Source: Pedosphaera sp. (GTDB lineage Bacteria; Verrucomicrobiota; Verrucomicrobiia; Limisphaerales; SIBH01). Taken from it: a DNA stretch of 22,290 nucleotides. The position numbers and the translations under genes were made by a program. Below, in pieces: positions 1 through 22,290 of this stretch (within the stretch, counting starts at the first letter, position 1; each line of letters opens with the position of its first letter). The stretch lies in the NCBI GenBank assembly GCA_031414955.1, contig JANOQV010000019.1, positions 1-22,290 on the forward strand. Reading direction: 5' to 3'. The notes beneath the pieces were generated by a model that ran no database searches, was not told where the DNA came from, and worked only from the letters and a program-made list of their open reading frames with translations.

Positions 1-2
1 TG

Positions 3-293
3 GAGTGCAACGGGCAGGCGGTGAATGATCCGGCCTCGCCGCTCAATGGCACGAATGTGCGCGACTTGAACGGCGGTCAGGGCGGGGTGCCGCTCTTCCT
101 GCGCGGGGCCAATTTCAGCGGCGGCACGGGCGGGGCCGAGACGCATTCGCACGGGTTGCCACTGAACGTGAACGGCGGCACCGTCCAGCAGGGCGCGGAT
201 GTGACGGTATTTCCTCCGGGAAATTACACCAGCGATCCGGCCTCGAGCTTCCCGCCCTACGTGGACATGGTGTGGATCATCAAGGTCAAGTGA
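3..293 (+). CDS. 5'-truncated ORF, C-terminal part of a phage tail-collar / tail-fibre-like protein
   Basis: The frame is open from the window edge (ECNGQAVNDP...). Motifs ECNGQ, DLNG...FLRG, TGG.ETH.H and terminal PPY..MVWIIKVK resemble tail-collar-domain proteins. Stop TGA at 291-293. Confidence 0.6.
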   Translation, partial: ECNGQAVNDPASPLNGTNVRDLNGGQGGVPLFLRGANFSGGTGGAETHSHGLPLNVNGGTVQQGADVTVFPPGNYTSDPASSFPPYVDMVWIIKVK

Positions 294-447
294 GGCGGGG
301 TGGCGCTGGGCAGCCCTGAGCTTTCGCGGCGACGCTCCGTTGGCCGCAAAGCCAGCGAGGCGCTTTTTCTTCAGGGCCGGACAGGGTTGTTCTCGCCGTC
401 CCATTTTTGGGCTTTAGGTTCTGCGCCAATCAGCCGACAACAACTTC

Positions 448-1629
448 ATGCTAAAGAAATATCTTTCGGTTCTGGCGCTGGGGTTGAGCCTGCCCACAGC
501 GGGATACGCCCTGGGCATCCGCGTTTTCGACCATGATGCTTTTGCCACGGCGCGCGGCGATGCTTTCGTGGCGACGGCGGATAATCCGTCGGCCATTTAT
601 TACAACCCCGCCGGCATTACCCTGCTCGAAGGGCACAACGCGCGCGCGGCCGTCAGCTTGGTGGGCGTGAAGTCGGAGTATGACGGCGCGGCGGGGCTGG
701 ACGCGGAGACGGCTTCGGAATTCAACGCGTTGCCGAGTTTCTTCTACACCTACGGCCATTCCAATTCTCCGGTGTCGCTGGGCTTTGGCTATTACATGCC
801 GTTTGGTCTCGGGTTGAAATGGCCGGATAAAGGCCCGTTCCGGGCCGTGACCACGCATGGGGAATTGCAATATCACACCTTCAATCCGGTCCTGGCCTGG
901 AAGGTTCTCAAGTCGCTCTCGATCGCGGCTGGCCCGACCTTGAATTATGGCTCCACGGATTTGCGGCGCGGGATCGCGGCCCCGGGGGATCAGTTCCGGT
1001 TTACGGGTGATGACTGGGATTTCGGCGCGAACGCCGGCCTGCTCTGGCAGCCGTGGAAGAGGCATTCTTTCGGTCTGAGTTATCGCAGCGAGACGACGAT
1101 GAATTTCGAAGGCCAGAGCCGGGTGAAGCCTTATCCGGTGCCGACGCAAAAGGCGGCCACGGAGCTGACCTTCCCGCAGGTGGTGGTGGTGGGCTATTCC
1201 TTCCGCCCCACGCCGCAGTGGAACTTGGAAGTGGACCTGGACTGGACGGATTGGGATCGCGTGAACACGCCCGTGCTCAAGCAGGCCAGCGGCGATGTGG
1301 TGCTGCCCTTGCAGTGGGAATCCAGCGTGGCCATCGAGGCGGGTGTGACGCGCTACTTCGAGAACGGCCTGCACGTCAGCGGCGGTTACGTTTACATCCA
1401 GAATTCGGTGCCGGAAAAATCTTTCACTCCGATGGTGCCGGACGAGGACTTGCATGTGTTCAGTTTGGGAGTGGGCGGTCAGAACCAGCGTGTCACCTGG
1501 GATGCCACCTATCAGTTCACCTACGGCGCGGGCCGTGAGGTCTCGAGTTCGCTCTACGGCCCATCCGTGGCGGGAGACTACCAGTTCATGGCCCATGCCT
1601 TCAGCCTCTCGCTGGGGTATCGATTCTGA
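448..1629 (+). CDS. FadL/OmpP1/TodX-family outer-membrane beta-barrel (long-chain fatty acid / hydrophobic compound transport)
   Basis: 393 aa with signal peptide, family motif ARGDAFVATADNPSAIYYNPAG, PFGL, amphipathic strands and C-terminal YRF. Confidence 0.9.
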   Translation: MLKKYLSVLALGLSLPTAGYALGIRVFDHDAFATARGDAFVATADNPSAIYYNPAGITLLEGHNARAAVSLVGVKSEYDGAAGLDAETASEFNALPSFFYTYGHSNSPVSLGFGYYMPFGLGLKWPDKGPFRAVTTHGELQYHTFNPVLAWKVLKSLSIAAGPTLNYGSTDLRRGIAAPGDQFRFTGDDWDFGANAGLLWQPWKRHSFGLSYRSETTMNFEGQSRVKPYPVPTQKAATELTFPQVVVVGYSFRPTPQWNLEVDLDWTDWDRVNTPVLKQASGDVVLPLQWESSVAIEAGVTRYFENGLHVSGGYVYIQNSVPEKSFTPMVPDEDLHVFSLGVGGQNQRVTWDATYQFTYGAGREVSSSLYGPSVAGDYQFMAHAFSLSLGYRF

Positions 1630-1726
1630 AGCACCCGGTGGTTGGCCTTGCAATCGAAGTCGGGCAGGGCTTGAATCGCCCAGAGTTTGTGAAAGTGCGC
1701 CTGAAATCTCAGTTTACAGAATATCT

Positions 1727-3007
1727 ATGCTAGCTCCAGCCCTGCCTGTGGACGCTCTGGATCGAGCCTTCCCGCATCCCAATTCCGCGCCCAAGCCGGC
1801 CCGTCGTCGCACCTTGCTGGTGGTGGATGATGAGGAAGGCCCGCGCCAGTCTTTGCGGGTCGTGTTCAAGAATGAGTACGACATGCTGCTCGCCACCGAT
1901 GGCGCGATGGCCATCGGCCTGGCCCAACAACAAAAGATCGATGTCGCCATCCTGGACATCCGCATGGTCGGCATGAACGGCATCGAGGTGTTGCAGGGGT
2001 TGAAGGCGGTCGATCCGCACATCGAGATCATCATGCTCACGGCCTATGAGACGATTGACACGGTCCGGCAGGCGCTGCGCCTGGGGGCTTGCGATTATCT
2101 GAACAAGCCCTTCGACCTCCCGGCCATCCGCACCGCCGTGGCCAACGCGATGGAGCGGCGCAGCCTCTCGGTCGAGATCAAGGCCAACTCGGAAAAGCTC
2201 CGGGATTTGCAGGACGAGCTGCAGAACCAGCGGCTTGAGGAGGCGCTCGTTCGTTCGCGCGGCGAGATTTACGCCAGCATCATTCATGACATCAACGGCC
2301 CGTTGACCATCATGTCGGGCTTCCTCCAACTCATCAACCAGCGGATCGGGGATGAGGAAAAAATCGAAGGTGCGGAACTGGAGAACGTAAAGGACCGCCT
2401 GCGCCGCATCACCAAGCAGGTCACCAACTGCATTGATATTTCCCGGCGCTATCTCAGTTTCCTCCGGGCCAATCCCGGCGAGACGATGCGCATCTCGGTC
2501 AATCAAAGTCTGGCGGACTTGAGTGACCTCATGCGGGTGCATCCGGCCGTGAAGCACAACGAACTGGTGCTCACTCCCCTGGCGGATGATGTGATGATGC
2601 AGATAAACGGCACGGATCTGATCCAGATGATTCGCAATCTCGCGGTCAACGCGCTGCAATGCACCGCCGCGTCCCATCGGGTCGAGGTTCGTGGCCGGCT
2701 CCTCCACGAGCCGGTCCAGACTGCGCTCCTGCACGATGGTCCCGAGGAACGTTTCGTGAACCGGGATAGTTTTCTCAACACCGCGCCGCTGCTGGCACTC
2801 TGTGTCGAGGACAACGGGGCCGGAATTGCGCCTGAGCACATGAAGAAAATTTTCGCCCAATCCTTTACCACTCAGGAAACCGGCGAAGGCACCGGCTTGG
2901 GACTCTCCATCGTGCAACGGCTGGTCACTCGTTCCAAGGGGGCCATTCATGTGCGAACCAAGGTGGGCCAAGGCACCACTTTCACCATCTTTCTTCCGTT
3001 GGGCTGA
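1727..3007 (+). CDS. Cytoplasmic hybrid response regulator / histidine kinase (REC-HisKA-HATPase)
   Basis: REC motifs LVVDDE, ILDIRM, LTA, KP; H-box IIHDINGPL; N-box NLAVNALQ; DNGAGI; GTGLGLSIV. Start set at ATG 1727 because the ORF-track start at 1454 overlaps the FadL gene. Confidence 0.9.
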   Translation: MLAPALPVDALDRAFPHPNSAPKPARRRTLLVVDDEEGPRQSLRVVFKNEYDMLLATDGAMAIGLAQQQKIDVAILDIRMVGMNGIEVLQGLKAVDPHIEIIMLTAYETIDTVRQALRLGACDYLNKPFDLPAIRTAVANAMERRSLSVEIKANSEKLRDLQDELQNQRLEEALVRSRGEIYASIIHDINGPLTIMSGFLQLINQRIGDEEKIEGAELENVKDRLRRITKQVTNCIDISRRYLSFLRANPGETMRISVNQSLADLSDLMRVHPAVKHNELVLTPLADDVMMQINGTDLIQMIRNLAVNALQCTAASHRVEVRGRLLHEPVQTALLHDGPEERFVNRDSFLNTAPLLALCVEDNGAGIAPEHMKKIFAQSFTTQETGEGTGLGLSIVQRLVTRSKGAIHVRTKVGQGTTFTIFLPLG

Positions 3008-3159
3008 GGCTTGGGAACGCGGAAAAGGTCGGTCGGTTTTTGTTGGATCGTGTCTCTCTCTCCGAGGGCCTGTAGGCCGTTCATCACCGGGCTCGATTCT
3101 TTGGTCGTTCATCCCGGGCCGGCCCCGTTTCGCAAATCAACTTTGAATCCCCAACAAAT

Positions 3160-4158
3160 TCAGCCCGTGCTCGTGGGCTTGCGGCGCTGCCGCCAGGCTT
3201 CGATCTGAATCAACCCATTGGCTGCGGTGATCAGGCCGCCGCCGATGACCATTTGCCGGGTGAGTTGTTCATTGGCGTAGTCGATGGCGGCAAAATACGA
3301 GAGCCAGCCGGGCAGAAAACCGGCCAGCAGCGAGGCGAAGATCGGTTCCGCGCAATAGATCAGTCCGGCCTCGGTTGCGCTCACGTGGGGTTGCCAGAAA
3401 TTCATGAGCGAGTAGGCACCGAGGGTGCAGGCGACGATCAGCGCGCCGGCCAGAGCCAACGCCGCCGGGGATTGATAGGCGGCGAGGATGGCGCCGGGGC
3501 TGGGCGCGGTAAGCAGCACGACGGGGGCGATGATCACAGCGATGGTTCCAAACATCACCACGGTGAAATTACCAACGCGATTGCCGGCATAGCCGGGGCG
3601 CTCCAGCCAGAGGATTTGCCCGGTGAAGAAAATGGTCGCGAGCAAAGTCTCCGCCTCGCCCCGGCCCAGTTTGAGCCCGCGGCCGTTGAAACCGGAGAGA
3701 ATGGCCACGCCGATCAGCACCATCAGAATGCTGAGGATGACGACCGGCCCCGGCAGGGCGCGCTGCCGCAGCGCGACCCACAATGGAATGAGCAGGCAGG
3801 TGAACTGGGTGAGAAAGGCAGAAGTCGAGGCCGGCGTGTGCCCCAGCCCGTCCATCTGGAACAGGATGCCCAGCCCGCCGAACACGCCCAACCCGAGACC
3901 CTGCGCAAATTCCGCCCGGGTCAATTGCCGCAATGGTTGCAAGGAGCAGAGCGCGATGATGATTCCCGCCACCCCAAACCGCACGACGGTGGCGATGGAG
4001 GCGAGGAAAAGTGGGGGGCTCGGAACCAACTTTTCCTGGGCCAGCCAAAGCGCCTTCACGCAGGGGAAGCTGATGCTCCACAGGGCCGTGGCGACGACCA
4101 GCCAGAGGCAGGCGCGGAGGTGCCGGGAGGGATCGCGGGCGCGGAGTTCCTGGCTCAT
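3160..4158 (-). CDS. EamA/DMT-family membrane transporter
   Basis: 332 aa, about 10 hydrophobic helices in two repeats (LWSISFPCVK, RF, SAFL, EPIFA). ATGA overlap with the rnc stop. Confidence 0.88.
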   Translation of the reverse strand: MSQELRARDPSRHLRACLWLVVATALWSISFPCVKALWLAQEKLVPSPPLFLASIATVVRFGVAGIIIALCSLQPLRQLTRAEFAQGLGLGVFGGLGILFQMDGLGHTPASTSAFLTQFTCLLIPLWVALRQRALPGPVVILSILMVLIGVAILSGFNGRGLKLGRGEAETLLATIFFTGQILWLERPGYAGNRVGNFTVVMFGTIAVIIAPVVLLTAPSPGAILAAYQSPAALALAGALIVACTLGAYSLMNFWQPHVSATEAGLIYCAEPIFASLLAGFLPGWLSYFAAIDYANEQLTRQMVIGGGLITAANGLIQIEAWRQRRKPTSTG

Positions 4159-4880
4159 GCCGGGGCGTTCGGATCCAGGGGCGGAGTGGTGTTACGCAGG
4201 ATCAGAAGCGCGGCGAGCGCGGCGTCGCTCTCGGCGGCGCGCTTGCTTTTGCCGCGCCCCCGGGCCAGTTCGTGGCCTTCATGATAGACCGCGCACTCGA
4301 AATGGCGGTCGTGATCCGGGCCGCTGGCCTCGATCAGTTCATAACGCGGCGCTTGGTTGGATTTCGCCTGGAGCATCTCCTGCAACTCGCCCTTGGGATT
4401 GCTCAGGTTGGGCAGCGCGCAGAATTCACCGAAGGATTCACGGAAGCAGCGCAGCACGAACTGGCTCGCGGCCTCGTATCCGCCATCCAGATAAATGGCT
4501 CCGGTCACAGCCTCGTAGGCGTCCCCCAGGGCGGAGGGCCGTTCGTGACCGCCGTGGCCCAACTCGCCCCTGCTCATGATCAGAAACTCGCCAAGCCCCA
4601 GGGCGCGGCTTTGTTCGGCCAGCGTGCGCTGATTGACGAGCTGGGCGCGCGCCTTGGTCAGCGGACCTTCGCCAAAATCCGGGAAGCGGTTGTAAAGCTC
4701 GCGCGTGATGGCCAGTCCGAGCACCGCGTCACCGAGGAATTCCAGCCGCTGATTGTGGGGCAGAGTGACCTCCGATTCGTGCGCGATGGACGGGTGGGTG
4801 AGCGCGAGGCGCAGCAAGCCCGGATCGTGGAAGGTGTAACCAAGCCTGACTTCGAGCGGGCTGAAATCGGTCTCGGTCAC
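4155..4880 (-). CDS. rnc: Ribonuclease III
   Basis: Signature NQRLEFLGDAVL, DAYEAVTGAIYLD and C-terminal dsRBD (NPKGELQE...GPDH...GKSKRAAE). GTG start. Confidence 0.97.
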   Translation of the reverse strand: MTETDFSPLEVRLGYTFHDPGLLRLALTHPSIAHESEVTLPHNQRLEFLGDAVLGLAITRELYNRFPDFGEGPLTKARAQLVNQRTLAEQSRALGLGEFLIMSRGELGHGGHERPSALGDAYEAVTGAIYLDGGYEAASQFVLRCFRESFGEFCALPNLSNPKGELQEMLQAKSNQAPRYELIEASGPDHDRHFECAVYHEGHELARGRGKSKRAAESDAALAALLILRNTTPPLDPNAPA

Positions 4881-4883
4881 AGC

Positions 4884-5474
4884 TCAATTCAAGGTGGCAG
4901 CGGCGGGGGCTTCCGCAACGATCACGGAGTCCGCCCTCGGCGCATCCGGCGCGGGCACCGCAGCGTCGGAGGGCAATCCATGTTCCAGCAACTGCCCCAC
5001 GTCCCGCTGCACTTCCTCGAGCTGATTCAGTTGCAAGTCCGGATCGGGAATGGTGAACACATCGCCCGTCTTGGGCTGCTCGTAGACGAAGATGCGTTTG
5101 CCCTCGACCCGAACCTGTTCCTTGACCTTGAGGATGCGCTTGCGCTCCAGCATCACAGCCAGAATGTAGCTGGCGGCGGCATGTTTCGGATCATTTAGCT
5201 CGATGAGCTTGCGCAGCAGAGTTTCGGCATTCTCCTTTTTAATGACTTCGATGACCGGTGGCGGCGCTTCGTACTGGCCGTGCCAGCAGGAGATGAAGCC
5301 CTTGCGGTCGCGAGACTCGCTGAACTGCGCAGTCCAGCATTTCTGACAGAGGTCCGTGCGGAGAAAGTCGCGTTTCTCGTCGAACAGAATGGTGTGATAG
5401 ACCTGCCGGTCTGTGAAAGACTCCTGGCAGGACTGGCAAACGTGGCCGCGCGACTGGATGTTCCACTCGTTCAT
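4884..5474 (-). CDS. Hypothetical protein with two N-terminal CxxC pairs (possible zinc ribbon)
   Basis: 196 aa, CQSC and CQKC, protein-like composition, ends 3 nt before the rnc start. Confidence 0.8.
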   Translation of the reverse strand: MNEWNIQSRGHVCQSCQESFTDRQVYHTILFDEKRDFLRTDLCQKCWTAQFSESRDRKGFISCWHGQYEAPPPVIEVIKKENAETLLRKLIELNDPKHAAASYILAVMLERKRILKVKEQVRVEGKRIFVYEQPKTGDVFTIPDPDLQLNQLEEVQRDVGQLLEHGLPSDAAVPAPDAPRADSVIVAEAPAAATLN

Positions 5475-5483
5475 GTGGCGCGA

Positions 5484-5511
5484 ATTATCGCGGCGGAGCA
5501 GGGGAGTGCAA
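5484..5511 (-). promoter_or_regulatory. Putative sigma70-type promoter for the hypothetical-rnc-EamA operon
   Basis: Minus strand TTGCAC-16 nt-GATAAT, ending 9 nt before ATG 5474. Confidence 0.5.
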
Positions 5512-5569
5512 CGGGATTTTGGGCCGAGGGCGGAGGGGACTTGTCTCCGCTGCCAGGTTCAAATCATCA

Positions 5570-5745
5570 AATCAAGAAACCCGCCAACCCGGGCGGTTCA
5601 GCGGGCCGAGCGTGGCGCATTTTCCACCAGGCAGCGCCACTCTCCACGCAATCTGTGCTGACCTTCGGTCGGAGCCGAGGTCACAAACATCGCGTCAGGA
5701 TGCCTGGCTCAGAGTGGGAAAGTCAGGATGCCTGCGCGTTTCATG
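5570..5745 (-). ncRNA. Candidate structured non-coding RNA or cis-regulatory leader, family not identified
   Basis: Long imperfect hairpin 5647-5694, 7-bp stem 5612-5618/5634-5640, terminator-like hairpin 5580-5605 followed by TTTCTTGATTT on the minus strand, and an AT-rich -10-like patch near 5750-5760. Confidence 0.4.
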
Positions 5746-5805
5746 GTTCGATATTATTTTCTTCGCCCGGAGCCGACCGCGCCGTAGTTTCGCGCCCTCA
5801 TACTT

Positions 5806-6846
5806 ATGGCGAAGGCACACAATTACCGGTTTTGTTTTGGTCCGTGGAATCTGAGCGAAGGGCAGGATCCCTACGGTCCCACCACGCGGCGGGCGCAGAC
5901 GTTCGACTGGAAGCTCGCCCAACTGAAGAAGCACGGCTTCGAGGCCATGATGTTCCACGACGATGATGCCGTGCCGGACATCGACCTTAAGAGCGAGGCG
6001 CGGATTCGCAAGGAGGCGCGGGAGTTGAAGAAGCGGCTGGACGGCGAAGGCATCGCGGCGGAGATGGTCGCGCCGCGGTTGTGGTTCGCGCCGCAGACGG
6101 TTGATGGCGGCTACACGAGTAACGACCCGAAGCACCGCCAATACGCGATTGACCGTTCGTTGCGCAGTATCGACATCGCGAAAATCCTCGGCACGGACAT
6201 CCTGGTGCTCTGGCTGGCGCGCGAAGGGACTTACATCCGCGAGGCCAAGAACGGCCGGCGCAGCGTGGACCTGTTGGTGCAGGCGTTCGACAAGATGCTG
6301 GCGCACGACAAGCGCATCCGCCTCGCCATTGAGCCGAAGCCGAACGAGCCGATGGACCATGCCTACGTGCCGACCATCGGCCACGCGCTGGCCATCGCGC
6401 AGCTCACGCGCGATCCAAAGCGCGTCGGGGCCTTGATCGAATCCGCCCACGCCATCCTCGCCGGATTGGACCCTGCGGATGAAATCGATTTCGCCTGCGC
6501 CTTCGGCAAACTGTGGTCGTTGCACCTGAACGATCAGAACGGGTTGAAGTACGATCAGGATCGTCCCTTCGGCTGCACGAACCTGCGCAGTGCCTTCGAT
6601 CAGGTGCGCGCTTTGGAGCGCAACGGTTACGGCCAGAACGGGGAGTATGTGGGTTTCGACGTGCATCCCTTCCGCACGACGAAGGAGGAACATTGGATGG
6701 CGCATCTGGTGAATTCACGCCGCACCTTCCAGAAGCTGTTGGCCAAGGCGCGATCTTTCGACGAGAAAGCGGCGCAGAAGTTGGTCGCGGATCGGAATTA
6801 CCAGTCGCTCGACCAGATGGTCATCGAACATTTGATGGGGAAGTGA
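5806..6846 (+). CDS. Xylose isomerase-like TIM-barrel sugar isomerase (class I XylA-like, divergent active site)
   Basis: Motifs FCFGPW, DPYG, FHDDD, W..REG, EPKPNEP, E..H, YDQD, FD.HP.RT. Confidence 0.88.
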   Translation: MAKAHNYRFCFGPWNLSEGQDPYGPTTRRAQTFDWKLAQLKKHGFEAMMFHDDDAVPDIDLKSEARIRKEARELKKRLDGEGIAAEMVAPRLWFAPQTVDGGYTSNDPKHRQYAIDRSLRSIDIAKILGTDILVLWLAREGTYIREAKNGRRSVDLLVQAFDKMLAHDKRIRLAIEPKPNEPMDHAYVPTIGHALAIAQLTRDPKRVGALIESAHAILAGLDPADEIDFACAFGKLWSLHLNDQNGLKYDQDRPFGCTNLRSAFDQVRALERNGYGQNGEYVGFDVHPFRTTKEEHWMAHLVNSRRTFQKLLAKARSFDEKAAQKLVADRNYQSLDQMVIEHLMGK

Positions 6847-6868
6847 TCCGGGCCGTGAGCCGGAACCT

Positions 6869-7600
6869 TTAACCGCCCAGATACGCGCTCTTCACCTTGG
6901 GGTTCTGGCGCAAGGCCTCGGCGGTGTCTTGCAGAATGATGCGCCCGGTCTCCAGCACGTAGCCGTATTTGGAAATCTCCAGCGCGAGATTGGCGTTCTG
7001 TTCGACGAGGAGGATGGTGATGCCCTGCTCGCGGTTAATCTCCACGATCTTCTCGAAGATGGTTTTCACCAGCAGCGGCGCGATGCCAAGCGACGGCTCA
7101 TCCAGCATCAGGAACTTCGGCTTGCTCATGAGCGCGCGGGCGATGGCCAGCATTTGTTGCTCGCCGCCGGAGAGCGTGCCGGCAATCTGGCTCACGCGCT
7201 CCTTCAGACGCGGGAAGATGTTGAAGGCGTAATCAAGTTCCGGCGTGAAGTCATCATGGCGGAGGTAGGCGCCCATGCGCAGGTTTTCCATCACCGTCAG
7301 GTTGGCGAAAATCATGCGGCCTTCGGGAACGTGGGCCAGTCCGCGGGCGACCAGTTGGTGTGCTGGGAGGTTTGTGATGGTCGCACCTTCGTGGCGCACT
7401 TCGCCGCCAGCCGCCTTGGCCAAACCTGAGATGGCACGCAACGTCGTGGTCTTGCCCGCGCCATTTGCGCCAATCAATGTAACAATGTCGCCGCGTTGGA
7501 TGGAAAATGACACTTCGTGCAGGGCACCGATGACACCGTAGTTGACGGTGAGGTTCTTGACCTCCAGCACGGGCCCAGAGTTGGTGGCAGGGGAATTCAT
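6869..7600 (-). CDS. livF: Branched-chain amino acid ABC transporter ATPase
   Basis: Walker A GANGAGKTT, VPEGR.IF, LSGGEQQMLAIARALM, LDEPSLG, LVEQN. Confidence 0.95.
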   Translation of the reverse strand: MNSPATNSGPVLEVKNLTVNYGVIGALHEVSFSIQRGDIVTLIGANGAGKTTTLRAISGLAKAAGGEVRHEGATITNLPAHQLVARGLAHVPEGRMIFANLTVMENLRMGAYLRHDDFTPELDYAFNIFPRLKERVSQIAGTLSGGEQQMLAIARALMSKPKFLMLDEPSLGIAPLLVKTIFEKIVEINREQGITILLVEQNANLALEISKYGYVLETGRIILQDTAEALRQNPKVKSAYLGG

Positions 7601-8377
7601 CTACGCAGCTTTCGCGTCCCCGAGGTAGGCTTCGATCACTTTCGGATCGCGGCGAATTTCCTCCGGCGTGCCCTCTGCAATCTTCACTCCGTAGTCCAGC
7701 ACGGCGATGCGCTGGCAGATGCCCATGACGACCTGCATGTCGTGTTCGACGAGCAGCACGGCGATGCGGAACTTGTCCTTCACGAATTGGATCGTCTTCA
7801 TCAACTCGACCTTCTCCGTCGGGTTCATGCCGGCGGCCGGTTCGTCGAGCAGCAGCAGCTTGGGCTTGGTGGCGAGAGCGCGCACAATTTCCAACCGGCG
7901 CTGGTCGCCGTAGGGCAACCCCTTCGCGTCGGAGTGGCGGAAGCGTCCGAGCTTGAACACTTCGAGCAACTCCATCACCTGCGCCTCCACTTCGCGCTCG
8001 CCGTCACGGAAGCCGCGCCCGCGCCAGAGGGCGTTGATGATGCCCTGCGGCCGGTGGAGTTGCACGGCGGCGCGCACGTTGTCAAAGACGCTCATGCTGC
8101 AGAACAGGCGGATGTTCTGGAAAGTGCGGGCGATGCCGTGCTTGGTGAGTTGGTGCGGCTTCAACCCGCCGGTCGCGTGCGCGCCAAACTGAATGGCGCC
8201 GCTCGTCGGCTGGTAAACGCCGGTGATGAGATTGAACGCCGTGGTTTTCCCCGCGCCGTTCGGTCCGATGAGACCCACTAGTTCATCGCTCCCGATATTC
8301 AGGCTCAATTCCGACACCGCCGTCAGCCCACCGAAGCGGATGGTCACGGAGTCGAGTTGGAGAATCGGTGCGCTCAT
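7601..8377 (-). CDS. livG: Branched-chain amino acid ABC transporter ATPase
   Basis: FGGLTAV, GPNGAGKTT, GIARTFQNIRLF, LPYGDQRRLEI, LDEPAAG, VEHDM. Start set at ATG 8377; the upstream extension is translated repeat DNA. Confidence 0.95.
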   Translation of the reverse strand: MSAPILQLDSVTIRFGGLTAVSELSLNIGSDELVGLIGPNGAGKTTAFNLITGVYQPTSGAIQFGAHATGGLKPHQLTKHGIARTFQNIRLFCSMSVFDNVRAAVQLHRPQGIINALWRGRGFRDGEREVEAQVMELLEVFKLGRFRHSDAKGLPYGDQRRLEIVRALATKPKLLLLDEPAAGMNPTEKVELMKTIQFVKDKFRIAVLLVEHDMQVVMGICQRIAVLDYGVKIAEGTPEEIRRDPKVIEAYLGDAKAA

Positions 8378-8380
8378 TGG

Positions 8381-8527
8381 GAAAAAGCACCAAGCACCAA
8401 GCACCAAGTTCCAGATAAACACCAAGCACCGAAATCCAATTCCCAAGCATCTGCGCCCCAAGAATCGACCTGAAAGCCAGCAGCCCATTGGTGCTTGGTG
8501 TTTGGAGCTTGGAGCTTGGTGCTTTTC
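8381..8527. repeat. Heptamer tandem-repeat element with inverted arms, filling the livM-livG gap
   Basis: (AAGCACC)x3 at 8385-8405 plus degenerate copies; five complementary units GGTGCTT/GGTGTTT/GGAGCTT at 8490-8524; ends GAAAAAGCACCAAGC and GCTTGGTGCTTTTC. Confidence 0.9.
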
Positions 8528-9515
8528 ACGCCTTGCCTCCTTTGGCCTTGCCGAACGTGAACAAGCCCTGTGGCCGCGCCATCATCAGCCCGATGATGAG
8601 CAGCGAGTAAATGATCATCCGGTAATCGGCGAAGCCGCGCAGGAATTCCGGCAACACCGTGAGCAGTATCGCCGCAATGATGACGCCCGCCGTCCTTCCC
8701 ATCCCGCCAAGAATCACCATGACCACGATGTCGATGGACTTCATGAAGTCGAAGCCAGTGGGCGAGAGGAACTGCTTGTGGTGCGCGTAGAGTCCGCCGG
8801 CCACGCCCGCGAAGAATGCACCGATGACAAAGGCTGTGACCTTGTACCGGACCGGGTTGATGCCCATCGCGCCTGCCGCCACTTCGTCGTCATGCACGGC
8901 GAGGAAGCCGCGCCCGTAAGTCGAGTTCACCAGCGCCGCGACAACGAAGACCGTGACCGCCGCCAGCGCCCAGGCCCAGCCGAAACTGGAGAGCGTGGCG
9001 ATGCCTTTCATGCCGCTCGCGCCACCCATGTTTTCCAGCAACCGCGCCAGTCCACCCGTGGGGTCGAGATTCCAGTTCCGCACCAACGTGTCGGTCGTCT
9101 GGAGAATCACGCGGATGATTTCGCCGAAGCCGAGCGTGACGATGGCGAGGTAATCGCCGCGCAACCGCAGCGAGGGCACGCCAACCGCCAACCCTGCCAC
9201 CGCCGCCGTTCCGCCGCCGGCGAGAAGTGCCAGGGCAAAGATGATTCCACCGAGGAGAGGCGAGGCCGTCGCGGCCTCCAATCCCCACGTCAGGGACGCC
9301 GCCGTGTAGGCCCCCACGGCCATGAAGCCCGCGTGGCCGAGGCTGAACTGTCCGGTGTGGCCGTTGATGAGGTTGAGGCTGACCGCGAGGATGATGTTGA
9401 TGCCGATGTCGATGGCGATGCCGAGGTAGTAGCGGTTAAAGTGCGCGGAGAAATAGGAGACGACGGCCGCGAGGAGAATCGCGGCGAGGAGGTAGCGTTT
9501 GGCGCCGGTGGGCAT
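8526..9515 (-). CDS. livM: Branched-chain amino acid ABC transporter permease
   Basis: SLNLINGHTGQFSLGHAGFMAVGAY, LRLRGDYLAIVTLGFGEI, VILGGMG, PQGL. Start ATG 9515; TTG at 9533 overlapping the vapC stop is an alternative. Confidence 0.93.
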   Translation of the reverse strand: MPTGAKRYLLAAILLAAVVSYFSAHFNRYYLGIAIDIGINIILAVSLNLINGHTGQFSLGHAGFMAVGAYTAASLTWGLEAATASPLLGGIIFALALLAGGGTAAVAGLAVGVPSLRLRGDYLAIVTLGFGEIIRVILQTTDTLVRNWNLDPTGGLARLLENMGGASGMKGIATLSSFGWAWALAAVTVFVVAALVNSTYGRGFLAVHDDEVAAGAMGINPVRYKVTAFVIGAFFAGVAGGLYAHHKQFLSPTGFDFMKSIDIVVMVILGGMGRTAGVIIAAILLTVLPEFLRGFADYRMIIYSLLIIGLMMARPQGLFTFGKAKGGKA

Positions 9516-9529
9516 CGCGGTGCGTTCGT

Positions 9530-9937
9530 TCAACTCGGCCACGGATTGAGCGTAGGCGCGGAGCGGAAGTCGCTCGTGTTCCGCGTCACGACGGTCAGGC
9601 CGTGCGCGAGGGCGATGGCTTCGATGATGGAATCCCAGAGCGACTGCGGCTGCCGTTTCAACGCGGCGCTGTGCTGCTGCTGGCCCCAGGCCAGCGCGGC
9701 GTCCGTATCCCACGGCACGACATGCTCGTTCCACTCAGCCAGGAAATGATTCAGCTTGTGCAGCAGGTCTTTCCGGCGTGCGCCGGACTCCGCGTGGATT
9801 CCGTCGGCAATTTCGGCCAGCACCGGAACCGGAATGCCGCAGTCCGCGCCATTCGCCACCAGCCATGCGCGGACTTTCGGCTCGGGCCGTGGTTTCCAAG
9901 TCTCCGAGATGACGTTGGTGTCGAGCAGGAATTTCAT
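9530..9937 (-). CDS. vapC: PIN-domain type II toxin (VapC family)
   Basis: 135 aa, N-terminal FLLDTNVISE, E in VLAEI, DSIIEAIALAHGLTVVTRN.SDF, C-terminal NPW. Confidence 0.92.
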   Translation of the reverse strand: MKFLLDTNVISETWKPRPEPKVRAWLVANGADCGIPVPVLAEIADGIHAESGARRKDLLHKLNHFLAEWNEHVVPWDTDAALAWGQQQHSAALKRQPQSLWDSIIEAIALAHGLTVVTRNTSDFRSAPTLNPWPS

Positions 9938-10095
9938 TAGCGCTTGATCTTCACTGGGCCGAGCGAGCGCAACGCCTCAAAGAGATTGGCCGGACGTTTC
10001 GCGCGCGACGTGCGCACGCTGCGCACCGGCTTGATCGCGGATTTCACCAGCGGATGAAACGTGCTGGAAAGTGGCTGCGCTGCGTCCGTTTTCAT
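9937..10095 (-). CDS. 52-aa basic ORF, putative cognate antitoxin of VapC (absent from the ORF track)
   Basis: MKTDAAQPLSSTFHPLVKSAIKPVRSVRTSRAKRPANLFEALRSLGPVKIKR; its stop overlaps the vapC start as TAATG. Confidence 0.65.
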   Translation of the reverse strand: MKTDAAQPLSSTFHPLVKSAIKPVRSVRTSRAKRPANLFEALRSLGPVKIKR

Positions 10096-10134
10096 GGCTT
10101 CGATATATCGTCTCGCGGTGGCGAGGGCAACTTT

Positions 10135-11046
10135 TCAAACTTTCTCCGGCTGCAACTTGCCCAGCAACCCCGCCGGACGGACGAGCAGAATCAAAATCAG
10201 GAGCGCGAAAGAGATCGCGTCGCGGTAGGGCGAGATGGCGGGAATGCCGCCCGCGATGGTCTCGACCATGCCGAGCAGCACGCCGCCCAGCGCCGCACCC
10301 GGCAGGTTGCCGATGCCGCCAAGCACGGCGGCGATGAACGCCTTCAAGCCCGTCTGGACGCCCATGAGCGGGTCGATACTGGCGTAGCTCATGGCGTAGA
10401 GAATGCCGCCCGCCGCCGCCAAGGCGGAGCCGAGGCCAAAGGTGAAGGAGATGATGAAGTTGACGTTGATGCCCATGAGCGCGGCGGCCTTCTCGTTGAA
10501 AGACACCGCGCGCATGGCCGTGCCCACCTTGGTTTTCTGGACGATGAAGGTGAGCGCGACGAGAAGCAGCAGCGTGGTGATGAGGACGATGACTTGGGCG
10601 GAACTCACCGCCAGCCCGCCGAGCTGCCAATTCGTCGCCGGAATCAAATCCGGGAAGCTGCGCGGGGCCGCACCGAAGACTGCCTTGTGCTGGCAGGTGT
10701 ATTCGACGAACAAAGAAACGCCGATGGCCGTGATGAGCACGATGAGCTTGGGCCGGTTCCGCAACGGGCGATACGCGAGAAATTCAATGAGCATCCCGAC
10801 GCCCGCGCAAATGACCATGGCCAGCAAGAGCACGACGATTCCGCTGAGGTAGGACTTGGCCGGCAGGAACCGGTTAACCTGCGGCGCGAGATAAAATCCG
10901 GCGAACCCGCCGAGCATGAAGACATCGCCATGCGCGAAGTTGATGAAGCGCAACACGCCATAAACCATCGTGTAGCCCAGCGCGATGAGCGCGTAGATCG
11001 CGCCGAGCGCCAGGCCGTTAATCAGTTGCTGAAGAATTTCGGCCAA
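10135..11046 (-). CDS. livH: Branched-chain amino acid ABC transporter permease
   Basis: QQLINGLALGAIYALIALGYTMVYGVLRFINFAHGD, GTAMRAVS, KAFIAAVLGGIG, RPAGLLG. TTG start. Confidence 0.95.
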   Translation of the reverse strand: MAEILQQLINGLALGAIYALIALGYTMVYGVLRFINFAHGDVFMLGGFAGFYLAPQVNRFLPAKSYLSGIVVLLLAMVICAGVGMLIEFLAYRPLRNRPKLIVLITAIGVSLFVEYTCQHKAVFGAAPRSFPDLIPATNWQLGGLAVSSAQVIVLITTLLLLVALTFIVQKTKVGTAMRAVSFNEKAAALMGINVNFIISFTFGLGSALAAAGGILYAMSYASIDPLMGVQTGLKAFIAAVLGGIGNLPGAALGGVLLGMVETIAGGIPAISPYRDAISFALLILILLVRPAGLLGKLQPEKV

Positions 11047-11058
11047 GCGACGCGTGGT

Positions 11059-12216
11059 TCAGGGCGCAACGGTTTCCAGATAGGCGAACTTCCCGCCCTT
11101 CACTTGCAGAATCACCGCCGACTTGATGGCGTCTCGTTGCGGACTCAGGGTGATGCGGCCCGTCACCGCGTCGAAGTCCTTCGTCGCCGCCAGCGCATCG
11201 CGGACCTTTGCGCCTTCCGCGCTCCCGGCGCGTTTCATCGCATCTACGAGCACGATGGCGGAGTCGTAGCCGCAGGCGGCGAGCGCGTCGGGCAGCTTGC
11301 CGTTCCAGCGCTTCTTGTAGTTTTCCAGGAACACCTTCGCCTTCGACGATCCTACGTCAGGATGATAGTGCGTGGAGAAGTAGTGGCCTTCGACGGCTTC
11401 CTTGCCGATTTCAGTGAGCTTCTCAGATTCCCAGCCATCGCCGCCGAGCAACGGGACGTTCAGGCCGAGTTGCTTGGCCTGGATGGCGATCAGTGCCGCG
11501 TCCGTGTAATAGCCGGGGATGAACACGGCGTCCGGTCCCGCGCCCTTGATGGCGGTGAGCTGCGCCTTGAAGTCCTTGTCGCCGCCGTTGAAGTCCAACT
11601 CGGTGACGATCTGCCCGCCGTTCTTGATGAACTGTTCCTTGAAGAATTTTGCCAGACCCTTGCTGTAATCGCTCTTCACATCGGTGAACACGGCGACCTT
11701 TTTGGCCTTGAGCGTGCGGGTGGCGAAGTTCGCCATGACCGTGCCCTGGAATGGATCGATGAAGCAGACGCGGAAAATGTAGTCGCCCGTCTCGGTGACT
11801 TTTGGATTGGTCGAGGATGGCGACACCATCGGCACCTTGGACTGCTGGCAAAGCGGCGCGGCTTCGAGCGAGCGGCTGGAGGCCACTTCGCCGAGCATCG
11901 CCACCACGCCATCGCGCGCGATGAGCTTGTTCACGACCGTGGCCGGTTCGCCGGGTTTGGACTGGGTGTCCTCAGTGAGGAGTTCGAGCTGTCGTCCCAG
12001 CACGCCGCCGGCTTTGTTGATTTCCTCGATGGCCATCAACGTGCCTTCGTGGGACGAGATGCCGAAGGTGGCCTCCTTGCCCGTGAGCGAGGCGAACTCG
12101 CCGACTTTGATCGGTGCTCCGCCTCCGCTTCCGCCCGCGTTGCCGCCGCCCTCTTTGTTGCAGCCGATCAGGAATGCCGCTGCCAAGGACACCGAGTACC
12201 AGAGTTGTTTTGTCAT
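11059..12216 (-). CDS. livK: LivJ/LivK-family ABC substrate-binding lipoprotein
   Basis: Lipobox FLIGC, IKVG..ASLTG, EINKAGGVLGR, YIFRVCFIDPFQG, LGGDGW. Start set at ATG 12216. Confidence 0.92.
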   Translation of the reverse strand: MTKQLWYSVSLAAAFLIGCNKEGGGNAGGSGGGAPIKVGEFASLTGKEATFGISSHEGTLMAIEEINKAGGVLGRQLELLTEDTQSKPGEPATVVNKLIARDGVVAMLGEVASSRSLEAAPLCQQSKVPMVSPSSTNPKVTETGDYIFRVCFIDPFQGTVMANFATRTLKAKKVAVFTDVKSDYSKGLAKFFKEQFIKNGGQIVTELDFNGGDKDFKAQLTAIKGAGPDAVFIPGYYTDAALIAIQAKQLGLNVPLLGGDGWESEKLTEIGKEAVEGHYFSTHYHPDVGSSKAKVFLENYKKRWNGKLPDALAACGYDSAIVLVDAMKRAGSAEGAKVRDALAATKDFDAVTGRITLSPQRDAIKSAVILQVKGGKFAYLETVAP

Positions 12217-12238
12217 AGCTTTGAGAGTTGCGGGGCTG

Positions 12239-12267
12239 ACCGTAGGAAACCGCTTGAGGCATTTCAA
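12239..12267 (-). promoter_or_regulatory. Putative sigma70-type promoter of the liv operon
   Basis: Minus strand TTGAAA-17 nt-TACGGT, ending 22 nt before the livK ATG. Confidence 0.55.
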
Positions 12268-12374
12268 CAGCAATGGCAGGCACTCCCTTGCGCTGCATCC
12301 CTCGGTCCGAGATCTTGAGGGTGTTGCCGGACACTCGGCGTCCGTCGTCCACCAGTCGAGCGCAAGGAGCGGAG

Positions 12375-13574
12375 CTACTTCACCGTCACCTTGGGCGGGT
12401 GCGCGTAGTCGTTCCACAGCCGATCCAACTCCGCCTTGTCCGGTGCCCCGTCGGCGACCACGAAGCGATAGCGCGCGAGGAAAGGTTTGCCCGGCGTGAT
12501 TTCGAGAGCGCGCGCTTGCTGCGGGGCGAAGTTAAAGAACGGCTCGGTAGGATGAATGCGTTGCGGTTGCGGCGCATGGGCGTTGTCAGGATGGCCAAGA
12601 ATCGCGAGGCCGGTCAGTCCCCCATCCACGAGGCCACCCAGGTGCGCCCAACGACCGACGGTCTCGTTGTTGTCTCCCTTGCTGCGGTCGGTCACGCCTT
12701 CGCTGTTCAGGAAGTTCAACTTGTCCTTGCCGTTCCAAGCCCAGTTGCCCCGCACGCCGAGGCCGCCGTAACGATACTTGGGCAGCTTGACCGGTCCGTG
12801 CGCGCAGGTGTCGGTGATTTCCACGTCGAAGACGAAATATGGCTGCTTCGCCTCTTGGCCGATGGCGTAAAGCTTCACGTTCCAGGTTTCGAGCAGCGCG
12901 GTCTTCGGCGGCAAGGATGTCCCGTCCGCGCTCTTCTCGGTGAGGTCCATTTGCCGATGCTGGCTGATGAACCCGGCTTGCACCGGGCCGCTCCAGGTTT
13001 GGTCGAGCGACTTGAATTCCACGGTGCCCTTGCCGTCGCCCATGTTCCAGAAGTCGGGCTGGCGTCCCTCGAATTCGGTGTGTGTCCAGGCCCACCAGAT
13101 GCCGTGATGATGTTTGTGGTTCGAGGGATAATCGTCGGTGATCTGTTTGCCGCCTGGGCTGAGCACGGGATGAAGGTAGCCGCCGCGATGGAAAATTTCC
13201 TTCAAGTCAGGCCGGTTGGGTGGAAATTCCGTTTTCTCGCTCCGGTAGGTGAAGGCGGTCTGGCCGAAGCGGCTCAGAGTGATGGTTCCTGGCCCTGATT
13301 TTGCCTGCGCGCTTTGAGGCCCATCCGCTTTGCCGAAGCGGAAGGTTCGTTTCTCACCACGTTTCAGATCGCCGACGATGAACCACGCCTTGCCGTCGGC
13401 GCTGTGTTGCACCAATGGACTTTGGTTTTCGGCCACCAACCCGCTCACTCCGGCTGGCAACTGGCACTCCACGACGGTTTGCCGCCGATCAAAATCCCCC
13501 GCCTCCACGAGGAGGGAGTCTGCCGCGCAGGCTGGGACGGCAGCCGCGAGAAAAAGAACGAGCCAGGGTTTCAT
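12375..13574 (-). CDS. Secreted PF14100 ('PmoA'-labelled / DUF6807-like) beta-rich protein
   Basis: Signal peptide MKPWLVLFLAAAVPACA; motifs GYLHPV.SP.G, HKHHHGIWW, DFW, YGGLGVR, HPDN. Family call from motif recall. Start set at ATG 13574. Confidence 0.75.
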   Translation of the reverse strand: MKPWLVLFLAAAVPACAADSLLVEAGDFDRRQTVVECQLPAGVSGLVAENQSPLVQHSADGKAWFIVGDLKRGEKRTFRFGKADGPQSAQAKSGPGTITLSRFGQTAFTYRSEKTEFPPNRPDLKEIFHRGGYLHPVLSPGGKQITDDYPSNHKHHHGIWWAWTHTEFEGRQPDFWNMGDGKGTVEFKSLDQTWSGPVQAGFISQHRQMDLTEKSADGTSLPPKTALLETWNVKLYAIGQEAKQPYFVFDVEITDTCAHGPVKLPKYRYGGLGVRGNWAWNGKDKLNFLNSEGVTDRSKGDNNETVGRWAHLGGLVDGGLTGLAILGHPDNAHAPQPQRIHPTEPFFNFAPQQARALEITPGKPFLARYRFVVADGAPDKAELDRLWNDYAHPPKVTVK

Positions 13575-13663
13575 GCGCCTGAGGCTAGCGTTCCGCGCCC
13601 GTGTGGAAAGCACGAAACGGCTTGGAGCAGGGTGGCAACCGCCGCGCCGCCGGCGGCGCCTGC

Positions 13664-15310
13664 TCAATCGTTCCCGCCCGGTTCCACGGGATTGAACAGG
13701 TAGCCGGAGTAATAGTGGCGCAGTTCGAAGTAACGCTCCGGCCAAGAGTCGAGCGGCGTTTCAAAGCAGGCTTGGAAGTTGGTGAAAGAGAACGTGCCGT
13801 CGGTCGCGCTCAGCCACTCGCCAGTCAGGTCAAACTTGGCCGCGAGATAAAAGTCTGGCTGGTAGAGCCAAGAGAGTCGCAGGTTGTCGCCCTGCCGGGC
13901 GAAGTTCAGCCGCATTGGCTCCGGGGGCGGAATGATGGTCTCCAGGTTGGTGAGGGTGATCTGATCCAGGCTCTGGGCGGTGAAGGCGATGGCGGTGAGG
14001 GCGCCGACGATTTCATCCGGCGGAGTGGTGGAGACGCGGATTTCGTCTCCCACCAGGATTGTTCCCGCCGCATTACTCAACAGGATGGAGTGGACGAAGC
14101 GCAGGCTCAGGTGGGCGGGTTCATTCGTGAGCGTGGCCGCCGCGCCGTAGGAGGCCAGCACGAGGTTGGGGGCGTGAATGGTTCCAATCACTTCGCCGCC
14201 CGTCGGGAGGCCCGTTCCACTGGACTCGTTACTCGACAGGATGCTGCCCACGAAGACTCCAGCGGCGAAGACACGCGCGACGCCTGGCCCCGCGCCTCCC
14301 AAGCTGGCCCCAAGCGAAACTTCGTTGCTCTCTCGTCGCAGCATTACATTGCCCATGAATTTCAAATCCGGCATCAGCGAACTCGACCCCGAAACGCTGG
14401 TCAGGATGGCGAAGGTCTCATTGGTCAACTCCTGCGGTTGGAGCCAGGCGCGGAGTTTTTGCACGCGGGGTAGTTCGGTGAAGAGGCCCTGGAGCGCGCT
14501 CGGCTCGAGGTTGCTCACCGTGAGCTGCGACGGCGTGGCATGGAAACGCGCGTCGCCGATGCTCTGATGGTACAGAGCGAATTTGCCCAGCCGCTCGTTG
14601 TGAATCGTGAAGGAAGGCAGTCCCCCCCGACCGAAGACATCAACGCGAGAAACCTGCTCCACCGTGTTGGTTGGATTCTCGGCCAGGATGACCATGCGGC
14701 TGGCGATGGCGTGAAAGCCGGGGACATAGAAGTCCGTGATGGCGCCATCAAACTCCACGATGACGCCGACGCGACCGTCTTGGAGAGTGATGGGGTTGAT
14801 GCGGGGAGGAGGCGGGCCGTAGTTGCCGACGTTGACGATGCTGTTCGGGCCGGCATTGCTCACCTCCAATGTTTTCAGATCGTGAAAGTAAAGCTGGTAG
14901 GTGTAGCTCGTCGCCCCGATGGGCGAGAAATCCACCTGCACCTGGAACTCGCCAAAACCAGTTCGCGTGCCGCTGACGGTGCCGATCGGCGAGTTCGTGA
15001 CTCCGCTCACTGTGCCAAAGCTCAAGCCATCCATGCCCCAGCCCTCCATCCGGTCGCAACCGATCGACACGAAGACGCCCGCATCCGCCGCGCCCAGATG
15101 AATGGACGTGCCGAAGAGTCCATAGATGTAATTGCTTCCGCCCTCCTCCGGGTAGCCGGTGTTGTACACCGTCAACGGATCCTCGCCGGCGGCGGAGAAG
15201 GAGGCGTTGGTGAGGAGCGTGTGCTTCAGACCGGAGGTGAAGGCTTCATCGGCGGCCAGGAGCGATGAGGTCAACAAACCAGCCACCAGCCACAAAGGGT
15301 GTGCGCGCAT
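13664..15310 (-). CDS. Secreted hypothetical protein with two internal beta-rich repeats and a small C-terminal domain
   Basis: Long ORF, signal peptide MRAHPLWLVAGLLTSSLLA, Gly/Ser/Thr/Asn-rich, PPPEP linker. GTG 15331 is an alternative start. Confidence 0.8.
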   Translation of the reverse strand: MRAHPLWLVAGLLTSSLLAADEAFTSGLKHTLLTNASFSAAGEDPLTVYNTGYPEEGGSNYIYGLFGTSIHLGAADAGVFVSIGCDRMEGWGMDGLSFGTVSGVTNSPIGTVSGTRTGFGEFQVQVDFSPIGATSYTYQLYFHDLKTLEVSNAGPNSIVNVGNYGPPPPRINPITLQDGRVGVIVEFDGAITDFYVPGFHAIASRMVILAENPTNTVEQVSRVDVFGRGGLPSFTIHNERLGKFALYHQSIGDARFHATPSQLTVSNLEPSALQGLFTELPRVQKLRAWLQPQELTNETFAILTSVSGSSSLMPDLKFMGNVMLRRESNEVSLGASLGGAGPGVARVFAAGVFVGSILSSNESSGTGLPTGGEVIGTIHAPNLVLASYGAAATLTNEPAHLSLRFVHSILLSNAAGTILVGDEIRVSTTPPDEIVGALTAIAFTAQSLDQITLTNLETIIPPPEPMRLNFARQGDNLRLSWLYQPDFYLAAKFDLTGEWLSATDGTFSFTNFQACFETPLDSWPERYFELRHYYSGYLFNPVEPGGND

Positions 15311-15451
15311 AAGGTGTCGGTGTTTCTTCACGCCCTGCGTCTGTCAGGCCGGGGCGAATTTGTCGGCACTGTTGCCCAAGTCGGCGCGGGTGGCAAGGGT
15401 GCAGGCAGCCCGGCCCAGGGCAGACATATCTAATTTCGCGGTGTTTCGCAC

Positions 15452-15570
15452 GAAAACCCAAAACCCAAAACCCAAATAAATTCCAACGGCCCAAATTCCA
15501 AAACCAGGCGTTCGCGCTCCCATGGGAGTTTGGAATGGAGAGCTTTTTTGGGATTTGGGATTTGGATTTT
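15452..15570. repeat. Second heptamer tandem-repeat element with inverted arms
   Basis: (AAAACCC)x3 at 15453-15473 then AAATTCC-type units; GGGATTT GGGATTT GGATTTT at 15550-15570; an AT-rich island in GC-rich DNA. Confidence 0.85.
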
Positions 15571-15664
15571 AGCCCGTGGAACCAAACATTTTGATGCCTC
15601 GGCCCTGCAGCCCGTGCAAGCAGTCCGGCCACCTGGCGGGGCAAATTATTGGAGGCAGTATCGT

Positions 15665-16750
15665 TTACGGCTCGAACGGCAGCGCCACTACGGTCGCCTC
15701 GACCTCGCCCACCGCGCCACGCGCGCGCAGCGCGGTGCCGATTTGATTGTGCTCCTTGCGCACGTAGCCGAGACCGAGGTTTGCGGCCAGGGCAGGGGAA
15801 TGAATGGCGCTGCACACGTAGCCCACTTCCTTGTCGCCAAAGAACAGTTTGTCGCCCTTTTCCGGCCGCGCACCCTCCGCGAAACGCAACCCGCGCAACG
15901 CCTTGGCCACCTGCCCGTAGGTGCGAAGGCGTGCGATGACTTCCTGTCCGATGTAGCAGCCCTTGGTGTAGCTGATGGCGCGGGACTCGAGGCCGGCCTC
16001 GGGTGGGAGATTCGACCCATCCATCTCCGCGCCAAAACGCGGCCGGCCGGATTCGATGCGCGCCGTTTCCAGCGCGCGCCAGCCGGCGGCGCGTCCACCC
16101 AACTCGCGTGCCGCGGCGCTCAGCTTGTCCGCCAAAGCACCGAGGGAATTGGTGGGCGCGAACAAATCAAACCCCGTCGTCCCGAGGCGCGGGTGATTCA
16201 TGCAATACATCTCGCCCAGCGTGTCGTCTTTAAGGCTGGTGGAGTGCAGATCCTTTTCCGGTCGAGCGAAATTCAGTCCAAGTTTCTCGATCACCGCCCA
16301 CGCCTGCGGCCCTTGCACGCTGAACAAACCGTAATGCGGCGCGGCGTCGATGACCTGCACGTCATCCGCGATGATGAATTTATTGAACCGCTCTTCCAGC
16401 GCCGCGCTCAGGCCAGGCTCGAAGTCGAGGAGGATTTCCTCGGGCAGGATGTAAATGTTCAAGTCGCTCTGCATCCGGCCCTTATTCGTGACCAGCGCGG
16501 CATAGCAGCCTGCGCCAGCCGGCAAGTCCTTTACGTTGTTGGTCACCTGGCCGTTGAGCAACCGGACGCGATCCGCACCCGTGAGCACGAGCCGTCCGCG
16601 AAAGCCCAGGTCCAGCACCCCGGCGCTCCCGCGCAGCGCCGCGTGTTCCGCAAGCCAGTCCCCGTAATCCTCCACCGCCTCCATCCCGTGGACATCGATG
16701 AAGCGCGCGTTCAAGGCGGCGTGAAATTCATGTAACGCAAGTGGCGTCAT
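15665..16750 (-). CDS. ygfZ: YgfZ/GcvT-family folate-binding protein
   Basis: GcvT-like N-terminus, LNGQVTNNV, RIESG.P, YgfZ signature KGCYIGQE, C-terminal LPF. Confidence 0.88.
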   Translation of the reverse strand: MTPLALHEFHAALNARFIDVHGMEAVEDYGDWLAEHAALRGSAGVLDLGFRGRLVLTGADRVRLLNGQVTNNVKDLPAGAGCYAALVTNKGRMQSDLNIYILPEEILLDFEPGLSAALEERFNKFIIADDVQVIDAAPHYGLFSVQGPQAWAVIEKLGLNFARPEKDLHSTSLKDDTLGEMYCMNHPRLGTTGFDLFAPTNSLGALADKLSAAARELGGRAAGWRALETARIESGRPRFGAEMDGSNLPPEAGLESRAISYTKGCYIGQEVIARLRTYGQVAKALRGLRFAEGARPEKGDKLFFGDKEVGYVCSAIHSPALAANLGLGYVRKEHNQIGTALRARGAVGEVEATVVALPFEP

Positions 16751-16944
16751 GCGCTGAGGCTAAGGCTTGGCCGTGAATTGCAAAAATGATTTCACGGCCG
16801 GACTGGCGGAGGCGCATCTTGAAGGTGGCACCATAATTGGTCCCGGCCCGACCGGAGACGGCTCGTCCCCGCTCCTCACGACGGTGCCGGCCCGAAGCAC
16901 CCGGCCTCCTCCAGGTGAAGACACGCCCGGCACCCCATCCAGCC

Positions 16945-18747
16945 TCATCTAGGTTTGATTGCGCCGAAGTATTCGTGGAACACCGGGGCGAGGTTCGTGC
17001 CGTAGGTCTTCCAGTGCGTTGCGGATGGGTAATCCTTTATCCCGGCGATCCAGTTGCAGTTGAACTCATGCACGGCGGCGTCGAGGTGGTAGCGCTCCAG
17101 CCAGCCGTCGCCCAGCGTGCCGGAGTTGCGGAAGGCGGCCTTCGTGCTGCCCTCGGTAAACCAGGTGTGCTTGCGCAACAGCTCTTCCAGCGTCGTCATG
17201 CGTTCGAGATGGCGCGGCAGTTCCGGCCCGGGCGGACGGCTGATGTGCAGCAGACCATGGCCGTCGTTATGCAGTTCCAGCGCGAGGTGCGGCGGTTGTC
17301 CGGCGCGGATCATTCCTTCAAGCCACTGCTCCAGCGCGAAGTTTTCCGGCGCGAGTTGCGGGTCGGAGGGCTTGTCCCAGTTGCGATTCAAATCCTTGCC
17401 TTGAGCGTTGAAACGAGTGCGACCCCGCGCCACGCCATCCTTGTTCGCCATCGGGAGAATGTAGGCGCAGTAACGAGCGAGGAACTTCTTCGCCGTGTCG
17501 TCGTCCGCCAGCAGTCGTTGGATGAATCCCTCGACCACCCAGTTACCGCCCGCCTCCCACGGATGCGCCCGGGCGCGAAGGAATACACGATGCGGCGCGG
17601 CGGGGTTTCCGATGCGGACGATCTCCAGTTCACGTCCTTCGACGGTTTTGCCAATGGGGCTGATCTGCACGAGTGGATTCCTGCGGATGGAGGCCAGCAA
17701 ACGGTCGAGGTCGGAGAGGCGATACGGTTCCACGCGCGCGACGTAGAGGCGCGGGCCGGGCATCTCAATGGTGAGCCGCACCCGGTTGGTCGGCACGTTC
17801 TCCAGCGGGACGGGCTTCCACTCGCGCCCGTCGGTGGAGATGACTGCGGTCTTCAACTCGCGCGCGATGGAGCCGTGCGTGCCGTTCCACACATTGTCGA
17901 GGTTCTTGAATTCCAAAGTGAGCTTCGCGCCCGGCCTGGCTTGCAGCAGGAAATGGAAATGCCCCGCCGCGCGATTGAGTGAGCCGCGCTCGTGGTCGTA
18001 GAGCAGATGAACATCGACCGTCCCGTCCGGCGCGAACTCATACCAGACCGGTGAGGCGTTCTCGAAGCTGGTGTCGATGAACTGAAGGTCGTTGCTGCTG
18101 GCGGCGAAGGCTGCGGCCGCCAACTGGAACATCAGCGTGAGGAACACGGCTAGTCGCGCCCGGCGGGATCGTCCGTCCTGCGTCGACCCTGGCTTCAGTC
18201 GCTTGCCCATGCGCACCACGGGCAAAGTCAGCCCCTCCGACATCGGCAATTCGTATCGCTCCATCACCTCGTAGCCGAACGCGGCGTAGAGCGGTTCACC
18301 CGCCAGCGTGGCGACAAGTTCCGCGCGGTCAAAGCCATGGGCGAGGATCGCCTGCTCGCAAGCCGTCAGGATGGCACGTCCGATGCCACGCCGCGCAAAG
18401 TCTGGATGCACGAAGAACGCGCGGATGCGCGCCGCGTCGCGCGCCGGATCGATGAGTTCATCCTCGCCTGTTCGCCCACGGTCGCCACCGCAGACCGCCT
18501 TGCGTTTGCTCCAGCCACCGCAGGCGATGATGCGCCCCGCGTTCTCCACGAGGAGGTACGTGCCGTCGGCGATCAGTTGATGGTCCACGCCAAAAACCGG
18601 ACCAAGCGCCGCGTCCATTTGCGCCGGTGAGTAATACGGAGCCTGCAAGGCACGGACCGAAAGCGGAATGAGTTCCTCCAAAGCTGGCCCATCATCCGGG
18701 CGAGCCAGTCGCAACGGCCACGCTGTCGGTTCGAGGTCCTCTTTCAT
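16945..18747 (-). CDS. Fusion ORF: GNAT acetyltransferase + signal/TM segment + M14 zinc carboxypeptidase
   Basis: aa 1-184 GNAT (IRAFFVHPDFARRGIG, ATLAGEPLY); RSRRARLAVFLTLMFQLAAAAFA; M14 motifs HPWE, NKDG, R.N.QG.DLNRNW, LELH. Confidence 0.85.
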   Translation of the reverse strand: MKEDLEPTAWPLRLARPDDGPALEELIPLSVRALQAPYYSPAQMDAALGPVFGVDHQLIADGTYLLVENAGRIIACGGWSKRKAVCGGDRGRTGEDELIDPARDAARIRAFFVHPDFARRGIGRAILTACEQAILAHGFDRAELVATLAGEPLYAAFGYEVMERYELPMSEGLTLPVVRMGKRLKPGSTQDGRSRRARLAVFLTLMFQLAAAAFAASSNDLQFIDTSFENASPVWYEFAPDGTVDVHLLYDHERGSLNRAAGHFHFLLQARPGAKLTLEFKNLDNVWNGTHGSIARELKTAVISTDGREWKPVPLENVPTNRVRLTIEMPGPRLYVARVEPYRLSDLDRLLASIRRNPLVQISPIGKTVEGRELEIVRIGNPAAPHRVFLRARAHPWEAGGNWVVEGFIQRLLADDDTAKKFLARYCAYILPMANKDGVARGRTRFNAQGKDLNRNWDKPSDPQLAPENFALEQWLEGMIRAGQPPHLALELHNDGHGLLHISRPPGPELPRHLERMTTLEELLRKHTWFTEGSTKAAFRNSGTLGDGWLERYHLDAAVHEFNCNWIAGIKDYPSATHWKTYGTNLAPVFHEYFGAIKPR

Positions 18748-18781
18748 CGGCTCAATTTATTGAGCAACAGGACCAACACGA

Positions 18782-20038
18782 TCAATCGTGCTGTTTCAGC
18801 GCGGGCAGTTTGTCGGTCAGAGGGATCTCTCCGCGCAACAGTCTTCCACCTGCACCGGTCAGGCGCAGATAGAAGTCGCTGGGCAGTCCTTCGTAGCCCA
18901 CGAACTTCACCTTGCCGGTGTCGGGCGTGTCGTTCGTACATTTGAAGATCGCCGTGGCTTCGTCCACTTCGTCGAACATCGCCACGTAAATCATCTCCGC
19001 GCCGACCCGTTTGGCGGCGGTGAACTGTGACCAGAGGAACTCGCCCTTGCGCCGCGGAATGAAATCGAGCGGGCCGCCTTGCATGTTGTGCCAACTGAAA
19101 CCGGGGAACACGACCGGGAGATAATCCAACCTCCGCTCGCGGCACCACGCGAGGTCGGGCTTGAGCAGTTGCGTCTCGTGCCGGGTGACTTCCGGTTGCG
19201 TCGTGTAGCGCCCCACCGTCCACGGACTGATCACGTCGGCGAGCTTGAGCAGTTCGTGCAGGGCCGGGTCTTTCAAGGAGTCGTTCTTCAGCTCACGCCA
19301 GCAAGTCGGCACTCCCAGCATGACCGTGCAGCCGTCGCTCTTGAGGAACTCGACCAGTTGCCGGCATTCGGCGAGCGTGTAGCGGCGGTTGTCGTTGAAG
19401 CCGATTCCCCACACCGCCACCAACGGTTTCCCACGGTGCTGGAGATACGCTGTGCTCTCGGTCACGCGCTGTTCACTGCGCAGGGTGCGCCAGTCCTTCA
19501 TCACGGACTGAATGCGGTTGGAGCCAAGCCCGCTCAGATCATACATCACCACGAAGGCGCGTCCGGCCTGCTCCGCGCCCGTGCGGCAGTGGGCGAGCAC
19601 CGTGTTGTTGTGGCGAAGCGCGCGCGGGTCGCCCAGGTCGGTGATGAAACGCTGCACGAACGCGCCGTCGATTCCGTAGTCGCGCATCCACTCAAAGTGC
19701 CGCCGCACCGTCGCCTGCTTAAACGAGCTGAAGACCTCGGCCGACCGGCCATTGGTGTGCTTGAAACCGGTGGCGAAGCGCTCCTCGGGGCCGAGTTCCG
19801 AGACATCCGGCCAGAGATCGATCTTGGCGTTGCTTGGTCCGAGCGCACCGCGGCCTTTCGTCCAGTGAACCCAACTTCGTTCCGCGCCATCGCCTTCGCA
19901 GTTGAACCAGCCTTGGTAGCCGCACATCACCTTGCCGGTGAGCGTGGAAGTGTCCACGCGCGCCGCCACCGGCGACGCGGCTCGAAGTGTCGGCAGGAAC
20001 AGGACGACCAGCAATGCCAAGAACCGTCGGGCGCTCAT
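18782..20038 (-). CDS. Secreted glycoside hydrolase, GH71/GH99-like
   Basis: Signal peptide; KVMCGYQGWF, WMRDYGIDG.FVQRF, MYDLSG, SPWTVGRY, PVVFPGFSW.N, YVAMFDEVDEATAIFK. Confidence 0.85.
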   Translation of the reverse strand: MSARRFLALLVVLFLPTLRAASPVAARVDTSTLTGKVMCGYQGWFNCEGDGAERSWVHWTKGRGALGPSNAKIDLWPDVSELGPEERFATGFKHTNGRSAEVFSSFKQATVRRHFEWMRDYGIDGAFVQRFITDLGDPRALRHNNTVLAHCRTGAEQAGRAFVVMYDLSGLGSNRIQSVMKDWRTLRSEQRVTESTAYLQHRGKPLVAVWGIGFNDNRRYTLAECRQLVEFLKSDGCTVMLGVPTCWRELKNDSLKDPALHELLKLADVISPWTVGRYTTQPEVTRHETQLLKPDLAWCRERRLDYLPVVFPGFSWHNMQGGPLDFIPRRKGEFLWSQFTAAKRVGAEMIYVAMFDEVDEATAIFKCTNDTPDTGKVKFVGYEGLPSDFYLRLTGAGGRLLRGEIPLTDKLPALKQHD

Positions 20039-20042
20039 CGGT

Positions 20043-20981
20043 TCAGAAATAACCGGCCTTCTTGCGGTCTTCCATTGCTGCTTCGCTGGCCTTGTCGTCG
20101 GCCCGAGAGCCGCGTTCGGTCACGCGGGCGGCGGCGATTTCGGCTACGATGTCATCGACGCTGTAAACCTGCGACTCGATCATGCCGGTGCTGATCATGT
20201 CCGCGATGGTGCGGACGCGGACGATGAGTTTCTGGACTGAATCCTTGGCCGTGGGGCGCGCGCCGGCGTAAGGGTCGGGCTTGGTCGCATCGGTGTGCGG
20301 CGGCGGCACCGGGATCCATTGACCGCCCTTGCGGAAGCATTCGCGCTCGTGGCTGAAGTAGATGGTCGGGACTTCGAGGTTCTCCTTCTTGATGTATTCC
20401 CACACGTCCATCTCGGTCCAGTTGGAGAGCGGGAAGACGCGCATGTTCTCGCCCTGGTTGAGCCGCGCGTTGTAGAGGTTCCAGATTTCCGGGCGCTGGT
20501 TCTTCGGATCCCACTGGCCAAAGCCGTCGCGGAAACTGAAGAAACGTTCCTTGGCGCGCGCCTTCTCCTCGTCGCGCCGCGCGCCGCCGATGCAGCAATC
20601 AAATTGAAACTCCTCGATGGCCGCGAGCAGGGCCGGGGTCTGCAACTGGTTGCGGCTCACAATGCCGGGCTTGGGCGTGGCAAGTCCGCGCGCGATGACG
20701 TCATCCACGGTGCGGATGAGGAGCTTCGCGCCGAGTTGCTTGGCGCGCCGGTCGCGGAAATCGATCAACTCGGGGAATTCGTGCCCGGTCTCGATGTTGA
20801 GAAACGGCATCGGAATGTCCGACGGGCGGAAGGCCTTCTCGGCGAGCCGCAGCAGGCAGATGGAGTCCTTGCCGCCGGAGAAGAGCAGCACCGGCCGCTC
20901 GAACTCCGCCGCAACCTCGCGCATGACGTGAATCGCTTCGGTTTCGAGATACTGAAGATGGTCAAGATGGTAGCTGCTCAT
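20043..20981 (-). CDS. cysD: Sulfate adenylyltransferase subunit 2
   Basis: PP-loop LFSGGKDS, GGARRDEEKARAKER.FSFR, WDPKNQRPE.W, RVFPLSNWTE, MEDRKKAGYF. Confidence 0.97.
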   Translation of the reverse strand: MSSYHLDHLQYLETEAIHVMREVAAEFERPVLLFSGGKDSICLLRLAEKAFRPSDIPMPFLNIETGHEFPELIDFRDRRAKQLGAKLLIRTVDDVIARGLATPKPGIVSRNQLQTPALLAAIEEFQFDCCIGGARRDEEKARAKERFFSFRDGFGQWDPKNQRPEIWNLYNARLNQGENMRVFPLSNWTEMDVWEYIKKENLEVPTIYFSHERECFRKGGQWIPVPPPHTDATKPDPYAGARPTAKDSVQKLIVRVRTIADMISTGMIESQVYSVDDIVAEIAAARVTERGSRADDKASEAAMEDRKKAGYF

Positions 20982-21008
20982 TTGTACACGAATTATTCGG
21001 AAAAGATT

Positions 21009-21040
21009 TTAGACACGGATTTCACGGATTGACACGGATT
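21009..21040 (+). repeat. Left arm of the 32-bp inverted repeat flanking the GxxExxY gene
   Basis: TTAGACACGGATTTCACGGATTGACACGGATT, three CACGGATT units. Confidence 0.95.
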
Positions 21041-21042
21041 CT

Positions 21043-21417
21043 TCAGAGGACGACGCGCTTCCACTCCAGGGAGTCCGCGCCGAAATTTACGAGCAGGCCG
21101 ACGCGCAATTTGGACGCGGCCAGATAGTTGAGAACCTGCTTCACATGAGAGTCGGTCAGCTTTTCGACGGCCTTGGCCTCGAAGATGATTTTGTCCCAGA
21201 CCACGAAGTCAGCGAAATAGAAGTGTGGGAGAAGAACGCCTTTGTAGCTGATTTCAAATTTCTTCTCGCGCTCGAAGGTGATGGTGCTCCGGCTCAACTC
21301 CACGACCAGCGCATCCTTGTAGATGACTTCATCATGCCCCTTGTCGAGTTCCCGATGAATCTCCATGCAGAGTCCAATGAGCCGGTGCGTCTCCTCGCGA
21401 TAAAGCAGTTCAGCCAT
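21043..21417 (-). CDS. GxxExxY protein (PD-(D/E)XK nuclease superfamily)
   Basis: 124 aa from ATG 21417; GHDEVIY motif, ADFVV...IIFEAKAV, QVLNYL, GLLVNFG. Confidence 0.93.
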   Translation of the reverse strand: MAELLYREETHRLIGLCMEIHRELDKGHDEVIYKDALVVELSRSTITFEREKKFEISYKGVLLPHFYFADFVVWDKIIFEAKAVEKLTDSHVKQVLNYLAASKLRVGLLVNFGADSLEWKRVVL

Positions 21418-21424
21418 GTTTCCT

Positions 21425-21456
21425 AATCCGTGAAAATCCGTGAAATCCGTGTCTAA
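21425..21456 (-). repeat. Right arm of the 32-bp inverted repeat flanking the GxxExxY gene
   Basis: Reverse complement TTAGACACGGATTTCACGGATTTTCACGGATT, 30/32 identical to the left arm; contains the cysH TAG stop. Confidence 0.95.
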
Positions 21457-22118
21457 CTTTTTGCGACCGCCTTGCCTCCCCACGCCGCGTGCAATCCACA
21501 CTCGCGCTTGTCATCCGCCTTCGCGGGGTCGAAGTAATCCCACTCGTTCGGCAGGTGGTGCTGCTTCAAGTAGGCTTCCATCTCCGCGTCGCTCCAGTAA
21601 AAGACCGGGCTGACTTTCAGGGAACCAAAATTTCCGTCGTGCGACACAACGTCGAGTCCGGCGCGATTCGGGTTCTGCACTTTGCGCAGCGCGGTGATCC
21701 AGACGGTGGGCGCGAGTTCCTTCATGCCGCGCTGGAACGGCTCCAGTTTCATCACCGTGCTGAAGGCTTTGATGCGCTCCTCATTCTCCGGCGTTGGCTC
21801 CGGCATTCCGCCGTGAACGGCGTCGTAGTGCGCGGCGGTCAGCTTTGGAATGTAAGCCTGGATGTTCAGCTTGAGCTGCGCCTTGAGCTGCTCGGCGTGC
21901 TTGTAAGTGGCCGCGCGGTTGTAACCGTGATCCACCCAGAGCACCCGGATGTCCGGCTGCACCTGTGTGACGAGATGAAGAATCACCGCTTCGTAAGGGC
22001 GATAATTCGTCGAGACGATGGCGCGGCCGTTCGCCTGTGCGATGGCCCACTTCACGATGTCGAGCGCGGGCTGGTCGCGCAGTTCGGCATTGGCCTGGGT
22101 GATTTGTTCGGGAGTCAT
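21453..22118 (-). CDS. cysH: Phosphoadenosine phosphosulfate (PAPS/APS) reductase
   Basis: WVDHGY, KLEPF, WITALR..Q...R, KVSP.FYW, C-terminal RECGLH; lies upstream of cysD. Confidence 0.92.
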   Translation of the reverse strand: MTPEQITQANAELRDQPALDIVKWAIAQANGRAIVSTNYRPYEAVILHLVTQVQPDIRVLWVDHGYNRAATYKHAEQLKAQLKLNIQAYIPKLTAAHYDAVHGGMPEPTPENEERIKAFSTVMKLEPFQRGMKELAPTVWITALRKVQNPNRAGLDVVSHDGNFGSLKVSPVFYWSDAEMEAYLKQHHLPNEWDYFDPAKADDKRECGLHAAWGGKAVAKS

Positions 22119-22136
22119 TTCGTGTTCAGTAAAAAA

Positions 22137-22289
22137 TCAGTGCTTGGGAAAACTGGATGTGGTCGGGGGCGTTGGCTCGGGACTTTGCAGCAAGTCCACG
22201 AGTCCCCGGTGATACGCGATCACGAGCGCCGCGCCCGCGATGATGAATCCAACCGCCGGCAACGCCAGGCAGGCCGGACCGAAGCGCAT
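22137..22289 (-). CDS. 3' end of a probable membrane protein running off the window
   Basis: Open frame to the edge: MRFGPACLALPAVGFIIAGAALVIAYHRGLVDLLQSPEPTPPTTSSFPKH; TGA lies 18 nt before the cysH start. Confidence 0.55.
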   Translation of the reverse strand: MRFGPACLALPAVGFIIAGAALVIAYHRGLVDLLQSPEPTPPTTSSFPKH

Positions 22290-22290
22290 G

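What the first reader, a model, noticed from the sequence alone, without database searches (positions are those of the whole stretch)
21009..21456. GxxExxY nuclease-fold gene packaged between 32-bp inverted repeats of tandem CACGGATT units, inside the cysH-cysD operon
Seen: a 448-bp cassette holding only a 124-aa GxxExxY ORF and two arms matching at 30/32. The arms lie 2 nt from the stop and 7 nt from the start. Each arm has three CACGGATT units at 9-10 nt spacing, about one helical turn. The right arm supplies the cysH TAG stop, and a degenerate extra unit (ACACGAATT) lies at 20986-20994. There is no transposase and no clear target-site duplication. Known: GxxExxY proteins are PD-(D/E)XK-fold proteins with no established function that I know of. 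Inference: a minimal mobile or selfish element whose protein binds or cuts its own iterated ends and inserts at stop-codon junctions without breaking operons, loosely analogous to RAYT/REP. The arms would also fold the mRNA into a long stem around the ORF.
Basis: partly seen in the sequence, partly recalled or inferred. Interest (0 to 1): 0.8.

Follow-up and report, generated by a model that had tools for sequence, protein, structure and literature searches.

The report
Word-armed nuclease cassette at operon junction
A small nuclease-family gene boxed in by two mirror-image arrays of a short DNA word sits right after the stop codon of a sulfur-assimilation gene; relatives hold the same cassette, a gutted or gene-less version, an unrelated small gene or nothing at that spot, so it is likely one copy of a widespread selfish element whose protein would recognise its own words.

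Summary
Observation confirmed in every detail. The 124-aa gene is GxxExxY (TIGR04256), a bare Cas4/RecB-like fold with all catalytic motifs, under purifying selection. Of 120 cysH-cysD junctions in the order, 12 hold this cassette, 1 an internally deleted copy, 24 a four-helix-bundle gene with other arms, 15 a gene-less hairpin, and 68 none or remnants. Arms flank 73 of 80 close homologues (0 of 63 control windows). The arm word follows the protein tree (20 changes against 55 shuffled). Spacer bases are mostly unpaired and G-U equals A-C, which fits DNA binding sites better than a selected RNA stem. It is not highly mobile: clades keep to particular junctions, mostly travel with the operon, and show no target-site duplication. 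Best reading (0.5): a slow, REPIN/RAYT-like selfish cassette with a different enzyme, decaying to gene-less hairpins. Binding, cutting and movement are untested. Gene-less arms and rRNA IVS cassettes are in print; my ten searches found no paper linking GxxExxY to arms. This scan has found the same cassette class, and this junction, in other genomes before.

The parts
21425..21456 (-). Upstream (5' in mRNA) arm: three CACGGATT words at 9 and 10 nt spacing; holds the cysH TAG stop at 21453-21455
21421..21424 (-). AGGA, a possible ribosome-binding site just inside the arm (inferred)
   Evidence: sequence
21043..21417 (-). GxxExxY gene, 124 aa, minimal PD-(D/E)XK nuclease fold; E30, D70, K82 and Q94 invariant, E80 and Y98 in at least 90% of 49 aligned homologues
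21009..21040 (+). Downstream (3' in mRNA) arm, inverted copy of the upstream arm, 30/32
20984..21008 (+). Degenerate outer array containing ACACGAATT (20986-20994); likely relic of a second downstream arm, with similar relics in several relatives
   Evidence: interpretation inferred
21453..22118 (-). Host gene cysH (PAPS/APS reductase family), upstream flank of the slot
20043..20981 (-). Host gene cysD (sulfate adenylyltransferase small subunit), downstream flank

Best explanation
A 448-bp cassette holding one intact GxxExxY gene between two inverted arrays of the word CACGGATT sits at the cysH stop codon, and it is likely a slow-moving selfish element whose predicted nuclease would bind those words in DNA and occasionally cut to move or replace the cassette at gene junctions. 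Shown: the anatomy; gene and arms stay together across loci; each protein clade has its own word and preferred junctions; the cassette is present, gutted, replaced or absent among relatives; the gene is under purifying selection. Inferred: the protein binds its cognate word arrays; it cuts at or near the arms, or at a target hairpin, and host repair completes insertion just after a stop codon or inside an existing hairpin, where the operon is not broken; internal deletion then leaves gene-less hairpins that erode. New junctions are colonised rarely. Once in a conserved operon the cassette mostly travels with it and is sometimes swapped between copies of that operon.
For: Six allele classes at one junction among 120 genomes, mixed within families. 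An in-frame internally deleted copy keeps both arms (G268). A second slot in this genus shows clean overlapping stop-start junctions in 5 of 10 genomes, a GxxExxY cassette in 2 and other inserts in 3. 73 of 80 close homologues have the array pair against 0 of 63 controls; 99 of 110 more distant ones have inverted pairing between flanks (score 26 or more; none in shuffles). Word class changes 20 times on the protein tree against a shuffled mean of 55, minimum 49 (86 labelled of 110). Core word letters co-vary between arms, spacer letters pair in 15-41%, and G-U 53 equals A-C 52. Gene-less hairpins of this word occur at C149, C193 and C281, the first two nested inside another hairpin. Model pLDDT 95.9, best match Cas4 SSO0001 (E 1e-4; Z 8.1, rmsd 4.9, 101 aligned). 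Median dN/dS 0.07 (238 of 561 unsaturated pairs). One six-member GxxExxY clade sharing the outer word GACACGAATT is rejected on the cysH+cysD data (AU p 0.0002). G073, another family (RecA 87%), has cysH 94% and GxxExxY 91% identical to the window's.
Against: No binding, cutting, excision or circle is shown. No target-site duplication. The gene tree shares 7 of 31 splits with cysH+cysD (null 0.3), as many as cysH shares with cysD (6), so most history is co-descent with the operon; only 1 of 5 AU tests rejected, on a group chosen after seeing the trees. Word-clade association also follows from simple linkage, and I defined the word classes after seeing 30 of the loci. Only 2 of 6 genomes with the 11-mer gene-less hairpin at this junction encode a close cognate protein, against 6 of 29 others; this genome has many CCACGGATG-type hairpins and none of its four GxxExxY matches carries that word. 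Four-helix-bundle genes, with no nuclease motif known to me, use the same architecture. Only 3 of 8 loci from other phyla in the plasmid collection have an inverted repeat above shuffles. The protein has no obvious separate DNA-binding domain.
Confidence: 0.5

Rival explanations
1. Free-standing homing endonuclease: the protein cuts cognate operon alleles that lack it (in cysH or cysD coding sequence) and is copied in by recombination through the conserved flanks; the arms only protect or regulate expression.
For: Slot fidelity of each clade: 8 slot changes among 83 proteins and recurrent slots across families for other clades. Patchy presence with purifying selection. One incongruent clade. 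Correlation with the flanking gene falls with distance on the cysD side (rho 0.34 to 0.06-0.10). T4 seg/mob genes are intergenic and co-convert flanks (PMC2988022, passages).
Against: The cysH side shows no distance decay. It does not explain conserved clade-specific words with free spacers, the roughly 90 short gene-less hairpins or the four-helix-bundle cassettes. No phage match among 50,697 records; homing between bacterial chromosomes needs rare DNA transfer.
Confidence: 0.17
2. mRNA intervening sequence: the arms are selected as an RNA stem that RNase III cuts or that loops the cargo out of the message; the gene is a passenger, as in ORF-bearing 23S rRNA IVSs.
For: The arms form a -49 kcal/mol duplex. 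The same junction holds four-helix-bundle (S23p-type) genes. The Coxiella IVS has a 28-bp stem with tandem heptamers and is cut out by RNase III (PMC4990558, passages). The first spacer co-varies in the second main slot (64% against 35%, p 0.005) and one position shows 12 G-U against 0 A-C in the cys slot.
Against: Overall G-U 53 against A-C 52; another position shows 0 G-U against 9 A-C; second-spacer pairing is at or below chance. The duplex is equally stable on both strands. A passenger would not be expected to keep dN/dS 0.07 and all catalytic residues. No Rfam family.
Confidence: 0.17
3. Domesticated host module: GxxExxY and four-helix-bundle proteins bind word arrays across the chromosome or transcriptome as regulators or organisers, and junction hairpins tune downstream genes.
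For: Gene-less hairpins at this junction have nearly identical arms across three families. Strong purifying selection. Aklujkar et al. 2009 read paired three-unit TCTCCGTS sites in Geobacter as global regulator binding sites (PMC2700814, passages and supplement legends).
Against: 68 of 120 junctions lack a recognisable cassette, at least seven word families replace one another at one site, and 32 of 151 genomes of the order have no GxxExxY above cut-off. Content changes between sister genomes.
Confidence: 0.12

Closest known systems
REPINs and RAYTs (Bertels and Rainey 2011, PMC3116915; passages read)
   Same: Many short gene-less hairpins per genome in distinct sequence groups, each group tied to its own enzyme gene; hairpins found inside or beside existing hairpins; extragenic.
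   Different: Enzyme is a 124-aa PD-(D/E)XK fold, not an IS200/605-related tyrosine transposase; the gene lies in the loop between two arms; arms are tandem arrays of an 8-11-nt word, not palindromic REPs; clades keep to particular operon junctions across families.
ORF-bearing 23S rRNA intervening sequences, S23p / four-helix bundle (Coxiella, PMC4990558; passages read)
   Same: About 430-450 nt, about 30-bp terminal stem with tandem short repeats, one small ORF in the loop; the same cysH-cysD junction holds TIGR02436 genes in 23 intact and 1 apparently broken case of 120.
   Different: Sits between protein genes, not in rRNA; cargo is a nuclease-fold protein under purifying selection; no RNA-strand bias in the arms; RNase III excision untested.
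[quoted passage not shown]
   Same: Tandem 7-9-nt words in inverted pairs at variable distance, intergenic; the class 2 consensus is the reverse complement of a word (CACGGAGA-type) that flanks another GxxExxY clade here.
   Different: Those papers describe gene-less arrays as regulator sites or G-quadruplexes and, in the passages I saw, link them to no enclosed gene family.
Free-standing homing endonucleases of T4-like phages, seg/mob (PMC2988022; passages read)
   Same: Lone nuclease gene between conserved genes, site fidelity, patchy presence.
   Different: Different fold (GIY-YIG or HNH there), phage rather than chromosome, no inverted word arrays or gene-less derivatives described in the passages read.
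Cas4 / RecB-type PD-(D/E)XK nucleases (SSO0001, PDB 4ic1)
   Same: Fold and motifs E...D...ExK...QxxxY (motif naming recalled).
   Different: About 80 residues shorter, one cysteine only (no four-cysteine Fe-S set), no cas gene among the immediate neighbours.

Membership tests
GxxExxY protein family (TIGR04256 / PF13366) | HMM score above curated cut-off over full length | tested here: met
   134 bits against cut-off 35; 123 against 22
PD-(D/E)XK nuclease superfamily | Core fold with conserved acidic and lysine catalytic residues | tested here: met
   pLDDT 95.9 model matches Cas4, lambda exonuclease, Hjc; E30, D70, K82 invariant, E80 at least 90%
PD-(D/E)XK nuclease superfamily | Nuclease activity | not testable with these tools
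   Needs purified protein; PDDEXK_3 is listed as function unknown in PMC3424549 (passage)
REPIN/RAYT | HUH tyrosine transposase (RAYT) | tested here: not met
   Only TIGR04256/PF13366 hit and a PD-(D/E)XK fold
REPIN/RAYT | Dispersed gene-less hairpin doublets in groups matching an enzyme locus | tested here: met
   92 short word-hairpins, 3 of this word; word follows protein clade; cognate co-occurrence not shown
REPIN/RAYT | Excision intermediates in reads | tested here: inconclusive
   Only assembled contigs of 4 runs could be laid
Insertion sequence / MITE | Terminal inverted repeats | tested here: met
Insertion sequence / MITE | Target-site duplication | tested here: not met
   34 of 45 have none; mean length below permutation, p 0.74; old insertions may have lost it
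Insertion sequence / MITE | Recognised transposase | tested here: not met
23S rRNA intervening sequence | Located inside an rRNA gene | tested here: not met
   Between cysH and cysD; no Rfam match
23S rRNA intervening sequence | Terminal stem enclosing a small ORF | tested here: met
23S rRNA intervening sequence | Excision by RNase III | not testable with these tools
   No raw RNA reads available
Free-standing homing endonuclease | Co-conversion of flanking host sequence | tested here: inconclusive
   Decay with distance on the cysD side only
Free-standing homing endonuclease | Cleavage of the empty allele | not testable with these tools
   Needs biochemistry

The most novel reading that the evidence does not exclude
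A distinct class of prokaryotic mobile element in which a 124-residue Cas4/RecB-like nuclease is the only enzyme, reads a clade-specific tandem word code on its two inverted arms, inserts after stop codons or into other hairpins, and seeds the gene-less 8-11-mer hairpins of many genomes, with four-helix-bundle (IVS) genes forming a parallel branch of the same design.
Probability: 0.4. Interest if true: 0.88.

Novelty: new variant of a known kind. Interest (0 to 1): 0.7.

Why it matters
GxxExxY genes are common (119 of 151 genomes of this order) yet appear in only 3 papers of the searched library and have no assigned function. Pairing each protein clade with a short DNA word and a natural series of full, gutted, gene-less and empty alleles gives a direct substrate to test. 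It would also give an origin for long-noted bacterial tandem-word inverted repeats and connect them to rRNA intervening sequences. If the enzyme alone moves DNA, it would be an unusually small sequence-specific mobiliser with many natural specificities.

Tried and rejected
Single-sequence fold failed (pLDDT 35); the alignment fold was used. No solved relative by sequence; profile hits to T7 endonuclease I at E 0.33 are not significant, so a junction-resolvase reading is only a lead. The Atlas returned only the same family. Homodimer prediction gave no verdict. Reads: only contigs; no own-strain empty allele or circle seen; joints that skip the gene or the whole cassette came at 85% likeness and probably derive from other organisms; two RNA-labelled runs show nothing usable. 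Co-conversion test inconclusive. Trans-mobiliser co-occurrence not enriched. Orthologous empty sites for the gene-less hairpins at C149 and C281 could not be aligned: flanks differ in the five genus members searched. One sigma-70-like match overlaps the downstream arm (1 found, 0.3 expected): not used. The metagenome scan with the alignment did not run, so breadth outside this phylum rests on 8 plasmid-collection loci. Gene context of the 92 hairpins from crude ORF calls (25 co-directional, 31 convergent, 4 divergent, 32 unresolved) is too noisy to lean on. The genome-wide hairpin census had no shuffle control, and several of its 14 longer pairs join neighbouring hairpins. Rejected: assembly artefact (and the same cassette in many genomes); strictly vertical fixed gene; frequent random jumping.

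Full report
Observation. The window is contig C19 of a 6.5-Mb, 62% GC assembly; the closest homologues lie mostly in records titled Verrucomicrobiota. The gene is TIGR04256/PF13366. A contig from one run spans the cassette without a difference.

The protein. A model from a 49-sequence alignment has pLDDT 95.9. Best structural matches are Cas4 SSO0001 (Foldseek E 1e-4; VIA Z 8.1, rmsd 4.9, 101 aligned) and other PD-(D/E)XK enzymes at similar, middling scores, so the superfamily is clear but the subfamily is not. E30, D70, K82 and Q94 are invariant; E80 and Y98 are at least 90% conserved; reading these as the catalytic and RecB-type motifs is from my own knowledge. Among 34 cys-slot copies median dN/dS is 0.07 on the 238 of 561 unsaturated pairs, against 0.12 for cysH and 0.10 for cysD.

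The junction in relatives. I took 110 of the cysH loci found in 146 of 301 genomes of the order (the better-scoring ones) and 13 from the first search. Three had no cysD downstream. Of 120 junctions, 12 hold this cassette (10 families), 1 an in-frame internal deletion with both arms intact (G268), 16 a short four-helix-bundle gene with mostly 7-mer arms, 7 a long four-helix-bundle gene with 8-mer-type arms plus 1 apparently broken, 15 a gene-less hairpin, and 68 nothing above threshold (five of the four-helix-bundle proteins were confirmed as TIGR02436, the rest assigned by similarity). The 68 include 8 overlapping stop-start junctions, half-arm remnants and about five rows with uncertain gene ends. 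By eye at least seven word families occur at this one site, and states are mixed within families and between sister genomes. With about 2.8 GxxExxY matches per genome (418 in 151) and thousands of junctions, 13 of 120 at one site is far above chance, though the site was chosen because it was filled and kin are not independent. A second slot of this genome (C301; nuoJ-nuoK by my recognition of the peptides) is a clean overlapping stop-start junction in 5 of 10 genus members, a GxxExxY cassette in 2, and other palindromic inserts in 3.

Arms belong to the gene family. Of the 80 closest homologues kept (of 144 found), 73 have a forward array upstream and an inverted array downstream; 0 of 63 distant windows do. 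Two other GxxExxY genes of this genome have arms made of different words; a third, distant match shows none. Of 110 further loci of the order (the higher-scoring part of 418 matches), 99 have an inverted match between flanks scoring 26 or more, which includes pairing with adjacent hairpins; shuffles gave none. Word class maps on the protein tree with 20 changes against 55 for shuffled labels (86 labelled; 24 unlabelled left out, most of them with other clear words). I wrote the word classes after seeing 30 of these loci, and linkage alone gives such a match. Outside the phylum, 3 of 8 plasmid-collection loci (Sphingomonas fabD-fabG, Bernardetia, Bacteroides after radA) have arms above shuffles; phages gave no match.

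DNA words or RNA stem. In 73 arm pairs the variable letters inside the word agree between arms in 81-100%, while spacer letters pair in 41%, 15% and 19%, the last two below permutation. G-U-compatible mismatches (53) equal A-C (52) (an earlier ungapped count on 48 pairs gave 35 and 26). Against this, the first spacer co-varies in the second main slot, and single positions are skewed in both directions. The stem can form in the mRNA but equally on the other strand. The pattern fits two inverted arrays of protein-binding sites better than a helix selected in RNA.

How mobile. The 80 homologues fall into 32 at cysH-cysD, 27 at a second junction (cimA-like to valS by my recognition), 8 at three minor slots and 13 elsewhere, with 8 slot changes on a poorly resolved tree of 83 rows; the second slot forms a derived group with the word shifted to GACGCGAATT. 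Other clades also recur at their own junctions across families. For 34 cys-slot copies the gene tree shares 7 of 31 splits with cysH+cysD (null 0.3), 8 with cysH and 4 with cysD, while cysH and cysD share 6; with third positions removed it is 3, and the deepest shared split coincides with a GC3 difference. One of five AU tests rejected a GxxExxY clade on host data (p 0.0002, chosen after seeing the trees); its six members share the outer word GACACGAATT. G073, of another family with RecA 87% identical, has cysH 94% and GxxExxY 91% identical to ours, so the block has likely moved sideways. Co-conversion was inconclusive and there is no target-site duplication. So the cassette is an old resident that mainly rides the operon, with occasional swaps and rare jumps.

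Gene-less copies. A permissive census found 106 inverted word-array pairs in the genome, 92 under 350 bp, 84 with 7-nt period (no shuffle control). Hairpins of this cassette's own word lie at C149, C193 and C281, two of them inside the loop of another hairpin, which suggests insertion into existing hairpins and could explain why one junction collects many unrelated inserts (inference). A cognate protein was not clearly enriched in genomes with the 11-mer gene-less hairpin (2 of 6 against 6 of 29; assemblies incomplete).

Mechanism. I favour (0.5) a selfish cassette whose nuclease reads its own word arrays and rarely mobilises or swaps the unit, with decay by internal deletion. Homing on the empty allele (0.17), an RNase III-processed mRNA intervening sequence (0.17) and a domesticated host module (0.12) remain open. 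No activity is shown.

What is known. Ten literature searches of an open-access library found no paper linking GxxExxY genes to flanking repeats; subscription journals and bioRxiv supplements are not covered. GxxExxY appears once in an RT survey as a cas4-like neighbour (passage); PDDEXK_3 is listed as unknown with multiple transfers (passage). Gene-less paired arrays were described in Geobacter (passages and legends; the supplement files were not opened and could list enclosed genes) and Xanthomonas (abstract and passages). The Coxiella IVS, REPINs and T4 free-standing endonucleases were read as passages; a 2026 preprint on intergenic features has no mention of GxxExxY (term search). Earlier notes of this scan report the same class, including this junction in other genomes; they are not independent support, and the counts above are my own.

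Verdict. Real, not an artefact, not a member of any family whose defining enzyme or location I could test, and working most like REPIN/RAYT with a different enzyme. Interest 0.7.

Noticed in passing
window 9530-10095 (-): A PIN/VapC-type gene with a short upstream ORF, probably its antitoxin, lies between genes that look like a branched-chain amino-acid ABC transporter operon.
   Followed up: partly
window 8390-8519 and about 15455-15570: Two gene-less hairpins built of 7-nt words (CCAAGCA-type and CCAAAT-type); the first type has dozens of copies in this genome.
   Followed up: partly
G000:C102:87183-87773: A second cysH copy, 96% identical in protein, cut by the contig end; duplication or contamination (5.8% estimated).
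   Followed up: no
L358 and L362 (G009, G008), slot corresponding to G000:C301: A nearly identical 280-nt insert of REP-like palindromes, unrelated to the word arms, occupies the junction that holds a GxxExxY cassette in G000 and G007.
   Followed up: no
cysH and cysD trees, 34 loci: The two adjacent host genes share only 6 of 31 splits and several families are scattered, suggesting heavy recombination or transfer of the cys operon in this order.
   Followed up: partly
L161, L175, L200: A long four-helix-bundle clade (about 170 aa) with an acidic C-terminal extension and 8-mer arms sits at cysH-cysD in six families.
   Followed up: partly
G000:C32, C217, C137, C241: Four TIGR02436 four-helix-bundle genes in this genome; those on C137, C217 and C241 lie between inverted 7-mer arrays.
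   Followed up: partly
G000:C117:12823-13110: A distant GxxExxY-like match with no visible arms.
   Followed up: no
L373 (Treponema saccharophilum replicon): A 49%-identical GxxExxY gene is flanked by a single inverted ACACGGATT word, the same word as in this window but below the shuffle threshold.
   Followed up: no
window 4155-4880 (-): An ORF that looks like RNase III by my recognition; its presence in this window is taken as coincidence.
   Followed up: no
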